The notes under the pieces were generated by a model. The model made no database searches, was not told where the DNA came from, and saw only the letters and a program-made list of their open reading frames with translations. The position numbers were made by a program, and so were the translations under genes. A stretch of 56,332 nt of DNA from positions 1 through 56,332 of the forward strand of contig CAYTTP010000003.1 in the NCBI GenBank assembly GCA_964440955.1. Reading direction: 5' to 3'. The stretch comes from an uncultured Candidatus Saccharibacteria bacterium (lineage in GTDB: Bacteria > Patescibacteriota > Minisyncoccia > Phycocordibacterales > WO2-35-19). This document shows positions 1 to 56,332 of the stretch, piece by piece; position 1 is the stretch's first letter; every line of letters begins with the position of its first letter.

Positions 1-282
1 TAAACTTCTTCTAATTATAGTTCACATGGTGTCTAGAGAAAGGGGTCCACTTCAATTTGTCCCACAACACCTTTGTCGGTAAAACCGTCCAGAAGGAACC
101 GGTCGAGCAATGCAACTCGTTGTATTTCGCTTACTTCAACTTTTATCTCTGTTTCGTACATAGTGCCTCCATTGTTAAATTACATTTATTTTACAAAAAA
201 ACAAGGGCCGACGATAGCTCCCTTACTTTTTCTATCCTTCTCGGGCGCTGTTATTGCAACACGAATAACAGCTAACTGTCAA

Positions 283-357
283 TGGTGACCCTACGGGGAG
301 TCGAACCCCGCTTTTCGCCTTGAAAAGGCGACGTCCTAACCGATAGACGATAGGGCC
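283..357 (-). tRNA. tRNA-Glu(UUC), CCA encoded
   Basis: The reverse complement folds as a cloverleaf: acceptor GGCCCTA/TAGGGTC, anticodon arm TCGCC-TTTTCAA-GGCGA, T arm CGGGG-TTCGACT-CCCCG, then A73-CCA. Confidence 0.9.
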
Positions 358-453
358 TTTAAATAGAAGCTAGAATCTGGAAGCCAGAATCTAGACAGGA
401 AAATAGTAACATTTTTTGCTAAAAACACAAAATTCACTATAATGCCATAATAA

Positions 454-604
454 GCGATATATACGGAAGTGTGGCTGAGTGGATGAAAAGCAAACTGCTT
501 TGCTTTTCATCCGGAGCAAAGCGTAGGTGGCAAATATGAAGCCACTGTTCGCAAAGCGACTTCCGTTTGAGCATCGCGATATATACGGAAGTGTGGCTGA
601 GTGG
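454..604 (+). repeat. 5'-side duplication of tRNA-Ser start with a 93-nt structured insert (variant of the tRNA-associated element)
   Basis: A 29-nt direct repeat GCGATATATACGGAAGTGTGGCTGAGTGG lies at 454-482 and 576-604. The insert 483-575 has a 14-bp hairpin with a CUGC apex. ACTTCCG (559-565) pairs with the duplicated acceptor 5' strand (464-470). Confidence 0.7.
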
Positions 605-673
605 TTGAAGGCACCGGTTTCGAAAACCGGCATGCTCGAAAGGGCATCAGAGGTTCAAATCCTCTCACTTCCG
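587..673 (+). tRNA. tRNA-Ser(CGA), class II, no CCA encoded
   Basis: Acceptor GGAAGTG/CACTTCC, anticodon arm CCGGT-TTCGAAA-ACCGG, long variable arm, T arm AGAGG-TTCAAAT-CCTCT, G73. Confidence 0.9.
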
Positions 674-850
674 CAAAACAAGGAACAAAATGAGTAGCAT
701 TTTGCGACTATGTTTTTGCGAGAAAAGGAGAGATTTGAAGACCTTTTGAGCTAAAATTAATTTTAAGAAAATTTTAGCCAAAAGGTGTACTGAAACTGTA
801 AGTTTCAAATCCTCTCACTTCCGCAAAACAAGGAACAAAATGAGTAGCAT
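654..850 (+). repeat. tRNA-3'-end-associated structured element, type B (tRNA-Ser copy), with 47-nt flanking direct repeats
   Basis: Segment 654-700 equals 804-850 (tRNA 3' 20 nt plus 27 nt of trailer, including the ATG of the next ORF). In the 103-nt insert, 712-739 is antisense to 804-829. The end GGTGTACTGAAACTGTAAGT resembles the tRNA-Leu(CAA) copy. Confidence 0.75.
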
Positions 851-1262
851 GTACCCCAAAACCTCCAAAAAACAAAAAATAAAAAAGATGGATACTCCGG
901 TTGGTCCGAAGGACAGTGCCGAAGTCATTTTCTTTGAAGATGCAAAAATTTTTCGTCTCTGGCTCTCGAAAAATGTCGAAAGAGAGGAGGGGATATGGGT
1001 CAGGTTTTTTAAAAAATCTTCTGGCAAGAAAACACTTACATACAAAGAAGCACTTGATGAAGCACTTTGTTTTGGTTGGATAGATAGTTTGTTGCGACGC
1101 TTTGATGACGAATCGTATATTCAAAAATTCACCCCTCGTCGAAAAAAGAGTATGTGGTCACAAGTAAACAAGGGTAAAGTTGCCGAGCTTATAAAAAAGA
1201 AGCGGATGACCAAGCATGGACTTTTTGAAATAGAGCGAGCAAAAAAAGATGGTCGGTGGTGA
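840..1262 (+). CDS. YdeI/OmpD-associated family protein (tentative)
   Basis: 140-aa ORF. FFEDAKIFRLWL...ALCFGWIDS...FTPRRKKSMWSQVN resembles the YdeI/OmdA family pattern. Confidence 0.55.
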   Translation: MSSMYPKTSKKQKIKKMDTPVGPKDSAEVIFFEDAKIFRLWLSKNVEREEGIWVRFFKKSSGKKTLTYKEALDEALCFGWIDSLLRRFDDESYIQKFTPRRKKSMWSQVNKGKVAELIKKKRMTKHGLFEIERAKKDGRW

Positions 1263-1327
1263 CAAAAAAATTTCTTAAATTGGTAATTTAAGAATGATTT
1301 AGCTTGTGATAATATCAAAAAATAAAG

Positions 1328-1398
1328 GGGCCCATAGTTAAGTGGTATAACGCATCCATGGCATGGATGAGGCCGGAGTCCGATTCTCCGTGGGTCCA
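1328..1398 (+). tRNA. tRNA-Ala(GGC), no CCA encoded
   Basis: Acceptor GGGCCCA/TGGGTCC gives the G3:U70 alanine identity pair. Anticodon arm CATCC-ATGGCAT-GGATG, A73. The T loop TCCGATT is atypical. Confidence 0.8.
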
Positions 1399-1545
1399 CA
1401 AGCGTGAAGAAAATCTAAACTGCTTTAGATTTTTAGCTTGTGGAAGGCGCAGTGATGTTTTTGTTTGAGCGAAGCGAAAGGCAAAAACCACGAGCCGGGG
1501 TCGCGAGATTTTTCTGTCAAGAAAAATACTTGTGACCACAAGCGT
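1396..1545 (+). repeat. tRNA-3'-end-associated structured element, type A (tRNA-Ala copy)
   Basis: Direct repeat CCACAAGCGT at 1396-1405 and 1536-1545. Contains a CUGC-apex hairpin (AAAATCTAAA-CTGC-TTTAGATTTT), a hairpin with a GAGCGAAGCGAAA loop, and the 3' module GGGGTCGCGAG-hairpin-ACTTGTGACC (1497-1537). Confidence 0.75.
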
Positions 1546-1598
1546 AAGAGTGCAAGCGCTTCATTTTGAATTTGGACAAAATATGTTAGAATAGCGGA

Positions 1599-2222
1599 AT
1601 GATAATTTCATACCACGGCGCACAAGCTTGTAAAGTCCAGTTTGGTGATACGACTATCGCTTTTGACCCTATTTCTAAGGAGTCAAAAATAAAGGCGGTA
1701 AGTTTTGGGGCTGACATCACTCTTATTTCCGTGAATCACCCTGATATGAATGGGGTAGAGCAAACAAGCCGTGGCGAAAAGAAAAGTTTTGTCGTTGGTG
1801 GTCCAGGAGAGTATGAAGTGCAGGGAGTTTTTATCAAGGGTTTGCCAAGTACCTCGACTTATGGAGGTGAAGAGATGATAAACACCATCTACACAGTGAG
1901 TTTGGAAAATATGAATATTTGTTTTTTGGGAGCGCTTGGGGATGCTGCTCTAAAAAGGGAAACTCTAGAACAACTCGAACAAATAGATATCCTATTTGTT
2001 CCAATAGGAGGAGAGGGTGTTTTAAATCCGGCCGAAGCTTATAAGCTTGCAGTATCGCTCGAGCCTTCAATCATTATCCCTATAAACTATGACGCGAAGA
2101 CTCTTGCACAATTTTTGAAAGAAGCTGGACAATCGACTGAGACTCTCGACAAACTCACTATTAAGAAAAAGGATTTGGAAGGAAAGGAAGGTGAAGTGGT
2201 AGTGCTTGACTCGTCCCGTTAG
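1599..2222 (+). CDS. MBL-fold metal-dependent hydrolase (UPF0173-like)
   Basis: 207-aa ORF. The N-terminus MIISYHGAQACKVQFGDTTIAFDP and the overall pattern are typical of small beta-lactamase-fold hydrolases. Confidence 0.65.
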   Translation: MIISYHGAQACKVQFGDTTIAFDPISKESKIKAVSFGADITLISVNHPDMNGVEQTSRGEKKSFVVGGPGEYEVQGVFIKGLPSTSTYGGEEMINTIYTVSLENMNICFLGALGDAALKRETLEQLEQIDILFVPIGGEGVLNPAEAYKLAVSLEPSIIIPINYDAKTLAQFLKEAGQSTETLDKLTIKKKDLEGKEGEVVVLDSSR

Positions 2223-2610
2223 AGTTTTTGTTATAATAATTTGCATGATCTTACAAAAGTACAACGCGATAATGACTCGCGAAAAAGAGTATCGCAATAA
2301 GTGGGCACTCGCGCTCACCGCTCTCACTTTTGTTTTGGTGCTTGCCGCCTTTGGTTTTTATAAGGGCTTCCTACCACTTGGTGGAGGTGCCGCCGCGCTC
2401 ACTTCAAGCCAAAAAGCAGCCGAAGAAGAAGCAGAGCGGGAGATGATAGCCAAAAATACTCAAAAAATGCCCTCACCTCTCCAAAATAGTGTTCAAACTA
2501 TCTCGACTGCCGCCTCCGAAATGAAAACTGTTTATGACTCTTTTGTCGGTAGCCTCTCCTCGGTGCTCGTGCCGTTTATTTCGAGTATCGATGTTTATAA
2601 TAAGGAATAG
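2206..2610 (+). CDS. hypothetical membrane-anchored protein
   Basis: ORF with one hydrophobic helix (WALALTALTFVLVLAAFGFY). The true start may be the ATG at 2272. Confidence 0.45.
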   Translation: MTRPVRVFVIIICMILQKYNAIMTREKEYRNKWALALTALTFVLVLAAFGFYKGFLPLGGGAAALTSSQKAAEEEAEREMIAKNTQKMPSPLQNSVQTISTAASEMKTVYDSFVGSLSSVLVPFISSIDVYNKE

Positions 2611-2663
2611 GTTGAAGCCAGGCTCTATTTTTGCTATACTTATAGACACAAATAACCTCATAT

Positions 2664-5129
2664 ATGGCTAAAAAACCGAGCAAAACCGAAGTGGAGGAAG
2701 TGGCACATGTAAGTGTTGTCCCACGTTCGATCGTGACCGAAATGAAAGAGTCGTTTATCGACTACGCGATGTCGGTCATCACTGACCGTGCCTTACCCGA
2801 CGTGCGCGACGGGCTAAAGCCAGTACATCGTCGCATCCTCTATGCAATGAACACTATGGGTCTCACCGCAAACGCCAAAACTCGAAAGTCGGCGACTGTG
2901 GTGGGAGAAGTGCTTGGTAACTATCACCCACACGGCGATCAGGCCGCTTATGACGCGATGGTCAAAATGGCCCAAGATTTTGGCCATCGTTACCCGCTTA
3001 TCGTCGGTCAAGGAAACTTTGGCTCGGTCGACGGCGATAGTCCTGCGGCAATGCGTTATACCGAAGCTAAAATGAGCAAGGTCGCAGGCGAGCTTTTGCG
3101 CGACATCCAAAAGGAAACTGTCGATTGGGTACCAAACTACGACTCAACCAAAAAAGAGCCAAAAGTATTGCCGGCCGCTGTGCCAAATATTTTACTAAAC
3201 GGTACTTTGGGTATTGCCGTTGGTATGGCGACCAATATTCCTCCACACAACTTGCGAGAGGTTATCGACGCAACTTCATACCTTATTGACAACAAAGACG
3301 CGACCACTGAAGACTTACTCCAATTTGTCCAGGGGCCGGACTTCCCACTTGGTGGCATCATTTTCAATAGCAAAGACATTCATCATGCTTATGCGACTGG
3401 TCGCGGCGGCATCGTCGCTCGCGGTGTGGCAGAGATAGTCGAAGACAAAAATATTTCTCAAATTGTTATTACTTCCATTCCGTTTCGCGTCAACAAATCA
3501 GCTCTTATTGAAAAGATCGCTGAGCTCGTGCGTGACAAAAAAATCGACGGCATCAAAGGTTTGCGTGACGAGTCGACCAAGGACATCAGAGTGGTGATTG
3601 ATCTCAAAAATGGCAGCCATCCTCAAAAGGTCTTAAACTTTTTATACAAGCACACTCAACTCGAAGAAACTTTTCACGTCAACTTGGTCGCTTTGGTTGA
3701 CGGCGTACCCCAAACACTCTCGCTTAAAGGTATTCTTGAAGAGTTTGTGAAGCATCGCCAAGTGGTGATCCGTCGCAGGACCGAATTTGACTTGCGTGAA
3801 GCCGAAGCACGCGAGCATATACTGCTTGGTCTCAAAAAGGCACTCGATCATATCGATGAAATAGTGAAGCTCATCAAAAAAAGCAAGGATGTCGATACAG
3901 CGAGAGCAAACCTCATGAAGGAGTTTAAGTTTTCCGAAATTCAGGCAAACGCTATTCTTGAGATGCGTCTCCAAAAGCTTGCTAGCCTTGAGCGTCAAAA
4001 AATAGAGGACGAATTGAAGGCTATCCAAACACTTATCAAAGAGCTTCGCGATATTTTGGCCAATCCAAAAAAGATTTTGACCATCATCAAAAAAGAGCTT
4101 TCCGAAATAAGTGAAAAGTATGGCGATGATCGTCGCACCAAGGTAGTCAAAGGTGGAGTCAAAATATTGACCGTCGAAGATTTGGTGGCTGATGAAGAAA
4201 ACACACTTATCCTCACTGCTGGTGGCTATGTGAAGCGTACTCACCCCGACGAATACAAAAAACAAAAACGCGGTGGGGTCGGCGTAGTTGACCTTGATAC
4301 CAAAGAGGAAGATTTTGTCACCCATTTTCTCACCGCTTCAACTCATTCGGACATACTATTTTTCACTGACCGTGGTAAGGCATACCAACTCAAGATGCAC
4401 GAACTTCCAGAAGGCAAGCGAGCCACTCGTGGCAAATCGATAATGAACTTCCTATCACTCTCTGAAGGTGAGCGAGTGACTTCTATTCTCCAAGTTTCAA
4501 AAGACTCAAAAGCAAATAAAGATTTGTCGCTCATCATGGTGACAGCTGATGGCACTGGCAAAAAAGTCTCGGCGGCAAGCTTCGCGGATGTGCGGGCAAG
4601 TGGTATCATTGCAATCAAACTCGAAACTGGCGATAGATTGGTGTCTGTTTCCCAGGTTTCAAAGAGTGACTCCTGTGTTATCGTCACGGCGCAAGGCCAA
4701 TCGATCCGCTTCAAAGAGTCTGATGTTCGAGAAATGGGTCGTACAGCGATAGGGGTACGGGTCATCAAACTCGACAAGGGCGACCGCGTTGTCGGAGCCC
4801 ACTCACTTTCCAAAGAAAATGAAAAGTCGGCGACCCTCCTTACTATGGGAGCAAATGGTTATGGTAAGCAAACTCCGATTTCTGAATACAAGATCCAGGG
4901 CAGAGGTGGCTCCGGTATCAAAACAAGCAATGTCACGAGCAAAACTGGTGAGATCATTGCTTCCACTATCATCAAGGGTGACGAGGAGGAAGCAGTCGCA
5001 ATGTCCAAAAAGAGCCAAGTCATTCGACTCGCTTTAAACGAAATACCGACTCTCGGTCGTTCGACTCAGGGGGTGCGTATCATGCGTATGCGTGAGGGGG
5101 ACAGTATTGCGTCGTTTATTTGTCTTTAG
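2664..5129 (+). CDS. gyrA: DNA gyrase subunit A
   Basis: 821 aa. Carries the GyrA N-terminal signature ([27 protein letters not shown] active-site Tyr region) and C-terminal beta-pinwheel repeats. Confidence 0.97.
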
Positions 5130-5131
5130 GT

Positions 5132-5166
5132 ATCACCCCCCTCCCCTCTTATAATTAAGAGGGGAG
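5132..5166. repeat. TCACCCC-hairpin intergenic motif, copy 1
   Basis: ATCACCCCCCT followed by the perfect hairpin CCCCTCTTA-TAAT-TAAGAGGGG, directly after the gyrA stop. Confidence 0.55.
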
Positions 5167-5223
5167 CCAAACCATCCCCAGCTTCTGATGCGATTTGTCT
5201 CTATATTTTCTATAATATAAAAC

Positions 5224-6507
5224 ATGACCAAATTTCAGGTTTTTCTTTTTGGGACTTTCCTGGTTTTTATAGTTGTTGGGGTTTTCATATTTTCAAACTA
5301 TAGAGGTGACTCTGAAGGTTCGGTGCCGGTCGTCGTTTGGGGTACTCTACCTACCAACACTTTTCAGTCGGCTGTCCAGGTGTCGGGTTTATATCAAAAC
5401 GAAAGTTACTCGGTGACCTATGTCGAAAAAAGTGAGGACTCTATCGATGCTGATTTTATTGAAGCGCTTGCTTCTGGCAGTGGTCCCGACCTATTTTTGC
5501 TTCCATCAAACAAAATAATCCTCCATCGCAACAAAATTTATGCCTTGCCTTACGACTTAATCACCGAACGTGATTTTAAGGATTATTTTATCGAAGGTAG
5601 TGAAATATACATGACGCCCGAAGGTGTGGTCGGCTTGCCGCTTTTGGTCGACCCGCTTGTCATGTATTGGAATAGGGATATTTTCACCGATGTCGGCCTA
5701 GTCGCCACACCAAAATATTGGGACGAATTTTTTGATCTTGCGGCTAAGATTTCAGTCAAGGATGGAGCTCTCAATGTTTCAAGGAGCGCAGTCGCTTTTG
5801 GCGAGTATGCAAACATTGCAAACGCCAAAGACATAGTGTTAAACCTTGCCCTTCAAGCTGGGACACCTATCACTATTTGGGAAAATGGCAAGGTAAGGAG
5901 TGTCTTTGCGGAGTCTTTGGGCAAGCCGACGGTCCCAGGGGACGCGGCGGTCAATTTTTATACCGAATTTAGCAACCCATCAAAAGCTTCGTACTCGTGG
6001 AATCGCGCCCTCCCCAACTCGACCAATTTTTTTCTAGCTGGTGACTTGGCTCTATATTTTGGCTTTGCAAGTGAAATCGGAACTTTGCAGCTCAAAAATC
6101 CAAACCTCAATTTTGATGTCGCAAGTACTCCTCTTTCGCGTGAAGGCGGGGTCAATGTTTCGCTCGGCAACTATCTTGGAGTGTCTGTGGTTAAAGCTTC
6201 AAAAAATCCAGCAGCTGCTTACGCTGTTGCCTCCATATTGGCTGGTACCGATAGTGTGAAAGCTCTCTCTCAAGCTCTTGATTTGCCACCGGCAAGGCGC
6301 GATTTGCTAAGTGAGAGGCAAGTAAGCGCACATCGTAGTGTGTTTTATACAAGTGCCATCCGCTCACGCAGCTGGCTTGACCCTTCACCCAAGGTTTCAA
6401 ATACTATTTTTAAAGACATGATAGAATCAATCACGAGCGGTCGAGCTCGGGCGGGGGAGGCAGTGACCCGCGTAGAGCGTGAATTAAATGCCTTGTTCAA
6501 CAAATAA
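5224..6507 (+). CDS. extracellular solute-binding-like protein with N-terminal membrane anchor
   Basis: 427 aa with an N-terminal TM helix. PDLFLL, VMYWNRDIF and LALYFGFASE segments resemble family-1 ABC substrate-binding proteins. No permease or ATPase gene is adjacent. Confidence 0.55.
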   Translation: MTKFQVFLFGTFLVFIVVGVFIFSNYRGDSEGSVPVVVWGTLPTNTFQSAVQVSGLYQNESYSVTYVEKSEDSIDADFIEALASGSGPDLFLLPSNKIILHRNKIYALPYDLITERDFKDYFIEGSEIYMTPEGVVGLPLLVDPLVMYWNRDIFTDVGLVATPKYWDEFFDLAAKISVKDGALNVSRSAVAFGEYANIANAKDIVLNLALQAGTPITIWENGKVRSVFAESLGKPTVPGDAAVNFYTEFSNPSKASYSWNRALPNSTNFFLAGDLALYFGFASEIGTLQLKNPNLNFDVASTPLSREGGVNVSLGNYLGVSVVKASKNPAAAYAVASILAGTDSVKALSQALDLPPARRDLLSERQVSAHRSVFYTSAIRSRSWLDPSPKVSNTIFKDMIESITSGRARAGEAVTRVERELNALFNK

Positions 6508-6514
6508 AAAATAA

Positions 6515-6952
6515 ATGAATCGTCAAAATTTTAAAAAAGTTTTCACTATTGTTTTGGTACTTGCTCTTGTGGCGAGCGTCATCCTACCTCTCTTCACTTC
6601 GGCTCAAACCACTGATGATTCTAATCCACTCGTCCCTTGCGGTGGTCCTGGCCAAAAAGCTTGTGGCTATTACGACTTGTTGCGACTTGTGAACAATCTC
6701 ATTGATTGGGTGATCAAAATATCCATCCCTATTTCGGCCGGCATTTTTGCTTGGGCAGGTATTCAATATATGATGACGGGTGTTATGGACAAAAAAGCTC
6801 AAGCCAAAAAAATGCTAATGAATACCTTTTGGGGTTTTGTTTTTATTCTCTCTGCTTGGATTATAGTGTCGCTTGTGATAAATACCTTGCTCAATCCGGA
6901 GTATCGGGCTGATGTTGATGATACAATAAATCTAACCAAACCAACCAACTAA
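6515..6952 (+). CDS. pilin-like small membrane protein (TrbC/VirB2-like, CPR T4SS-pilin type), long form
   Basis: Signal/TM segment, Cys pair (VPCGGPGQKACGY), then a two-helix hairpin with WAGIQYMMTG...AKKML...FILSAWIIV. Confidence 0.6.
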   Translation: MNRQNFKKVFTIVLVLALVASVILPLFTSAQTTDDSNPLVPCGGPGQKACGYYDLLRLVNNLIDWVIKISIPISAGIFAWAGIQYMMTGVMDKKAQAKKMLMNTFWGFVFILSAWIIVSLVINTLLNPEYRADVDDTINLTKPTN

Positions 6953-6954
6953 CC

Positions 6955-7371
6955 ATGAAAACATTTTTTAAAAAATATTTTTTTGTTTCGCTGATTACTT
7001 GTATTCTATCTTTGTCCTTTTTACCAAGCAGTTTATACTCTCAAGATGGTGGCAATCCTGGTGCTGGGGGTGGTAATCCGGGAGGTGGTTCCTCTTACCC
7101 AATCAAAATAGCAAACCCATTTAAACAAAGCAGTATCACCGACCTTATCACTATAATCATCAAAGAAATATTGATGCCAATAGGGGCAGTGATTGCGGTA
7201 CTTATGATCATGTATGCTGGTTTTATGTATGTTACTGCTCAAGGCAATTCAACTAAAATCACCGAAGCCACTAAAGCTCTCAAATATGCCGTCATCGGCT
7301 CAGCCATCCTTATCGGCGCTTGGACTATTTCCGAAGCTATTAGGGCGACTGTCGGTCAATTAAGGGTATAA
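6955..7371 (+). CDS. pilin-like small membrane protein, long form with Gly-rich spacer
   Basis: Signal peptide, GGNPGAGGGNPGGG spacer, then MYAGFMYVTAQGN...ATKALKYAVIGSAILIGAW, as in the preceding paralog. Confidence 0.6.
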   Translation: MKTFFKKYFFVSLITCILSLSFLPSSLYSQDGGNPGAGGGNPGGGSSYPIKIANPFKQSSITDLITIIIKEILMPIGAVIAVLMIMYAGFMYVTAQGNSTKITEATKALKYAVIGSAILIGAWTISEAIRATVGQLRV

Positions 7372-7387
7372 TTAAAACTCTAACAGG

Positions 7388-7669
7388 ATGAAAAACTTAA
7401 CCGAATTTATAACTTTTTTTACCGATATGGGGCTTAGGCTTGTACCACTATTTGCTGTCCTCGCCTTCATGTATTTTGTGTGGGGAGTAGCACGCTTCAT
7501 CAAAGCGGCGGGCAATGAAAAAGAGGTGGGGGACAGCAAAAAGATACTTATTTGGGGTGTTGTCGGCCTACTCGTGCTTACAAGTATTTGGGGTATTATT
7601 TCCTTTCTCAAAGGTGAGCTAAGATTTGGCGACAATGTTGGTATTCCTCAAATAAAATTTGAAAATTAG
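7388..7669 (+). CDS. pilin-like small membrane protein, short form
   Basis: 93 aa with two hydrophobic helices. Shared motif: YFVWGVARFIKAAGNEKE...LIWGVVGLLVLTSIWGII. Confidence 0.6.
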   Translation: MKNLTEFITFFTDMGLRLVPLFAVLAFMYFVWGVARFIKAAGNEKEVGDSKKILIWGVVGLLVLTSIWGIISFLKGELRFGDNVGIPQIKFEN

Positions 7670-7679
7670 ATGAAATAAA

Positions 7680-7949
7680 ATGAATGATTTTATTGATAAA
7701 GGTTATTCGATTATCACCAATACTCTCATCCCGCTTGGGTACTTTGTTTGCCTCTTTTACTTTGCTTGGGGTATTGCAAAGTACATCAAATCGATCGGTG
7801 ACGGCAAGGAGCAGGGCAGGCAAATAATGATTTGGGGAGTAGTTGGCCTTTTTGTAGTTACGAGTATTTGGGGTATTATTGAATTTATAAAGCTCGAAGT
7901 TGGCTTGCCTTTCGATAATTCAGAGCTCGATGCAAAAGTTTATAGGTAA
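7680..7949 (+). CDS. pilin-like small membrane protein, short form
   Basis: 89 aa. Motif: YFAWGIAKYIKSIGDGKEQGRQIMIWGVVGLFVVTSIWGII. Confidence 0.6.
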   Translation: MNDFIDKGYSIITNTLIPLGYFVCLFYFAWGIAKYIKSIGDGKEQGRQIMIWGVVGLFVVTSIWGIIEFIKLEVGLPFDNSELDAKVYR

Positions 7950-7961
7950 AAATATAAAAAC

Positions 7962-8318
7962 ATGAAAAATAATTTTAAAAAAATAATTCCGGTTTCCCTC
8001 TTCCTTTTACCAATTTTAACAAGCGCTCAACTTGATGGGACAGACAAATTTTTTGGGAAAGCAAAGTCAATCGTAAGTGATACTTTGGTACCAGGAGCAT
8101 TTTTTGTAGCCCTCGTGTATTTCTTCTACGGTATCGCCAAATACATCAAGTCTGAAGGTGCCGGCAAAGCCGAAGGCAAAATGATCATGGTGTGGGGAGT
8201 GGTCGCTTTGTTTGTTGCTTCGTCAGTTTGGGGTTTGGTCACTCTTTTACAAAAGGAAATAGGGATAAACAGTAACCCTGGCAGTATGAAAATACCAACT
8301 TTAGAAACATATAGATAA
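7962..8318 (+). CDS. pilin-like small membrane protein, short form with signal peptide
   Basis: 118 aa. Motif: YFFYGIAKYIKSEGAGKAEGKMIMVWGVVALFVASSVWGLV. Confidence 0.6.
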   Translation: MKNNFKKIIPVSLFLLPILTSAQLDGTDKFFGKAKSIVSDTLVPGAFFVALVYFFYGIAKYIKSEGAGKAEGKMIMVWGVVALFVASSVWGLVTLLQKEIGINSNPGSMKIPTLETYR

Positions 8319-8323
8319 TATTT

Positions 8324-8620
8324 ATGCTTACAAACACCGAAACTTTTTTGAATCAAGCTATTACTCTTTTGACCAATAGAGTCATACCTATTGTCTTTAT
8401 CCTCGCTACGCTCTACTTCTTTTGGGGCATTGTCAAATACATCAAGTCGGAAGGTGCTGGCAAAGCTGAAGGAAAAGCCATTATGGTGTGGGGAGTAGTA
8501 GCCCTTTTTGTGATGACTAGCGTATGGGGCATCGTTCGCTTGTTGAGAGTTGATTTGCTTAGTGGGCAGGACACCAACAGTATCCAAATCCCAACCGCCA
8601 CTTACGGTACTACTCGCTAA
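8324..8620 (+). CDS. pilin-like small membrane protein, short form
   Basis: 98 aa. Motif: YFFWGIVKYIKSEGAGKAEGKAIMVWGVVALFVMTSVWGIV, near-identical core to the previous gene. Confidence 0.6.
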   Translation: MLTNTETFLNQAITLLTNRVIPIVFILATLYFFWGIVKYIKSEGAGKAEGKAIMVWGVVALFVMTSVWGIVRLLRVDLLSGQDTNSIQIPTATYGTTR

Positions 8621-8751
8621 CCACTTCCCACCTACTCCCTACTCCCTCTGTGGATTACTTTTTGCTTGCAAAGGCAAAAAATGGTAAAGTAATGGTAAAT
8701 TAAAAATGTTTATTCATTTTAATTATTATTAAAAAGTATTTGCTAAATTAA

Positions 8752-9096
8752 ATGAAAAAAGTATCTATAGCAGTAGCGATGGCTCTTTTGCCACTTTCAA
8801 CCTTTGCCCAACAGCTCGGCAATATCAGCAACTTAGTTGATAGCGCAAGCGGTATAATCAATAAGGTTATACCTATATTGTTTACACTTGCTTTGCTCGG
8901 CTTCTTTTGGGGCTTGGTCAGATTTCTTTTTGGTGGTGCTGAAGACAAGGATCAGGCAAAAAACATTATGATTTGGGGCGTAGTAGCGCTTGCGGTCATG
9001 GCTTCAGTTTGGGGATTGGTCAACTTCCTTGGTTCGGCATTTAACATCAACAAGGATGCCGCTCCTTCTGTAAACCCTCTTATTCCAAAACCTTAG
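8752..9096 (+). CDS. pilin-like small membrane protein, short form with signal peptide
   Basis: 114 aa. Motif: FFWGLVRFLFGGAEDKDQAKNIMIWGVVALAVMASVWGLV. Confidence 0.6.
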   Translation: MKKVSIAVAMALLPLSTFAQQLGNISNLVDSASGIINKVIPILFTLALLGFFWGLVRFLFGGAEDKDQAKNIMIWGVVALAVMASVWGLVNFLGSAFNINKDAAPSVNPLIPKP

Positions 9097-9114
9097 TTGG
9101 TCTTTGGTCTACAA

Positions 9115-9148
9115 AACAAAAGAGCCGTATTGTACGGCTCTTTTGTTT
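9115..9148. terminator. bidirectional intrinsic terminator-like hairpin
   Basis: AAAGAGCCGTA-TTG-TACGGCTCTTT, flanked by an A-run and a T-run. Confidence 0.75.
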
Positions 9149-9187
9149 TCCCTTGAATTTTATTACCTAACATTTAGAATTAGAAAT

Positions 9188-9220
9188 ATCACCCCTAGCC
9201 CCTCTTACTTTAAGAGGGGA
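9188..9220. repeat. TCACCCC-hairpin intergenic motif, copy 2
   Basis: ATCACCCCTAG followed by the hairpin CCCCTCTTA-CTT-TAAGAGGGG. The arms are the same as in copy 1. Confidence 0.55.
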
Positions 9221-9251
9221 ACAACAACTTAATTTTTAATTTTCAATCCTT

Positions 9252-9515
9252 ATGCCTGTCATCAAAAGCTTGCTCAATCAAATAGCCACACTCTTTTTGA
9301 ACCCGCTCATCATTCTTGGTTTTGTTGTTGCTACACTCTATCTTTTTTGGGGTATTGGGCAAATGATACTAAACGCCGACTCAAGCAAGCTCGACGAACA
9401 TCGGAAGGGAGTTATTTGGGGCGTTGTTGGCTTACTTATCATGTTCTCCGTTTACGGCATTCTCCGTCTTGTTATCCAAACTTTTGAGATCGAGTGTAAT
9501 TTGTATTTTTGTTAG
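9252..9515 (+). CDS. pilin-like small membrane protein, short form (divergent)
   Basis: 87 aa. Motif: LYLFWGIGQMILNADSSKLDEHRKGVIWGVVGLLIMFSVYGIL. Confidence 0.55.
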   Translation: MPVIKSLLNQIATLFLNPLIILGFVVATLYLFWGIGQMILNADSSKLDEHRKGVIWGVVGLLIMFSVYGILRLVIQTFEIECNLYFC

Positions 9516-9558
9516 TTCCATTTAGAAAAATAAAAAAATAAGCATGAAAAAAGGGGCG

Positions 9559-10371
9559 CTAGCGCGCCCCTTTCGGTGGGAAGAACATGATGCCCACCTC
9601 CATTTTGCCTGGGTCCCGCTTGCGAACCCAGAGTTTCTCGGCATTCAGATGCACCCGCACCTTTGCTGCTGGGTCGAAACTCCTCTTTTCTCCCCGCTCG
9701 TTCAGGTATTCGATTGCCTCTTTTGTCGAGATGTTGTAAGTCCAGTTTACAGGGATTGTGACCCCTCCATTAAAGGTCTCACTATCTACCTCCAATTTGT
9801 AGGAGAACTCCCTGCCGATCTTCGGCGCCCAGCACTGAGCACTTCCGTGCCAAGCGATGAGCCCGACTTCATGGTACATTTTGACCATCTTCTGAAACTT
9901 CTCCTGAGTCTCAAAAAGGTCGGTCTCACACATCGCGACGGCTCGGAGTTCTTTTGGAGCCTTTGAGAGCATTCGCTCAAAGTTTTTCCTCTCCTTGAAT
10001 TCTTTGGCGGTTAGATCTCCACGGTCTACCACCGTATATGCTGTGGTGAGGAAAGCCACAGCTAAGATTGCTCCTAACCATTTTGCTGCTTTTTGAGCAG
10101 TCGGGTGGGGCTTCTTATCTGGGCCTTCCAAGGTATTCAAGAGGGCAACAATGAAGATGCCTAAATTGAAGACAACCAGAGAAAGTCCAGAAAAAAACAA
10201 GATTCTCCACATCCATGGTATGGCCTGGGAGATCAGCACATTGGCTAAAACAAGAGAGCCAATAATGATGATGGTATTATTCTTAAGTCTCTGCTGCTCT
10301 TCGGGTGTACCCGCAAGCATCAGAAGAAGCTTCTTGATTTTATTTGTGTTCATTTGTACCTCTCTTACCAT
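9559..10371 (-). CDS. hypothetical membrane protein with soluble C-terminal domain
   Basis: 270 aa with 3-4 hydrophobic helices in the N-terminal half. The stop sits inside the GC hairpin AAAGGGGCGC-TAGC-GCGCCCCTTT. Probably co-transcribed with the upstream SPFH gene. Confidence 0.5.
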   Translation of the reverse strand: MVREVQMNTNKIKKLLLMLAGTPEEQQRLKNNTIIIIGSLVLANVLISQAIPWMWRILFFSGLSLVVFNLGIFIVALLNTLEGPDKKPHPTAQKAAKWLGAILAVAFLTTAYTVVDRGDLTAKEFKERKNFERMLSKAPKELRAVAMCETDLFETQEKFQKMVKMYHEVGLIAWHGSAQCWAPKIGREFSYKLEVDSETFNGGVTIPVNWTYNISTKEAIEYLNERGEKRSFDPAAKVRVHLNAEKLWVRKRDPGKMEVGIMFFPPKGAR

Positions 10372-10437
10372 TATATCATATTTAGATAAAAAGTAAAGGG
10401 CTACCGGAATCCGGTAGCCCTTGGTTGAAAGGGTTGC

Positions 10438-11895
10438 TTATGGGTGAGGTTTCGGTGTTGCTGTGGGGTTCGTGGGTGGGGGTGGGGCTGAAGTAGGAGT
10501 GGTTACTATGGTCTGTACTGCTTTGGTTAGTGATCCAATAATGGATAAATCCATCGGCAGGATCACACCTCCTTTCCCTTGACTGGCTTCAACTGCCGCT
10601 TCAGTTTTCACAATGAGTTCACCCATAGGTGAATCACCGAGTGCGGCAATCTTAGCTTTGATACCAGCGGCTTCAGCAAGCATGTCAGCTTGTTTAGCTG
10701 ATGCATTACCTGCTCCTTCGTTGATCTTCTTTTTCTTGTCACCTTCAGAGATGTTAATCGTCGACTGCCGGGTACCCTCTGAAGCAGTGACGATAGCGGC
10801 TTTTTTGTAGCCAGCCTCCACTGCGTGCGCCATCTCCTTATTGACGTCTTTGGGGAAACCAGGGTCTTTGATGGAGACACTGATTAGATTTACTCCTAGG
10901 TTCGGGTTGGGGTTAGTAAGGCCTTGTTGGCTATTCGGCTCCCCGATCAACTGTTCGATTCGGTATCTGATAATAGCGCAAACAATGTCTTTGTGTGCGT
11001 TCATCATACCTGCCGTCATGACACCGGTGAGCTCTTGGATTGTTCCCTTTGCCACATTAGCGATATTTCTACTCAGTGTTTCAATATCACCAAGAGTAGA
11101 AATGAACTTGCCAGCGTCCTCGATCCTGTATGACAGGATTAGGCGTGGTTCGCATGTGATGGCTTGGTGTAGTGGGTCGTTCTTTGATTTCCCGTACTTC
11201 TGCACTTCTGGTAATCCTATCCTTAGGGCATCTGGGATATTACCTATGGTCCCTTTTGCCAAGAGGAGAGCGTCTATCGACGGGAAAGTCACTCTGAATG
11301 GCGCTCTGTCCAGAAAAGTGTTGTTGATTTTATCATCCACAATTGCTTTTCCGAGTGTATCTGTAAGATGGGACCCAACCTCCGTTTGGATGACATTTTC
11401 AGTCACTGTCTCTATCCTGTTTAATAAGGCAAAGACATAGTATAGGCCAGGCCCGACCTTCCCCTTATTGCGTTCAAGTTGGAGTCTTACCCCAATTTCG
11501 CCAATGACGACTCTTTTGAAGCTTATCAGTACATGCAGTGTAACTGCGATGCATGCGAGAGGCAGCCAGTTTGACTCTTCATCGCTTAGCACCATCCCCA
11601 CCATGATTACGGTAGGGTATGTTACTAGCGCTAACAAGGCATCAATCTGTGATAACAATGACTGGGGCCCGTTTACGGGAGGTATGTACTTAAACAACCT
11701 CCTGCCGTAGTATATTGTGGCCACTAGCATCGCAATTCCCACGGCATAGATGATATTCCACGGGAAACCATAGGTGACTACGCTTTGTAGCCATCCCCAG
11801 ATTTCTTTCAGTCTTGCTACTGTGTTTATTACTGCCACGAGTAGCCCGAGGATACCACCGGCCCACCATGCAATCTTCTTCTTTCTGGGCGACAT
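10438..11895 (-). CDS. SPFH/band-7 (flotillin/prohibitin-like) domain membrane protein
   Basis: 485 aa with N-terminal TM helices. The central region has SPFH-like character, followed by an Ala/Lys-rich coiled segment (EGDKKKKINEGAGNASAKQADMLAEAAGIKAKIAAL) and a Pro/Thr tail. Confidence 0.7.
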   Translation of the reverse strand: MSPRKKKIAWWAGGILGLLVAVINTVARLKEIWGWLQSVVTYGFPWNIIYAVGIAMLVATIYYGRRLFKYIPPVNGPQSLLSQIDALLALVTYPTVIMVGMVLSDEESNWLPLACIAVTLHVLISFKRVVIGEIGVRLQLERNKGKVGPGLYYVFALLNRIETVTENVIQTEVGSHLTDTLGKAIVDDKINNTFLDRAPFRVTFPSIDALLLAKGTIGNIPDALRIGLPEVQKYGKSKNDPLHQAITCEPRLILSYRIEDAGKFISTLGDIETLSRNIANVAKGTIQELTGVMTAGMMNAHKDIVCAIIRYRIEQLIGEPNSQQGLTNPNPNLGVNLISVSIKDPGFPKDVNKEMAHAVEAGYKKAAIVTASEGTRQSTINISEGDKKKKINEGAGNASAKQADMLAEAAGIKAKIAALGDSPMGELIVKTEAAVEASQGKGGVILPMDLSIIGSLTKAVQTIVTTPTSAPPPPTNPTATPKPHP

Positions 11896-12005
11896 AAATC
11901 TCCTTCTTAAGGTTGAACTATTTCTAGTCGCTATTATATCACTATTTCATAAAAAAGCAAGATTTGAGGTTGTGGGAATAGGTGTTGTGTGGTAAGGTTG
12001 TTTTA

Positions 12006-12572
12006 GGTCTTCATTTGAGATAACAGCTGTTACTTGTCGGCTTTGGCTTAGCGGGTTTTGCCCGTCTTCGCTAAAGCTTTGGCGGGTGATAGAGGAAAGT
12101 CCGAACATGGGTCTCGACCGAAAGGTACGGGAAAGAGTAGCGGGTAACGCCCGTCGTGCGCAAGCATAGGGTTGCGAACAGAAACGATCCGGTTAAGTCC
12201 GGCTGAAACGGCAAAATACCTATTTCCATGCAAGGCCGTACTGGGAGATGAAAGTTTCTCAGGGTGCCGCTAAAAATCCCCATAAGGATTTTTATCCTGA
12301 GCTAATTTAGGTACATATATCTAAATTGGTCGAAGGATTCTAATCATTAAGGATTGATGATTCGTTTGGCAACAAACGCAACAGATGAATTGTTATCACC
12401 AATTTTGTCTACCGGAGGTAGTAACAAAATTGAGTGTCCCGCGAAACGTAGTGGAGTGGGGCATATCCAACTTCGCCTTTCGATAAACTCAAGGCTACGC
12501 TGGATGCTCAATTTTGCAGCTACTTGCAGTAGGCAAAATTGGCACAGAATTCGGCTTATGATAATGAAGATC
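12006..12572 (+). ncRNA. rnpB: RNase P RNA (bacterial type A-like), expanded to about 567 nt
   Basis: GAGGAAAGTCC at 12092-12102 and ACAGAATTCGGCTTAT at 12544-12559. GGGTAACGCC, CAACAGAAA-like and AGATGAAT motifs lie between them. P1 pairs GGTCTTCATT (12006-12015) with AATGAAGATC (12563-12572). The P3 hairpin is at 12061-12086. Confidence 0.88.
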
Positions 12573-12582
12573 GAAAAATGCA

Positions 12583-12608
12583 AAAACCGCCCCTCAAAGG
12601 CGGTTTTT
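12583..12608 (+). terminator. intrinsic terminator after rnpB
   Basis: AAAACCGCC-CCTCAAA-GGCGGTTTTT. Confidence 0.8.
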
Positions 12609-12788
12609 GCTTCCTCAATTTTTTCTCATCTTTTATTTTTAATCCAATTACACAAGTTTTTACGATCGTGAAAACTTGTGTAGAGAGTATTTTTTTATTT
12701 TTATTGGAAATTTCCAGAATATCCCACGAGCTTGCTGTGGGGATGAATGGAAGTAAACAACCACCAGACTTAGGTCCGGTGGTTGTTT

Positions 12789-12827
12789 ACATATCTAAAA
12801 ATATGTATATTGAATGTGGAGGTGGTT
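12789..12827 (+). promoter_or_regulatory. conserved leader/RBS block of the HEAT-like paralog cassette (copy 1)
   Basis: ACATATCTAAAAATATGTATATTGAATGTGGAGGTGGTT is nearly identical to 13487-13527. It contains the ACATAT/ATATGT inverted repeat and a GGAGG RBS. Confidence 0.5.
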
Positions 12828-13439
12828 ATGAAAAAAGTGATCGCGGTGTTTGTTTGGACATTCTCACTTTTTGCCCAGCAGGATAACGCTCTTGTTTGCG
12901 AAAACTATCCGATCACCGATGGTCGGACAATTGAACAGAGAGCGAAGAGTCTGATGCTGTTTAATTACAGCTCGGAATACTTTGTCAGGATCTTGAAAGA
13001 TCCAAAGAAAAAATCGTGTAGGATGAACGCAGTGGTCTTTCTTGGCTTTATTGGTGGCGACAAAGAAGCCAAATTTCTGCACGACCTTATTCATGAGAGA
13101 GGGAAGGTGGATGAGGATGAAGTGTATGTTCGGGGGCTCGCGGTGTTGGCTCTTGGCAATATGGCTCGACGTTGTGTTGTGCGAGCTACGCCATACCTAT
13201 TTAGCATCTGGAGATCGGCGATGGCGTCGGAGATCGGTCTACCAGCGCCCTATCCAGGTGTTGATCCAAACATCTATTTTGCCAATAAAGCTATATTTTC
13301 CCTAGGCAATATAGGTCTTGTTGAGATAGAAAATATACTCAACAGGTTTGAGGGGTATAATGGCGGTGTATATAGGGAAGTTACAAGGAAGGCGGTTCAG
13401 GTAAGTAAGGAAAAAAGAATGAAGGGTTGTGTTCCTTGA
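12828..13439 (+). CDS. secreted HEAT/ARM-like repeat protein, paralog 1
   Basis: Starts at an ATG behind GGAGG. Signal peptide MKKVIAVFVWTFSLFA. Segments such as NAVVFLGFIGGDKEAKFL and RGLAVLALGNMA are HEAT-like. Confidence 0.55.
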   Translation: MKKVIAVFVWTFSLFAQQDNALVCENYPITDGRTIEQRAKSLMLFNYSSEYFVRILKDPKKKSCRMNAVVFLGFIGGDKEAKFLHDLIHERGKVDEDEVYVRGLAVLALGNMARRCVVRATPYLFSIWRSAMASEIGLPAPYPGVDPNIYFANKAIFSLGNIGLVEIENILNRFEGYNGGVYREVTRKAVQVSKEKRMKGCVP

Positions 13440-13460
13440 CTCCAAGTGGCAAGAATTTTG

Positions 13461-13486
13461 GCCGGCGCGCTCGCGCGCCGGCTTTT
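13461..13486 (+). terminator. GC-rich hairpin plus T-run
   Basis: GCCGGCGCGC..GCGCGCCGGC followed by TTTT. Confidence 0.7.
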
Positions 13487-13527
13487 CATATGTCTAAAAA
13501 ATATGTATATTAAACGTGGAGGTGGCT
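13487..13527 (+). promoter_or_regulatory. conserved leader/RBS block of the HEAT-like paralog cassette (copy 2)
   Basis: CATATGTCTAAAAAATATGTATATTAAACGTGGAGGTGGCT matches 12789-12827. Confidence 0.5.
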
Positions 13528-14163
13528 ATGAAAACTATCATTGCCGTGCTGTTTGCTTTTGTCGGCCTCTTCGGAGCCGACACGGAAAGTTTTATTTGTC
13601 GAGAGCCATTCGACTTGCATGGCTTCGGTCGTTTGGACCGGACCGAGAAGGTGAGGGATGAAATCCGCTCGCTCACTGGGTCCGACAACCCTGTTTGCGC
13701 TCGGAACGCTCTCCGCGCACTCGGACTCATGGGAGACCTTGAGTTTCTCACTTCAAGGTTCAGTCACGGAGAAGGTGAGCTCAGTCACGAAACATACAGC
13801 GATAAACTCGCGACCATGTCGGAGATCACAATGATTGCGATGAACTTTAAGGATGAGAGGGTGGGTAAGGATGCCCTCTTGTTTATGAAGGGTATTGCGG
13901 TTGACAATAGTTTGCCTTGGTGGCACGGCGCCTCAGAGGTCTTGGGAAGAAGTAAATACGACTCCACCAAGATCTTCACTGTGACAATGTTGTCGCGATT
14001 AGGGACGGAGGATGTGGAGAAATTCCTCCTATACGCCAAGGAGTCGGGGGTGATCTTTGGCAAGGGGAGGCTGGTTGATGTTTTGGACGCCGCTATTGAG
14101 GACAACTCAAAAAGAGCTTTCGAATATTTCTTCCACGGCCTATTCAGTCACCGTATGCCGTAG
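13528..14163 (+). CDS. secreted HEAT/ARM-like repeat protein, paralog 2
   Basis: Signal peptide MKTIIAVLFAFVGLFGA. ARNALRALGLMGDLEFL is a HEAT-like segment. The leader is the same as for paralog 1. Confidence 0.55.
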   Translation: MKTIIAVLFAFVGLFGADTESFICREPFDLHGFGRLDRTEKVRDEIRSLTGSDNPVCARNALRALGLMGDLEFLTSRFSHGEGELSHETYSDKLATMSEITMIAMNFKDERVGKDALLFMKGIAVDNSLPWWHGASEVLGRSKYDSTKIFTVTMLSRLGTEDVEKFLLYAKESGVIFGKGRLVDVLDAAIEDNSKRAFEYFFHGLFSHRMP

Positions 14164-14195
14164 GGCGGGTGACACGACCTATCTACTCCCCACCA

Positions 14196-14226
14196 AAAGC
14201 CGGCGCACCCCGCCGGCTTTCATTTT
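14196..14226 (+). terminator. intrinsic terminator
   Basis: AAAGCCGGCG-CACCC-CGCCGGCTTT, then CATTTTTT. Confidence 0.7.
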
Positions 14227-14303
14227 TTATATTCACACATTAATTTTTTGCTAGCTTAAAATCTTAGGTTAAAATACTTTTTCAACCAAAAACTATCTTG
14301 CTT

Positions 14304-14346
14304 ATCACCCCATCTCCCCCAATATCAGCCATAGCTGATATTGGGG
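14304..14346. repeat. TCACCCC-hairpin intergenic motif, copy 3
   Basis: ATCACCCCATCT followed by the hairpin CCCCAATATCAGC-CATA-GCTGATATTGGGG. Confidence 0.5.
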
Positions 14347-14347
14347 T

Positions 14348-14698
14348 TTAACCTCTAATTTTTATAATTAATTTTCTGATTAAATATCCCAAGACAAAGC
14401 CAGCGATAGCTAATATTATTGGTATATAAATATGATTAAAATCTCCTGCTACAAAATAAAGTATGGCTGGTAGTAATAACCAAAACTTTATTTTTGATGA
14501 TTCAAAAAATATTGGTACGAAAAAAATATATGCCAGCGGTACTCCTACTAGTGAGATCAATATATCCTTACTTACCCCTCTGGTGTTGTCATATTGTGGA
14601 GAAAATTTATCATACCAGTTACCAAATATATCTGACAAAAAATAACTGATAATTAAAACAGCTACAAACAACAATGTATTTTTTAAAAAATTTTTCAT
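14348..14698 (-). CDS. hypothetical small membrane protein
   Basis: 116 aa with about four hydrophobic helices. It abuts the downstream end of the large hydrolase gene. Confidence 0.5.
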   Translation of the reverse strand: MKNFLKNTLLFVAVLIISYFLSDIFGNWYDKFSPQYDNTRGVSKDILISLVGVPLAYIFFVPIFFESSKIKFWLLLPAILYFVAGDFNHIYIPIILAIAGFVLGYLIRKLIIKIRG

Positions 14699-14699
14699 A

Positions 14700-17249
14700 T
14701 TAATTATTCTTTAGTATAAATTCTAAATCTTTTTGTAATAAATCAAATGCTTCTTTAGTTATTTTGTTTTTCCTTACCAGTAATTTTAGCTCGGTCTCTA
14801 AAAGTCTCAACAATATTTTGTCAACAACTTTTTCAAATTTTCCATTGCGCTTTTTTTCGGACTTAACTATTAGCTTTGCTTGAGCGATCAAAGCTTCCTT
14901 GGTGCCTCTGTCTTTGATCCACTTCATACGATAGGCGCCTTCTATATCCTGAATCAACAGCTCGAGGGTGACTTGTCTTTCTGTTTCTATGACGTCTGGC
15001 TTACTTTCGTCGATCTTTATCTCTAAATCTGTTATTTGGTTTGGGGATGTTACTCCTTCTATTGTACTTGTAGCCACTTTTGTTTCGGTGATAAAACTTG
15101 TGAGTACTGTGTATTTGCCACCACTGTCAGTACCTTGAGTTTGTACCTTGTATTCTCCGTCCTGTGGATTGAGGATCACGATATACTCTTGGTCGGTCTG
15201 GTGGCCGGAATAAAATGCACCTGGTATTTGATCGTATTCGGTGTTAGTTGAAAAATCTTTGCCCACTTTTTTGCCATCAGGCGCAGTGACGACAAAGTCT
15301 ACAGGGGAGAGTAATTGAATTATCAAAGCCTTGCTATCTAGACCATAATTATTATCGAACGTGACAACTGGTTCTTTGCCCGTAAGTGTCTTGAATATTA
15401 TTCTTTGTGCTAATACCGGTATTCTGTCATGTGAAGCAGTTATTGTTTCGTTTGTAATAGATGGGTGTAAGGTCGACCCAATCAATGTGACTGTATTGTC
15501 TCCTGACCCTCTTTCTAATCCTTTATCGCCTGTTATTACATAAAAACCATCCGGTTCACCATGCTCCCACAGGCCAAGTTTATTACTAGGAACGATCCTT
15601 ATCTTTTCTATTGTCTTGTCTTCTCCAGAATCTCCGACAATATTTGTTATCTTTACTCCTGAGTTCAATAATTTATTTATCCCTGTCTGACTGTTCAAAT
15701 CTTCAAGAAAGTTATTTCTTGGGTAATTGGTAGGGTAGGTCCGCATTGCCACAGTACTTTTATCTTTCAGATAATCAAAGGTCGGTAGTAGCTCTTGGAC
15801 CGAAGTTATAGGTCTGTTTTGGATGTAGCTAAATATATTTTTGTAGCCATTTTTTAATGCCTCAGCTTGAAAGAAAGATTCAGCAAACATATCAAAAAAT
15901 GTATCTGGAAATCTTCCCCCCTCCCACTGCAAGTACGCTTTAGGCGAGCCTTGGTGAGGGGTGCCGAGGAAGATGAGTTGGTCAATATCGTTTTGATAAT
16001 GGTTTGATTGAATGTATTGCCTTGCGACTAGTCCTCCCATCGAGTGAGCTACTACATCGACTTTGTAGCAGGAAGTATCGTTTAGGTTTGCTAAGGTACA
16101 GGCTTCTTTCGCTTCGTTTATTTTTGTCCTCAAAGAGAGAGCGGTGAGTACGTTGGAGTCACGCCATTCGTAAGGGAAGGGGAATAAAGTTTTTTCTTTT
16201 TCGTAACCGTTTGCTGTAAGGGTGTCGATGAGGTCATCATAAGCGTGAAGGATAGGGTCGATCACTAGTTTGCCATTTTTGTAAGCGCTCCCCATGATAC
16301 CAGGTACGATGATGACCGGATTTATTTTTTGTTCCGTGCCGGGTAGAGAAGTGAGGAACGGGCTGAACAATACATTGCCACGCACTTTTTCTCGCGGGTC
16401 ATTTATTTCTCCATTTACTACTATTGGTCCAGCTGCATCGTTCCACCAATTATTGATCGCATTTAGCGTGTTTGTTGATTCATTGAAAACTGCGTATTCT
16501 TTGTTGTTCTCAAAAACTGAATCAGTCACATCTATATTGCCATCCACCATTCTTATGCCAGCTAAATTGTCTTTAAATACTGATTTTCTGATTGTGCTTG
16601 TGCCGTTATTTTGATAAATACCATAAATATTGTCTTCAAAAATTGAATCAGTAATATCAAGACTACCTTCGACATTTTGGATCGCGTATCCGTGGTTATA
16701 ATGTCCGACCGACCAATCAAAGAGAGTAGCGTAATTTCTTTTGAATTCAGAGTTTTTTATTGAAACATTTCCATTTAATATCCTGATTGCTGAATATTTG
16801 CCCCACCCATATCCGGCCGCGCCTGCATCTTTCAAAATAAGATTTTCTATTTCACCGACCCCGCCTTCTTTAAAATGTAGACCTTGCCAACTGCCTGGAG
16901 TTGAAGAGCTGGTTTCGCTATCTTCGTTTGTGTCGCCACCTATATCATCGAAAAAAGAAGTAAAAATTACCGGATTTTCTTTTGTGCCCTTTATTATTAT
17001 TTCACCCAAAATTGTTGGGCCATCGGTGCGAATATTTGTGTTTTTGGCTTTGACGACGACTCCTGCTTCGATCGTGAGTGTTGTATCGGGAAGTACCAAG
17101 AAATCACTATCAATAACATATACACCTCCAGTTGTTGTCCAAGTAGTGTCGCTTGAAATCGGGGCGGTAACAAATGTATCGGCACTTGCGATTTTTGAGC
17201 TAAATAAAAAGAGGGAGAGTAAGACGATTTTGCCGACAACGTTATTCAT
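14700..17249 (-). CDS. large secreted protein: beta-helix repeats plus alpha/beta-hydrolase (lipase/PGAP1-like) domain
   Basis: 849 aa with a signal peptide. The N-terminal region has repeated NxxG/IxN beta-helix-like units. The nucleophile elbow is VVAHSMGGLVARQY (GxSxG). Confidence 0.7.
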   Translation of the reverse strand: MNNVVGKIVLLSLFLFSSKIASADTFVTAPISSDTTWTTTGGVYVIDSDFLVLPDTTLTIEAGVVVKAKNTNIRTDGPTILGEIIIKGTKENPVIFTSFFDDIGGDTNEDSETSSSTPGSWQGLHFKEGGVGEIENLILKDAGAAGYGWGKYSAIRILNGNVSIKNSEFKRNYATLFDWSVGHYNHGYAIQNVEGSLDITDSIFEDNIYGIYQNNGTSTIRKSVFKDNLAGIRMVDGNIDVTDSVFENNKEYAVFNESTNTLNAINNWWNDAAGPIVVNGEINDPREKVRGNVLFSPFLTSLPGTEQKINPVIIVPGIMGSAYKNGKLVIDPILHAYDDLIDTLTANGYEKEKTLFPFPYEWRDSNVLTALSLRTKINEAKEACTLANLNDTSCYKVDVVAHSMGGLVARQYIQSNHYQNDIDQLIFLGTPHQGSPKAYLQWEGGRFPDTFFDMFAESFFQAEALKNGYKNIFSYIQNRPITSVQELLPTFDYLKDKSTVAMRTYPTNYPRNNFLEDLNSQTGINKLLNSGVKITNIVGDSGEDKTIEKIRIVPSNKLGLWEHGEPDGFYVITGDKGLERGSGDNTVTLIGSTLHPSITNETITASHDRIPVLAQRIIFKTLTGKEPVVTFDNNYGLDSKALIIQLLSPVDFVVTAPDGKKVGKDFSTNTEYDQIPGAFYSGHQTDQEYIVILNPQDGEYKVQTQGTDSGGKYTVLTSFITETKVATSTIEGVTSPNQITDLEIKIDESKPDVIETERQVTLELLIQDIEGAYRMKWIKDRGTKEALIAQAKLIVKSEKKRNGKFEKVVDKILLRLLETELKLLVRKNKITKEAFDLLQKDLEFILKNN

Positions 17250-17362
17250 ATAAATTGACCAGTAAAGCCTTTGAAATGGCTCTGCTTATAATTTGCCACC
17301 ATCATAACAAAAAAAATTTTGATAATTTTTAAAAATGGGGATAGTGGGGTATCATTGTAGCT

Positions 17363-17761
17363 ATGGAACAGGGTGTCGAACAAAAAAAGCGCATCAAATG
17401 GTGGATGGCTGGGTGTTTAGTCGCGGTAGCGGTTACAATCGACCTGATCCAACTTTTATTGACTTTGGTTGTTGTTGGGGCTGTGATAAGTCCAATCATA
17501 ACTATAGGAGCAACAATGCTCTTTTGGACATGGTATAAAATGCTCGGCATTTCTTTTGTGACCAATCCCAAGCAAATTGCGACTCTTACTACACAATTTT
17601 TTGGTGAATTGATACCTGTAGTTGATGTACTCCCACTTTGGACTATTGGTACTATCGTCACCATTGTTATCACTAATTCGGAAGACAAGGGAGGTTTGTT
17701 GGGCAAAGTGACATCTATTGCCGACTCCGCTACTCACTTCACGAGTGTGAAGAAGGTTTAA
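17363..17761 (+). CDS. hypothetical membrane protein
   Basis: 132 aa with 3-4 hydrophobic helices. Confidence 0.45.
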   Translation: MEQGVEQKKRIKWWMAGCLVAVAVTIDLIQLLLTLVVVGAVISPIITIGATMLFWTWYKMLGISFVTNPKQIATLTTQFFGELIPVVDVLPLWTIGTIVTIVITNSEDKGGLLGKVTSIADSATHFTSVKKV

Positions 17762-17768
17762 AATTTTG

Positions 17769-17849
17769 TGCTGGGGGGGAGACTTGAACTCCCACGGATT
17801 ACTCCACTGGTTCCTAAGACCAGCGCGGCTACCATTACGCCACCCCAGC
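17769..17849 (-). tRNA. tRNA-Leu(UAG), class II, no CCA encoded
   Basis: Reverse complement: acceptor GCTGGGG/CCCCAGC, anticodon arm CTGGT-CTTAGGA-ACCAG, long variable arm, T arm GGGAG-TTCAAGT-CTCCC, A73. Confidence 0.88.
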
Positions 17850-18003
17850 AGTGATTTGTGTTCATATAATACATCAAATTGATTATTTTTAAAGTGTTTT
17901 ATGTATAAATAAAAATCAAGATACAAACTTTCACGGCCGTGAAAAGTTGTATCAAAAGCATATTTCTTTGATATGAGAAGTATGTTATAAATATTCTGAT
18001 CGC

Positions 18004-18076
18004 CCGCCCGTAGCTCAGTTGGTAGAGCAGCTCCCTCTTAAGGAGATGGTCGTAGGTTCGACTCCTACCGGGCGGA
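18004..18076 (+). tRNA. tRNA-Lys(CUU), no CCA encoded
   Basis: Acceptor CCGCCCG/CGGGCGG, D arm GCTC-AGTTGGTA-GAGC, anticodon loop CTCTTAA, T arm GTAGG-TTCGACT-CCTAC, A73. The C1:G72 pair is unusual. Confidence 0.85.
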
Positions 18077-18239
18077 CAATATTGTTTCGCAATATTGTTC
18101 GACCGAGCACGCAAACTGCTTTGCGTGCGTGTAGGAAGTCGAAAGCCGGAGCCATGTTGAGCGAAGCGAAACAGGCGAGGCGGGGTCGCAAGATTTTGCT
18201 AAGCAAAATACTTGTGACCGACTCCTACCGGGCGGACAA
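18059..18239 (+). repeat. tRNA-3'-end-associated structured element, type A (tRNA-Lys copy 1), with 21-nt direct repeats
   Basis: CGACTCCTACCGGGCGGACAA lies at 18059-18079 and 18219-18239. The element carries TGTTCGACCG (antisense to the acceptor 3' strand), a CUGC-apex hairpin, GTAGGAAGTCG (antisense to CGACTCCTAC), a GAGCGAAGCGAA loop, and GGGGTCGCAAG-hairpin-ACTTGTGACC. Confidence 0.78.
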
Positions 18240-18372
18240 GCGTGAAGAAAATCTAAACTGCTTTAGATTTTTAGCTTGTCCGAGACGGAGCCATGTTTTT
18301 GTAGCAACAAAAACAGGCGAGTCAGGATCGTGGAAATTTTTGAGCGACGGCGATAAAATTATCCATGATGAC
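18240..18372 (+). repeat. tRNA-3'-end-associated structured element, type A, second tandem copy (divergent 3' module)
   Basis: It starts with AGCGTGAAGAAAATCTAAACTGCTTTAGATTTTTAGCTTGT, identical to the tRNA-Ala copy. The 3' module GTCAGGATCGTGGA-hairpin-TCCATGATGAC is analogous but diverged. GACAATATTG recurs at 18075 and 18370. Confidence 0.65.
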
Positions 18373-18449
18373 AATATTGCGAAGTGGTGATGATTTACGA
18401 AACTTAATATAAAACGAAGGGCACTCGATGTTCGGGTGCCCTTAGGAAT

Positions 18450-19046
18450 TCATCTGGTCTTGTTCAGCACGTCTTTTATGTCGAAGACGGGGAGCCTATG
18501 CTTTATTCGAAGCCATCTTCTCTGCGTGATCCAACTACCGTCGATCATCACGAATGACTCGTATTTCAATGAGAAGTTGGCTAGCACAAACCCGTCCGAG
18601 TCTTCGATGCCGAGCGCCTCAATAACTGCTCGGGCAATCACGATCGCTTGATCGCAAAACTCTTCGCTGTCAGTGAGATTGAAGGTCAGCGTGAATTTCC
18701 CATCGATCCACGACTTATCCTTTGGTGGGTCGACACGGACTCCGTATTGACGGGCAGCATTGGGGCCATCCGTCAATTTTTTAAAAGCAGATTTGAGACG
18801 TTCGACGATCGCTTCTGTCGCTGTGTCGACGTTGTGGCTCTGCTTTATGTGAAGGACCATCACTCCACGTCTTTGATCTTCTTGGTCAGAGTATGCAGAG
18901 AATGCCGACATCCCGTGCACATCATGTCGTCGATGCTGTGAAAGGCACTTCGACACTTTTCTATCGAAGTCCCCATTCTCGGTAATAGATGTGCGAAGAC
19001 CTATACTGCAATCCCACGTAATAGTAGTCTTATTCCATGTATTCAC
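18450..19046 (-). CDS. hypothetical protein (no recognisable motif)
   Basis: 198-aa ORF in a visibly GC-richer segment. The hairpin AAGGGCAC...GTGCCCTT lies just downstream of its stop. Confidence 0.45.
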   Translation of the reverse strand: MNTWNKTTITWDCSIGLRTSITENGDFDRKVSKCLSQHRRHDVHGMSAFSAYSDQEDQRRGVMVLHIKQSHNVDTATEAIVERLKSAFKKLTDGPNAARQYGVRVDPPKDKSWIDGKFTLTFNLTDSEEFCDQAIVIARAVIEALGIEDSDGFVLANFSLKYESFVMIDGSWITQRRWLRIKHRLPVFDIKDVLNKTR

Positions 19047-19185
19047 GTCCTCTCCTTGTTGTTCATTAAACCTAAGTTTCTAGGGGCTGTATTATCCCCC
19101 AGACATTCAGAGTAATCTGTTTTTAATACTAATGATAAATTTTTAGAAAGCAAATACTTTGAAGCTCCTTTACTAAGGAGTAAAG

Positions 19186-19273
19186 TGGTGCTCGGGGTGA
19201 GACTCGAACTCACACGTCCTGTAACGGACAAGGGATTTTAAGTCCCTCGTGTCTACCATTCCACCACCCGAGC
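19186..19273 (-). tRNA. tRNA-Leu(UAA), class II, CCA encoded
   Basis: Reverse complement: GCTCGGG...anticodon arm GGGAC-TTAAAAT... (loop CTTAAAA), long variable arm, T arm GTGAG-TTCGAGT-CTCAC, then CCCGAGC-A-CCA. Confidence 0.88.
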
Positions 19274-19359
19274 TTTATAAAAAATTTCTATCCGCCTTCG
19301 CTAAAGCTACGGCGGGACGCTGAAATTTTATAGTCACTTCCTTTCTTAAAATTTCGCGG

Positions 19360-19432
19360 AGGCCTGGGAGGGATTCGCACCCTCGTATAGCGGTTTTGCA
19401 GACCGCCGTGTTAGCTTCTTCACCACCAGGCC
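19360..19432 (-). tRNA. tRNA-Cys(GCA), no CCA encoded
   Basis: Reverse complement: acceptor GGCCTGG/CCAGGCC with U73 (Cys identity), anticodon arm GCGGT-CTGCAAA-ACCGC, T arm GAGGG-TGCGAAT-CCCTC. Confidence 0.82.
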
Positions 19433-19509
19433 ATTTATCACTTGCTTGTCCCGCCGAAGCCATTTTGTGTTGGTGGCGAAGGGGGAGCGACTAGGTCACT
19501 TTCGTGATT

Positions 19510-19845
19510 TTAGCCTTTTTGGAGCAATTCATCAATTCTTTGCCTGTTGTGTTCGCCGTGATCAACTTCAAAATTGATATGTGGTACGAAACCAAGTGAG
19601 CTGTTCTCCATTACAAACTTTCTAAAATCACGATTTTTGCGCTTAGCAAAAAGCAAAACATTGGGCTCTTCACTTTCTGGTAGAGCGGTGAAGTATACGA
19701 GCGCGTGTTTACCTTTGTCGTATACTTCTGTCCGGGTCACGGTCATGAGAGAGTTTCTGTTTGACTCTACAGCAAAATATCGGGCGGCTAGCTCGGTAAG
19801 TAGAGAAGCAAGTTTTTCATCCTTGTGTTGCTTTTCGTTTTTCAT
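19510..19845 (-). CDS. rbfA: ribosome-binding factor A
   Basis: 111-aa ORF immediately downstream of infB (conserved infB-rbfA order). The pattern LTELAARYF...LMTVTRTEV...ALVYF is RbfA-like. Confidence 0.65.
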   Translation of the reverse strand: MKNEKQHKDEKLASLLTELAARYFAVESNRNSLMTVTRTEVYDKGKHALVYFTALPESEEPNVLLFAKRKNRDFRKFVMENSSLGFVPHINFEVDHGEHNRQRIDELLQKG

Positions 19846-21324
19846 TTAGGCTTTGACCATTCTTACTGCTTCGATTCGGTCACCGGGGACGAGCTCTATT
19901 TTTGATTCGATCATGAGCCCACACTCGTCACCCTCTTTGGCTCGTCCGGATTTTATTTTTTGGACTTGAAGTTCGCGGATCATGCCATGGCCTATCACGG
20001 CATCGCGGCGAAGTATTTTGAGCTCCTCGCCTTGACCGATTTCACCCGACTCGACCCTCGCTCCAACCACTTGCTTGTCCTTATTTTTGCTAAAAACCTT
20101 GAGGATCTTGCCTGAACCAGTGATACTCTCAATCATCTCAATTGGAGTCGCTTCCTTCATTTTTTCATGGACGTATTCTACAAGCTCGTAGATTATCTTG
20201 AATATTTTGACCTCAACTTTGTCGCGCAAAGCCAGAGTTTCGGCGTTTTTGTCGACAATGACACTAAAGCCAATGACCGGACTCTTTTTTATATTGGCAG
20301 TTTTGATGTCGCTTTCGCTTATAGCTCCTACTCCGCGGCTCACTATTTTGGCAAATATTTTTTCATTACCAAGCTTTTTAAATTCATGTTCGATCGCGTC
20401 TAGCGAACCAAAGGTGTCAGCCTTTATGACAATAGGGAAAGCGATGCCGTTTTCGTTTGTATCGATTGTTTTTGATTCATTTATTTTGTCGTTTATTTGG
20501 GAATATTCGAGGGCTTCATCTTTGGTTTTGAAAGCTTGAAACTGGCCGCCCACCTTTGGTGTCCCACTCCAACCGACGATTTTGACAGGGCTTGAAAATG
20601 TAGCTGATTCGATCGCTACACCTGCGCTATTTTCGATATTTCTCACTGACACATAAGCTCCGGGGGCACCCAAAAATAATCCAGATCGGATACTACCGTC
20701 TTTAATGACCAAGGTTGCGCGCACTCCCTGCTTTGGGTTCAAGTCGCATTCAACAACAAAACCACTACCTAAAGTGTCACTTTCACCTACAAGTTCTTCA
20801 AGGTCGGCCTGCAGAGTGATGAGTTCCAAAAGTTCGCTTACACCTTCACCGGTCTTGCTTGATATTGGGGCGCAAGGCACTGTCCCGCCCCAACCTTCAA
20901 CAAAGACCTCTCTTTCTGCAAGATCTTGCTTTACTTTGTCGATATTGGCTCCGGGTTTGTCTATTTTACTTATTGCCACAATGAAAGGGAGAGAATTTTT
21001 TTTGATATAGTTTAATGCTTCGACGGTCTGTGGTTTGACACCGTCTTCAGCGGAAACAATGAGGATGGCGATGTCGGCTACTCTAGAACCGCGTTCGCGA
21101 ATAGCATAAAAAGCTTCATGGCCCGGTGTATCCAAAAAAGTGATCGTCTTTTTTTCTCCTGCTATTTCAGTAGTGGCTTCATAAGCGGAGACGTGTTGGG
21201 TTATCCCACCACTTTCTTTGTCGGTAGTATTTTCTTTTCGTATATAGTCGAGCAGAGTTGATTTGCCATGGTCAATATGGCCCATCACCACGACGACTGG
21301 CGGTCGGGCTGTTTTTTTATTCAT
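19846..21324 (-). CDS. infB: translation initiation factor IF-2 (short form lacking the long N-terminal region)
   Basis: 492 aa. G1 GHIDHGKSTLLD, G3 DTPGHEAF, G4 SKID, and C-terminal beta-barrel domains. Confidence 0.95.
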   Translation of the reverse strand: MNKKTARPPVVVVMGHIDHGKSTLLDYIRKENTTDKESGGITQHVSAYEATTEIAGEKKTITFLDTPGHEAFYAIRERGSRVADIAILIVSAEDGVKPQTVEALNYIKKNSLPFIVAISKIDKPGANIDKVKQDLAEREVFVEGWGGTVPCAPISSKTGEGVSELLELITLQADLEELVGESDTLGSGFVVECDLNPKQGVRATLVIKDGSIRSGLFLGAPGAYVSVRNIENSAGVAIESATFSSPVKIVGWSGTPKVGGQFQAFKTKDEALEYSQINDKINESKTIDTNENGIAFPIVIKADTFGSLDAIEHEFKKLGNEKIFAKIVSRGVGAISESDIKTANIKKSPVIGFSVIVDKNAETLALRDKVEVKIFKIIYELVEYVHEKMKEATPIEMIESITGSGKILKVFSKNKDKQVVGARVESGEIGQGEELKILRRDAVIGHGMIRELQVQKIKSGRAKEGDECGLMIESKIELVPGDRIEAVRMVKA

Positions 21325-21862
21325 TTATTTTTTGTCTGTCTTGAGCTTCTTGTCCTTCAAATCCTTCATGACTACTTTGAGGTTTTCGAACGGATCGGAG
21401 AGCTTTTTCTATTGTTTGCTCCTCTTCTTCACCGAGCTCGTACTCGCTTTTCCATGAAGTGAGTGGTTTAGCGAATACGTTTGTTCTCTCGCGTGTGTGC
21501 ATGCTTGTTATCACGACACCATCGCCTTTTTCGTCCGCAAATACCGATACAAAACTCTGGTTGCCACCCACCCCCTCACCCTGGAATGGATTGTAGCGAA
21601 GCGTTTTTGCGCTCATTAGTTTTTGCTGTATTCTCCGGTCGAGATCTTTCATGTAATCTATTGCTTCGTCCCTAAACTTGAGCAGGTCATGAACAGTTGC
21701 ACCATGTCTTTGAAGCAGTGACTCTACGTCTGGCATTTTTGCCGAAGCGAAAATTTTGCTGACTCTTCGATGCATCCAAATCGCTAAAGCTAGGGCGACT
21801 AGGGAAGTCGTTAGGCAAAGAGCAATGGCGATATGTATGCCGTATACATATATGAAAGACAT
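21317..21862 (-). CDS. DUF4446-like membrane-anchored protein
   Basis: N-terminal TM helix, then LRYNPFQGEGVGGNQSFVSVFADEKGDGVVITSMHTRERTNVFAKP, which is typical of DUF4446. Confidence 0.6.
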   Translation of the reverse strand: MSFIYVYGIHIAIALCLTTSLVALALAIWMHRRVSKIFASAKMPDVESLLQRHGATVHDLLKFRDEAIDYMKDLDRRIQQKLMSAKTLRYNPFQGEGVGGNQSFVSVFADEKGDGVVITSMHTRERTNVFAKPLTSWKSEYELGEEEEQTIEKALRSVRKPQSSHEGFEGQEAQDRQKINE

Positions 21863-21928
21863 GCGCGAAATTGTACACTATTTTTATATAAAAAGGAATA
21901 TTTTGGCTGTTATGATAGTATTTGTCTC

Positions 21929-23134
21929 ATGAATTGGTTTAAAAAGAATAAAAGGATATTTCTTGACCATGCTTCGACGACCCCAGTTGAACCAGCGGTT
22001 TTGAAACAAATGAGTACTATCCAAAAAGATTTTTGGGCAAACCCATCCTCTATACATGACGATGGTTTGAAGGCAAAAGAGCTTCTTCGTGAGGCAAGGT
22101 CTAGTATTGCACTTTCATTGGGGGTGCAGGCGTCAGAAGTGTACTTTACTTCGGGTGGGACCGAGGCTTTGAACATAGCTATTTTGGGTACGGCTTTGGC
22201 TTATAGGAGAGTTTATGATAAAGAGCCACACATCATCACTTCAACTATCGAGCATCCGGCTGTCCTCGAACCGATAAAGCATTTGGCACGAAATGGTCTT
22301 GCTAAGATTTCCTACATTCAACCAAATGAGGAGGGGATAGTTTCCCCCGAATCTATCAAAAAAGAACTTTGCGACGAAACGGCACTTGTCGTTATTCAAC
22401 ACGCGAACAATGAGATAGGGGTCATTCAGCCAGTCCAAACTATTGGGCGAATGATCGAACAATTTAGAGGAGAAAAAAAGGGACACCATTCAAAATTTTC
22501 CCACCAGCCTCATCCATATTTTTTGGTCGATGCAAGTCAGAGTATTTTGTATGAAAATGTTTCGCCAAACCGTTTGCATGCCGACATCATAGTTTTTGAT
22601 GGTATAAAAATGTATGGTCCGCGTGGAGTGGGAGCTATGGTCGCAAGACGTTTTTCCCTTATTGACCCCATCATCTTTGGTGGTGGTCAAGAGGAAGGGC
22701 TTCGCCCTGGTACCGAAAATGTGGCTTCGGCTTGCGGGCTTGCCGAAGCTCTGAAAATCGCTGATAAAATAAGAAAGTCCGAATCAGAAAGGTTGGCAAA
22801 AATCCGAGACTATTTTTTTGGTCGTATAGAAAAAGAATTTCCAAAAATTTCTATAAACGGCTCAAAGGAGTTTCGTTTGCCAAACAATATAAATATTTGC
22901 ATCAAGGATGAGAAGGTTGACTCTGAGTTTTTGGTTATCAAGCTCGACACTTTGGGTTTTTCTGCTTCTTCTGCTTCCGCCTGCCACACTCTTTCTTTGG
23001 AAAATTCTTCGTATGTTGTTTCGGCGCTCGGTGACCTTGATTGTGCTTCTCGCTCGCTCCGCTTCACTCTTGGTCGCGATACCAAAAGGCAGGACATAGA
23101 CAGGTTGATCGATGCTCTCAAAAAGATCTTATAA
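21929..23134 (+). CDS. cysteine desulfurase (class V aminotransferase, NifS/IscS-like)
   Basis: IFLDHASTTPV start, FTSGGTEALN, HANNEIG, the FDGIKMYGPRG lysine region, and the active-site loop SASSASACH. Start chosen at the internal ATG 21929. Confidence 0.85.
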   Translation: MNWFKKNKRIFLDHASTTPVEPAVLKQMSTIQKDFWANPSSIHDDGLKAKELLREARSSIALSLGVQASEVYFTSGGTEALNIAILGTALAYRRVYDKEPHIITSTIEHPAVLEPIKHLARNGLAKISYIQPNEEGIVSPESIKKELCDETALVVIQHANNEIGVIQPVQTIGRMIEQFRGEKKGHHSKFSHQPHPYFLVDASQSILYENVSPNRLHADIIVFDGIKMYGPRGVGAMVARRFSLIDPIIFGGGQEEGLRPGTENVASACGLAEALKIADKIRKSESERLAKIRDYFFGRIEKEFPKISINGSKEFRLPNNINICIKDEKVDSEFLVIKLDTLGFSASSASACHTLSLENSSYVVSALGDLDCASRSLRFTLGRDTKRQDIDRLIDALKKIL

Positions 23135-23242
23135 TTTTTATCCCCAAATTGTTTTTAAATTTTATTTTTGGTATCATTATTTTAAATGTTTTCGTTTTTT
23201 AAAGTTTTCAATATTTAATTTTCAATCTTCAATTTTAAAAAC

Positions 23243-24067
23243 ATGGAAGATCTAACCAAACATCAACTTATTCTCCTCACCATCTTGATAACCTTCGTGA
23301 CTTCGATCGCGACGGGTATTATTACCTTTACTCTTTTGTCCGAAGCTCCAGTCGAGGTGACTCAAACCATCAACCGAGTGGTAGAAAAGACGATTGAACA
23401 GGTGGTGCCAGTTGAAACAGGTAAGACCGAAACAAAAGTCACCACTGTTGTCGTGAGTGAGGAGGATAGGGTACTTGAGTCAATATCCAAAAATGAAAAA
23501 TCTATCGTCCGTCTCAAAACGCGCGGCAATGACGGTACTGAAGTTTTTTCGGGTCTTGGTATTGTGGTGAATACAAGTGGTGTAGTCGTATCTGACTTAA
23601 GAAGTTATAATCCAGGTTTCGCTTATACTATTATATTGAGCAACGGCAAAACTTACTCATCTCAAAAAGTTTTTGCCGATACTGAAAACGGTCTTGTCTT
23701 TATTACACCTAGTATTCAAAAAAATGACCCTGGTCCGCACTCGTTTTCACCGGCCTCGTTTGGCGACTCTTCGAAGCTCAATATTGGTCAAACCGTTATC
23801 GCTGTCTCTGGTCGCGAGTCAAATGCGGTATCAATCGGGCGTATCCGCCAGCTTATAAAGTCGGCCGATGGCAAAAAAATTCTCGATATATTCTCTGATA
23901 TTGCGCTCGGTCGTAGTACCCCAGGTAGCCCTATCCTCAATCTTTCGGGTGAAATAGTCGGTATGGAAAAGGTGGTCAGTGAAGGCGATGATACTTACTC
24001 TTACACCCCAATTCAGGACATCACAGCTACCTTCAAAAATGCCCTTGCCGAGCTCGCCAAAAACTAA
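23243..24067 (+). CDS. membrane-anchored trypsin-like serine protease (HtrA-like core, no PDZ)
   Basis: 274 aa with an N-terminal TM helix. SGLGIVVNTSGVVVS and GRSTPGSPILNLSGEIVGM resemble the S1C protease core. Confidence 0.55.
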   Translation: MEDLTKHQLILLTILITFVTSIATGIITFTLLSEAPVEVTQTINRVVEKTIEQVVPVETGKTETKVTTVVVSEEDRVLESISKNEKSIVRLKTRGNDGTEVFSGLGIVVNTSGVVVSDLRSYNPGFAYTIILSNGKTYSSQKVFADTENGLVFITPSIQKNDPGPHSFSPASFGDSSKLNIGQTVIAVSGRESNAVSIGRIRQLIKSADGKKILDIFSDIALGRSTPGSPILNLSGEIVGMEKVVSEGDDTYSYTPIQDITATFKNALAELAKN

Positions 24068-24117
24068 GACCAAACTCAAGTGGCTTGACCTCTGATTTTA
24101 TGCTATAATGGCTATAA

Positions 24118-26832
24118 ATGACGCCATTTAACCATTTTACTACCAAAGCCAAAGAAGCCATAAAACGTGCTCACGAGCTCGTTATTGAACGAGGCCAAAA
24201 CCACGTCGGACCACTCCAGCTTTTGACTGCTCTCATCTTGCAGGAGGAAAGTATGGTTGCCTCTATTTTGGATCGCCTGGAGGTTGATACCATCCTTCTC
24301 ACCGATTCTCTTTTTGATGCGATGGAGGGCGCGATTGTTGGCAATACTTCTACTCCTTCATATCAAATTTATTTGACGCCAGAGCTTGCGCATATTATCG
24401 AGCATTCTTCTAAGGTGGCTTCTTCGATGAACGATGAATTTGTCTCGACCGAGCACCTCTTTATTGCTTGTCTAGAAGTGCCAAGTCAGGCGCGCGACAT
24501 TCTTTCCAAATTCAAAATCGAAAAAGACAAAGTGATGTTTTTGATCCAAGAAATAAAAGAAGGGAGAGTCAACGAACCAAAACAGCCGCAAAAAAACAAA
24601 ACTCTGGTCAAATATACTCGCTCGCTCACCAAGCTTGCCAAAGAAAACAAGCTTGACCCGGTGATTGGTCGCGATGAGGAAATTTCCCGAATCATTCAAA
24701 TACTTTCACGTAGGACAAAAAACAATCCAATCCTCATCGGTGAGGCTGGGGTAGGCAAAACTGCTATCGCTGAAGGTCTTGCTATGCGCATGGCAAACGG
24801 TAATGTGCCTGAATCATTGAAGGACAAAGAAATAGTTTCCCTAGATTTGGGGTTGCTTGTCGCGGGTACCAAGTTTCGTGGTGAGTTTGAAGAACGTCTA
24901 AAAAATATAATCAAAGACATTGAAAAGTCAGAGGGCAAGATTATTTTGTTTATCGATGAAATCCACACTATCGTTGGTGCCGGTAGTGCTGAAGGTTCGC
25001 TCGATGCCTCCAATATGCTGAAGCCTCCACTTGCAAGAGGTGAGCTAAGGGCGATTGGCGCGACCACTATCAAGGAATATCAAAAACATATCGAAAAGGA
25101 CCCGGCCCTTACTCGTCGCTTTCAACCGGTGTATGTTTCCGAACCTTCAGTTGATGATGCGATCACTATTTTGCGTGGACTCAAAGAAAAGTACGAGCTC
25201 TATCACGGTGTCCATATAACTGATGATGCTATCAAGTCGGCTGTCAATCTTTCTTCTCGATATATTGCTGACAGGTTTTTGCCGGACAAAGCAGTTGACC
25301 TCATCGACGAAGCTGCTTCTCACCTCAAAATATCGTTGGAAAATATGCCACCTATTTTGCAAGAAACTAATTCTAAAATAGTAAAGCTTGAAATTGAGCG
25401 CGAAGCTTTGAAAAAAGAAGCAGAAAACAAAAATAGCAAAGCCAAAGCCCGCCTCCAAGAAATTGAAAAAGAGGTAGCTGATCTTAAGGAAAAGACCGGA
25501 GAGATAGATTTGAAATGGAAAAACGAAAAGGAGACTGTTGGTGAAATAAAGCGAATCAAAAAAGAGCTTGAATCTGCTCGCCTTGAAGCTGAGGCTGCTG
25601 AAGCACGGGTGGATTTGGGTCGAGCCGCTGAAGTACGCTACGGTAAGATACCAAGCTTAGAAAAGGACCTCGATACCAACGTCAAAAAACTCAAAAAACT
25701 CCAAAGCTCTCGTCGTATTTTGAAAGAGGAAATAACTGAAAATGATATTGCCAATATTGTAGCCAAATGGACGGGCATCCCAGTTTCTAGAATGCTTGAA
25801 GAAGAGGCTGAAAAACTTTCTCGAATGGAAGAAAATTTGAAAAAGAGAATCGTCGGTCAAGATGAAGCCGTCCAAAAAATTTCTGACACGATCAAACGCT
25901 CTCGTGCTGGTATTTCTGATCCAAATCGTCCGATCGGCTCCTTCATCTTTTTGGGTCCAACCGGAGTGGGAAAGACAGAGCTTACCAAAGCACTTGCCGA
26001 ATTTATGTTCAACGACGAGAAGGCGCTCATCCGTGTTGATATGTCCGAATTTATGGAAAAACACTCGGTTTCCAAGCTTATTGGCGCACCTCCTGGCTAT
26101 GTTGGTTTTGACGAAGGGGGTGGTATCACAGAGATGGTGCGTCACCGGCCGTATTCGATAGTTTTGTTCGACGAAATCGAGAAGGCTCACCCTGAAGTGT
26201 TTAACGTGCTCCTTCAAGTGCTCGACAATGGCCGACTTACCGACTCAAAGGGTCGCACTGTCAACTTCAAAAACACGATCATTATTATGACTTCAAATAT
26301 TGGTGCTCAATATATCGATAAGATGGAAAGGATGGGCTTTGGTGAAAATAGGAGTGATGAAAAAAATTATAATGATGTTAAAGACAGGGTGCTTGAAGCA
26401 ACCAAAGACTATTTCCGTCCGGAGTTTTTGAACCGCATTGACGACATTATTGTCTTTGATGTTTTGCCGATTGAAGCGATTCGCGATATCGTCCGCATTC
26501 AAGTTGATTTGGTCAAGGAGCGATTGGCTCAAAAAGAAATTTCTCTCGAGCTTTCTTCTGAAGCTTATGAATATCTTGCGAAAGAAGGTTACAATCCACA
26601 GTATGGTGCTCGCCCACTCAAGCGTGTAATCCAAAATAAGATTTTAAACAAAGTTGCTTCTCTCATTATAAGCAAGGGGATCATGAAAGGTGGCACAGTT
26701 TCTATTTCTGTCAAAAAATCAACCAATGCTTCAGGACCTGATGAACTTGTCTTTGATATCAAAAAAGGCCGTCGGGGTTCAATCATCGAAGCCTCTCTTC
26801 TCGACGACACCCCAAAAGAAACCGTGGTGTAA
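24118..26832 (+). CDS. clpB: ATP-dependent chaperone ClpB
   Basis: 904 aa with a Clp N domain. NBD1 Walker A GEAGVGKT and Walker B ILFIDEIH, a long coiled-coil M domain, NBD2 GPTGVGKT and [10 protein letters not shown]. Confidence 0.96.
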
Positions 26833-26841
26833 AAATGGAAA

Positions 26842-26864
26842 GGCGTTCACTAAAAGTGAACGTC
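26842..26864 (+). terminator. hairpin after the clpB stop (weak terminator; no T-run)
   Basis: GGCGTTCAC-TAAAA-GTGAACGTC. Confidence 0.4.
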
Positions 26865-26877
26865 GATATAAAGTACT

Positions 26878-26883
26878 TATAAT
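26878..26883 (+). promoter_or_regulatory. possible -10 box for the RT leader RNA
   Basis: A perfect TATAAT. The -35 region is weak (AGTGAA at 17-nt spacing). Confidence 0.35.
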
Positions 26884-26889
26884 TCCCTA

Positions 26890-27135
26890 GAACACCACTT
26901 ATGAGCACGTGAGAGAAAGATGAACGAACATTGGTGGTGTCCTAAGCCCGAAAGTGGCGAGGGTAAGGCCGCTTGAGATCCAAGTCGGACTACCAGCATA
27001 CCCCCAAGATCTTCTGGTTTACTCTAAAGAGAGTATTCCGCTCCATCGTGTGACGATGAAGGCTGTTTTTCGACGTCTCTCACAGGTCCAAGCCGGACTG
27101 TTTTGATTGTAGCATGTTTTTATATATAAGTTTAG
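26890..27135 (+). ncRNA. candidate structured noncoding leader RNA of the RT module
   Basis: About 250 nt with no credible ORF. Stems: ACACCAC/GTGGTGT (26892-26898/26934-26940), GTGAGAGA/TCTCTCAC (26909-26916/27076-27083), CATCGT-GTG-ACGATG (27044-27058). A 13-nt direct repeat lies at 26979 and 27087. Confidence 0.45.
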
Positions 27136-28056
27136 TTGTATAAATCAAATAAAATAGGTTATCCTCTGTTCGGAGGCCTTGTGGATAAACCTGCATTTGA
27201 AAGGTATTTTCTGAGAGATGTAAATCATCAGAGTGGTAGGGTGAAAAATCGAGAAATTTTTGCTCCAAACGATTCAATGCGTGAGGTGCAAGAGGGTATA
27301 GTGGCCAAACTTCGGTCTTTGGAGATTGAGATGCCGAGCGCGACTGGTGGTGTCAGGAATGGTTCGCCAGTCAATAACGTCCTCAAACATTGGTCACCTT
27401 ACAATAAGAGTGCGAGATACTTTTTTCTGCTTGATCTAGCATCTGCTTACAAGAATGTCCTTGTGAGCGATATGTTAGTTGAACTGAAGAGGGTGTGGCC
27501 ACATGATTGCGACGAGAAGTTTGTTCAGAGTGTTATGAATCACTGCTTGATACCGGGTGAGGGTTTGGCAACTGGAGGTAACGCCTCGCCAGATATTTTC
27601 AACCTATGTATGGAGATTTCGATTGATCGGCAAATACGCTCGTATGCCGAATACAACGATCTCACCTACACTCGTTATCTCGATGATCTGACTTTCTCAT
27701 CTCCTTTTCCGATAGGTAAGAGGAAGAGGAATACGATCATCAAGATTCTCACTGAAGCTGGTTGTGTCGTTAACCATCAAAAGTCTCAGGTGCTTGATAT
27801 CGAAAAGCATCATGTGGAAATAAATGGTATCGGCTTGCGTCGTAGCGGACACTTCTTCATGCCTAGTCGGGTCTTGGATGAGTTAAAAAACTTGCTCTAT
27901 CGGGCAACTAGAGGGGAGTCCATTTCCGATTCTCTCATTCAAGGCAAGATGGGCGGGTTCATCTATCTTAGGAGAAAAGGCTTGCTTGCTCTGACCGAGA
28001 GAGAACGTAATATCCTTCGACGGTACGAGCAATATCTGCCGTTGCGCCGGGGTTAA
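27136..28056 (+). CDS. reverse transcriptase, minimal stand-alone type (retron/defence-RT-like)
   Basis: RT motifs: NREIFAPNDSMREVQ, SATGGVRNGSPVNNVLKH, FFLLDLASAY, GLATGGNASPDIFNL, YTRYLDDLTFSS (27676-27687), VNHQKS, EINGIGL. The likely true start is GTG 27181, behind GGAGG at 27172-27176. Confidence 0.88.
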   Translation: MYKSNKIGYPLFGGLVDKPAFERYFLRDVNHQSGRVKNREIFAPNDSMREVQEGIVAKLRSLEIEMPSATGGVRNGSPVNNVLKHWSPYNKSARYFFLLDLASAYKNVLVSDMLVELKRVWPHDCDEKFVQSVMNHCLIPGEGLATGGNASPDIFNLCMEISIDRQIRSYAEYNDLTYTRYLDDLTFSSPFPIGKRKRNTIIKILTEAGCVVNHQKSQVLDIEKHHVEINGIGLRRSGHFFMPSRVLDELKNLLYRATRGESISDSLIQGKMGGFIYLRRKGLLALTERERNILRRYEQYLPLRRG

Positions 28057-28130
28057 ATCCTCGGCGCTCTGTTTTTAATAGTGTGTAAAAATTTTGAAAT
28101 ATCTGGTATTGTGTGCGGAGGAGGTGAACT

Positions 28131-28535
28131 ATGTCCAGTATCTCGAATAGAGAAATGACATTTGTTGTAGCTGTTCTGTACTCTTTGCCCGAAAAGTGGC
28201 GAGGGGTTGGCCGTTCTTTCTCGTTTGAGGATGTGCAAGATAGGCTACATCTTGCTTGGCATAGACTCTATCAAGAAGGATTGCTTGGGGAGTTTGGTGA
28301 ATCGTTTTCTTTTGACGCTCTTTGTGGCTCAGACAGTCTTGGGCAAGCACTTCGCACAGCTGCGGTAGATGGGCTCATAAGGATCGGTGGCTCTGATATG
28401 GCTTATCATGTTGATGTCCTGAAGCCTGACCAAATTGATCGTATGTTAGAGTCGTGCGTAATAGACCGAAGTGCCGTGACTACTGCTGTCAAACGTCTCG
28501 AAGCTATTCTCGAAGAGAAACCCTCCCCGGCTTAG
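28131..28535 (+). CDS. hypothetical 134-aa protein, RT-associated
   Basis: Strong RBS GGAGGAGG 7 nt upstream of the ATG. Same strand as the RT and 74 nt after it. No motif recognised. Confidence 0.6.
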   Translation: MSSISNREMTFVVAVLYSLPEKWRGVGRSFSFEDVQDRLHLAWHRLYQEGLLGEFGESFSFDALCGSDSLGQALRTAAVDGLIRIGGSDMAYHVDVLKPDQIDRMLESCVIDRSAVTTAVKRLEAILEEKPSPA

Positions 28536-28553
28536 AGTCGGGGAGTTTGGTTT
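28523..28553 (+). terminator. hairpin plus T-rich tract closing the RT module
   Basis: CTCCCCG-(9 nt including the stop)-CGGGGAG, then TTTGGTTTG. Confidence 0.55.
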
Positions 28554-28597
28554 GTAATAAACTAAAAATCTGTTAAAATCTCAAAAGTAATAATATT

Positions 28598-28681
28598 GCG
28601 TCGGTGGTAGAGTGGTCAATTACAACAGACTGTAAATCTGTCGCCCATTGGGCTACGCAGGTTCGAATCCTGCCCGGCGCA
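28598..28681 (+). tRNA. tRNA-Tyr(GUA), class II, no CCA encoded
   Basis: Acceptor GCGTCGG/CCGGCGC, anticodon arm CAGAC-TGTAAAT-CTG, long variable arm CGCCCATTGGGC, T arm GCAGG-TTCGAAT-CCTGC, A73. Confidence 0.88.
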
Positions 28682-28872
28682 CAAAATAAAACCCAGCTTC
28701 TGCTGGTGTTTTATTTTGTGCGCCGGAAGTGCAGCTTTGTGTAGCAAAGCGTAGCACGGATTCGAAAGGCGGAAGAAATTTTTTAGCAAAAAAATTTCTG
28801 AGCCGGGGTCGCGAGCGATTTTGCTTGACTGAAGCAAAATCGACTTGTGACCGAATCCTGCCCGGCGCACCA
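28664..28872 (+). repeat. tRNA-3'-end-associated structured element, type A (tRNA-Tyr copy), with 19-nt direct repeats
   Basis: CGAATCCTGCCCGGCGCAC lies at 28664-28682 and 28852-28870; the second copy reads through to ...ACCA. Internal antisense segments are GTGCGCCGG (28718-28726) and GCACGGATTCG (28754-28764). The 3' module GGTCGCGAG-hairpin-CTTGTGACC is at 28807-28852. Confidence 0.8.
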
Positions 28873-29031
28873 CTTCGCTCTGTTATCACAGAGCTTCGCG
28901 GTGCAAGCACAAAAAGATCCCCAGAGATGGTGGTATTTTTGTTATAATTAAGCGAAGTGGTCCCGCGGAGCTAAACCCAGCAAAGCTTTAGCGAAGTTGG
29001 GTAGCGGAGTGGGGCACAAATAAAATTATAT

Positions 29032-29232
29032 GAAAAAGACGCCTTGAGAGGCGTCTGGATGAGGGTGGGGAGTCAGGCTGCCGCAGGACGCGGATTATCC
29101 TATTCTCATAGGACAGACCGCTATTTGCCTATCTCTACCCACCCTCAAGCGGTGAGGATGAAGAGAGCTTCACGCAGGGCGCTTGCGCTGGCACCTGTGT
29201 GGGGTGGGTTGCTCAATCTCCATCCTCACGCA
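29032..29232 (-). ncRNA. unclassified GC-rich structured sRNA (about 200 nt)
   Basis: Consensus promoter upstream and an intrinsic terminator (AGACGCC-loop-GGCGTCT plus U5) at the 3' end. Two long irregular helices: GUGAGGAUGGAGA..GAGC/GCUC..UCUUCAUCCUCAC and GAGGGUGGG.../...CCCACCCUC, with internal GNRA-type loops. Confidence 0.65.
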
Positions 29233-29238
29233 TTTACT

Positions 29239-29267
29239 ATTATAGCAAATGTTTGATTGCCTGTCAA
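29239..29267 (-). promoter_or_regulatory. consensus sigma70-type promoter for the sRNA
   Basis: On the minus strand: TTGACA (29267-29262), a 17-nt spacer, then TATAAT (29244-29239). Confidence 0.7.
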
Positions 29268-29285
29268 TAAATTTCAGTGGAAAGA

Positions 29286-30584
29286 TTATTTACCAATCAG
29301 GGCTTCACTCCATTTGTAAATATTGCCCGCACCCATAAGGACGATGCAGAGAGGTTTATCTGATTTTATCGTTTCTATTTCTCGTTTTAGTTCCCCAGCA
29401 TTTTCTACTGTATTAGCTTCAGTATGTTTATTGACTGCTTCAGCAAGGGTTTGGTTCGTCACTACACCTGTGGCATTTTCCTTATTTATATATATAGGCG
29501 CAATGAAAACTTTGTCGGCAATTTTTAGCGATTCGACAAAATCGTCAAAAAACATTTTGGTTCGGAGTTCTTGATGTGGTTCGAAAACACAGACAAGGGT
29601 GTGTTCTGGGTATTCCCCCTTTAGAGCTGAAAGGGAAGCGGTGATTTCGGTTGGGTGGTGAGCATAATCCGTATAAAAAATATTTCCATCTTTTTCGTCT
29701 ACCTTTTCGAGTCTTCTCCATGTGCCTCTAAAATCTTTTAGAGCATTTTCTGATTTTTCTTTTGGGATGTTTAAACTTTCAGTTGCCGTAATAGATGCTT
29801 TGGCGTCTAAGATATTGTGCTTCCCTGGTACTAAGAGTTTTATATTCAAATCATTTTTTGTGTAATCCAAAACTTTAGCTTGAACATTTTTCAAAACTGG
29901 TTCGATGTTTGGGTGGTTGGGGTCGGTCACGATAAACCCATCTCGACCAACTTTTTGGGCTATTTCTTCAAAAGCATTTTGAATGTCGGCAAGGTCTTTG
30001 TAATAGTCGAGGTGATCAGCTTCAATATTGGTGATCACTAAAATAGAAGGGGAGAGATTTAAAAATGATCTTTTATATTCACATGCCTCGACGACCAGAT
30101 ATTTTGATTTGCCAGCGACGAAGTTTGTGTATTCTTGGGCCTTTGAATCAATCATTTTCGAACCAACAACGATAGTCGGGTCGAAGCCTGCTTCTTGGAG
30201 AATGTGGCCGATCATGGCAGTGGTCGTCGTTTTGCCGTGAGTGCCAGCTATCGCGATTGTATACATTTGCTTTGAAAGTTCTCCTAAAGCTTGAGGATAG
30301 GTGATACAAGTAAGACCTCGTTTGCGAGCCTCGATAAGCTCTGGATTTTCCTCTGTTATCGCTACGGTATAGATGACAATCTCGACATTATTACCAATAT
30401 TTTCGGGCCTTTGACCGATCATAATTTCAACTCCTATTTTTTGGAGTGCCTCGGTTATTTCTGAAGCAGAATTATCCGAGCCGGCTACCTTTTTGCCTTG
30501 CAAGACAAGCATTTTGGCGATGGCTGAAATCCCAATCCCGCCAATGCCTATAAAGTGATAGTTGTTTTTTGAAAAGATATCCAC
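29286..30584 (-). CDS. murC: UDP-N-acetylmuramate--L-alanine ligase
   Basis: 432 aa. HFIGIGGIGISAIA, the GTHGKTTTT P-loop, and Mur ligase middle and C-terminal domains. Confidence 0.92.
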   Translation of the reverse strand: MDIFSKNNYHFIGIGGIGISAIAKMLVLQGKKVAGSDNSASEITEALQKIGVEIMIGQRPENIGNNVEIVIYTVAITEENPELIEARKRGLTCITYPQALGELSKQMYTIAIAGTHGKTTTTAMIGHILQEAGFDPTIVVGSKMIDSKAQEYTNFVAGKSKYLVVEACEYKRSFLNLSPSILVITNIEADHLDYYKDLADIQNAFEEIAQKVGRDGFIVTDPNHPNIEPVLKNVQAKVLDYTKNDLNIKLLVPGKHNILDAKASITATESLNIPKEKSENALKDFRGTWRRLEKVDEKDGNIFYTDYAHHPTEITASLSALKGEYPEHTLVCVFEPHQELRTKMFFDDFVESLKIADKVFIAPIYINKENATGVVTNQTLAEAVNKHTEANTVENAGELKREIETIKSDKPLCIVLMGAGNIYKWSEALIGK

Positions 30585-30628
30585 TGCACAATTATTACAT
30601 ATGTGATATAAAAATTGTAGGAGGTCAC

Positions 30629-30856
30629 ATGTTTGAACCTGATACCTGTGTCCGGCTTAAGGAGCGTGGTTCGGACGAGTTTTCTACAAGACTTTTGGAT
30701 GGTTGGAGAAAGGCGTATGCTCATCTTGAACCGTTTTTCGTCCATCAACATCCCGATTCGGAACATGTTTCAATCAGGGGTGCAGATGGGCAGATTATCC
30801 ACTTTGGTAGTGTGGAATGTCCATTACTCCATATCTCGTTTATCGAGGTAGTCTGA
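30629..30856 (+). CDS. hypothetical small protein (75 aa)
   Basis: An ATG 4 nt after AGGAGG (30619-30624). It sits alone on the + strand between murC and murB, with a GC-rich hairpin downstream. Confidence 0.4.
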   Translation: MFEPDTCVRLKERGSDEFSTRLLDGWRKAYAHLEPFFVHQHPDSEHVSIRGADGQIIHFGSVECPLLHISFIEVV

Positions 30857-30902
30857 TGGTCTCTTTCAAAAGACTGGCGGTCATCTAGGTGGCCGCCAAT
30901 TT

Positions 30903-31952
30903 TTATTCCACCAGATTTACTTCGCGCTCGAGGGTAATGCCGAATTTTTTATATACGCTATCGCTGATATATTTTTGAGCTTTGAGTAAGTCTTTAAATG
31001 AAGCCTTGTTTGGATTGGTGAGGACTAGGGCGTTATTTTTGTAAATAACAATATTTGAAATCGTTTTACCTTTGAGGCCTAAACTATCAATCAAAAAACC
31101 TGCCGGCACCTTGGTACCCTCTTCTGATTCAAAAAGTGGCAGGGTGGGGAATTTTTGTTTTAATTTTTTGGCTGACAATTTTGAGATAAACGGGTTTTTA
31201 AAAAACGAGCCACAGTTTGGGATTATTTTTGGGTCGGGTAGTTTGTGAGCACGTATTTTTATAATAGCTTTTCGTATTTGTTTTAAATTTGGAGACGTGA
31301 TGCCTTGCTCCGCAAAATAGTTTTGAACATCTTTATAATTTGGTATTTTTACATTATTGATATGATCCCCCTTCGCTTTGTTTCGGCGTGGCAAGTTGTG
31401 AGTAGGGTGTAATTTGAAAGTGACATAAGTGATAACCCATCTTTTTGGGTATTTTTTAAAAATACTATTTCGATAACTAAATTGGCAGTCCTTGTTTTTA
31501 AGGGTGACCCATTTTTTTGTTTTTGTATCATAAGCTTCGACCAAAACAATTGTATCTTTTACTTCGCTTCCATAGGCACCAATATTTTGAATAGGGGAAG
31601 CACCAACCGTACCAGGGATAGCGGAGAGTGCTTCAATACCAGAAAGATTTTTGGAAACGGTGAATTTCACGAACTTATCCCAATTTTCTCCAGCTCCTAC
31701 TCTGATCATTGTTGATTTTGAGTTTGTCTGCCTAACCTCCACTCCTCGTATTTTTATAAGGCCGATTATATAAGGAAGTGAGGTATCGGAAAATATACTA
31801 TTGCTTCCCCCTCCTAAAATGATAGTTTTGTTTTTGTCCGATCTTTCTACAAATCTTTCTATATCACTCTTTGTTCTTAAAATAGATAGAGACAGAGCTT
31901 TGCCCCCGATCCGCATAGTACTCAAATGACGCGTTTCCACAGTTTTTTTCAT
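30903..31952 (-). CDS. murB: UDP-N-acetylenolpyruvoylglucosamine reductase
   Basis: 349 aa. FAD-binding PCMH-type N-terminus (ILGGGSNSIF) and a MurB C-terminal domain. Confidence 0.9.
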   Translation of the reverse strand: MKKTVETRHLSTMRIGGKALSLSILRTKSDIERFVERSDKNKTIILGGGSNSIFSDTSLPYIIGLIKIRGVEVRQTNSKSTMIRVGAGENWDKFVKFTVSKNLSGIEALSAIPGTVGASPIQNIGAYGSEVKDTIVLVEAYDTKTKKWVTLKNKDCQFSYRNSIFKKYPKRWVITYVTFKLHPTHNLPRRNKAKGDHINNVKIPNYKDVQNYFAEQGITSPNLKQIRKAIIKIRAHKLPDPKIIPNCGSFFKNPFISKLSAKKLKQKFPTLPLFESEEGTKVPAGFLIDSLGLKGKTISNIVIYKNNALVLTNPNKASFKDLLKAQKYISDSVYKKFGITLEREVNLVE

Positions 31953-31986
31953 ATAAAAATTATATCACATATGATATATTACCAAT

Positions 31987-33495
31987 ATGAGCAATCAACA
32001 ACGCATAGGGGCACTTATCAAAAGTCTTAGGGAAAGGAGAGGTCTCACTCAGCAGGAATTTGCAAAACACCTTAAGACTTCACAGAGTGCGGTAGCGCGA
32101 ATGGAAAGTGGTAATCAAAATTTTACTTCTAAAGAAATAGAGAAAATAAGTGAGGCATTAGATCGCAAGATAATAGCTCTCGATGAAAGTATCGATTTTA
32201 AGATTGAGGGTGGGTATCGTCTTAAAGGTTCTGTTGATACAAACCCATCTAAAAATGGTGCGTTGGGTTTGCTTTGTGCTTCTCTTTTAAACAAATCAAA
32301 GACTACACTTCATGGTATTCCAAAGATTGAGGAAGTTTTTCGTTTGATCGAGGTTTTTAAGAGTATTGGCATTTCTGTCTCTTGGGTTGGTCCTCAATCA
32401 TTAGAAATAATTCCTCCAAAAAAATTTAGTATAAAAAATATAAATAATAAATCTGCTGGCAAAATACGCTCAGTCCTCATGATGATTGGTGCCTTGATTC
32501 ATCACGAAAAGGAGTTTCGCATACCACATGCTGGTGGTTGCAAAATGGGCGAGCGAACAATAGAAGCTCATCGGCACGGACTCAACTCACTCGGTGTTTC
32601 TATTATGACAGGTGAAGATTCTTATAAAATTTCTAGTGGTAAATTGTCCGCTACTCCTATTGTCATGTATGAATCAAGTGATACCGCGACAGAAAACATT
32701 TTGATAGCTGCCTCACTTATACCTGGCAAAACAGTCATTGAATTTGCTCCGCCAAATTACCAAGTACAGGAAGTTTGTTTTTTCTTGGAGACTTGCGGAG
32801 TAAAGATTGAAGGTATCGGTACAACCACGCTTACTGTACATGGTGTGTCTCAAATAGATAGACCGATCGAGTATCACAATAGCGAAGACCCGATTGAATC
32901 GATGATGTTTATCTCGGCTGGTATCACTACTAATTCGACGCTTACTATAAAGAGATGCCCCTATGATTTTTTGAAATTGGAAATGCTCAAACTAAAGAAG
33001 ATGGGGTTGAAGTACAAAATGAGTAAGCAATATTTTTCGCACAACGGTCGAACAAAACTTGTTGATATAACGGTCTACCCATCAAAGCTAGTGGCTCCAA
33101 GTGATAAGATACATGCTCAACCATACCCAGGTATAAACTCTGACAACCTTCCGTTTTTTGTACCGATTGCTACTCAAGCAGAAGGGCGCACTCTCATCCA
33201 TGATTGGATGTGGGAAAATAGAGCTATCTATTTTACTGAAATCAATAAACTTGGAGGTTCAGTAGCGCTCGCTGATCCACATAGGGTATTTGTAAACGGA
33301 CCAACCAAACTTTCAGGTACTCAAGTAGTTTGTCCACCGGCACTACGTCCAGCAATGATTATTTTGATTGCAATGCTTTCAGCTAAGGGGACATCGATCC
33401 TTCGAAATGTATACTCGATTTATCGTGGTTATGAGGAAATAGCAGAGCGTCTCAACGCTCTCGGTGCTAAAATACAAGTAATAAAAGGAATGTAA
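31987..33495 (+). CDS. murA: XRE-type HTH domain fused to UDP-N-acetylglucosamine 1-carboxyvinyltransferase
   Basis: N-terminal region of about 65 aa: LRERRGLTQQEFAKHLKTSQSAVARMESG (HTH_3-like). The remainder has the MurA/EPSP-synthase fold with PSKNGAL and the catalytic-Cys loop PHAGGCKMGERT. Confidence 0.85.
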   Translation: MSNQQRIGALIKSLRERRGLTQQEFAKHLKTSQSAVARMESGNQNFTSKEIEKISEALDRKIIALDESIDFKIEGGYRLKGSVDTNPSKNGALGLLCASLLNKSKTTLHGIPKIEEVFRLIEVFKSIGISVSWVGPQSLEIIPPKKFSIKNINNKSAGKIRSVLMMIGALIHHEKEFRIPHAGGCKMGERTIEAHRHGLNSLGVSIMTGEDSYKISSGKLSATPIVMYESSDTATENILIAASLIPGKTVIEFAPPNYQVQEVCFFLETCGVKIEGIGTTTLTVHGVSQIDRPIEYHNSEDPIESMMFISAGITTNSTLTIKRCPYDFLKLEMLKLKKMGLKYKMSKQYFSHNGRTKLVDITVYPSKLVAPSDKIHAQPYPGINSDNLPFFVPIATQAEGRTLIHDWMWENRAIYFTEINKLGGSVALADPHRVFVNGPTKLSGTQVVCPPALRPAMIILIAMLSAKGTSILRNVYSIYRGYEEIAERLNALGAKIQVIKGM

Positions 33496-34871
33496 TGGAT
33501 ATTAAAGGTAAAAAAGTGTTATTGATGGGATTGGGGATTTTAGGTGGCGGAGTAGCGACTGCGCGATTTTTAGTAGAGCAGGGAGCTATACTCACTGTGA
33601 CTGATATGAAAGATGCAAATTATCTTGCGTCATCACTTGAAAAACTCTCTGATCTAAAAGAGAAAATAAAGTGGGTGCTTGGCGAACACAGGGAGGAAGA
33701 TTTTTTAGAGTGCGACATACTTGTCATCAACCCAGACGTACCAGCCTCAAACCCGTTTGTCGAAAAGGCGAGACAGGCCGGCAAACCAATCGAAAATGAA
33801 TTGACTTTGTTTTTCAAATTTTCTCCATGCAAAAGCATTATCGCGATCACTGGTACTCGTGGCAAGACAACAACGACCAATTGGACCGGACACATTTTGA
33901 AAGAAGCGGGGATTGATGCACGGGTGATCGGTAATGATCCGGAGAGACCATTTCTTTCGGAAATCAAAAAATGCACCAAAGATACAGTCGCGGTTATTGA
34001 AACTCCTTCTTTTCAACTTGAAATATTTGGTGAGTCTGGTTGCGCTCCTCACATCGCAGTCATCACCAACCTCTATCAAGACCATTTGAGTCGCCACAAA
34101 ACAATGGAAGAATATGCGCTTGCTAAGGCCAATATTTTTAAAAATCAGAAACCTGGTGACTATTTATTGCTCGATGATTATTTTGATGAATGGACTCAGT
34201 TTTTTATCTCTAAAAGTTCGGCGACGGTCCATCATTATGCTGATTTTTCTATCATCGGTTTTGACGCTCGTGGTTTTGCCGAGAAGTATGGTCGTCATAA
34301 TTTGAAGAACCTGCGCGCTGCTATTTCCGCATGTCATTTTTTTGGATTGACTCTTGAACAAATACTTCCGGCTATTGAGACATTGCCATTCATTCACTGG
34401 AGGCAGGAGCTTGTGTACGAGAGCGATAAACTAAAAATTTATAACGACACTGCAGCCACTTCCCCTGAAGCTTCGATGGTAGCTATAGAGCGCTTTCATA
34501 CTGAAAAGCAAAAGTCGGCTATCCCCTCGCTTGGACGTTTTTTCCCTGATCTTAATAACATGATCCTTATTTGTGGCGGAACTGATCGCGAGCTTGAGTT
34601 TAAAGGTTGGGCGCAAACAGTCAAAAAATATCTAAAACCAGAACAAGTAGTTTTTCTTTCTGGTAGTGCGACCGAAAAAATGAAAAAAGAACTGGAGTGG
34701 GAAAGTTATAATGAACACGACACGCTCGAGCAATGTTTTAAAAGCGCTCTTGACTTAGCTTCTAGGGGCAGGTCGGTGATCGTGTTCTCCCCTGGAGCAA
34801 AAAGTTTTGAAAAATTCAAAAATGAGTTTGATCGAGGCGAAAAGTTTAATGAACTCGTAAAGATGTTATAA
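33495..34871 (+). CDS. murD: UDP-N-acetylmuramoylalanine--D-glutamate ligase
   Basis: 458 aa. The GTRGKTTTT P-loop and Mur ligase domains. Start overlaps the murA stop (TAATG). Confidence 0.9.
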   Translation: MDIKGKKVLLMGLGILGGGVATARFLVEQGAILTVTDMKDANYLASSLEKLSDLKEKIKWVLGEHREEDFLECDILVINPDVPASNPFVEKARQAGKPIENELTLFFKFSPCKSIIAITGTRGKTTTTNWTGHILKEAGIDARVIGNDPERPFLSEIKKCTKDTVAVIETPSFQLEIFGESGCAPHIAVITNLYQDHLSRHKTMEEYALAKANIFKNQKPGDYLLLDDYFDEWTQFFISKSSATVHHYADFSIIGFDARGFAEKYGRHNLKNLRAAISACHFFGLTLEQILPAIETLPFIHWRQELVYESDKLKIYNDTAATSPEASMVAIERFHTEKQKSAIPSLGRFFPDLNNMILICGGTDRELEFKGWAQTVKKYLKPEQVVFLSGSATEKMKKELEWESYNEHDTLEQCFKSALDLASRGRSVIVFSPGAKSFEKFKNEFDRGEKFNELVKML

Positions 34872-34882
34872 TCCCAATTGTT

Positions 34883-35725
34883 ATGCAACAATACTGCTTT
34901 TTTAATGGCAAAATCGTACCAATAGAGGAGGCGAAAGTCTCTGTTTTGGACATTGGGCTTTTGCGAGGTTATGGTATTTATGATGGTATCCCAAGCTTCA
35001 ATGGTAAACCATTTCGTTTTGCTGATCATTGGAGCAGGTTTGTCGCTGGGGCACATACGCTCAATTTGAACATCCCGATCACTGAAGAGAAGGCAGAAAA
35101 AGTAGTGATTGAGTTGCTTGAAAAAAACGGAATGACTGAGAGAGCTAACGTGCGTTTTATTTTGACTGGTGGCGACACGATAAGTGGTATTGAATATGAT
35201 TTTGAAAAGCCTACATTCTACATAATCACTGAAAGATGGGAGAAGCTTCCAGAGGAAGTGTATAGCGAAGGTGCCAAACTTATCACCTACCGTCACGTAC
35301 GAGAGTTACCAGAATCAAAAACTATCAATTATATTCGCGCTGTCAATTTGCAAAATTTTAAAAAAGAGGAGAAGGCTCTCGAGATCCTGTATACCTACGA
35401 TGGCGAGGTGCTTGAGTGCGCGACTAGCAATGTTTTTCTTGTAAAGAACAAAAAAATCATCACTCCGGCCGAAAATGTTTTGAAGGGTATCACTCGCAGG
35501 GTTGTGCTCGAAATTGCTTCCGATACTTACGAAGTCGAGGAAAGGATAGTACATGAAAGTGAGCTCAAAGAGGCTGATGAGGTATTTATTACTTCCTCAT
35601 TTAAAGATATAGTCCCGATAGTCAAAATAGACGATATGGTGGTCGCAAATGGAGAGGTGGGAAGTGTCACTAAAGACATAATGTTTCGGTATAGACGAGT
35701 CATTCAAAACGTTCCCCTCGCTTAG
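34883..35725 (+). CDS. class IV aminotransferase (D-amino-acid/branched-chain type)
   Basis: 280 aa. Fold-type IV motifs: LRGYGIYD, ECATSNVFLVK, GITR. Sits in a mur cluster, which is compatible with D-Glu supply. Confidence 0.8.
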   Translation: MQQYCFFNGKIVPIEEAKVSVLDIGLLRGYGIYDGIPSFNGKPFRFADHWSRFVAGAHTLNLNIPITEEKAEKVVIELLEKNGMTERANVRFILTGGDTISGIEYDFEKPTFYIITERWEKLPEEVYSEGAKLITYRHVRELPESKTINYIRAVNLQNFKKEEKALEILYTYDGEVLECATSNVFLVKNKKIITPAENVLKGITRRVVLEIASDTYEVEERIVHESELKEADEVFITSSFKDIVPIVKIDDMVVANGEVGSVTKDIMFRYRRVIQNVPLA

Positions 35726-35896
35726 CACACATAATTTTCTGCTGAAAATTTGTTCTGCTCGGTGCACCTGCGCAAGGCACGCTCGGGGAAGTTTCTGAAT
35801 GGCTCGTCCCTCATTGCAAATAATTAGCTTTGTGTTATTATTGGCTCTGTCCTAAATGGTATCTTAATTTTCAATCTTTAATTCTAAATTCAAAAA

Positions 35897-36052
35897 ATGT
35901 CCCAAGACCAACTTATAAAATTGATGCATAAGGCGACTGGCGAGATCTACTGGACCCGCAAAAACAAGCGAAAAGTAGAGCGCAAGATCGAGCTCAAAAA
36001 ATACAGCAAAAAGCTCCGCAAACGAGTGGTTTTTAAAGAAATCAAGAAGTAG
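35897..36052 (+). CDS. rpmG: 50S ribosomal protein L33
   Basis: A 51-aa ORF not in the track: MSQDQLIKLMHKATGEIYWTRKNKRKVERKIELKKYSKKLRKRVVFKEIKK. This is the L33 pattern (YxTxKNKR...LELKKY...). Confidence 0.85.
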   Translation: MSQDQLIKLMHKATGEIYWTRKNKRKVERKIELKKYSKKLRKRVVFKEIKK

Positions 36053-36064
36053 TCGCAACAAAAA

Positions 36065-36086
36065 CTGGCTCATCGAGCCAGTTTTT
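36065..36086 (+). terminator. intrinsic terminator after rpmG
   Basis: CTGGCTC-ATC-GAGCCAG followed by TTTTT. Confidence 0.8.
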
Positions 36087-36106
36087 GTTAGTATCAAGTT
36101 ACTATA

Positions 36107-36203
36107 GGGCCTATAGTTCACCATGTCATTCGCGAATGACGTGGTCAGTGGTAGAATAGCGGTCTCCACCCCGTCGCTCGCGAGCGACAGGGTCCAAAAC
36201 CAA
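36107..36203 (+). pseudogene. tRNA-Trp-like 5' fragment interrupted by two palindromic insertions
   Basis: GGGCCTATAGTTCA..TCAGTGGTAGAATAGCGGTCTCCA..CCAAAACC shares ATAGCGGTCTCCAAAACC with the real tRNA-Trp. Insertions are CCATGTCATTCGCGAATGACGTGG (36121-36144) and CCCCGTCGCTCGCGAGCGACAGGG (36169-36192). No 3' half is present. Confidence 0.55.
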
Positions 36204-36209
36204 TACCAG

Positions 36210-36470
36210 ATGTATTACGTCTATATTCTTAAAAATTTAGAGTCTGACTACTTATACATAGGCTACAGTTGTAATCTCAGAAGGAGAATAGAAGAACATA
36301 AAAGTGGTAAGGTTTATACCACCAAGCGATTAGGTAAAAATATCGAGCTTATTTACTACGAAGCTTATAAGAGCAAAGAGGATGCGCAGGATAGGGAAAA
36401 GAGTTTTAAAAAATCTGGTTCAGTGTATAATGGCCTTATTAAAAGAATAAAGAGAAGTAGGGGTGATTAG
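36210..36470 (+). CDS. GIY-YIG nuclease family protein (short stand-alone type)
   Basis: MYYVYILKNLESDYLYIGYSCNLRRRIEEHKSG...YYE... carries the GIY-YIG motifs. The last 10 nt overlap the tRNA-Trp 5' end. The track ORF from 36123 reads through the pseudo-tRNA and is probably not the real start. Confidence 0.8.
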   Translation: MYYVYILKNLESDYLYIGYSCNLRRRIEEHKSGKVYTTKRLGKNIELIYYEAYKSKEDAQDREKSFKKSGSVYNGLIKRIKRSRGD

Positions 36471-36534
36471 TTAAGTGGCATAATAGCGGTCTCCAAAACC
36501 GCGGTCGTGGGTTCGATTCCCTCATCACCCGCCA
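36461..36534 (+). tRNA. tRNA-Trp(CCA), CCA encoded
   Basis: Acceptor GGGTGAT/ATCACCC, anticodon arm GCGGT-CTCCAAA-ACCGC, T arm GTGGG-TTCGATT-CCCTC, then G73-CCA. Confidence 0.9.
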
Positions 36535-36588
36535 AGTCGGGTAGCGCCCGAGACGCGTTAATGAAATACTTTTTAGGTTTTGCATAGA
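36510..36588 (+). repeat. att-like repeat A (tRNA-Trp 3' end plus trailer)
   Basis: GGTTCGATTCC...CCCGCCAAGTCG-hairpin-AGACGCGTTAATGAAATAC-TTTTTAGGTTTTGCATAGA aligns with 37861-37939. Confidence 0.65.
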
Positions 36589-37256
36589 TGAAGGATACAA
36601 AATATTCGTATCAGAATTTAGTAGGATATATAAGTAGAATAATATTTATATTTGGCGTACCACTTATATTTGTCTATTTTTTTATTTATAAACCACTCAC
36701 TTTAAATAAATGTTTTTCATTTGTTAGTGAGGATGCTCTAAATAACAAGACTGTTGAAATTCAGGTGATCCGTTCTTTGGACCAGGTTGCACAAGAAATT
36801 AAATCATTGGATCCTATTTTACCATTAAATAATGACTGGTTTAAATTTAATGTAACTTTTAGTAATAATTTTAAAGTTGCAATAGTAACATCTAAACCAG
36901 ATTCATACACAGAGGCAACGACAACTTTTTTCTTAGAAACAAAAAACGGAAGCTCTACTATTCCATATGACCAGAAAATAATCATCAATGAAGTAGGGTC
37001 AGAAAATTTAAATAGTCTTATTACAAATCTTGGTTTTATTACAAACAATAAACCTATTTATGTACCTGGCGGCAGTATGATTTCCTTACAAACTAATCCA
37101 AATTTAGGTCAGTTCTGCTCTTTAGTGGAATTAAGTAGAAAATACAAGTTATTAATATACATTGAATCTCTTATAATATTTATTGGTCTGCTTTTAATAA
37201 CCAAAGAAATAATTAGCTTTATAAAACAAGGATTTTCAAATTATTTTAAATTATGA
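36588..37256 (+). CDS. hypothetical membrane protein (very AT-rich)
   Basis: 222 aa with N- and C-terminal hydrophobic helices. No motif recognised. Confidence 0.45.
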   Translation: MKDTKYSYQNLVGYISRIIFIFGVPLIFVYFFIYKPLTLNKCFSFVSEDALNNKTVEIQVIRSLDQVAQEIKSLDPILPLNNDWFKFNVTFSNNFKVAIVTSKPDSYTEATTTFFLETKNGSSTIPYDQKIIINEVGSENLNSLITNLGFITNNKPIYVPGGSMISLQTNPNLGQFCSLVELSRKYKLLIYIESLIIFIGLLLITKEIISFIKQGFSNYFKL

Positions 37257-37283
37257 TAACCTCTGGCCAGAAGGAGGTATGTT

Positions 37284-37763
37284 TTGAACGAACATTGGAC
37301 AGAGATTGAAATTCAAGCTTTGGCCGGAGTCTCAACGTTTGAGGAATTGGCTGAGGTTGCAGTTTGTATTGTTGGACGCATGAGTGCAACTGGAAAGGAG
37401 GTAGTCCAAATCTGTGGGCCAATGAGTACTGGCGGGCTCGGCAACCTAAAGGACAACATGGCCCGTTTTCGTTTGGCCATTGATCGAGCTGCTGAAAATG
37501 GCATCTTGGTCTTCGACCAAATTCCTTTCCAGAACGAGATTATCCGTCTCTGTTCTTTTAAGGAAGGGCAAGACAAATACGATTGGGAGATTCTTGAGGT
37601 TTTCTACAAAAGAATTTTCGAATCAGGTTATGTCCATCGTGCTCTTTTTCTACCAGGTTGGGAGGATTCAGTGGGAGCGAGTTGGGAGCGAGAACTTACA
37701 ACCAAACTTGGCCTCATTGTTGAAGACTACCCAGTCGAGTGGCTTCAGGATTTATGGGTCTGA
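37284..37763 (+). CDS. hypothetical protein
   Basis: 159 aa. TTG start 6 nt after AAGGAGG. GC-richer than the neighbouring ORFs. Confidence 0.5.
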   Translation: MNEHWTEIEIQALAGVSTFEELAEVAVCIVGRMSATGKEVVQICGPMSTGGLGNLKDNMARFRLAIDRAAENGILVFDQIPFQNEIIRLCSFKEGQDKYDWEILEVFYKRIFESGYVHRALFLPGWEDSVGASWERELTTKLGLIVEDYPVEWLQDLWV

Positions 37764-37805
37764 ACAGAAGTTCAGACCCAATTTTGTTACCGCCCGAGAT
37801 GCTTC

Positions 37806-37939
37806 GATTATGCTAGTATAAAAATAATAAGAAAAGCCTTGTGGTGCAATGAACAAAAGAGGTTCGAATCCGAGACGGCCCGCCAAGTCGTGCACAGCAC
37901 GAGATGCATTAATGAAATAGTTTTCTAATTTTGCATAGA
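37806..37939 (+). repeat. att-like repeat B (tRNA-3'-end-like GGTTCGAATCCGAGACGGCCCGCCA with shared flanks)
   Basis: 37861-37939 matches repeat A. 37806-37885 matches 38878-38957 (TGCTAGTATAAAA...CTTGTGG...CCGAGACGGCCCGC). No cloverleaf can be drawn. Confidence 0.6.
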
Positions 37940-37974
37940 CTTACCTTAAATTTATGAGCTGATATAATTTTGGT

Positions 37975-38388
37975 ATGAAAATCATTGATCCCGGCCATAT
38001 CTACGAGCTAAGGCAATTAGGCGATGATAAGACTCAAACTCTGACTTTTATAAAACGTTCTAGTGGTACAATCCAATATGATAAAGAATGGTCAGGACTT
38101 CAAACTCAAGAAGTTTTAAGAGCTTTGATAGATAGGACTTTATATTTAGATAAGGTTTTAGAATGTAAAGAAACAAAAGAAGCAATTAAACATCTCCGAG
38201 CTACCTTATACTGGTATGAAGTGAGAGCTTTGAGGAGAAAAAGATCAAAAACAAATCGAACAACAAACAACCATGATGATTCTGAAACTCCTCCCTATGA
38301 AATGCAATATGCTCCAGATATTCCATTTACTGAAGTTGATATAGAGAAAAAAGAGATTGGAGAGGATGGTCATATAATTCAGTATTAA
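37975..38388 (+). CDS. hypothetical protein
   Basis: 137-aa ORF. No motif recognised. Confidence 0.45.
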   Translation: MKIIDPGHIYELRQLGDDKTQTLTFIKRSSGTIQYDKEWSGLQTQEVLRALIDRTLYLDKVLECKETKEAIKHLRATLYWYEVRALRRKRSKTNRTTNNHDDSETPPYEMQYAPDIPFTEVDIEKKEIGEDGHIIQY

Positions 38389-38390
38389 AT

Positions 38391-38879
38391 ATGAGGAATT
38401 CTACTCTTGTTTTTTTGGTTAAAAGGAATACTAGCAAGAATATTGAAAATATTTGTCTTGCTATGAAAAAGAGAGGCTTTGGGGCTGGGCGATATAACGG
38501 CACAGGTGGAAAGGTAGAAGAAGAAACTATAGAAGAAGCAGCCATTCGGGAAACAAGAGAGGAGATTGGTGTTCAAGTGGAAAATTTAGTTAAAGTTGCA
38601 AAATTAGAATTTAGATTTCCACATAATCCAGCATGGGATCAGATAGTGCATGTATTTTTGTCAGAAATTTGGGATGGAGAACTGACGGAAAGTGAAGAGA
38701 TGAAACCAGAATGGTTTTCGGTTAGTAAGATTCCATACGATACTATGTGGCCAGATGATAAGTTCTGGTTGCCAAAAGTTATTGCTGGAGATCTGATTAA
38801 AGGTAGTTTCGTCTTTGGTGAGAATGATATTGTAGTTCAGCAAGAAGTCGATGTGGTATCTATGTTCAGGGAAGCTTAG
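38391..38879 (+). CDS. NUDIX hydrolase (MutT-like)
   Basis: Nudix box GGKVEEETIEEAAIRETREEIGV. Confidence 0.85.
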   Translation: MRNSTLVFLVKRNTSKNIENICLAMKKRGFGAGRYNGTGGKVEEETIEEAAIRETREEIGVQVENLVKVAKLEFRFPHNPAWDQIVHVFLSEIWDGELTESEEMKPEWFSVSKIPYDTMWPDDKFWLPKVIAGDLIKGSFVFGENDIVVQQEVDVVSMFREA

Positions 38880-38957
38880 ATTGTGCTAGTATAAAATTGA
38901 TTAGAAAAATCTTGTGGGACGACAAACTTAAAATGTTTGAACCCGAGACGGCCCGCA
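38878..38957 (+). repeat. att-like repeat C (partial)
   Basis: TTGTGCTAGTATAAAATTG...TCTTGTGGGACGACAAAC...TTTGAACCCGAGACGGCCCGCA aligns with 37806-37885. Confidence 0.55.
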
Positions 38958-38966
38958 ATATTTGAA

Positions 38967-39506
38967 ATGAATAACAATCTCAAAACAGCGGTGTTTGCCA
39001 ATGGATGCTTTTGGTGTACAGAAGCAGTATTTAAAATGCTTAGAGGAGTTTTGTCGGTAGTACCCGGATATACAGGAGGTGACACACCAAACCCAACTTA
39101 TGACAACGTTTGTAGTGGTGCGACCGGACACGCTGAAGCTATAAAAATTGAGTATGACTCGACTATTATTTCGTATGAAGATTTGCTTACTGTCTTCTTT
39201 TACACTCATGATCCAACCACTCTAAACAGACAGGGCAATGATGTAGGTACCCAATACCGTTCGGCCATCTTTTACACAACAAGCGAAGAGAAAGAAAAAG
39301 CAGAAGCGGTAATAAAAGAATTAAATGATAAACATGCATACGATAAGCCGATAGTCACAGAGGTGACTTTGCTGGACCATTTTTATGAAGCAGAAAATTA
39401 TCACCATGATTATTATGAAAATCACAAAGATCAAACTTATTGCAACCTTGTCATAACACCCAAACTTGAAAAGATGCAAAAGCGCTTTGCTGAATTATTA
39501 AAATAA
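38967..39506 (+). CDS. msrA: peptide-methionine (S)-S-oxide reductase
   Basis: [15 protein letters not shown] active-site motif. Start chosen at the internal ATG 38967. Confidence 0.92.
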
Positions 39507-39517
39507 ATTTAAATATT

Positions 39518-39910
39518 ATGGACGAGCAGGAAATCAAAAACAAGCTTACACCTGAAGAATATGTTGTTTTGAGGGAGAAGGGTACTGAAGCGCCTTTTTC
39601 CGGCAAATTACTTCATGAAAAAAGGAGTGGTACTTACAATTGCAAAGTTTGTGGGACTGCCCTTTTTGCTTCGACTGCTAAGTTTGATTCGGGTACTGGT
39701 TGGCCTTCGTTTGACCAAGCTCTGCCTGACGCAGTGAAAGAAATCGAGGACAATAGCCATGGTATGCGTCGAGTGGAGATAGTTTGTGCGAAGTGTGGCT
39801 CTCACCTCGGGCATGTTTTCCCTGATGGACCAACAAAAACCGGCATGCGCTATTGTTTAAATTCGGTCTGTCTTGATTTGTCGCCTGACAAGGATCAACC
39901 TCTAAATTAA
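39518..39910 (+). CDS. msrB: peptide-methionine (R)-S-oxide reductase
   Basis: CKVCGTALF...[12 protein letters not shown] zinc CxxC pairs and the catalytic RYCLNS. Confidence 0.92.
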
Positions 39911-40899
39911 TCCAAAAATTTCCTCACTTCCTTTTTGATGAGGGAGGATTTGGGGGTAAGTCTCTCGACAGAGCTCGGGGTGAACTTTTCGACTTCGCTC
40001 AGGGTAAGCCACCTAATATTTTTGTCTTTCTTGAACCAAGTCATCTGGCGTTTGGCGTAATGCCAAATGGCGGTTTCAAGTTGGGCAAGCATTTCTTCTT
40101 TTGTTATTTTATTCTGCAAAAATAAGGCTAGGTATTTGTATTCAAGTCCGAGTTCTTGCATGCGTTTAAAACTCAAGCCTTTAGCGTGGAGTTTTTTGGC
40201 TTCTTGTACCATGCCCTGCTTCATACGTTTTAGTAGGCGAGTATGAATTCTTTTTCTTAACTCCTCTCCCTCTATTTTTATGCCTATCTTGCATACTTCG
40301 TACCCGCCCGCTTCGACTACGCTTACGTGTCGGGCAGGTTTCCTAGCTTCTAGATTCGAGCTTCTAGATTCTAGTTTTGGAACATGTCCCAAAGCCTCCA
40401 CTATTTCAATCGCCCTTATCAATCGTCGAGGGTTTTTGGAATCGATGGTTTTGGCTCTGTCGGGATCAAGTTTTTGGAGCATTTTAAACAAGCTCTCGGT
40501 CGATTTGGTTCCAAGTTTCTTTCTTAGTTTTTCATTTGGTGGTACTTCAGGAATTTGTTTGTCGCCCAAAAGAGCGTCAATATAAAATCCGGTTCCACCA
40601 CAAATAATTGGCACTTTACCTTTCTCTACAATTTGTCCGATCGTCGCTTTTGTAGATGTGACAAAGTCGGAAGCGGTAAATTGATTTTTTGGATTTGCGA
40701 CATCAAGGAGGTGGTGTGGGATGCCTCGCATTTCTTTTTTTGTTATCTTGCCGGTCCCTATATTGAGTCCTTTGTAAACTTGGCGAGAATCAGCGGAAAT
40801 CACTTCGCCGTTTATGGCTCGCGCCAACTCTACCGCCAAGTTGCTTTTGCCACTCGCCGTCGGCCCGCAGATAATTATAATTTTTTGCCTCGCTCTCAT
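39907..40899 (-). CDS. miaA: tRNA dimethylallyltransferase
   Basis: GPTASGKS P-loop, [13 protein letters not shown], and GGTGFY motifs. Confidence 0.9.
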
Positions 40900-40949
40900 T
40901 TCTAGAGTATATTGATTTTTACTTGATTTTCAATATAATTTTAGAGTAT

Positions 40950-41030
40950 GCCGGAGTGGCGGAATGGTAGACGCGCACGACTCAAAATCGTGTCTCGCAA
41001 GGGGTGGAGGTTCAAGTCCTCTCTCCGGCA
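40950..41030 (+). tRNA. tRNA-Leu(CAA), class II, no CCA encoded
   Basis: Acceptor GCCGGAG/CTCCGGC, anticodon arm CACGA-CTCAAAA-TCGTG, variable arm, T arm GGAGG-TTCAAGT-CCTCT, A73. Confidence 0.88.
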
Positions 41031-41190
41031 CAGATTGAGCAAAGCGAAAGTGGTGTCGGAGAGGCGTAGCTTTTTGTAAAAAAGCGTTACGCGGACTTGA
41101 AACCCGATTGAGATTTTTTAGGAGTATCGCGAACTAAAAAACCAATTGGGGTACTGAGTCTGTAAGACTCAAGTCCTCTCTCCGGCACCA
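41012..41190 (+). repeat. tRNA-3'-end-associated structured element, type B (tRNA-Leu copy), with 20-nt direct repeats
   Basis: TCAAGTCCTCTCTCCGGCAC lies at 41012-41031 and 41169-41188; the second copy ends ...ACCA. TGGTGTCGGAGAGG (41051-41064) is antisense to CCTCTCTCCGGCACCA. GGACTTGA (41093-41100) is antisense to TCAAGTCC. It begins with GAGCAAAGCGAAAG. Confidence 0.78.
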
Positions 41191-41224
41191 GAATTTTGCT
41201 CTTCTGTGTTAGAATATTTTTGTA

Positions 41225-42253
41225 ATGAACAATAATTCAAATTTTTATCAAAATTCAATATTTTGGGTGGAGGTAGACAAAATCAAACCAAACCCATTTC
41301 AGCCACGGCGCGAATTTGACCCAGAGGCTCTTAAGGCACTCGCTGATTCTATAAAACAATATGGAGTTTTGCAGGCACTTGTGGTCACACGACGCGAATT
41401 TGAAAAACCGGAAGGCGGGCTTGGAGTTGAATATGAACTTATCGCCGGTGAACGCAGGCTTCGAGCCTCAAAAATAGCTGGTCTCTCTCAAGTACCGGTT
41501 TTGATACGTATCGGGGAAACAGATACAAAGCACGCCGAAGATTTGATGAAGCTCGAACTTGCAATCATCGAAAACGTTCAACGAGAGGATCTAAATCCGG
41601 TCGAAAGAGCCAAAGCTTTCAAAAAACTTGCCGACGATTTTGGTTTCAAACATCAACAAATTGCCCAGAAGATAGGTAAGAGTCGAGTGTATGTGACAAA
41701 CACAATGCGCATACTTGATTTGCCGGAAGAGATGCTCATCGCTCTTTCGGAAGGAAAAATCAATGAAGGCCATACTCGCCCACTACTCATGCTCATCGAA
41801 AGACCAGAAGAACAAAAAGTGCTCTTTCAAGATATCATGCTCCGCAAAATGACTGTGCGGGAAGCAGAGGTAGCGGCGCGACGTATTGCTCTTGAGAGGG
41901 TGCGCAAAATAAACGCTTCGATTGACCCAGAAATAATGGCTTTGGAAGAAAAATTTACTGAGTCGCTCGGTACTCGAGTACGTATTGAAAAGAAAGAAAA
42001 TGGCGGCAAACTTATGATCGAGTTTTTCTCGAATGATGATTTGGAAGATATTTTGAAGATGATAAATAAAAAAGAGAATCATGAATTAGGTATTATGAAT
42101 CATGGCGAGGAAAAGGAGGAAGAAGGCCAAAAAATAGAAGACGATAGGACGGGGGAGCAAATAAAAGTAGCAGAAGAAACACCAATCCCAACTCTGGACG
42201 AGGCAGCGAAGCAAGAGGAGGAGCTCTATTCGATCAAAAACTTTTCTCTTTAA
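41225..42253 (+). CDS. parB: ParB/Spo0J family partition protein
   Basis: ParB box IAGERRLRA, the HTH region QQIAQKIGKSRVYVTNTMR, and an acidic C-terminal tail. Confidence 0.85.
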   Translation: MNNNSNFYQNSIFWVEVDKIKPNPFQPRREFDPEALKALADSIKQYGVLQALVVTRREFEKPEGGLGVEYELIAGERRLRASKIAGLSQVPVLIRIGETDTKHAEDLMKLELAIIENVQREDLNPVERAKAFKKLADDFGFKHQQIAQKIGKSRVYVTNTMRILDLPEEMLIALSEGKINEGHTRPLLMLIERPEEQKVLFQDIMLRKMTVREAEVAARRIALERVRKINASIDPEIMALEEKFTESLGTRVRIEKKENGGKLMIEFFSNDDLEDILKMINKKENHELGIMNHGEEKEEEGQKIEDDRTGEQIKVAEETPIPTLDEAAKQEEELYSIKNFSL

Positions 42254-43627
42254 TTAAAGATTTCCCCTTATATACTTTTTAGCAAAACTTGTTTTTGCAT
42301 ATTCAAGCCATTTGCGGTTTGGCTTAGAATTTTTGTTGGTTACAACTTCGACGATCTCGCCTCCCTTGAGGATGGTGTCGATTGATTTCATTTGGCCATT
42401 TACTTTTGCTCCTGACATTTTATTACCGATCGCTGAGTGTATCGAATAAGCAAAGTCGATAACCGATGCTCCTTGTGGCAAATCAACAACATCTCCCTTT
42501 GGAGTGAAGACAAATATTCGCTCGCTTAAGAAATCGGTCTTGATATCTTTTTCTGAAAATTCAGCCATAGCTTCAAGCCATGGAGCCAGTTGTTTTTGGG
42601 TTGCTCCTTTGTAGACTCCATGAGAAGCTACTCCGTACTCGGCAGAAGTATGCATTTCTTCTGTTCGGATTTGAATCTCGACCATATCACCGTTGCCAGT
42701 AAATACGGTAGTATGCAGGCTTTGGTAACCGTTTTGTTTTGGGAAAGCAATATAATCTTTTATCTTGCCTGGGACTGGTTTCCATGAAGCATGAACGATA
42801 CCAAGGGCTCGATAACAGTCCTCGGTCTTTTTGGTGATGATACGCATGGCGAGGACGTCAGTTATCTTGTCGATATCTTTTTTGCTTTTCAAATATTTTT
42901 TGTATAAGCTCCACGACCCCTTAACCCGATAGTCAGAATGAAATTCGACAAAATTGGCTGAAGCCAGTTCTTTACTTACTGACTTTCTAAATTTTTCTAG
43001 ATTCTTGACACGTGAGTCGTAATCTTTTTTTATAAGCTCTGTTATTTCCTTATAACCAAGAGGTTCTACATATTTGAAAGCGAGGTCTTCGAGTTCTCTC
43101 GACAATTTCCTGATACCAAGTCGATAGGCTATCGGAGCGTATATCTCAATGGTCTCTCTCGCTATGCGAAACTGTTTTTCTTTAGGTACAAATTCAAGAG
43201 TTTGCATATTGTGAAGTCTGTCGCAGAGCTTCACTATAAGAACACGGATATCCTTTGATGTTGCAAGAAGTAGTTTGCGTAGAGATTCGTTGTGTCTGTC
43301 GGATCCATGGTATCGAAGCTCGCCAAGTCGAGAAACACCTTCGACAATAAATCGTACATCTTTGCCAAATTCTGCTTCAATGGTCTCGGTTGTCATCTTG
43401 GTGTCTTCTATTACATCATGCAATAGTCCGGCACTTATAGTCGTAGCGTCCATACCAAGTTCGGCTATCTTTAAAGCTGTCAAAAATAGGTGATTGAAAT
43501 ACGGTTCACCGCTGTGTCTTTTTTGATCCCTGTGCGCTCTTTCGGCAAAATCATAAGCTCGCGACACCATATCGCTCTCTTCTTTCGATACTACAAATTC
43601 TAAGAGCTTTTTTAGGTTCGGCTCCAT
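42254..43627 (-). CDS. RelA/SpoT-family (p)ppGpp synthetase/hydrolase, short form
   Basis: HD domain (HRDQKRHSGEPYFNHL...LHDVIED), synthetase core (GYQSLHTTV) and a TGS domain. No ACT domain. Confidence 0.88.
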   Translation of the reverse strand: MEPNLKKLLEFVVSKEESDMVSRAYDFAERAHRDQKRHSGEPYFNHLFLTALKIAELGMDATTISAGLLHDVIEDTKMTTETIEAEFGKDVRFIVEGVSRLGELRYHGSDRHNESLRKLLLATSKDIRVLIVKLCDRLHNMQTLEFVPKEKQFRIARETIEIYAPIAYRLGIRKLSRELEDLAFKYVEPLGYKEITELIKKDYDSRVKNLEKFRKSVSKELASANFVEFHSDYRVKGSWSLYKKYLKSKKDIDKITDVLAMRIITKKTEDCYRALGIVHASWKPVPGKIKDYIAFPKQNGYQSLHTTVFTGNGDMVEIQIRTEEMHTSAEYGVASHGVYKGATQKQLAPWLEAMAEFSEKDIKTDFLSERIFVFTPKGDVVDLPQGASVIDFAYSIHSAIGNKMSGAKVNGQMKSIDTILKGGEIVEVVTNKNSKPNRKWLEYAKTSFAKKYIRGNL

Positions 43628-43674
43628 TTTTTGATTATGCAGGAGATATTTGATTTTGTAAAACTATTTAAAAT

Positions 43675-45933
43675 CTATTCAGTTTTCTTTTTGAAACGAC
43701 CGCGACCAAATTTTTTTGGTTCTTTGAATATTTCCAATGCTCTCTCTAAGGATACTGTATAAACATCGTCGGTCTTGAGTGAGCGAAAATCTTTTTGATG
43801 GACGACATATGGTCCAAAACGACCGATGTTTGCGCTTATCATTTCGCCAGTCTCGGTGTGGACTCCAAGCTCGCGAGGCAAGCTCAAATATTTGAGGGCT
43901 TCCTCGAGAGTCACTTCGTTTGGATTTTTGTCTTTCGGGATACTCGCCCTTCGTGGCTTCTCTTTTTTTGTCTTTATTTTTTTACTCTTTTTTTCTGATG
44001 ATTTTTCTTCTATATTTTCAATTTTCAATTTTTCTTTTTCAATTTGGATTCCTCCGAGTTGGACATACGGTCCAAACCTGCCATCCATCACGTAGACTGG
44101 CAGATTGGACACAGGGTCAATACCAATTGCTTCAGCTTCCTTTACTTCAGAGCCATCGATATTTCTCATTCCTTTGCATGTAGGAAAATCCTCGCAAGAG
44201 AGAAACTTACCACCCTTGCCAAGCTTTACTACCATGCCTTTGCCACAGACTGGACATTTTAGTTTTGGATCAGCTTCACCAAGGGTGGTCAGCTTTGCTG
44301 TTTTGTCTTTTTCTTTTACTTCCTTTATAAATGGTTTATAAAATTCTTCGAGAGTAGTTTTGTAGTCGCGCTTGCCGTCGGCGATATCGTCGAGTTCGTT
44401 TTCCATCTCTGCGGTGAAGGTGTCGCTAATATAATTTTCAAAGTTATTCTCAAGAAAAGTTGAAACCACATCACCGGTGTCGGTCGGTTTTAGAGTCCTA
44501 CCGTCTTTTTCGACATAGCCACGCTCAATGATGGTGTTGATTATAGAAGCATAAGTTGAAGGTCGGCCGATACCACGTTTTTCGAGCTCTTTGATAAGCC
44601 CTGCTTCACTGTAACGGTTTGGTGGCTCGGTTTGTTTTTCCTCACTTTTTATATCAAGGAGGTTTAATGGTTCATTTGTCGTGACCTTTGGCAAAATGAC
44701 ATCTTCACCTTTGGCGCGTGGGTCGGCAAGAAGCCAACCTTCTTTGACGACTCGGGAACCATTTGAATGGAAATCGGGGATCTTACTTTGCGAAACGGTG
44801 CTCACTATTTTGGTGCGCATCACGAGTGCATCCACCATCTGGCTTGAAACAGCTCTTTGCCAGATGAGTTTGTAAAGTTTTTTTTGATCTTCGGTACTAC
44901 CTACTTCTTCGCGTTCGAAATGGGTAGGGCGGATCGCTTCGTGGGCCTCTTGGGCATTTTTGGATTTGGTTTTGTAGCCACGGGTTTGTACCATCTCCGC
45001 ACCATATTTTTTGGAGACGATTGTTTGTATTTGACCGATTGCTACTTGAGCCATGTTGAGGCTGTCGGTGCGCATATAGGTAATGTGTCCGGCTTCATAG
45101 AGTTTTTGAGCGGCCATCATGGTGCGCTTTGGTGAAAAGCCGAGTCGAGTCGAGGCTGACTGTTGCAAGGTGGAGGTGCTAAATGGCGGACGAGGGCTAC
45201 GTTTTGCTTCGGTTTCGGTCACTTCTTTCACACTCCACGAACCAGTCTTTACTGCTTCATAAATCTTATCCGCTTCCTCTTTGGTTTTTGGTTCAATTTC
45301 GCAAAAAGCTTGAAATGGGGCTTTGGAATTATTTTCTAAGGTCGCACCAATAACAAAAAAAGTTTCCGGTTTGAAGGCTCGGATTTCGCGTTCGCGCTCC
45401 ATGAGTATTCGGAGGGCGGGTGATTGGACGCGTCCGGCTGAAAGACCATAACGTACCTTTTTCCAGATGAGGCCTGATAGGTCGTAACCAACGAGGCGAT
45501 CGAGGACTCGCCGTGCTTCTTGGGCTTTGCGCAAGTCTTGGTCAATTGCTCGAGGATGCTTCAGAGCTTCTTCAATCGCTTCTTTGGTTATCTCTTGATA
45601 TGTAACTCTTTTAATTTTCGAATCTTCAATCTTCAATTTTTTAATCTCTTCCGCGAGGTGCCAAGCTATCGCTTCGCCTTCACGGTCGGGGTCGGTCGCG
45701 AGGAGTATTTCGTCTGCCTTTTTGGCCAGCCTCCCTATTTCTTCGATCACTCTCTCTTTACCTTTGGAGATTTCGTAGTGGGGGACAAAGCCTGCTTCGA
45801 TATCGATTGCCTTTTTGTTTGACTTTGGTAAGTCACGCACATGACCAACGCTTGCGACTACATTAAAATCACTACCGACATACTTGCCGATAGTTTTGGC
45901 TTTGGCGGGCGACTCGACGATGAGTAATTTCAT
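43675..45933 (-). CDS. topA: DNA topoisomerase I
   Basis: Toprim start MKLLIVESPAKAKTI, the active-site region HITYMRTDS, one CxxC...CxxC zinc ribbon, and C-terminal RFGPYV repeats with a Lys-rich tail. Confidence 0.95.
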   Translation of the reverse strand: MKLLIVESPAKAKTIGKYVGSDFNVVASVGHVRDLPKSNKKAIDIEAGFVPHYEISKGKERVIEEIGRLAKKADEILLATDPDREGEAIAWHLAEEIKKLKIEDSKIKRVTYQEITKEAIEEALKHPRAIDQDLRKAQEARRVLDRLVGYDLSGLIWKKVRYGLSAGRVQSPALRILMEREREIRAFKPETFFVIGATLENNSKAPFQAFCEIEPKTKEEADKIYEAVKTGSWSVKEVTETEAKRSPRPPFSTSTLQQSASTRLGFSPKRTMMAAQKLYEAGHITYMRTDSLNMAQVAIGQIQTIVSKKYGAEMVQTRGYKTKSKNAQEAHEAIRPTHFEREEVGSTEDQKKLYKLIWQRAVSSQMVDALVMRTKIVSTVSQSKIPDFHSNGSRVVKEGWLLADPRAKGEDVILPKVTTNEPLNLLDIKSEEKQTEPPNRYSEAGLIKELEKRGIGRPSTYASIINTIIERGYVEKDGRTLKPTDTGDVVSTFLENNFENYISDTFTAEMENELDDIADGKRDYKTTLEEFYKPFIKEVKEKDKTAKLTTLGEADPKLKCPVCGKGMVVKLGKGGKFLSCEDFPTCKGMRNIDGSEVKEAEAIGIDPVSNLPVYVMDGRFGPYVQLGGIQIEKEKLKIENIEEKSSEKKSKKIKTKKEKPRRASIPKDKNPNEVTLEEALKYLSLPRELGVHTETGEMISANIGRFGPYVVHQKDFRSLKTDDVYTVSLERALEIFKEPKKFGRGRFKKKTE

Positions 45934-46116
45934 AATACGAAGTAACGAATTGATTGCGAATATATACGAATGTATCTAAGAATAAATGGAAAAGGCGGAA
46001 AATGCAAAATCGCACCTCAAACAGACCTCACCCTCGCTCCGCTCTCCTTACAGGAGCTGTACACCTTTCGCATTAGGAAATGCTCAAGGTCTTGCGAAGC
46101 TCCACGCATTCACTTC

Positions 46117-46143
46117 TCACCCTCTCCTAGACTTAGGAGAGGG
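46117..46143. repeat. TCACCC-hairpin intergenic motif, copy 4
   Basis: TCTCAC, then the hairpin CCCTCTCCTA-GACT-TAGGAGAGGG. Confidence 0.45.
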
Positions 46144-46227
46144 AAAGCAAGAACAACAAACAAAAAAGGGCAAGCCCAGTCGCGTCTGACGCGGCTGGGC
46201 TTGGATTGAAAAAGTTTCAGTCCTCGT

Positions 46228-46374
46228 TTAGTGTCGTAGCTTATGACGAAGCTGGATAACAAACAAGAGTAAGATTGTGAGGAAGGCTAGGCCTATCCTA
46301 CCCATGCCGCTTTCGATAGACGGCAGAAGTAGGATGGAACCAAGCAGGGCCGTAACTGAAAGAGTTTTTAGCAT
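46228..46374 (-). CDS. possible 48-aa hydrophobic peptide
   Basis: MLKTLSVTALLGSILLLPSIESGMGRIGLAFLTILLLFVIQLRHKLRH. It is followed on the minus strand by the hairpin AGCCCAGCCGCG-TCAGA-CGCGACTGGGCT plus T6. No clear RBS. Confidence 0.3.
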   Translation of the reverse strand: MLKTLSVTALLGSILLLPSIESGMGRIGLAFLTILLLFVIQLRHKLRH

Positions 46375-46398
46375 GGAGGAACTCTGACAAATAGCATA

Positions 46399-47286
46399 CT
46401 ACACTTTCCGCACTTCTCCAAGGGATTCCTTAATGAGGCTTTTGAGCTCGAGGAGGGAGAGCAGGGTTTGAGCTTCGCCGACGTGGATTGAGTGGTCGGT
46501 CGAGAGCTTTCGGATGATTTCGTCTCGCGGGAGTGGTTCGTTGAGAAGTCGAAGTATTAATATTTCTTTTTCACTGCAATCAAAATATTTATCCTCGTCA
46601 CGCCGTAGCGGGGCGGAGGCGGATTCATCGAGTATACCAAGCGCCTCCAAAATGTCGTCACTGTTTCGAATCGGGGTCGCTCCGAGGCGGATGAGCATCA
46701 AAGGTCCTTCACTGGTTGAATTCCAAACGCTCCCCGGTACAGCAAGTACCTCTCTGTTGTATTCGGTCGCAAACTTGGAAGTGATGAGGGTGCCCGACTT
46801 TTTTTCTGCTTCGATAACAAGGGTTGCGTGTGACATGCCGGCCATGATGCGATTGCGTTGAGGGAAGCTGTATTGGGTCGCTTTGAAGTCTGGTTCAAAT
46901 TCGGAAAGCAGAGTACCACCTTCTTTTACTATTTTTTCAGCAAGCAGTATGTGTGATTGGGGGTGAAGTACTTCTGGTGAAAGCCCGGAGCCGGGGACGG
47001 AAATGGTCGGTAATTTGTTTTTGAGGGCAGAGTTATGAGCAATTGAGTCGATACCAAGTGCCAAACCGGAGACTATTGTCACAGGATTTCCTTTCAAACC
47101 CTCGATCAAACTTTCAGTCACCTCCTTGCCATATTGGGTGTATTTGCGCGCACCGACCACACAAAGAAGTTTGCGACTCCAGTCAGGCACTTGGCCTGCA
47201 AAGTTTAGTTTTAGAGGAGGCTTTGGAATTTCGGAGAGCAGGGGAGGCCAATTGGTGGTGTCGAGATTTTTTATTTCGTAGGCCAT
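46399..47286 (-). CDS. dprA: DNA-processing protein DprA
   Basis: Rossmann-like core VSGLALGIDSIAH...AEKKSGTLITS and a C-terminal winged-helix-like tail. Confidence 0.88.
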   Translation of the reverse strand: MAYEIKNLDTTNWPPLLSEIPKPPLKLNFAGQVPDWSRKLLCVVGARKYTQYGKEVTESLIEGLKGNPVTIVSGLALGIDSIAHNSALKNKLPTISVPGSGLSPEVLHPQSHILLAEKIVKEGGTLLSEFEPDFKATQYSFPQRNRIMAGMSHATLVIEAEKKSGTLITSKFATEYNREVLAVPGSVWNSTSEGPLMLIRLGATPIRNSDDILEALGILDESASAPLRRDEDKYFDCSEKEILILRLLNEPLPRDEIIRKLSTDHSIHVGEAQTLLSLLELKSLIKESLGEVRKV

Positions 47287-47404
47287 ATGGGTTTAGGTTT
47301 CCAAATATTATAACATCTGTTAATATTTGAATCATGAAGTACGAATCATGAATTATGCAAATTGTGCCCATAATTTATGACTCATAATTCAATATTCATC
47401 CACC

Positions 47405-48676
47405 ATGCTTGATATCAAATTTATCCGTGAAAATGCAGATCTTATAAATGAAGGTGCTAAAAAGAAACACATCGATTTTGATGTGAAGGCTCTTATTGAA
47501 GTTGATGATGCTCGTCGGGAACTCTCTAAATCAATAGAAGAAAAAAGAGCTCTTCAAAATATTGTTAGCACTCAAATACCAAATGCTTCAGAAGAAGAAA
47601 AGAAGGCTCTCATCGAAGATATGCAACCAATAAAGGAGTCTCTCCAAAAATTGGAAGAAGAATATAAAAACGTGATGACTGCTTGGCAGAAGCTTATGGT
47701 CTCGGTGCCAAATATCCCCGATGTCTCGGTGCCAGATGGTGAGGACGATAGTGGTAATGTAGAAATAAAAAAGTGGGGAGAGATAAAACAATTTAATTTT
47801 AAACCCAAAGACCATATTGAGTTGATGGAAAGTTTGGATTTGGCTGATTTTGAAATGGGTGCCAAAGTCTCTGGTTTTAGAGGGTATTTTTTGAAAAATA
47901 CTGGTGCGGAACTTGCTTTTGCTGTTTGGAGCCTTACTCTCGATTTGTTTAGAAAAAACCACCCAGAATACGGTTTGATGTTTGTACCATCGCTCGTGCG
48001 TCGCGAGACTCTTATGGGTACAGGTTATTTGCCACAAGGGGAGGACGACATGTATAAAACCCAAGACGATGACTACCTTGCTGGGACGGCTGAAGTGGCG
48101 ACTATGAGCTACTTTGCCGATACTGTATTGGAAAAGAACTCTTTGCCGATGAAGAAACTTGCTTTTTCACCGGCTTTTCGTAGAGAAGCGGGGAGTCACA
48201 ATAAAGATGTAAAAGGACTTTATAGAGTCCATGAGTTTATGAAGCTTGAGCAGGTGATCTTGTGCGAAGCTTCTCATGAAGAATCAGTAAAATATCATGA
48301 GGAACTTCTTTTAAATGCAGAAGAAATATTACAAGCCTTAAAATTGCCATATCATGTGGTGGTGAATTGTGGTGGCGACTTGGGGCTTGGCCAAGTCAAA
48401 AAATATGATGTTGAAACTTGGATGCCTTCAAAAGAAAAATATGGTGAGACCCACTCATGCTCTTACTTTCATGATTTTCAAACACGTCGACTCAATATTC
48501 GCTATCGTGACACCGATGGCAAGTTGAAATATGCTCACTCTTTAAACAATACAGCTGCAGCTACTCCCCGCCTCCTTATTCAAATAGTTGAAAACTATCA
48601 AAACGAAGACGGTTCGATAACTATTCCAGAAGTTTTGCGACAGTACATGGGAGGAAAAGAAAAAATCACGCTATAA
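47405..48676 (+). CDS. serS: seryl-tRNA synthetase
   Basis: N-terminal coiled-coil arm and class II motifs (FRREAGS, GETHSCS, NNTAAATPR). Confidence 0.95.
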   Translation: MLDIKFIRENADLINEGAKKKHIDFDVKALIEVDDARRELSKSIEEKRALQNIVSTQIPNASEEEKKALIEDMQPIKESLQKLEEEYKNVMTAWQKLMVSVPNIPDVSVPDGEDDSGNVEIKKWGEIKQFNFKPKDHIELMESLDLADFEMGAKVSGFRGYFLKNTGAELAFAVWSLTLDLFRKNHPEYGLMFVPSLVRRETLMGTGYLPQGEDDMYKTQDDDYLAGTAEVATMSYFADTVLEKNSLPMKKLAFSPAFRREAGSHNKDVKGLYRVHEFMKLEQVILCEASHEESVKYHEELLLNAEEILQALKLPYHVVVNCGGDLGLGQVKKYDVETWMPSKEKYGETHSCSYFHDFQTRRLNIRYRDTDGKLKYAHSLNNTAAATPRLLIQIVENYQNEDGSITIPEVLRQYMGGKEKITL

Positions 48677-48684
48677 TAGTTTGC

Positions 48685-49476
48685 ATGCAGGAAAAGCGCT
48701 TTCAAGAAAGGGCGTCAAGCCGGATAGCTTCGCGCAATAAATTTCGCCACCAGATGCTTGTCGGCTTCAGGATTTTTTTGTTGCTCTGTTTTATTTCGTT
48801 TTTGATATTTTTTTTGAGAACTGAAAAACTGCAAATCCAAAATGTTGAGGTTTTTGGAGTAGTGGAAAGCGAAGCTCGGGAGGTGCGTTTGGCGGCGCTC
48901 GCGTTTTTGGCCAAACCAAAACTAGCCATTGTGCCGGGTACTCATACTCTTTTTATAAATGAAGACGCACTTGCAAAATATCTCAAGCAAAAATCCCAAT
49001 CGATCGAGCAACTAGAAGTCAGTACCGAAATTTGGAATCGAAAAGTTCAAATTTCTTTACTTGAATACTCGGCTGATTTTTTGTGGTGCCGAGGTGAAGC
49101 CGAGTGTTTCAATATGACAAAAGATGGTTTGGTTTTTGAGAGGTCGTCTGAAAGTGGGGGCAAGCTGATTTTTAAAGGTTTGTTGGAAGGAGAACCTGTT
49201 TCCCAAAAATTTGCTACTCCGGAGCGTATGCGAGAGTTTGCTGAAATAGCTACGCTTCTTGCTTCGAAAAATATGAGCGTTTCCTTAATTGAAATTGTTT
49301 CTTTACATAAGGGAGTCATGAAAACTTTAGGGTGTGACATTGTCTTTGATCCAGAAGGAAAGATCGTTGAACAAGTCAAAAATGCTATTACTGTGATTGA
49401 AGACCTTGCCTTGCACGGCGAGGCAGATGTGGAGTATGTGGATGCAAGATTTGGTAACAAAGTTTTTTACAAGTGA
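48685..49476 (+). CDS. FtsQ/DivIB-like membrane protein (POTRA-like), tentative
   Basis: Basic N-terminus, one TM helix, then LQIQNVEVFGV..., which is typical of a POTRA start. Confidence 0.4.
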   Translation: MQEKRFQERASSRIASRNKFRHQMLVGFRIFLLLCFISFLIFFLRTEKLQIQNVEVFGVVESEAREVRLAALAFLAKPKLAIVPGTHTLFINEDALAKYLKQKSQSIEQLEVSTEIWNRKVQISLLEYSADFLWCRGEAECFNMTKDGLVFERSSESGGKLIFKGLLEGEPVSQKFATPERMREFAEIATLLASKNMSVSLIEIVSLHKGVMKTLGCDIVFDPEGKIVEQVKNAITVIEDLALHGEADVEYVDARFGNKVFYK

Positions 49477-49488
49477 TATAATTTTTAA

Positions 49489-49890
49489 ATGAGCTCAACT
49501 TATCATACCGAGTCTTATTTGGTTGCTTATCTGCACTTTCATTATGGTCGAGGTCTACGTGAACTTTTGGGAGTGGCTCAAAATTTACTCTGGTTCATTC
49601 TTCACTTCTTTTCGATAAAACTTTTGTTCCGGACACTTTTTGCGCCGTGGCATCGTTTGGGTGAAGCTTATGGCTCCATTATCAACTTTGAAGCTTTCTT
49701 TTCTGTTTTTATTGTGAATATATTGATGAGGTTGGTTGGTTTTGTGACTAGAAGTGTGGTTATTGTGATGGGCTTGATCGCTTATGTTGTCACCTTTGTT
49801 GGTTCGGTAGCGATGTTTTTGGTTTGGGTTTTTGCTCCGATTTTGTTTGTTGGGATGCTTGTTTTGTCGATAACTTTTTTTGCCATATAA
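49489..49890 (+). CDS. hypothetical membrane protein
   Basis: 133 aa with three hydrophobic helices. Confidence 0.45.
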   Translation: MSSTYHTESYLVAYLHFHYGRGLRELLGVAQNLLWFILHFFSIKLLFRTLFAPWHRLGEAYGSIINFEAFFSVFIVNILMRLVGFVTRSVVIVMGLIAYVVTFVGSVAMFLVWVFAPILFVGMLVLSITFFAI

Positions 49891-49893
49891 AAC

Positions 49894-52311
49894 ATGACTT
49901 TCAAACACTTGCAGGAAATTTCGGTCCCTCATTTCTACGCTCTTGCGATTGATCGTTTTTTGCCAGAGAGGGTGAGGTTATTTTTGCGATATCTAGCTCT
50001 TGTGACCGCAGCTGTTTCTTTTGCTTCTTCGTTTGGCTCTCTCCCTCTATATTTTGGTTATGGTGATGCGATTTTCTTTTTGAGTATTTCTATTTATCTT
50101 TTGCTTTCCTGTCTTGAGTTTTTTTATCGTTCCAGCAAAAACGAAGGTATAGGTCGGATGCGGATAATAGAAAATATCGCGGGCGGCCCAGAGATAGATT
50201 ATAGTCTTTCTTCTATTATTTTTGCCACTGACGAGATAGATGCGACTCGCGCTATTTTTGAAACAAAAGTTGGCAAGGAGGTGCTTTTGCGAAGCGGACT
50301 CTCTCTTGAAATGATCCAAAAATTTATCCATTCGGATCGACATCCCATCATTTCCTCTTCACTTTCGTATGGTGATGGTGAAGTAGTTGGTTTTGTATCG
50401 TATCTTGAAACTATCTACGAAGCCGACGAAAGCTTCCGTTCTTTTTTGTCGAGGTATGCAGTCACTCGAGAAGATTTTTTGGGAGCGGCCGCTTGGGTTG
50501 GTCATAAAGAAGCCAAAAAGAGAAGGGAAAATCGTTTTTGGAGCAGGGAAAATTTGGGAGCTATCCCCTCGATTGGTACGAGTTGGGCTTATGGTATGCC
50601 CTATGATTTAAACGAATATGGCCGACCTTTCAATGACGCCCTGCTTGTGCCGATAGATCTTGAAAATGGTTATCGTCAAAAAGAAGTAGAAACTTTGGAA
50701 GGTGTGCTGACGCGAGTGAGCGAAGCAAATGCGATAATAATAGATGACGACGAGAGTGTGGTTCGGGATATTTTGGCGCGCTTTGTCAAAAACATAAAGC
50801 TCGGCACCATCATGCCAGCTCTCGAACACAAACAACTTATTGAGCTTGATTGGCAGTCGCTTGTTTCTAATTTTAAAGACAAATCAGCTTTCGAAAACCA
50901 ATTTATGAAAATAATGCAGGAGTCGGCTCTTGCTGGCAATGTTTTGCTTTATATTCCCGACTTGTCTGGATTTATTTCTAGATTAAAAAATGCGGGCATC
51001 AATCTGTCTTCACTTATTTCGCCATACCTTGCTTCTTCAAGACTTCATATTATCACTCACGCAACGACAGCCGACTTTCATTTTTTTATTGAAACGAGTA
51101 GCGCTTTGCTTGGCAGGTTTGAGCGTATCATTCCTGAGCCGGCAGGCGCTCCGGCTACTACTTCTGTTTTGCTTGAGCAATCAACTATTTTGGAAGAGAG
51201 ATACCAGATTATTTTTTCGTATCCTTCACTTGTTTCGCTTGTTGAAGCGGCGGAGCGGTTTGTTACCTATGGAGAGATGCCGGGCAAGGCTTTGGATTTG
51301 ATTTATGAGATTGCGCCTTGGGCAGCTGAAAAAGGAGACGATATAGTTTCTAAACAAGATGTTGCTGTTTTTGTTTCAGGCAAGACAGGTATCAAAACAG
51401 GCGAAATACAAGCTGATGAGATGGAGCGGATCGAGCATCTCTCGGAGGCTTTGCACAAGCGAGTAGTCGGTCAAAACGAAGCGGTAGAGGCGGTGGTTGG
51501 TGCTATTCGTCGTTCGCGTTCGGGGATAGGCAATCCAAAGCGTCCAATTGCCTCCTTTTTGTTTTTGGGTCCGACCGGAGTGGGCAAAACCGAAGTATCA
51601 AAGGCGCTTGCTGAGAGTTTTTTTGGTGATGAACATAAGATGATTCGTTTTGATATGTCAGAGTACGATGCACCCGACGCTCTACCTCGCCTTATTGGCA
51701 ATTTTGCGGAAAACAAAAAAGGCATACTCGCGAGCAAGGTTCGCGACAATCCATACAGTGTTCTCTTGCTCGATGAGTTTGAAAAAGCTTCGCCAGATGT
51801 ACTCGATTTGTTTTTGCAGGTACTCGACGAGGGAGTTTTTAGTGATGCGGAAGGTAAACCGGTTGGTTGTCGAAACTTGATTATTATTGCAACCTCAAAT
51901 GCTGGAGCGGAATATATTTGGGAAAAAGCAAAAACTGGAAGTTTGGTAGCAGCGAAGGACGAGATTGTGGACAATATAGTTAAAGACCATGTGTTTAAAC
52001 CAGAACTTCTAAACCGTTTTGATGGTGTTATTTTATTTCATCCGCTTGAAAAGACTGATCTCGAACATGTGACTCGTATTGGCTTGGAAAAATTGGTCTC
52101 TCGTCTCAAAGAAAAAAATATTGAATTTGTCGTTTCTGATTTTTTGGTTAAACATGTAGCGGCAAAAGGTGAGGATCCAAAGTTTGGTGGGCGGGCGATC
52201 AATCGCGCTATTCAAAGCGAGGTGGAGGATGTGGTTGCGCGAAAAATAGTGAGTGGGGAGGTGAAGCCGGGTTCTAAATTGGAGCTTACTCAAGCTGATT
52301 TCAATAGTTGA
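49894..52311 (+). CDS. membrane-anchored Clp/Hsp100-family AAA+ protein with degenerate first nucleotide-binding domain
   Basis: N-terminal TM helices. The region collinear with ClpB NBD1 lacks Walker A (AIIIDDDESVVRD where ClpB has [11 protein letters not shown]) and Walker B (LLYIPDLSG). NBD2 is intact ([17 protein letters not shown]). Confidence 0.8.
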   Translation: MTFKHLQEISVPHFYALAIDRFLPERVRLFLRYLALVTAAVSFASSFGSLPLYFGYGDAIFFLSISIYLLLSCLEFFYRSSKNEGIGRMRIIENIAGGPEIDYSLSSIIFATDEIDATRAIFETKVGKEVLLRSGLSLEMIQKFIHSDRHPIISSSLSYGDGEVVGFVSYLETIYEADESFRSFLSRYAVTREDFLGAAAWVGHKEAKKRRENRFWSRENLGAIPSIGTSWAYGMPYDLNEYGRPFNDALLVPIDLENGYRQKEVETLEGVLTRVSEANAIIIDDDESVVRDILARFVKNIKLGTIMPALEHKQLIELDWQSLVSNFKDKSAFENQFMKIMQESALAGNVLLYIPDLSGFISRLKNAGINLSSLISPYLASSRLHIITHATTADFHFFIETSSALLGRFERIIPEPAGAPATTSVLLEQSTILEERYQIIFSYPSLVSLVEAAERFVTYGEMPGKALDLIYEIAPWAAEKGDDIVSKQDVAVFVSGKTGIKTGEIQADEMERIEHLSEALHKRVVGQNEAVEAVVGAIRRSRSGIGNPKRPIASFLFLGPTGVGKTEVSKALAESFFGDEHKMIRFDMSEYDAPDALPRLIGNFAENKKGILASKVRDNPYSVLLLDEFEKASPDVLDLFLQVLDEGVFSDAEGKPVGCRNLIIIATSNAGAEYIWEKAKTGSLVAAKDEIVDNIVKDHVFKPELLNRFDGVILFHPLEKTDLEHVTRIGLEKLVSRLKEKNIEFVVSDFLVKHVAAKGEDPKFGGRAINRAIQSEVEDVVARKIVSGEVKPGSKLELTQADFNS

Positions 52312-52331
52312 TTTTGTGTTAGGATGGAGGC

Positions 52332-53357
52332 ATGAATTTTTGGAATAAAATGGAAAAGCCGATCCTATGCCTTGCACCAATGGCCGATGTTACCGATGCT
52401 AGTTTTCGTCGTGTTATTTCCAAATGTTCAAAGATTGAAGGCAGTGTGCCTTTTGTCACCTGGACAGAGTTTGTCTCAGCGGATGGTTTGGTGCTTGCAC
52501 CCGAAAAAGGCAAGCAAAAGCTTTTAAAAGATTTGGAGTATGATGAAAGCGAGCGCCCAATAGTTGCCCAACTTTTTTCGGGTCGTCCAGAGATGATGGA
52601 AAAGGCTGCCTACTTGGTCGCCTCTTTGGGTTTCGATGGACTTGATATCAATATGGGCTGTCCGGACAAAAGTGTTGAAAAGCAAGGTGCTGGTGCTGCT
52701 CTTATCAAAAATCCCAATTTGGCTCGCGAAATTATTAAAGCAGCGAAGCGTGGAGTGGAAAGGTTTGCTGAAGAAAAAGGTCTTGAGGAGGCAATACCAG
52801 TATCGGTCAAAACTCGCCTCGGCTACAATCAAGACGAGCTAGAGACTTGGTTGCCGGAACTTTTGGCAGAGCAACCAGCGGCTATCACCATTCATGCGCG
52901 AACTAGAAAAGAAATGTCAAAGGTGCCTGCGCGATGGGAGAGGGTGAAGAGGGCGGTCGAGATAAGAGGAGGAGCCGAAAAGACACTTATCTTTGGCAAT
53001 GGTGATGTTGAAAATATCGATGAGGCGCTAAAGTTAGCAAAAGAAACAGGTTGTGATGGTGTGATGTTGGGGAGAGCAATCTTTGGCAATCCTTATATTT
53101 TTTCGAAGCACGAACCAACTTTTGAAGAGCAGCTTGTAGCACTTCTTGAACACACCAAGACTTTTGATACAGTATTGGGTGGGATAAAAAATTTTGCACT
53201 AATGAAAAAACATTTCAAATCATACCTTTCTTTGGGTACGAGACCTCATACACCAGAAATAGACAAAAGAGTCATAGCTTTAAAAGACGCTCTTCTTGAG
53301 GCTAAGGATGCCGGGGGAGTTATCACCATCATTTCAAATTTTTTGTCGTATAATTAG
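52332..53357 (+). CDS. tRNA-dihydrouridine synthase
   Basis: LAPMADVTD and DINMGCP motifs in a TIM-barrel Dus family pattern. Confidence 0.88.
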   Translation: MNFWNKMEKPILCLAPMADVTDASFRRVISKCSKIEGSVPFVTWTEFVSADGLVLAPEKGKQKLLKDLEYDESERPIVAQLFSGRPEMMEKAAYLVASLGFDGLDINMGCPDKSVEKQGAGAALIKNPNLAREIIKAAKRGVERFAEEKGLEEAIPVSVKTRLGYNQDELETWLPELLAEQPAAITIHARTRKEMSKVPARWERVKRAVEIRGGAEKTLIFGNGDVENIDEALKLAKETGCDGVMLGRAIFGNPYIFSKHEPTFEEQLVALLEHTKTFDTVLGGIKNFALMKKHFKSYLSLGTRPHTPEIDKRVIALKDALLEAKDAGGVITIISNFLSYN

Positions 53358-53360
53358 TAA

Positions 53361-53582
53361 ATGGAATTCTTAAACAAATTATTCAATATTTCGATAACTG
53401 GCGAATCAGTCGCTGACCTTATCTTTTTCTTTGTTTCTGCTTTTTCTCTGATCCTTACATTCATTTTGTTTTTTCATTGGCGGCGCTACGGTATTGGGAG
53501 GATCGGTATTTCGATCGCAGAAATAATTTATTTGGTCGGTTCGGCTGGTTTGATTATGTTTGTCTTTTTACAATTACCTTAA
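53361..53582 (+). CDS. hypothetical small membrane protein
   Basis: 73 aa with two hydrophobic helices. Confidence 0.4.
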   Translation: MEFLNKLFNISITGESVADLIFFFVSAFSLILTFILFFHWRRYGIGRIGISIAEIIYLVGSAGLIMFVFLQLP

Positions 53583-53586
53583 ATAA

Positions 53587-54118
53587 ATGGTCAACTTTGA
53601 ACCTGGAGAGGAAGTGATGCTTGTCGTACGTAGGCACTATTTTGTTCTTCTGCCTTTTGTCTTGGCGCTTATCTTGCTTGCAGTATTACCGCTTTTTTTT
53701 GAAAACTTTTTTCACTAGCCAATTTTTGGCACTTGATCCAAGTTTGATCGGAGGCTTTTTGAGTTTTATTGATGAATGGGGAGGGTTTGCTTACTCCGTT
53801 TGGTTTTTTATTTTATGGATGATTTTTTTCATTGAGTGGACCGACTACTATTTGGATTTTTGGGTTATCACAAATCGGCGCATTGTTGATGCCGAACAGA
53901 TAGGGTTTTTCAGGAGGCAGGTGGTGAGTTTGGGTTACGAACAAATTCAAGACATCACAGTCGAGACTAAAGGCTTCATTCGCACTATCTTCAATTTTGG
54001 GACGCTTCATATTCAAACTGCCGGTGAACGTAATGATATAGTGATCAGTGACGCTCATTTTCCCGAGGATGCTAGATCTTTGATTTTGAAACTCCAAGAG
54101 CAATCCAAAGCCAGATAG
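53587..54118 (+). pseudogene. bPH2 (YdbT-like, DUF304) membrane protein with a frameshift at a T-run
   Basis: Frame 1 (ATG 53587) gives MVNFEPGEEVMLVVRRHYFVLLPFVLALILLAVLPLFFENFFH, then TAG 53716. Removing one T from T6 (53707-53712) joins it to ...TSQFLALDP...LDFWVITNRRIV...GTLHIQTAG (track ORF 53621-54118). Confidence 0.6.
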
Positions 54119-54656
54119 CTCCGACGAGATAGCCCGCTAATACATCGGAGAGATAATGGACTCCAAGGTAGAGCCTGCTTAGACCGATCAAAAATATCAA
54201 GGTAGTTAGAAAAATTATCATTTTGTTTTTGAGATGATGTTTTTCGTGCTTGCCTGTCGTAGCTTGAAGAGAGGGAGGAGCGAAGTCGGGTTTCCAAATA
54301 AGAGAAATCAAAAAGCCATAGAGGGCGATTGCGATCGCGCTATGCCAACTTGGAAAGGAATGTGTACTTTCAAAATAAAATGCTCCAAGTGGTCGAGTGC
54401 GCTCAAAAAATTCTTTTAAAAAATAAACTGAAAAAGAACTACCGACAATTGAAACAATCAATCCCCATATCTTGTAAGTGTGTTTGTGTATAAACAAGGA
54501 AAGGGAAGTGAGGATGGTCACGATCGCGACTACTGTGTACCCAGCCGAGTAAGTAACAATAAGCATGAGGGCAGAGAGCCATTCGCTTTGATGATTTATA
54601 AAAAAATGCAACACTACTTGGTCAATAAAATACATTACATTTATTATATACCACAA
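54072..54656 (-). CDS. PAP2-family phosphatase (undecaprenyl-diphosphatase-like)
   Basis: PAP2 motifs: ERTRP, SFPSWHS, SRLYLGVHYLSDV. Six TM helices. Confidence 0.8.
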   Translation of the reverse strand: MWYIINVMYFIDQVVLHFFINHQSEWLSALMLIVTYSAGYTVVAIVTILTSLSLFIHKHTYKIWGLIVSIVGSSFSVYFLKEFFERTRPLGAFYFESTHSFPSWHSAIAIALYGFLISLIWKPDFAPPSLQATTGKHEKHHLKNKMIIFLTTLIFLIGLSRLYLGVHYLSDVLAGYLVGAIWLWIALGVSKSKI

Positions 54657-54729
54657 TGGTTGCCTAAGGGGTGATGTTTCTGGTACAATGCTCTCGTTCT
54701 TTGAAATTCCAAAAATTAGATTTTTTTGC

Positions 54730-55061
54730 TCCGGGATAGCTCAGCGGTAGAGCGAGCGACTGTGTCGTGACGCAGCTTCCAAAAGAAATTTTGGTTGAAA
54801 AACGAGGTGAATTCGGGGGAACCCCAAGTGGGCAATCCCGAGCCAATCCTAAATTAAAGAAAGATATTGTTGTGTAAAAACTTTAATTAAGGCAGGTGTA
54901 GAGACTATTCCGAAAGGAAGTACTTACTCCGTATTTCGGAGTCGGGAAGCGCCTCGCTCCTAATAGCCAATTTGGTTAAAGGAGATGATATAGTCCATAC
55001 TTCTAGTAATAGAAGAGAATATGTAATCGCTTGGTCGTAGGTTCGATCCCTACTCCCGGAG
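54730..55061 (+). tRNA. tRNA-Asn(GUU) interrupted by a group I intron in the anticodon loop; no CCA encoded
   Basis: Exons 54730-54763 and 55024-55061 join to give acceptor TCCGGGA/TCCCGGA (U1:A72, G73 as in tRNA-Asn), anticodon arm AGCGA-CTGTTAA-TCGCT, T arm GTAGG-TTCGATC-CCTAC. Confidence 0.85.
54764..55023 (+). ncRNA. group I intron (IC3-like), 260 nt, no ORF
   Basis: The 5' exon ends in U and the intron ends in G. GCAG (54772-54775) can pair with the exon CUGU as P1. The core strings GAATTCGGGGGAACCCCAAG, GAGCCAA and GGTGTAGAGACTA (54895-54907) match the conserved core of bacterial tRNA group I introns. Confidence 0.85.
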
Positions 55062-55077
55062 CAAAGGAATTTAATAT

Positions 55078-55452
55078 ATGACCCTTGAGTATATAGATCA
55101 TATAGTTTTAATAGTTAAAAATATTGAAGAAACTGAGAAGTTTTATTCTTCTTTTCTTGGTAAACCCGAATATCAGGATGAAAACCAAGTTGCCTATAAA
55201 ATTGGAGAAACTAAAATTTTCTTCGGTTTACCTTATGGAGAATATGAGAAATCAGATAAGGATAAAACAAGTTTGAATCACTTAGCTTTCGGAGTAAAGA
55301 CAGGAGAAGAATTGAGAAATATTGAGAAAGTTCTAAATGACGCAGGTATACAAAATAGCGGAATAAAAATAGATAAGTATGGTAACAAAGAATTTATATG
55401 GTTTGATGATCCGAGCAGTATTCGTTTAGAGATTTATTGCAGGCCAGAATAA
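55078..55452 (+). CDS. VOC (glyoxalase/bleomycin-resistance/dioxygenase) family protein
   Basis: IDHIVLIVKNIEETEKFY and LNHLAFGV motifs. Confidence 0.75.
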   Translation: MTLEYIDHIVLIVKNIEETEKFYSSFLGKPEYQDENQVAYKIGETKIFFGLPYGEYEKSDKDKTSLNHLAFGVKTGEELRNIEKVLNDAGIQNSGIKIDKYGNKEFIWFDDPSSIRLEIYCRPE

Positions 55453-55454
55453 TT

Positions 55455-55988
55455 ATGAATAAAACTAACCTCGAACTAAAACATTACTGTAAGGACTTCA
55501 CTAAGATTAGAACTGTTTTGAAAGGAATAGGAGCTAAAAAGGTTATGGTCAAAAACCAAAAGGATTATTTCTTTAATTTGCCTGCTATAAATAAAGCTAA
55601 ATCTCCAAGGTTAAAATTGAGGATTGAAAATAAAAAACAATATCTTATTTATTATGAAAGACCAAAGTTTGTTAAGGGTAAAGATACAGCTTCTGATATT
55701 AAACTTTATGATGTAAAAGATAAGAAACTTTTACCATTCCTTATTAAATCCCTGGGAACCCAAGCAATCGTCGAAAAAAAGCGAGAAGTTTGGAGAAAGA
55801 CCAACACTGTATTTCATTTGGATACTGTGAAGAGTGTCGGTGGTGTATTTGAGGTAGAACTACAAAAGAAAGGCGGTCTAATTACTGAGGATGACAGAAA
55901 AATCTTCAAATCTTATCAGGATAAATTACTCCCTTTTCTGGGTTCGGTTATAAAAGGTTCTAACGTGGATTTAGTAAATAAGTTATAA
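55455..55988 (+). CDS. CYTH-domain protein (class IV adenylate cyclase/CyaB-like)
   Basis: NLELKHY...QKDYFF...RLKLRIEN...LIYYERP...FHLDTV..VGGVFEVEL pattern. Start chosen at the internal ATG 55455. Confidence 0.65.
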   Translation: MNKTNLELKHYCKDFTKIRTVLKGIGAKKVMVKNQKDYFFNLPAINKAKSPRLKLRIENKKQYLIYYERPKFVKGKDTASDIKLYDVKDKKLLPFLIKSLGTQAIVEKKREVWRKTNTVFHLDTVKSVGGVFEVELQKKGGLITEDDRKIFKSYQDKLLPFLGSVIKGSNVDLVNKL

Positions 55989-56332
55989 CATCCTGAAGTT
56001 TTTCTCTGAGACAAATAGTCTCTATTCTTTCTTCAACTACTTCTTCAAATTTCCCGACTTCATCGATATGAGGATCGGCTCCTTGTTCTGGTTTAAATCT
56101 ACCTACACCTTTTTTACATTTTTAGTTGCAACAGGATTCATGTCTTAAATTAAGCATAATTTACCACATTTTAGGCCTTCAGTAAACGATTTTTCTTATG
56201 CTAAAATATCTTAATCAAGCCATTTTTATAGATATTGACTAATTACTAATAATATGCTAATATATGAATAGTTTAGAAATGTAAATTCTGGGGTGAAGTG
56301 CAACTGCAGTTGCTAATACCTCAGAGTATACC

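Follow-up and report, generated by a model that had tools for sequence, protein, structure and literature searches.

The window, i.e. the whole stretch of DNA analysed (56,332 nt, a single 56-kb contig), carries a tRNA-Trp gene preceded by a fragment of a second tRNA-Trp gene, and followed by two small gene cassettes bounded by related repeats. The features of the locus are the following:

36107-36201, + strand: 5'-terminal fragment, positions 1-40, of another tRNA-Trp gene, with palindromic inserts at 36121-36147 (27 nt) and 36169-36196 (28 nt)
36210-36470, + strand: GIY-YIG nuclease ORF, 86 aa (Pfam GIY-YIG, E 7.5e-16, residues 30-98 of the longer listed ORF)
36461-36534, + strand: functional tRNA-Trp(CCA), GGGTGAT/ATCACCC allele, CCA encoded (ARAGORN; Rfam tRNA, 61 bits)
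36510-36588, + strand: repeat A, attL-like junction, made of X1 (T loop to CCA, 36510-36534) and Y1 (36535-36588)
36588-37256, + strand: cassette 1, gene 1, 222-aa ORF, hydrophobic near both termini, of 27% GC and matching no family
37284-37763, + strand: cassette 1, gene 2, 159-aa DUF4406 protein, nucleoside 2-deoxyribosyltransferase-like (Pfam DUF4406, E 7e-5; PHROG matches)
37755-37780, + strand: hairpin resembling an intrinsic terminator, at the end of the DUF4406 gene, found also after the homologous gene of genome L031
37792-37939, + strand: repeat B, hybrid attP-like junction between both cassettes, made of W2 (37792-37860), X2 (37861-37885) and Y2 (37886-37939)
37941-37974, + strand: predicted promoter of the 137-aa gene (TTACCT, 16-nt spacer, TGATATAAT, 6 nt to ATG), read directly from the sequence
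37975-38388, + strand: cassette 2, gene 1, 137-aa protein (phrog_2428), widely conserved in Paceibacteria
38391-38879, + strand: cassette 2, gene 2, NUDIX hydrolase, 162 aa, which pairs with the 137-aa gene in L006, L007, L021, L022 and L003
38871-38956, + strand: repeat C, attR-like junction, made of W3 and X3 (38934-38956), with a CCCGC end lacking CCA, directly before the msrA leader
38967-39910, + strand: msrA-msrB, assumed right flank (msrA ATG at 38967), absent from the tRNA-Trp-miaA interval of all sampled relatives

The cassettes are about 1.3 and 1.1 kb in size and host two genes each. Their content had been read in an earlier note on this DNA as an AT-rich membrane ORF plus a GC-richer 159-aa ORF, and a 137-aa ORF plus a NUDIX hydrolase, and the assignments listed above agree with that description. 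The change in composition between ORFs is equally real, GC content being ~27% in the 222-aa ORF, 45-49% in the DUF4406 ORF, 33-38% in cassette 2 and ~40% in the flanks. Since the two cargos are unrelated, a simple tandem duplication is excluded. Homologues of the DUF4406 protein (66 in number) are sporadic and reside in unrelated contexts; the 137-aa protein has 343 homologues (55-90% identity), those found in phages being distant. The promoter of the 137-aa gene has been kept together with Y in L020 and L036, and was not flagged by a strict consensus scan; the corresponding mRNA would be leaderless. The msrAB genes have been assumed to be the ancestral flank. Use of msrA as a checkable native flank was abandoned, as the closest homologues (76% identical) lie after tRNA-Thr and a gene-less insert in another lineage, and are uninformative here.

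The region upstream of the cassettes has been remodelled as well. The listed CDS 36123-36470 is really 36210-36470 (start MYYVYIL), its first 29 codons being the tRNA-Trp 5' fragment, and the stop of the GIY-YIG ORF overlaps the first 10 nt of the functional tRNA-Trp. Once deprived of the inserts, the relic matches an L014-type allele at 24/24 nt, and the resident anticodon arm at the next 16/16 nt; tRNA-Trp alleles are similarly mosaic among relatives. The palindrome pattern GTCNNTCGCGANNGAC occurs at the two relic sites only, against 0.1 occurrences expected. No GIY-YIG homologue was found beside tRNA-Trp in the relatives' loci compared. The coexistence at the locus of a split relic and a GIY-YIG gene suggests that the present tRNA-Trp was probably itself imported.

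Modular junction repeats

The existence of three related repeats downstream of tRNA-Trp, claimed in the earlier note, is far beyond chance. A search for repeats in the window aligned, without gaps, A (36510-36588) to B (37861-37939) at 76% identity over 79 nt; the sequence leading into B, which had been said to recur before msrA, does recur at C, at 78% identity over 86 nt (37798-37883 and 38871-38956). The W and Y motifs are confined to these junctions within the 56 kb, and their observed counts were reached in 0/100 shuffles. Exact occurrences of CCGAGACGGCCCGC in the window are found only in B and C, the motif CGAGAYG is present three times inside B (at 37795, 37871 and 37900), and identity of the Y module is 84% over four copies from three genomes. 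The makeup of the repeats is modular. A consists of the tRNA-Trp 3' end X1 and the trailer Y1, B of W2, X2 and Y2, while C includes W3 and X3, and is followed by msrA. This order corresponds to the attL, attR-attL hybrid and attR layout expected of two related elements with a W-X-Y attachment site.

The notion that the repeats resemble tRNA 3' ends holds fully for A, which is the resident tRNA-Trp end with its trailer, but has to be revised for B and C. X2 and X3 keep perfect register with a tRNA (T loop, 5-nt strand of the T stem, 7-nt strand of the acceptor stem, discriminator and CCA, the latter missing, as Y, in C), but the stem sequences (CCGAG/ACGGCCC) are not the ones found in the resident tRNA-Trp (CCCTC/ATCACCC). 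As real tRNA genes have identical stems, X is a genuine tRNA 3' half, and X2 and X3 represent that of another tRNA allele, rather than being copies of the resident T arm. X3 differs at four T-loop positions, and at none in the 14-nt stem part. The sequence CCGAGACGGCC is unchanged in X2, X3 and an X-like piece found in L031 beside a DUF4406 homologue, and the invariance of this core, despite a variable T loop, suggests a constraint acting outside a tRNA. The end of repeat C (CCCGC followed by AATATTT) resembles CCA-less native ends, in which CCCGC is followed by AAAAATT (L011) or AGAAATATTT (L021); CCGCCA followed by AGTC is common to A, B, L020 and L036. A trailer containing GCCCGAGA is present also after tRNA-Glu, and part of Y could thus be an ordinary tRNA trailer.

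Short hairpins are present both in W-X and in Y. The view of W-X as a stable conserved RNA was discarded, given the weak consensus fold (-2 kcal/mol, one compensatory pair) and z-scores ranging from 0.5 to -2.3. Matches of the window to Rfam covariance models at E <= 0.1 were limited to tRNAs, RNase P and one group I intron, and none corresponded to W-X, Y or the gene-less inserts described below; the weak hits in 36535-38960 (snoR64 at 36577-36640, U4 at 38858-38980, E ~1 or more) were taken as noise. Compared by eye to the consensus sequences, Y matched neither dif/Xer-like nor attC-like sites. The possibility, raised in the earlier note, that the repeats are terminator or promoter modules was rejected in the form of a dispersed regulatory motif, as the motifs are found locally only in the 56 kb; yet, B is flanked by a terminator upstream and by a strong, presumably leaderless promoter downstream.

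The tRNA-Trp interval in relatives and inserts at other tRNA genes

Comparison of tRNA-Trp intervals across relatives, suggested earlier as a check, revealed empty, one-junction and different-proximal-insert states. In L011 and L013 tRNA-Trp abuts miaA, and in L014 the interval is <1 kb; the three are distant relatives (66-72% aminotransferase identity). In L020/L008 tRNA-Trp is joined to Y, followed by the same promoter. In L036, whose 137-aa protein is 90% identical, other ORFs precede the array X'-Y-promoter-137-aa gene, and the upstream sequence is unrelated; similarity of Y and the promoter is significant (0/2000 shuffles equal it), W was not found in this genome, and the breakpoint starts in the T loop. 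In L021 the 137-aa and NUDIX genes directly follow tRNA-Trp, next to miaA, and Y, W and X are missing; W-X-Y repeats are similarly absent at the same genes in L006 and L003. The two genes constitute a widely conserved Paceibacteria pair, and their repeat-free location after tRNA-Trp in L021 makes the mobility of cassette 2 less clear than that of cassette 1. Cassette 2 may be old or native. L031 was tried as a second full example (tRNA-Gln joined to Y', with W'-X further on) and downgraded to weak support, because only the 26-nt X part is significant, Y being equalled in 63/2000 shuffles and W being not significant; the X-like piece lies near tRNA-Gln, not tRNA-Trp. Rather than sharing one interval in conserved order, relatives differ in cargos and flanks. 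The W-X-Y element family rests on very few genomes.

The earlier statement that no integrase is present was confirmed by a Pfam scan, which identified no recombinase or integrase domain among 38 ORFs of the window (the four cargo and 34 further ORFs). No recombinase gene was found on the L031 contig, nor an integrase beside related junctions in the relatives examined; a large serine recombinase resides at the L006 edge, and is not linked to these repeats. Phage genes were not found in the window, which encodes DprA and holds a retron-like reverse transcriptase. The search for the cassettes on phages proposed earlier gave negative results, since IMG/VR lacks both the Y pattern and the DUF4406 protein, and repeat B has no match in INPHARED. 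A phage or plasmid origin was dropped on these grounds, and on the distance of the phage homologues of the 137-aa protein. The Y pattern was detected in one other metagenome contig only, and in zero viral contigs. Exact-protein look-ups aimed at strain polymorphism returned only contigs 100% identical to the window, and no match for msrA and the GIY-YIG ORF. Literature searches retrieved no account of elements of this kind from Patescibacteria.

Inserts bounded by tRNA-end copies have been identified at 6 of the 11 tRNA genes of the window, and at 5 of them a covarying RNA-like hairpin, featuring an invariant G-U, adjoins the copy. Besides tRNA-Trp, the set includes tRNA-Ser, Ala, Lys, Tyr and Leu(caa), which are followed by gene-less structured inserts of 100-170 nt, closed by exact copies (15-47 nt) of their own 3' ends. 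The gene-less inserts fall into two sequence families, and in each insert the tRNA end is copied in both orientations, antisense and sense. Direct repeats at Lys, Tyr, Leu, Ser and Thr begin in the T loop, and other genomes have similar inserts at Tyr, Leu and Thr, their presence varying among relatives. The copy in the tRNA-Ser insert extends 11 nt into the ORF located downstream, a stretch that an incoming att site would not carry. The distal repeat of L012 does not correspond to the resident allele, but retains one found in L011. When viral sequences were scanned loosely for the family-1 hairpin, the output was mostly noise, and filtering recovered one real member, L071. Homology of W-X-Y to the gene-less families was rejected, as nhmmer profiles of both had no match in 36440-39000, and a likeness noted by eye (AGAAAAATCTTGTG) was dropped.

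Models of insertion

Of the serial site-specific integration put forward in the earlier note, the pattern of successive insertions is supported by the junction layout, the unrelated cargos and the comparison with relatives; that recombination was site-specific, rather than an insertion assisted by homology or of the duplicative type, is what we infer. We favour, with about even confidence, the view that two related non-autonomous cassettes inserted successively at the 3' end of tRNA-Trp, and that this end is a variable hot spot in a Zambryskibacteria-like lineage of Patescibacteria. Crossover position, order of events and mobilisation in trans would be as follows. A cassette would consist of the left arm Y (hairpin, CGAGAYGC, TTAATGAAATA and TTTTGCATAGA), one or two cargo genes, the right arm W and the tRNA-3'-half mimic X, ending in CCGAGACGGCCCGC(CA). 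In the circular form, W-X joined to Y would be the attachment site, and its recombination with the end of the tRNA gene, inside the common CCCGC(CA) or adjacent to it, would leave tRNA-Y at the left and W-X-flank at the right. The older insert would be Y2-promoter-137-aa gene-NUDIX-W3-X3; the younger one, Y1-membrane ORF-DUF4406-W2-X2, would have entered the same tRNA end, creating junction B, in which W2-X2 adjoins Y2. The recombinase would act in trans, and be encoded elsewhere, or be only transiently present. In a separate remodelling of the tRNA, the GIY-YIG gene and a different tRNA-Trp allele would have come to lie behind the 5' relic of the older copy.

Classical integration at the T loop with tRNA replacement is possible, if unlikely. 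The left end of the element would be X-Y (its own tRNA 3' half and trailer), the right end W, and crossover would occur between W and X; X3 would be the oldest native 3' half, X2 would come from the older element, and the 3' half of the younger one would have been replaced later, when an entire tRNA-Trp of another allele arrived with the GIY-YIG unit, leaving the relic at 36107. The boundary of the A/B repeat falls exactly at G53 of the T loop, the L036 breakpoint and the repeats of gene-less inserts (Lys, Tyr, Leu, Ser, Thr) also begin in this loop, common X2/X3 stems are expected, as both would fit the same 5' half, relic and imported allele are both present, and there is published precedent for elements disrupting a host tRNA while supplying a replacement (PMC10865867). 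Yet, GGGCCTA in the relic acceptor strand pairs with ACGGCCC of X2 and X3 at only 5/7 positions, the sparing of the X3 stem is odd for a released neutral fragment, more events are required than by serial cassette insertion, and an integrase was not found. The latter result and the DprA gene are in line with the hypothesis that, with no dedicated recombinase, the competence-equipped organism took up DNA, which recombined at the conserved tRNA-Trp and its trailer by homologous or homology-facilitated illegitimate recombination, partial tRNA copies and arms being by-products. The A/B similarity, which includes the 54-nt trailer, resembles blocks of homologous sequence from related genomes rather than a short att core of full identity, and both relic and relatives feature mosaic alleles. 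Nevertheless, we rate such an origin as decidedly unlikely, because homologous right arms (W2 and W3) on two different cargos, recurrent breakpoints at the T loop and the CCA end, and the invariance of CCGAGACGGCC are left unexplained.

Quite improbable is a duplicative insertion in which a structured right-end module (W) is followed by a copy of the tRNA from the T loop on (X, or X-Y), possibly by target-primed reverse transcription or through folded single-stranded DNA, X2 and X3 being fossils of an earlier resident allele. The exact own-tRNA copies at Ser (with the 11 nt of the ORF), Lys, Tyr, Leu(caa) and Ala, the L011-type allele in L012 and the retron-like reverse transcriptase are in line with it; the lack of matches of the gene-less family profiles in the tRNA-Trp region, and the location of the L031 X-like piece near tRNA-Gln are not, and the tRNA allele would have to have been exchanged afterwards, at least once. 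That nothing is mobile, W-X-Y being decayed tRNA-Trp pseudogenes and expression signals which arose by local duplication and were kept as intergenic regulatory modules, is highly improbable. The terminator (37755-37780) and the promoter (37941-37974) on the two sides of B, an extended -10-like sequence (TGCTAGTAT) in W, and the overall length of W and X, close to that of a tRNA gene, with patchy likeness to the tRNA-Trp 5' half, are compatible with such a scenario. However, the motifs are missing from the rest of the 56 kb and from the same genes in L021, L006 and L003, cargos and flanks vary among genomes, and B and C agree in the very sequence assumed to be decayed, an outcome that independent decay would not give.

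Serial cassette insertion and the gene-less inserts might be expressions of one undescribed insertion mechanism of Patescibacteria, W-X-Y being its cargo-carrying form, but we hold this as distinctly doubtful. The segment from the T loop to the 3' end of tRNA genes would be targeted in the absence of a linked integrase. Candidate routes are an attachment site formed by a folded single strand or a hairpin and mimicking the tRNA gene end, suggested by the antisense and sense copies in each gene-less insert, an RNA module (the covarying hairpin with its invariant G-U) abutting the target copy like a guide, or reverse transcription primed at tRNA-like ends.

Relevance and relation to known systems

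Patescibacteria have tiny genomes, in which few mobile elements have been recognised, and the gain and loss of accessory genes in the phylum are poorly understood. The tRNA-Trp locus illustrates a compact, stackable addition of one- or two-gene units in the absence of a resident integrase, at a tRNA gene which has undergone further remodelling, through a nuclease gene and very small palindromic inserts. Were a trans-acting recombinase to exist, W-X-Y sites would represent a minimal cassette system outside integrons. The novelty of the locus, which is CIME-like, is moderate, and the wider phenomenon of tRNA-end inserts is the more interesting lead; if general, the inserts seen at 6/11 tRNA genes would make tRNA-targeted insertion in the phylum directly amenable to testing.

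CIMEs are cis-mobilizable elements, flanked by att sites, which lack integration and transfer genes. The cassettes are similarly flanked by att-type repeats and devoid of recombinase and transfer genes, but are tiny, have no known cognate integrase-bearing element, and their repeats are just 76-78% identical and contain a non-resident tRNA 3' half. Tandem accretion of integrative elements at the 3' ends of tRNA or other genes has been reviewed (PMC5704250), and the array described here, with a hybrid junction between two units at a site of integrative elements, resembles it. Direct repeats including the 3' part of the target tRNA (though with stems that are not the resident ones), and the empty site in L011, L013 and L014, recall islands and prophages integrated by tyrosine integrases, but no integrase gene lies in the insert beside a junction. 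As in integrons, small unrelated cargos are stacked at one site, the presumed newest nearest the entry point, and each unit ends in a related hairpin-containing module, here a putative recombination module. In contrast to integrons, IntI, attI and Pc are missing, a tRNA gene is at the head of the array, the R''/L''-L'/R' architecture, attC-like symmetry, GTTRRRY core and Rfam attC matches are lacking, and cassettes hold two genes plus their own promoter and terminator.

Egan and Landy reportedly described in 1978 178-bp repeats after E. coli tyrT, each containing the last 19 nt of tRNA-Tyr. The inserts at Ser, Lys, Tyr, Leu and Ala are akin to such units of the ~150-180-nt type, as they follow a tRNA and end in a copy of its 3' end, but involve several isotypes and two families, carry an antisense end copy and a covarying hairpin, and are variably present. 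Free-standing GIY-YIG homing endonuclease genes are known, as the seg genes in the tRNA region of T4. The GIY-YIG ORF of the window is likewise a small ORF at a tRNA gene, absent from relatives and surrounded by mosaic alleles suggestive of co-conversion; its 86 aa correspond to the catalytic domain only, and cleavage and homing would be putative activities. Neither a phage nor a tyrosine integrase is found here, the incoming unit is a nuclease gene plus a tRNA, and the cassettes sit downstream of a functional tRNA, unlike in the tRNA-dependent lysogeny of actinobacteriophages (PMC10865867); what the two systems have in common is a disrupted host tRNA, here the relic at 36107-36201, and an imported-looking tRNA of the same isotype, here the tRNA-Trp behind the GIY-YIG gene.

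Repeat modules downstream of tRNA-Trp

The contig belongs to Patescibacteria; in the species-level genome collection, the MAGs nearest to it carry the labels Candidatus Zambryskibacteria, Patescibacteria group or Saccharibacteria. The earlier note on this DNA had reported three related repeats (A, B and C) downstream of tRNA-Trp, bounding two small cassettes. Both repeat pairs were recovered by a repeat search; the diagnostic motifs are confined to A, B and C within 56 kb, and the observed counts were reached in 0 of 100 shuffles. The cargo ORFs (a 222-aa membrane ORF and a 159-aa DUF4406 gene in cassette 1, a 137-aa gene and a NUDIX gene in cassette 2), their family assignments and the GC steps all proved to be as described.

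Features of the tRNA-Trp locus
36461-36534, tRNA-Trp(CCA), CCA encoded (ARAGORN and Rfam)
36510-36588 and 37861-37939, repeats A and B aligned over 79 nt, 76% identity, no gaps
37798-37883 and 38871-38956, repeats B and C aligned over 86 nt, 78% identity, no gaps
37755-37780, terminator of the DUF4406 gene, preceding repeat B

The repeats are modular: A is made of tRNA-Trp (X1) and Y1, B of W2-X2-Y2, and C of W3-X3, immediately followed by the msrA leader. X lines up exactly in register with the 3' half of a tRNA, and includes the T loop, the 5-nt T-stem strand, the 7-nt acceptor strand, the discriminator G and CCA. Y spans the 54 nt after CCA, and features a short hairpin, CGAGAYGC, TTAATGAAATA, nine variable bases and TTTTGCATAGA. 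W covers the ~65 nt preceding X, and carries (GCCCGAGATGC)TTCGATT, TGCTAGTATAAAA, AGAAAA and CTTGTGG. The stems of X2 and X3 read CCGAG/ACGGCCC, those of the resident tRNA-Trp CCCTC/ATCACCC. As GGTTCAAATCCGAGACGGCCC is present exactly in bona fide tRNA genes elsewhere, X is the 3' half of a genuine tRNA allele, rather than a degenerate version of the resident one.

Downstream of B, the array TTACCT-16 nt-TGATATAAT-6 nt-ATG is a strong predicted promoter, which would direct a leaderless mRNA for the 137-aa protein. On the minus strand, the trailer of tRNA-Glu (283-357) extends over 200-282, and contains a hairpin followed by GCGCCCGAGAAGG. The window holds the 8-mer GCCCGAGA three times, in this trailer, in Y1 and in W2. 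As each of these sites is tRNA-linked, part of Y may be a general tRNA-trailer motif.

The tRNA-Trp interval in relatives and the proposed mode of insertion

Eight related loci were found by using the aminotransferase gene as anchor, and tRNA-Trp lies downstream in all of them. Loci carrying homologues of the cassette genes were compared as well.

Organization of loci from other genomes
L011 and L013: miaA abuts tRNA-Trp; no cassettes, no msrAB
L014: tRNA-Trp to tRNA-Leu interval shorter than 1 kb; no cassettes, no msrAB
L020 and L008: tRNA-Trp (GGGCCTA allele) with CCA, then Y and the same promoter, where the contig ends
L036 (137-aa protein 90% identical): other ORFs, degenerate X (X'), Y, promoter, 137-aa gene, different downstream gene
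L021 (137-aa protein 80% identical): tRNA-Trp, 28 nt, then 137-aa gene-cupin-NUDIX-miaA; no W, X or Y

The relatives do not share one interval of conserved order, the finding that the earlier note had set against integration; their differing states denote that the tRNA-Trp interval is hypervariable. In L036 the match to Y and promoter is highly significant, and the stretch before X' shows no relationship to W. The pair formed by the 137-aa and NUDIX genes is widespread among Paceibacteria in varied contexts, and DUF4406 homologues are sporadic (n=66) and found in unrelated contexts. One of these, in locus L031, is immediately preceded by an X-like 26-nt piece (23/26 identical, significant) 1 kb from tRNA-Gln; the W-like and Y-like flanks of this piece are not significant.

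Two successive insertions of related elements having W-X|Y as attachment site would give the A/B/C layout. attL would correspond to tRNA|Y1, the hybrid site to W2-X2|Y2, and attR to W3-X3|flank. Strands would be exchanged in or beside the common CCCGC(CA), at the tRNA 3' end, keeping the host tRNA native throughout, and the cassette-free junction would read tRNA-Trp CCCGC|AATATTTGAAATG-msrA. Such an exchange would explain why internal junctions read CCA-AGTC, whereas C ends in CCCGC|AATATTT, resembling the CCA-less native ends of L011 and L021. CCGAGACGGCC is invariant across X2, X3 and L031, the T-loop part being variable; CGAGAYG occurs in three direct copies inside B, and the inverted GTCGNG lies beside the putative overlap. 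Both features would fit protein-binding sites.

A close rival sets the crossover where W meets X, within the T loop, in the manner of classical T-loop integration. This position fits the A/B repeat boundary at G53, the breakpoint in L036 and the neighbouring gene-less inserts described below; it requires a later replacement of the tRNA, and leaves the uneven conservation of X3 unexplained. Repeats of this kind could also stem from homology-assisted insertion following DNA uptake, or from a duplicative process that copies its target; a non-mobile reading would regard them as pseudogenes or promoters. Among these readings, a crossover at the tRNA 3' end is considered the best explanation, as an inference. 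No recombinase was found among 38 ORFs of the window, in agreement with the lack of an integrase reported in the earlier note, and neither a circular form nor a strain polymorphism was obtained.

A tRNA-Trp relic upstream of the functional gene

The repeats downstream of tRNA-Trp had been correctly noticed; overlooked was a 5' tRNA-Trp relic located upstream.

Features upstream of tRNA-Trp
36107-36201, tRNA-Trp 5' relic between rpmG and the GIY-YIG gene, GGGCCTATAGTTCA...GTGGTAGAATAGCGGTCTCCA...AAACC
36121-36147, palindromic insert, 27 nt, in the D loop of the relic
36169-36196, palindromic insert, 28 nt, in the anticodon loop of the relic
36210-36470, GIY-YIG gene proper, 86 aa, beginning with MYYVYIL, overlapping the functional tRNA-Trp by 10 nt

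Once the two inserts are removed, the relic corresponds to positions 1-40 of tRNA-Trp. It is a mosaic, the first 24 nt being identical to the L014 allele, the following 16 nt to the resident allele. The inserts are near-perfect palindromes of the form GTCNNTCGCGANNGAC, with cores GTCATTCGCGAATGAC and GTCGCTCGCGAGCGAC, each having a 4-nt flanking repeat. The pattern has no further copies anywhere in the window, and the two inserts could be mobile palindromic elements of very small size. The listed 115-aa ORF at 36123-36470 is an artefact of fusion, codons 1-29 being the tRNA-Trp 5' fragment. None of the relatives' loci has the GIY-YIG gene. The functional tRNA-Trp, of the GGGTGAT type, thus seems to have been acquired along with this nuclease gene, with an older copy left in front as a relic.

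Gene-less inserts at other tRNAs and known systems

Five tRNAs in the window (Ser, Ala, Lys, Tyr and Leu-caa) are each directly followed by a gene-less insert of ~100-170 nt, closed by a 15-47-nt copy of the 3' end of the same tRNA.

Gene-less inserts in the window and in other genomes
654-849, at tRNA-Ser
1382-1545, at tRNA-Ala
18060-18368, at tRNA-Lys, tandem pair
28665-28870, at tRNA-Tyr
41011-41188, at tRNA-Leu-caa
L006, 3514-3728
L012, 3144-3575
L013, 6480-6669
L157, 4735-4919
L071, 2864-3214

The tRNA-end copy begins in the T loop everywhere but at Ala, and mostly stops at the discriminator. The Ala copy is limited to a few terminal nt of the tRNA and ~11 nt of trailer; the Ser copy, 47 nt long and 100% identical, continues for 26 nt past the discriminator and reaches into the beginning of the next ORF. 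Towards its left side, each insert also bears the tRNA end in antisense, as an imperfect copy. The inserts fall into two sequence families. Family 1 ends in GAGSCGGGGTCG-hairpin-YGTGACC, family 2 in GTACTGAnnCTGTAAG. In the family-1 hairpin, just before the repeat, compensatory changes affect 9 of 19 pairs, and a G-U pair is invariant. Other Patescibacteria have members of both families at their Tyr, Leu and Thr tRNAs, and one member resides in an IMG/VR contig; some relatives lack the insert at the corresponding tRNA. The inserts have no Rfam match. Since the family profiles do not match the tRNA-Trp cassettes, the two kinds of insertion are linked by logic, rather than by sequence. That a common integrase-independent insertion mechanism targets tRNA ends in Patescibacteria seems rather improbable.

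Other features were observed around tRNAs. tRNA-Asn(GUU) (54734-55065), not called by ARAGORN, is split at anticodon position 35/36 by a group I intron (Rfam 78 bits, 54754-55016), in agreement with a recent description in Patescibacteria (PMC13011429). A retron-like reverse transcriptase of 306 aa (27136-28056; RVT_1) matches retron RT models weakly; downstream of it lie, in this order, a 134-aa ORF without a known family, tRNA-Tyr and the family-1 insert of this tRNA. A similar enzyme is found in L013 (12759-13709) beside miaA and tRNA-Trp. Region 3780-4390 of L157, a further locus from Patescibacteria, is crowded with partial tRNA copies, and includes a tRNA 3'-end-like piece after tRNA-Met; the same locus carries 3'-part and 5'-part duplicates of tRNA-Thr(cgt), and msrAB after tRNA-Thr(ggt) and a family-2 insert. 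Elsewhere in the window, an RNase P RNA match (12074-12453; 39.8 bits against an Rfam gathering score of 100, E 5e-9) is presumably a divergent or reduced lineage form. Two small ORFs lying side by side are T4SS-pilin/TrbC-like, and a protein near them has a weak TrbI-like match (6515-7371 and 10438-11895); these could belong to a conjugation- or pilus-type system, or be what is left of one.

In tRNA-dependent lysogeny the incoming DNA disrupts a tRNA gene of the host and brings a substitute for it (PMC10865867). The upstream relic and the apparently imported tRNA resemble this process, though here neither phage nor integrase was found. The likeness to integron cassettes is functional only, as intI, attI and attC features were tested at the tRNA-Trp locus and not found. 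The closest known kind are CIME-like, integrase-less integrated elements, and the tRNA-Trp locus compares to a tandem pair of such elements at a tRNA gene.

Follow-up and report, generated by a model that had tools for sequence, protein, structure and literature searches.

A small non-coding insertion element behind tRNA-Leu(CAA) and its family at gene 3′ ends in Patescibacteria

The insert behind tRNA-Leu(CAA) and its neighbors

The window analyzed here is a stretch of 56,332 nucleotides from an uncultured Candidatus Saccharibacteria bacterium. The organism, a CPR bacterium of Parcubacteria-like character, has genes for MiaA, ParB, ClpB, MurC, and DprA, and the best relatives of MiaA are from Patescibacteria, with up to 59% identity. 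A tRNA-Leu(CAA) gene, located with ARAGORN, is directly followed by a non-coding, structured insert of 157 bases, with 137 nt between 20-nt flanking repeats. The insert contains no ORF; the last 20 bases of the tRNA recur in it twice, once inverted and once as a direct copy (Table 1). A consensus scan found no terminator-like site between tRNA-Leu and parB. Logan contigs coding for the exact ParB of the window begin within this element.

The 20-nt direct repeat described in the first-pass annotation, from T55 to C74 of the tRNA (41012–41031) and again at 41169–41188, is exact. The distal copy continues with CA, giving the terminal ACCA at 41187–41190 that had also been reported, and the proximal copy continues with AGATT; allowing two 1-nt indels lengthens the repeat to ~27 nt (CAC-AGA-TT versus CACCAGAATT). 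Two further segments of the insert are antisense to the same tRNA end. Specifically, TGGTGTCGGAGAGG (41051–41064) complements the last 14 nt, TCTCTCCGGCACCA, with two of the pairs being G.U; the annotation correctly had this pairing run through CCA, but quoted 16 nt where 14 are paired. The other segment, GGACTTGA(A), complements (T)TCAAGTCC, so that the pairing noted earlier for 41093–41100 stands and reaches 41101. Jointly, both segments pair 22 of 22 nt, from T55 to A76, at -34.7 kcal/mol, compared with -17.0 ± 2.9 kcal/mol in a shuffle control where none of 1000 duplexes was as low.

The element RNA, taken as the 137-nt insert plus the distal copy, folds much better than shuffled sequences (z = -6.8), and the unit 41012–41168 folds as single-stranded DNA at -35.7 kcal/mol (z = -6.8). 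Folding of the full precursor offers an alternative pairing, in which the proximal copy pairs with the antisense segment and the 5′ strand of the tRNA with the distal copy. In its 3′ strand, the small hairpin extends across the right junction (41168|41169), drawing T55-C56-A57 from the displaced copy.

Table 1 Features of the tRNA-Leu(CAA) element and the second type B copy
Feature	Position	Strand	Description
Promoter before tRNA-Leu	40912–40939	+	Sigma-70-like, TTGATT-16-TATAAT; consensus scan only
tRNA-Leu(CAA)	40950–41031	+	Functional gene; ends ...GGCA(N73)-C then A, full CCA not encoded
Proximal direct repeat, DR-L	41012–41031	+	T55 to C74, part of the functional tRNA
Loop	41032–41050	+	Between DR-L and inverted copy; contains recurrent hairpin-cap motif GAGCAAAGCGAAA
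Inverted copy, part a	41051–41064	+	TGGTGTCGGAGAGG, complement of positions 63–76, two G.U
Side hairpin	41065–41092	+	Splits the inverted copy; class CGTAGC...GCGTTACG, also in copies L130, L135, L172
Inverted copy, part b	41093–41101	+	GGACTTGAA, complement of T54 to C62; abuts core, as in nearly all 75 copies
Core stem P_a	41103–41150	+	CCCGATTG (41103–41110) with CAATTGGG (41143–41150), one G.U; inner hairpin 41113–41141; covariation
Linker	41151–41154	+	GTAC, invariant
Small hairpin	41155–41171	+	TGAGTC-TGTAA-GAC+TCA
Displaced direct copy, DR-R	41169–41190	+	T55 to A73 plus encoded CCA; then native flank to parB (41225)
Second type B copy	651–850	+	Behind tRNA-Ser(CGA); core 736–810

Repeat-flanked inserts are present at five tRNA genes of the window, namely Ser, Ala, Lys, Tyr, and Leu(CAA), and at least 5 of its 11 tRNA genes bear an insert of this kind. 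tRNA-Lys is followed by two inserts in tandem, and tRNA-Ser has inserts on both its 5′ and 3′ sides, the 5′ one being a mirror-image element. Two types can be told apart by their 3′ ends, which read GGGGTCGCGAG-hairpin-ACTTGTGAC in type A and CAAnnGGnGTAC-TGAnnC-TGTAA-Gnn in type B. The 3′ module of the tRNA-Leu element, GGGGTACTGAGTCTGTAAGAC (41148–41168), occurs once within the window and is homologous to that of the tRNA-Ser copy, and a covariance model of the core finds only two matches there, 736–810 (81.5 bits) and 41098–41174 (78.8 bits). The earlier description of a discrete element of a second type, with a 3′ module unlike type A and like the tRNA-Ser copy, is thus borne out. So is the 5′ motif said to link it with other inserts: GAGCAAAGCGAAAG (41037–41050) recurs with 1–2 mismatches at 514, 1467, and 18159, beside tRNA-Ser, tRNA-Ala, and tRNA-Lys. 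In the tRNA-Ser(CGA) copy, the inverted copy is unsplit and diverged, and the direct repeats (651–700 and 801–850) measure 50 nt, extending 11 nt into the downstream ORF and including its start.

Extent and anatomy of the family

The element is a copy of a widespread family of small (~100–190 nt), non-coding, non-autonomous insertions of Patescibacteria/CPR that occupy gene 3′ ends, in the great majority those of tRNA genes, and lie on the tRNA-sense strand; both statements are well supported. Family copies were gathered with an exact pattern of the 3′ core, and conservation of the core is therefore partly a matter of ascertainment. At least 120 metagenome stretches match the type B core pattern. 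The matches listed hold 131 cores, 80 of which lie <330 nt downstream of a tRNA on the same strand; these tRNAs have at least 34 different anticodons, covering nearly all amino acids. A search for type B copies beside other tRNAs had been proposed in the first-pass annotation. Another 20 of the listed cores are truncated by contig ends, and the remainder are second units of tandem arrays, have other inserts or islands between them and the tRNA, or come directly behind a protein gene. The protein genes are rplK (L094, L152) and lepA (L129), where the copies have matched inverted and direct copies of the gene 3′ end. The core covariance model added four copies in 80 Patescibacteria genome loci, at tRNA-Leu (L020), tRNA-Tyr (L015 and L057), and tRNA-Trp (L021).

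Searches for a known counterpart gave no match. The element was unmatched in Rfam 15, both at the gathering threshold and with E allowed up to 10, and the core misfits the hammerhead consensus by eye, which argues against a known RNA family; the other inserts of the window, of types A and B, likewise match no Rfam family. The type B core had no match in 2.9 million viral contigs and the sole type A match (L003) lies among cellular genes, so a phage origin was rejected. Full-text literature searches returned no description of the family, the nearest paper on CPR tRNA genes being about group I introns. Finding no earlier description of such a family in CPR bacteria, we provisionally file its members as small site-specific insertion elements. 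By reaching nearly every tRNA species in CPR metagenomes, the family shapes tRNA loci, their 3′ ends (an encoded CCA is displaced), and their terminators across a very large radiation of bacteria, and the displaced tRNA fragments may confuse annotation.

The copies have a common order of parts: the functional gene end (X, from T55 to ~C74), a loop or hairpin, the inverted copy (X′), the core, and the displaced direct copy of X. The core consists of stem P_a, the GTAC linker, and the hairpin TGANNC-TGTAA-GNN. Across 52 distinct sequences, the proposed core stems (P_a, inner hairpin, and small hairpin) are paired in 92.8% of cells, with a covariation of 0.488 as opposed to 0.134 in shuffles and at most 0.17 when partner columns are slid, and 12 of the 22 pairs vary on both sides. 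Loop motifs are conserved on variable stems (CUGGGAG, AAACUGCUUU, GAGCRAAGCGAA, and CUGUAAG). Wobble pairs are common, with G.U at P_a position 4 in 16 copies and U.G at hairpin position 1 in 43, and A.C is nearly absent; therefore, the tRNA-sense strand folds and its complement does not. On sequence grounds, this folding tRNA-sense strand could be RNA or single-stranded DNA alike.

At the right junction, the flank that follows ...CTGTAAG-NN aligns at T55 of the neighboring tRNA in ~70 of 79 copies. The first three flanking nucleotides (T-C-R) pair with the TGA of the element in 71–74 of 74 copies, and the junction NN covaries by Watson–Crick pairing with the element's own NN, not the tRNA's G53-T54. 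On the other side, the core is immediately preceded, in essentially every copy, by the T-arm half of the inverted copy (complement of T54 to ~C65), whose sequence differs from tRNA to tRNA, with 93% Watson–Crick pairs over a median of 12 nt. The acceptor half is clear in about half of the copies, where it runs through the real trailer and forms the 3′ arm of a hairpin. The two halves are usually parted by a side hairpin belonging to one of a few classes, common to unrelated tRNAs. In roughly half of the copies, the antisense segment is preceded by a strong terminator-like hairpin, and many copies other than that at tRNA-Leu hold such a hairpin at the loop position after DR-L.

The first-pass annotation had named copies elsewhere without complementarity to the neighboring tRNA as a refuting result. 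Copies elsewhere do complement their own tRNA: over 75 copies, the tRNA/element duplex averages -26.9 kcal/mol for cognate and -17.3 kcal/mol for non-cognate pairs. Mismatches between antisense and tRNA have no wobble bias (7 G.U versus 13 A.C), and the inverted copy is no better kept than the displaced copy (0.87 versus 0.83, p = 0.3). Selection on this pairing at the RNA level was rejected on both counts. Where the direct copies disagree, X′ agrees with the functional one 17:3, in an alignment that was built on the functional copy and is biased its way. The inverted copy was also considered as the reduced 5′ half of a pseudo-tRNA and dismissed, its T-loop being inverted (ACTTGAA, not TTCAAGT).

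Signs of mobility and comparison with known systems

The family behaves as a mobile insertion, as judged from the many related tRNA-Leu(CAA) genes that lack it, its tandem arrays, and its decayed displaced copies. Among 22 tRNA-Leu(CAA) genes adjoining miaA in other Patescibacteria, 18 are without the element, one has an orthologous type B copy (L020), and three (L013, L017, L023) carry an element that is type A-like or otherwise bears an antisense segment. Tandem arrays occur at L131, L141, L162, and L172. The displaced copy is degenerate in ~29 of 79 copies, and at least 12 displaced copies have a small insertion, often AT or AC, at T-loop position 58–60, 4–5 nt from the junction. The length of the direct repeat ranges from 10 to 50 nt.

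Parts of the element have separate histories. At L184, two cores at different tRNAs differ in 1 of 73 nt and their left parts are unrelated. Conversely, three copies at tRNA-Gly(UCC) (L095, L131, and L176) have the left part in common and differ in core subtype; the loop after DR-L is kept among them, and the flank after DR-R is not, so the loop travels with the element. At L020, the hairpin that follows DR-L bears no relation to the one that follows DR-R.

The family shares single features with genomic islands, folded single-stranded attachment sites, IS200/IS605 and REP elements, and primer-binding sites, and fails at least one defining feature of each. Integrase-mediated integrative elements are reported, in work by Williams from 2002, to use a T-loop sublocation of tRNA and tmRNA genes. 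Like tRNA-integrating islands and prophages, the family has a direct repeat from the T-loop onward (T55–C74, with the T54|T55 junction in ~70 of 79 copies); the block of identity extends from the T-loop as far as the end of the tRNA, which stays intact while its old 3′ end is displaced and decays, and serial insertions give tandem arrays. Unlike such islands, the element measures ~150 nt and has no integrase or other gene, nor is an integrase family found among neighboring ORFs; it adds an inverted target copy and a covarying hairpin core, and a single family serves 34 or more tRNA species along with the ends of some protein genes.

In CTX attP(+)/XerCD-dif and integron attC sites, one strand carries two inverted segments, which fold together into a duplex that imitates the chromosomal site or serves as its partner. 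This folding is strand-specific and tolerates branches and mismatches, the integrated double-stranded form is inert, and arrays are formed. The family resembles them in its imperfect one-strand hairpin (X/X′ with a side branch), in an asymmetry favoring the tRNA-sense strand, and in its arrays. It differs in having no dif-like site or R/L-box (GTTRRRY), as the junction ...CTGTAAGNN|TCRA and its stem misfit RYYYAAC/GTTRRRY and the XerC/XerD half-sites by eye; moreover, its stem is the target itself, differing from copy to copy, and no phage genome or cassette gene is attached. With IS200/IS605 and REP/RAYT elements, it shares small strand-specific hairpins behind genes, non-autonomous copies, and internal bases that pair with the flank at the junction (here TGA with T55-C56-R57). 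Those elements make no target duplication and use 4-nt guides, in contrast to the 20-nt inverted and direct target copies and the 10–50-nt direct repeats of the family; clustering of neighboring ORFs at 120 loci found no Y1 HUH transposase cluster near the copies.

Type V-K CRISPR-associated transposons are cyanobacterial, 20–30 kb long, and carry Cas12k and Tns genes and a CRISPR repeat. Their homing guide provides a parallel for a mobile element with a short tRNA-gene match downstream of that tRNA; the large size, Cas12k, Tns, and CRISPR repeat are all missing from the tRNA-Leu element. A classical MITE has element-borne terminal inverted repeats and a target-site duplication of fixed length; here, the inverted arms are copies of the target and differ from site to site, and the repeat length varies. 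Loops like those of IS110 bridge RNAs and guides of the box C/D (TIGR) kind were set aside, in a comparison drawing in part on PMC12045711: the two antisense parts read one and the same strand, neither a Tas nor an IS110 gene is adjacent, and there are no arrays of that kind. An IS110-family transposase beside the truncated copy L100 looks like a secondary insertion. The neighboring ORFs at the 120 loci cluster into an HTH+LAGLIDADG-like protein (5′ of some tRNAs), YraN, TsaD, and TypA, whose presence is explained by synteny with particular tRNAs and not by partnership with the element.

A proposed folded single-stranded intermediate and competing readings

The best explanation, which we put forward tentatively and at somewhat less than an even chance, is that the family consists of non-autonomous insertions that move as a folded single-stranded intermediate and join their target by strand exchange in the T-loop. 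The postulated mobile form would be single-stranded DNA or RNA of tRNA-sense polarity. Pairing of X with X′ would turn it into a rod or dumbbell with a stem that imitates the target as a duplex, the core being one end loop and the hairpin of the loop region the other. A strand exchange of the recombinase type, at T54|T55 and with another fixed position near 59/60, would then join this form to a tRNA gene, yielding tRNA...T54-[X-loop-X′-core]-X-flank; the tRNA would remain whole, with its former 3′ end displaced. Once integrated, X′ and the displaced X would lose their role and both decay. The order X-loop-X′-core-X would follow because a single exchange at T54|T55 between the gene and a circle or dumbbell yields exactly that, and an inverted copy would be needed because the duplex site must form in a single strand. 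Uptake of single-stranded DNA is plausible because the genome encodes DprA. The antisense segment would accordingly serve as an arm of the folded attachment site of the element or as a target guide, and very probably not as a primer-binding site. The model could cover the precise right and invisible left junctions, the side branch, and the strand asymmetry; it could likewise cover the element-borne loop, the arrays, the similar decay of X′ and displaced X, and the second scar position, the scars at 58–60 being what a staggered pair of exchange points might be expected to leave.

Several observations stand against a folded intermediate. Neither the neighbor clustering at 120 loci nor the annotated ORFs of the window tie a recombinase, transposase, or RT to the family; for recombinases, the window result comes from Pfam on 19 ORFs and NCBIfam on 4 of those. 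None of the copies collected is in an excised form. The rewriting of X and X′ to suit 34 or more tRNA species and the ends of protein genes is left unexplained. Cores swap independently of the tRNA-specific left parts (L184; L095 versus L131), and long repeats into the local flank, as in the 50 nt of the Ser copy, require additional gene conversion or a local origin.

A staggered break followed by fold-back synthesis would account for retargeting and for the variable repeat length. In this main rival, which seems to us rather unlikely though serious, the core is the mobile unit and the target copies are by-products of insertion, like target-site duplications. One cut would be fixed in the T-loop, and the other would vary in its position past the end of the gene; on the gene side, the resulting single-stranded overhang would prime itself to give the inverted copy, and fill-in would give the direct repeat. 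Matched copies would thus arise at any target, including rplK and lepA, without reprogramming, and cores could move apart from left parts, as at L184. Repeats of 10–50 nt with one fixed and one variable boundary also fit, as do an inverted copy that is an exact Watson–Crick copy without wobble bias and decays like the displaced one, the minimal copies (L152 and the Ser copy of the window) where it begins right after the proximal repeat, the hairpin of L130, whose 5′ arm is native flank, and the mirror-image element 5′ of tRNA-Ser. Simple copying, however, cannot yield conserved classes of side hairpin common to unrelated tRNAs. It also fails to account for loops after DR-L that are kept between genomes (L095, L131, L176) while the flanks after DR-R are not, and the unrelated hairpins of L020 speak against it too. 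Nor is any bacterial mode of transposition known to us to duplicate its target in inverted orientation. Alternatively, the insert may be a cis-acting structured RNA, a tRNA 3′ trailer or 5′ UTR whose antisense pairs with the T-arm and acceptor 3′ strand, a reading to which we give a small chance. It could control maturation or termination, or serve as a two-part guide around a hairpin, resembling an H/ACA pocket, with the repeats as relics of its origin. Its location on the sense strand, stems that covary with G.U, conserved loop motifs on variable stems, and left parts kept between genomes for one tRNA speak for it. The lack of a terminator between the tRNA-Leu promoter and parB in the window and the placement of the inverted copy always beside the functional end, in 3′ elements and in the 5′ tRNA-Ser element, are also in its favor. 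It sits poorly with the absence of the element from most orthologous tRNA genes, with the occurrence of tandem arrays and of copies behind protein genes, with the decay of the inverted copy, and with the lack of wobble bias in antisense/tRNA mismatches; given the terminator-like hairpin that precedes it in about half of the copies, the antisense would seldom be co-transcribed with the tRNA.

An inverted copy split by a hairpin may instead be a true two-part guide, in which case the family would be a programmable, guide-bearing mobile RNA or single-stranded DNA read by a CPR enzyme; we regard this as unlikely. Such an enzyme would find the T-arm/acceptor region of a tRNA, or another gene end, through the guide, and both the guide and the replacement gene end could be rewritten from a new target. 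If true, such elements would form a new class of nucleic-acid-guided self-insertion system, non-coding and ~150 nt long. More generally, sense and antisense copies of the target beside a covarying core point to target recognition by base pairing at only 150 nt. Should an enzyme be found, the element may prove a compact, retargetable insertion system; inert scars would still be a useful marker of DNA insertion beside essential genes without breaking them.

The first-pass annotation had raised another possibility, that the antisense is the primer-binding site of a retroelement, to which mature tRNA-Leu anneals via its CCA and is extended by the RT encoded at 27136–28056. The 22 of 22 nt paired through CCA in this copy and the presence of an RT gene within the window gave it some appeal, and an LTR primer-binding site is likewise an internal complement of a tRNA 3′ end, with TGG opposite CCA as in this one copy. 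The family as a whole does not bear it out, and we consider it highly improbable. Among 40 copies with a clear acceptor-strand complement, TGG stands opposite CCA in only 3; in 19, the next three nucleotides complement the gene-encoded bases after N73, mostly CAA/TTG, and the pairing continues into the trailer hairpin. Pairing thus tracks the encoded trailer: the family complement reaches the T-loop and the trailer, not CCA. L020, with the same tRNA and the same element type, has GCATGCCGGAG, mismatched to CCA, and L015, whose proximal copy encodes CCA, has no CCA complement. The TGG in the inverted copy of the window needs no mature tRNA, because the displaced copy, which represents the ancestral gene, encodes CCA. 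Some copies lie at protein-gene ends, and the gene that the element matches is the one it adjoins. The ~130 copies are 100–190 nt long without an ORF, none of them has a linked LTR, polypurine tract, or RT, and no RT is enriched near the 120 family loci.

Retron RTs prime from the 2′-OH of their own RNA. The RT at 27136–28056 is of the ordinary retron type and unlinked to the element family. It scores best on retron RT models (RT_II-A, 1.7e-23), and its match to NCBIfam retron St85 (1e-21) is under the cut-off of that model. Upstream of the gene lies its own region flanked by an 8-bp a1/a2-like repeat, with copies 159 nt apart, and downstream a small ORF. A retron-clade RT with an adjacent a1/a2-flanked msr/msd RNA is found at 26900–28056 only, and the tRNA-Leu element lies outside this locus, with 13 kb between it and the RT.

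Elements on both sides of tRNA genes

Besides the type B element, a small non-coding insert behind tRNA-Leu(CAA), the window carries type A-like elements behind other tRNA genes, in one case as a tandem pair, as listed in the table below. These copies have a core of GGGGTCGCGAG-hairpin-ACTTGTGAC that is unlike the type B core, but their architecture is the one seen in type B, where the gene end is followed by a loop or hairpin, an inverted copy of that end, the core and a displaced direct copy. The tRNA-Ala copy and the second tRNA-Lys copy in the window share an identical 44-nt hairpin, whose stem is lengthened in each by 3 bp matching the respective tRNA's own end.

A higher-GC contig retrieved by the database searches (L003) also ends in at least three type A-like units in tandem (2840-3319). 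The contig is labeled viral, yet it encodes cellular genes (GalE, cytidine deaminase). Because of these tandem units on a higher-GC contig with cellular genes, the range of type A may be wider than low-GC CPR genomes.

The 5' side of tRNA-Ser is occupied by a mirror-image element. Here, the direct repeat spans 34 nt, taking in both the promoter-proximal region and the 5' end of the tRNA, and an inverted copy (GCCAC...ACTTCCG) adjoins the functional 5' end. Upstream of tRNA-Cys in the window, at ~19455-19470 on the minus strand, lies a similar antisense segment (CTTCGCCACCA).

Coordinates and positions of features at tRNA genes and type B cores
Feature	Coordinates	Position or context
Mirror-image element	window 454-609	5' side of tRNA-Ser
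Type A-like element	window 1400-1535	behind tRNA-Ala
Type A-like elements, two in tandem	window 18080-18218 and 18240-18372	behind tRNA-Lys
Type A-like element	window 28683-28851	behind tRNA-Tyr
Retron-like locus	window 26900-28535	directly upstream of tRNA-Tyr
a1/a2-like repeat of the retron-like locus	window 26909-16 (GTGAGAGA) and 27076-83 (TCTCTCAC)	
Retron-type RT	window 27136-28056	within the retron-like locus
Region with a GIY-YIG nuclease ORF	window 36123-36534	ORF directly 5' of tRNA-Trp
tRNA-Asn(GUU), interrupted by a group I intron	window 54732-55061	
Region with an IS110-family transposase ORF	L100 1-1400	type B core 350 nt downstream of the ORF

Type B cores at protein genes and variation in displaced copies

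Type B cores are also found behind protein genes, namely at the 3' ends of rplK in two unrelated sequences (L094, L152) and of lepA (L129). At these loci, the duplication covers the gene's final codons together with its stop codon, and a matching inverted copy immediately follows the gene. The type B core of L100 has lost its inverted copy, and the IS110-family ORF upstream is probably an IS inserted into the element.

In the displaced tRNA copies, which run from T55 onward, the T-loop is interrupted at position 58-60 by a small insertion at 12 or more loci (e.g. L134, L139, L185, L114, L181, L088), 4-5 nt from the element junction. The inserted sequence is AT or AC in most cases. L088 carries a longer insertion of ~14 nt containing GTGTACTCACGG, which recurs in L092, L188, and L205; these three are not part of that count.

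Intron, nuclease-like ORFs and other features

The group I intron of tRNA-Asn(GUU) (54754-55016, 78 bits) lies between anticodon positions 35 and 36, the same insertion site recently reported for group I introns of Patescibacteria (bioRxiv 10.1101/2025.07.03.662931). ARAGORN made no call for this interrupted gene. The start of the GIY-YIG ORF contains a 22-nt partial copy of tRNA-Trp (36147-36168 versus 36474-36495), and the ORF has the appearance of a free-standing homing-endonuclease cassette, one that has duplicated part of its own target.

HTH + LAGLIDADG-like ORFs of ~220 aa (L118, L126, L135, L163, L176, L190) run exactly up to the 5' end of a tRNA-Gly or tRNA-Asp gene, on the same strand in every case, and each of these genes is also followed on its 3' side by a type B element. 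The arrangement may reflect synteny, or the ORFs may form a second layer of mobile DNA at tRNA genes.

The 134-aa ORF of the retron-like locus matches no family. Bacterial RNase P RNA class A matches window 12074-12453 weakly (39.8 bits, short of the gathering score of 100), and this stretch is probably a reduced CPR version of that RNA. Paralogous small ORFs (~90-120 aa) are arrayed in tandem at window 7388-9515, with 65-98-nt repeat blocks in common.

Follow-up and report, generated by a model that had tools for sequence, protein, structure and literature searches.

The segment at positions 54,730–55,061 of the window, by which we mean the whole 56,332-nt stretch of DNA analysed here, reads as a Patescibacteria (Paceibacteria-like) tRNA-Asn(GUU) gene with a group I ribozyme of IA type, 260 nt long and a member of the published 35/36 family, inserted between U35 and U36. 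We assign this reading a probability of about 0.93. A preliminary description of the same DNA had proposed that a group I intron interrupts the anticodon loop of this tRNA-Asn(GUU). On this point agreement comes from the Rfam match, from the one junction compatible with the U/G rule (U as last base of the 5′ exon, G as last base of the intron), from the U·G wobble in P1 and from covariation among relatives. The locus is laid out as follows:
54,730–54,763, + strand: tRNA-Asn exon 1, with the acceptor 5′ strand, D arm, anticodon-stem 5′ strand and C32 U33 G34 U35 (ARAGORN, junction enumeration).
54,764–55,023, + strand: group I intron, 260 nt, with omega-G at 55,023 (Rfam RF00028, junction enumeration, ARAGORN -i).
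55,024–55,061, + strand: tRNA-Asn exon 2, with U36 A37 A38, anticodon-stem 3′ strand, variable loop, T arm, acceptor 3′ strand and G73 (sequence, ARAGORN).
54,660–54,689, + strand: tentative promoter-like site (TTGCCT, 18 nt, TG-TACAAT); the tRNA starts some 40 nt downstream.

The covariance-model check proposed earlier gave a score well clear of the cut-off. Using cmscan with Rfam, and again in a re-run on the sub-region, RF00028 (Intron_gpI) matched at 54,754–55,016 on the + strand with 78.2 bits (E = 3.1e-18; gathering score 50), and the match covered model positions 1–253 of 253. It was the sole non-tRNA Rfam match at gathering level in the 56 kb. An rli43 match (14 bits, E = 0.5) was dismissed as noise. 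ARAGORN -i alone also recovered the gene, reporting a tRNA-Asn(gtt) with a perfect cloverleaf and a 260-nt intron ('actgt-Intron-taatc'). Default ARAGORN on the window missed this gene and found no other tRNA-Asn; the ten tRNA genes that it did find (Glu, Ser, Ala, Leu x3, Lys, Cys, Tyr and Trp) lie scattered as singles or pairs. No second intron was found in the 56,332 nt.

The intron had also been described as lacking an ORF. Indeed, the ORF list holds no + strand frame of at least 40 aa within 54,764–55,023, no homing endonuclease was found among frames of that strand and length, and the loop L1 measures just 4 nt. The sole ORF that overlaps the intron is a minus-strand frame of 60 aa with a TTG start (54,664–54,846). 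Promoter-like sites in the region numbered 4 versus 2.6 ± 1.6 in shuffled sequences, which is chance level, and a search for a terminator-like site after the tRNA gene returned none.

To place the junction, we enumerated all six 7-nt anticodon loops that can be built from the two exon edges above the anticodon stem AGCGA/UCGCU. Only one of the six combines a 5′ exon ending in U with an intron ending in G, and it yields the exons 54,730–54,763 and 55,024–55,061. At the 5′ splice site, U(−1) is U54763, the final base of exon 1, and the intron closes with G55023, in line with the earlier claim of a 260-nt insert that follows a U and ends in G. The spliced loop reads CUGUUAA with the anticodon GUU, and ARAGORN called the spliced sequence a 73-nt tRNA-Asn(gtt). 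The body of this tRNA carries U1:A72 and the discriminator G73 (TCCGGGA...TCCCGGA-G), as read directly from the sequence, and both features are common to the window gene and the published Patescibacteria tRNA-Asn genes. The canonical spliced tRNA of the preliminary description, with its U1:A72, G73 and loop CUGUUAA, is thereby borne out. CCA is not encoded at the end of exon 2.

The insertion site lies between tRNA positions 35 and 36, that is, between U35 and U36, as had been proposed. We read it as 35/36 though ARAGORN prints 34-35, because the D loop lacks nt 17 and the printout is sequential. The 1–2-nt ambiguity at the junction suggested earlier disappears, since just one of the six loops obeys the U/G rule; a junction with a different anticodon had been named as a possible refutation, and the single U/G-rule junction yields GUU. 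A wider brute-force search for U/G boundaries, which required an anticodon stem of 5 bp, an anticodon of 3 nt, U33, purine 37 and, in P1, a G facing U(−1), likewise returned a single solution for the window intron, Asn 35/36. Unfiltered junction enumeration with ARAGORN had produced many spurious tRNA calls per locus, and the strict filters were imposed for that reason.

These data bear on the idea of a different junction, 33/34 for instance, and a product other than tRNA-Asn, such as tRNA-Thr(UGU). Calls of this kind by ARAGORN and tFind are frequent for relatives, many of which fit the U/G rule both at CU/...G/UGUAA (Thr) and at CUGU/...G/UAA (Asn). In the window, however, the base before UGUAA is an A (..AAUA/UGUAA); Thr(UGU) at 33/34 is excluded here because the intron would then end in A and break the omega-G rule. 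Moreover, P1 puts U35, not U33, in the U·G wobble, the U1:A72 and G73 body matches published Asn genes, and the strict search gives Asn 35/36 alone. We consider a junction elsewhere extremely improbable.

To examine the fold, we built an alignment of 27 introns, made up of the window intron and 26 relatives free of homing endonuclease genes, 4 of them published and 22 fetched. All 13 helices (P1–P9) drawn on the window sequence use standard pairs alone. The elements below all lie on the + strand; percentages are the paired cells of this alignment:
54,760–54,775: P1, exon CUGU plus intron GU against the internal guide ACGCAG at 54,770–54,775 (fold and alignment).
54,779–54,794: P2 hairpin with a GAAA (GNRA) loop; compensatory changes in 6/6 pairs (fold and alignment).
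54,803–54,809: P3 5′ strand CGAGGUG, partner 54,950–54,956; 7 bp, 99.5% of cells paired, 3 pairs compensatory.
54,813–54,841: P4 UCGGGG/UCCCGA and P5 CCC/GGG; P4 100% paired, with 5/6 pairs compensatory.
54,842–54,897: P6 GCC/GGU, followed by P6a, a long hairpin whose A/U-rich loop has 21 nt (fold and alignment).
54,901–54,907: P7 5′ strand G-A(bulge)-GACUA, the guanosine-binding-site helix, partner 54,991–54,996.
54,908–54,919: P7.1 hairpin UUCC-GAAA-GGAA; 4/4 pairs compensatory, 98% of cells paired.
54,923–54,945: P7.2 hairpin; 8/8 pairs compensatory, 91% of cells paired.
54,950–54,956: P3 3′ strand CGCCUCG (fold and alignment).
54,957–54,984: P8 hairpin; 10/11 pairs compensatory (fold and alignment).
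54,985–54,996: J8/7 AUGAUA and P7 3′ strand UAGUCC (Rfam match, fold and alignment).
54,997–55,023: P9.0 AUA/UAU, P9 hairpin with a GUAA loop, and omega-G at 55,023 (fold and alignment).

Across the 27 tRNA-Asn introns, standard pairs occupied 91.4% of 1944 cells versus 71.1 ± 0.7% in shuffled alignments. Changes on both sides were seen in 57 of 79 pairs, and the covariation score was 0.495 versus 0.156 in shuffles; none of 500 shuffles matched any observed pairing or covariation value. When partners were slid along the alignment, 35–45% of cells paired, a control in which the structure is favoured by having been drawn from the window, itself a member of the alignment; the compensatory changes are unaffected by this. 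Helices with compensatory changes include P2, P4, P6a, P7.1, P7.2, P8, P9.0 and P9. Covariation backs the P3–P8 core, including the P3/P7 pseudoknot; P7 itself lacks such support because it is invariant in all 27 sequences.

Both splice sites fit this fold. U54763·G54772 forms the P1 wobble at the 5′ splice site and is flanked by G-C, U-A and C-G pairs; these four exon pairs, including the U·G, are kept in 27/27 aligned sequences. At the 3′ end, the 3-bp P9.0 directly precedes omega-G, and compensatory changes affect 3/3 pairs of P9.0 and 5/5 of P9. P10 would comprise at most 2 bp. Support for P8 is solid in the outer 5 bp, with the inner part aligned poorly. P6a of the window intron is unusually long, with 11 bp, one A·A mismatch and no ORF; within the 27-sequence alignment only a few other sequences have a P6a of this length, and in most relatives it is short.

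The stretch between P7 and P3′ called for a choice between two models. RNAfold favoured one long hairpin on the 42-nt stretch (−13.8 kcal/mol) and two hairpins on a 40-nt segment (−13.7). The two-hairpin model, P7.1 plus P7.2, was chosen on covariation and not on energy, as compensatory changes are present in 12/12 of its pairs.

This stretch also tells the subgroups apart. The preliminary description had noted core strings reminiscent of IC3 tRNA introns, and all three are present: AAUUCGG at 54,810–54,816, GAGCCAA at 54,840–54,846 and GGUGUAGAGACUA at 54,895–54,907. These strings cannot tell subgroups apart, because IC3-labelled tRNA introns hold them too (for example Acidobacteriota Ile2, with AAATTCGGGG, CGAGCCAAG and GGTGTAGAGACTT); the implied link to IC3 itself fails on the presence of P7.1 and P7.2. 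Subgroup IA introns, such as those of phage T4 td and Twort, have P7.1 and P7.2 between P7 and P3′; both of these phage introns reside in protein-coding genes and have other peripheral elements, and they are likened to the window intron by description. Extra helices at this place define subgroup IA in the Michel and Westhof 1990 classification. On its predicted anatomy, with P7.1 and P7.2 lying between P7 and P3′, and on the published labels of its relatives, the window intron structurally belongs with subgroup IA.

The comparison with reference introns weighs directly on the alternative that the window holds an IC3 intron, kin of the Azoarcus tRNA-Ile or cyanobacterial tRNA-Leu introns, that moved to a new tRNA site. 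Besides the shared core strings, L2 and L9 of the window intron are GNRA loops. The same is true of L2 and L9 in the Azoarcus intron. In IC3 introns, however, P3′ follows P7 almost directly, with spacings of 0, 3, 3 and 3 nt in the references (Nostoc Leu, Acidobacteriota Ile2 and Leu, and cyanobacterial fMet), versus 42 nt in all in the window, taken up by the two covarying hairpins. Spacings of 32–36 nt were found in two Asn introns labelled IA1/IA2 in PMC13011429 and in GCA_016700035. J8/7 likewise differs from all IC3 references compared, reading GAUAUAGUCC in the window versus GAGAGAGUCC, GAGAAAGUCC, GGGAUAGUCC or GGGACAGUCC in those introns. Consistently, PMC13011429 counts 25 of 28 introns at 35/36 as IA and none of the Patescibacteria tRNA introns as IC; for phyla other than Patescibacteria, it gives the Asn 35/36 introns the labels IA1 or IA2. 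A relocated IC3 intron is highly improbable on these grounds.

For the IA-type intron at 35/36, the following course of splicing may be proposed. The precursor would be transcribed as a single RNA, in which the intron would fold into its P1–P9 core. C32–U35 would pair with the guide 5′-GCAG-3′ (54,772–54,775) and thereby set U35 in the U·G wobble, and a free guanosine bound in P7 would attack after U54763. G55023, placed by P9.0, would then occupy the guanosine site in P7, and the freed 3′-OH of U35 would attack after G55023. Joining of the exons would give the mature tRNA with the loop CUGUUAA and G34-U35-U36 restored. With its anticodon interrupted by the intron, the precursor could not decode before splicing, which would be essential should no other tRNA-Asn gene exist in the genome.

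Much of this scheme leans on published relatives. Nakagawa et al. (mSystems 2026, PMC13011429; preprint 10.1101/2025.07.03.662931) reported 15 tRNA-Asn(GUU) introns at 35/36 in a survey of 95 complete Patescibacteria genomes. In that study, a Saccharimonadia tRNA-Asn intron (GCA_016700035.1) spliced precisely in vitro in a GTP-dependent manner, a Microgenomatia tRNA-Asp 35/36 intron (GCA_001029755.1) also spliced precisely with GTP, and a change of omega-G to C blocked exon ligation. From these splicing reactions in relatives we infer catalysis by the window intron. For the two-hairpin form, too, activity is presumptive, since the Asn relative spliced in vitro has a single long hairpin, whereas the window intron has P7.1 and P7.2. 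A further proposal is that the two-hairpin form constitutes a distinct structural sub-class whose splicing is conditional or cofactor-dependent and gates the sole tRNA-Asn supply of a minimal genome. PMC13011429 speculates in general terms on RNA-level control of this sort; we regard the proposal as quite unlikely.

The preliminary description had considered an Asn host and a 35/36 site unusual. This view does not hold: the class was catalogued in 2020, and self-splicing in Patescibacteria has been demonstrated (PMC13011429). The census of Williams (bioRxiv 2020, 10.1101/2020.01.27.920355) used tFind to map bacterial tRNA introns by the U(−1)/omega-G rule and raised the four classical cases to 21, working computationally and without experiments; PMC13011429 equates the 35/36 tRNA-Asn class with its 'Asn.4Ug'. 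The window intron resembles those of Nakagawa et al. in host tRNA, site (CUGU/UAA), phylum and a core with the GCAGC internal guide. Its P7.1/P7.2 arrangement is shared with the listed introns of GCA_016699245, GCA_025999335, GCA_026016225, GCA_016700135 and GCA_030583845, and the listed members with this arrangement belong to Paceibacteria, Microgenomatia and Dojkabacteria. It differs from the listed introns in its 4-nt L1, the absence of an HNH gene and a longer P6a, and the locus itself is absent from the 15 listed in PMC13011429, which took complete genomes only. The window intron is an ordinary member of the published tRNA-Asn 35/36 family.

Sequence comparison supports the kinship. Blastn of the window intron against the published introns matched GCA_026016225 (E = 9e-10 and 5e-07), GCA_025999335 and GCA_016699245, with local identities of about 70–88% over segments and none identical to the window intron; the window intron and the published Asn introns align through the whole core. 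The classical IC3 tRNA introns (cyanobacterial Leu(UAA) at 34/35 and fMet, Azoarcus Ile and Agrobacterium Arg) are self-splicing, likewise sit in the anticodon loop after a U, are small, have no ORF and share P4, P6 and P7 core strings with the window. They differ from it in having no P7.1/P7.2, another J8/7, and other hosts and sites (33/34, 34/35 and 36/37).

The host of the window, which is a whole MAG contig, can be placed through a neighbouring gene. A tRNA-dihydrouridine synthase (Dus) is encoded at 52,332–53,357, and its named homologs come from the Patescibacteria group, Parcubacteria, Zambryskibacteria and Pacebacteria; these protein homologs would place the host in Patescibacteria. 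The region is carried at 100% identity by the Logan assemblies SRR13608702, SRR13608704 and SRR13608705. We looked in these three contigs for natural variation or an intron-less allele and found none.

The same data can be set against the suggestion that the locus is a tRNA pseudogene whose intron has decayed and does not splice, with a functional tRNA-Asn elsewhere in the genome. The view taken here extends over 56 kb of that genome, the intron has no homing endonuclease, and its overlong A/U-rich P6a could mark drift, all of which would suit such decay. Against it, the core helices and family-invariant positions are all intact and the exons give a perfect cloverleaf. In addition, interrupted and intact copies for one anticodon rarely co-occur in a genome (PMC13011429), and the assemblies from three sequencing runs are identical. 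We judge a pseudogene to be very unlikely.

With a tRNA-Asn gene interrupted by an IA-type intron, the practical consequence is one of annotation: as default tRNA finders miss the gene, a MAG of this sort would seem to be without tRNA-Asn and would score as less complete, a point about missed tRNA genes already made in PMC13011429. The locus adds one two-hairpin instance without a homing endonuclease gene, from a draft genome. Nothing at the locus alters the understanding of group I intron function.

We scanned contigs with an intron-core pattern consisting of AGAGACTA, 28–58 nt, AGCRCC, 18–48 nt and GAKATAGTCC, which matched at least 120 loci; the contig of the window itself is absent from the matches listed. 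Application of the strict junction procedure to the 120 matches listed gave the following hosts, as counts of listed loci and not frequencies:
tRNA-Asn(GUU), 35/36: 64 loci.
tRNA-Phe(GAA), 33/34: 16 loci.
tRNA with CAU anticodon, 36/37: 11 loci.
tRNA-Tyr(GUA), 35/36: 3 loci.
Other hosts: 4 loci; unresolved: 22 loci.

By record title, about half of the 64 Asn loci among the matches listed are from Patescibacteria. Labels among the remainder include Pyrinomonadaceae and other Acidobacteriota, Nitrospira, cyanobacteria, Eubacteriales, Binatia, Omnitrophota and Ignavibacteriota. Finding the same intron family in tRNA-Asn of MAGs labelled with many other phyla is a modest extension of the complete-genome survey. 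Among the loci listed, the P7–P3′ stretch of Asn 35/36 introns takes two forms, a single long hairpin or P7.1 plus P7.2. The single-hairpin form has a conserved UGAGGA..CCAAUAA interior and was seen in Saccharimonadia, Nitrospira, cyanobacteria and Acidobacteriota. The two-hairpin (type-B) form, seen in the window, in Paceibacteria-like MAGs and in some others, opens with P7.1, a helix of 4 bp that is often capped by a GNRA loop; a conserved GUA follows, then P7.2, which varies, and finally GGGAAGCGCC.

Among the matches listed, 18 of the 64 fetched Asn relatives are 450–602 nt long, and most of these have a + strand ORF of about 110–140 aa that starts in L1, downstream of the 5′ splice site and ahead of the internal guide. 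Of two such ORFs compared with Pfam HNH (PF01844), one scored above the cut-off and the other just below. These L1 ORFs agree with PMC13011429 and differ from the window, where L1 has 4 nt. The intron whose core is closest to that of the window among the matches listed (locus L078, 82–85% identity) is yet 560 nt long and carries an HNH-type ORF in L1. This ORF (intron nt 24–320) has an in-frame TGA where its counterparts in L055 and L061 have Trp (LTRS*E versus LTRSWE), which would point either to decay of the homing endonuclease gene or to a MAG that recodes UGA. In another relative (L113), a run of N lies between duplicated pieces of the core (P4–P7), which looks like a scaffolding artefact.
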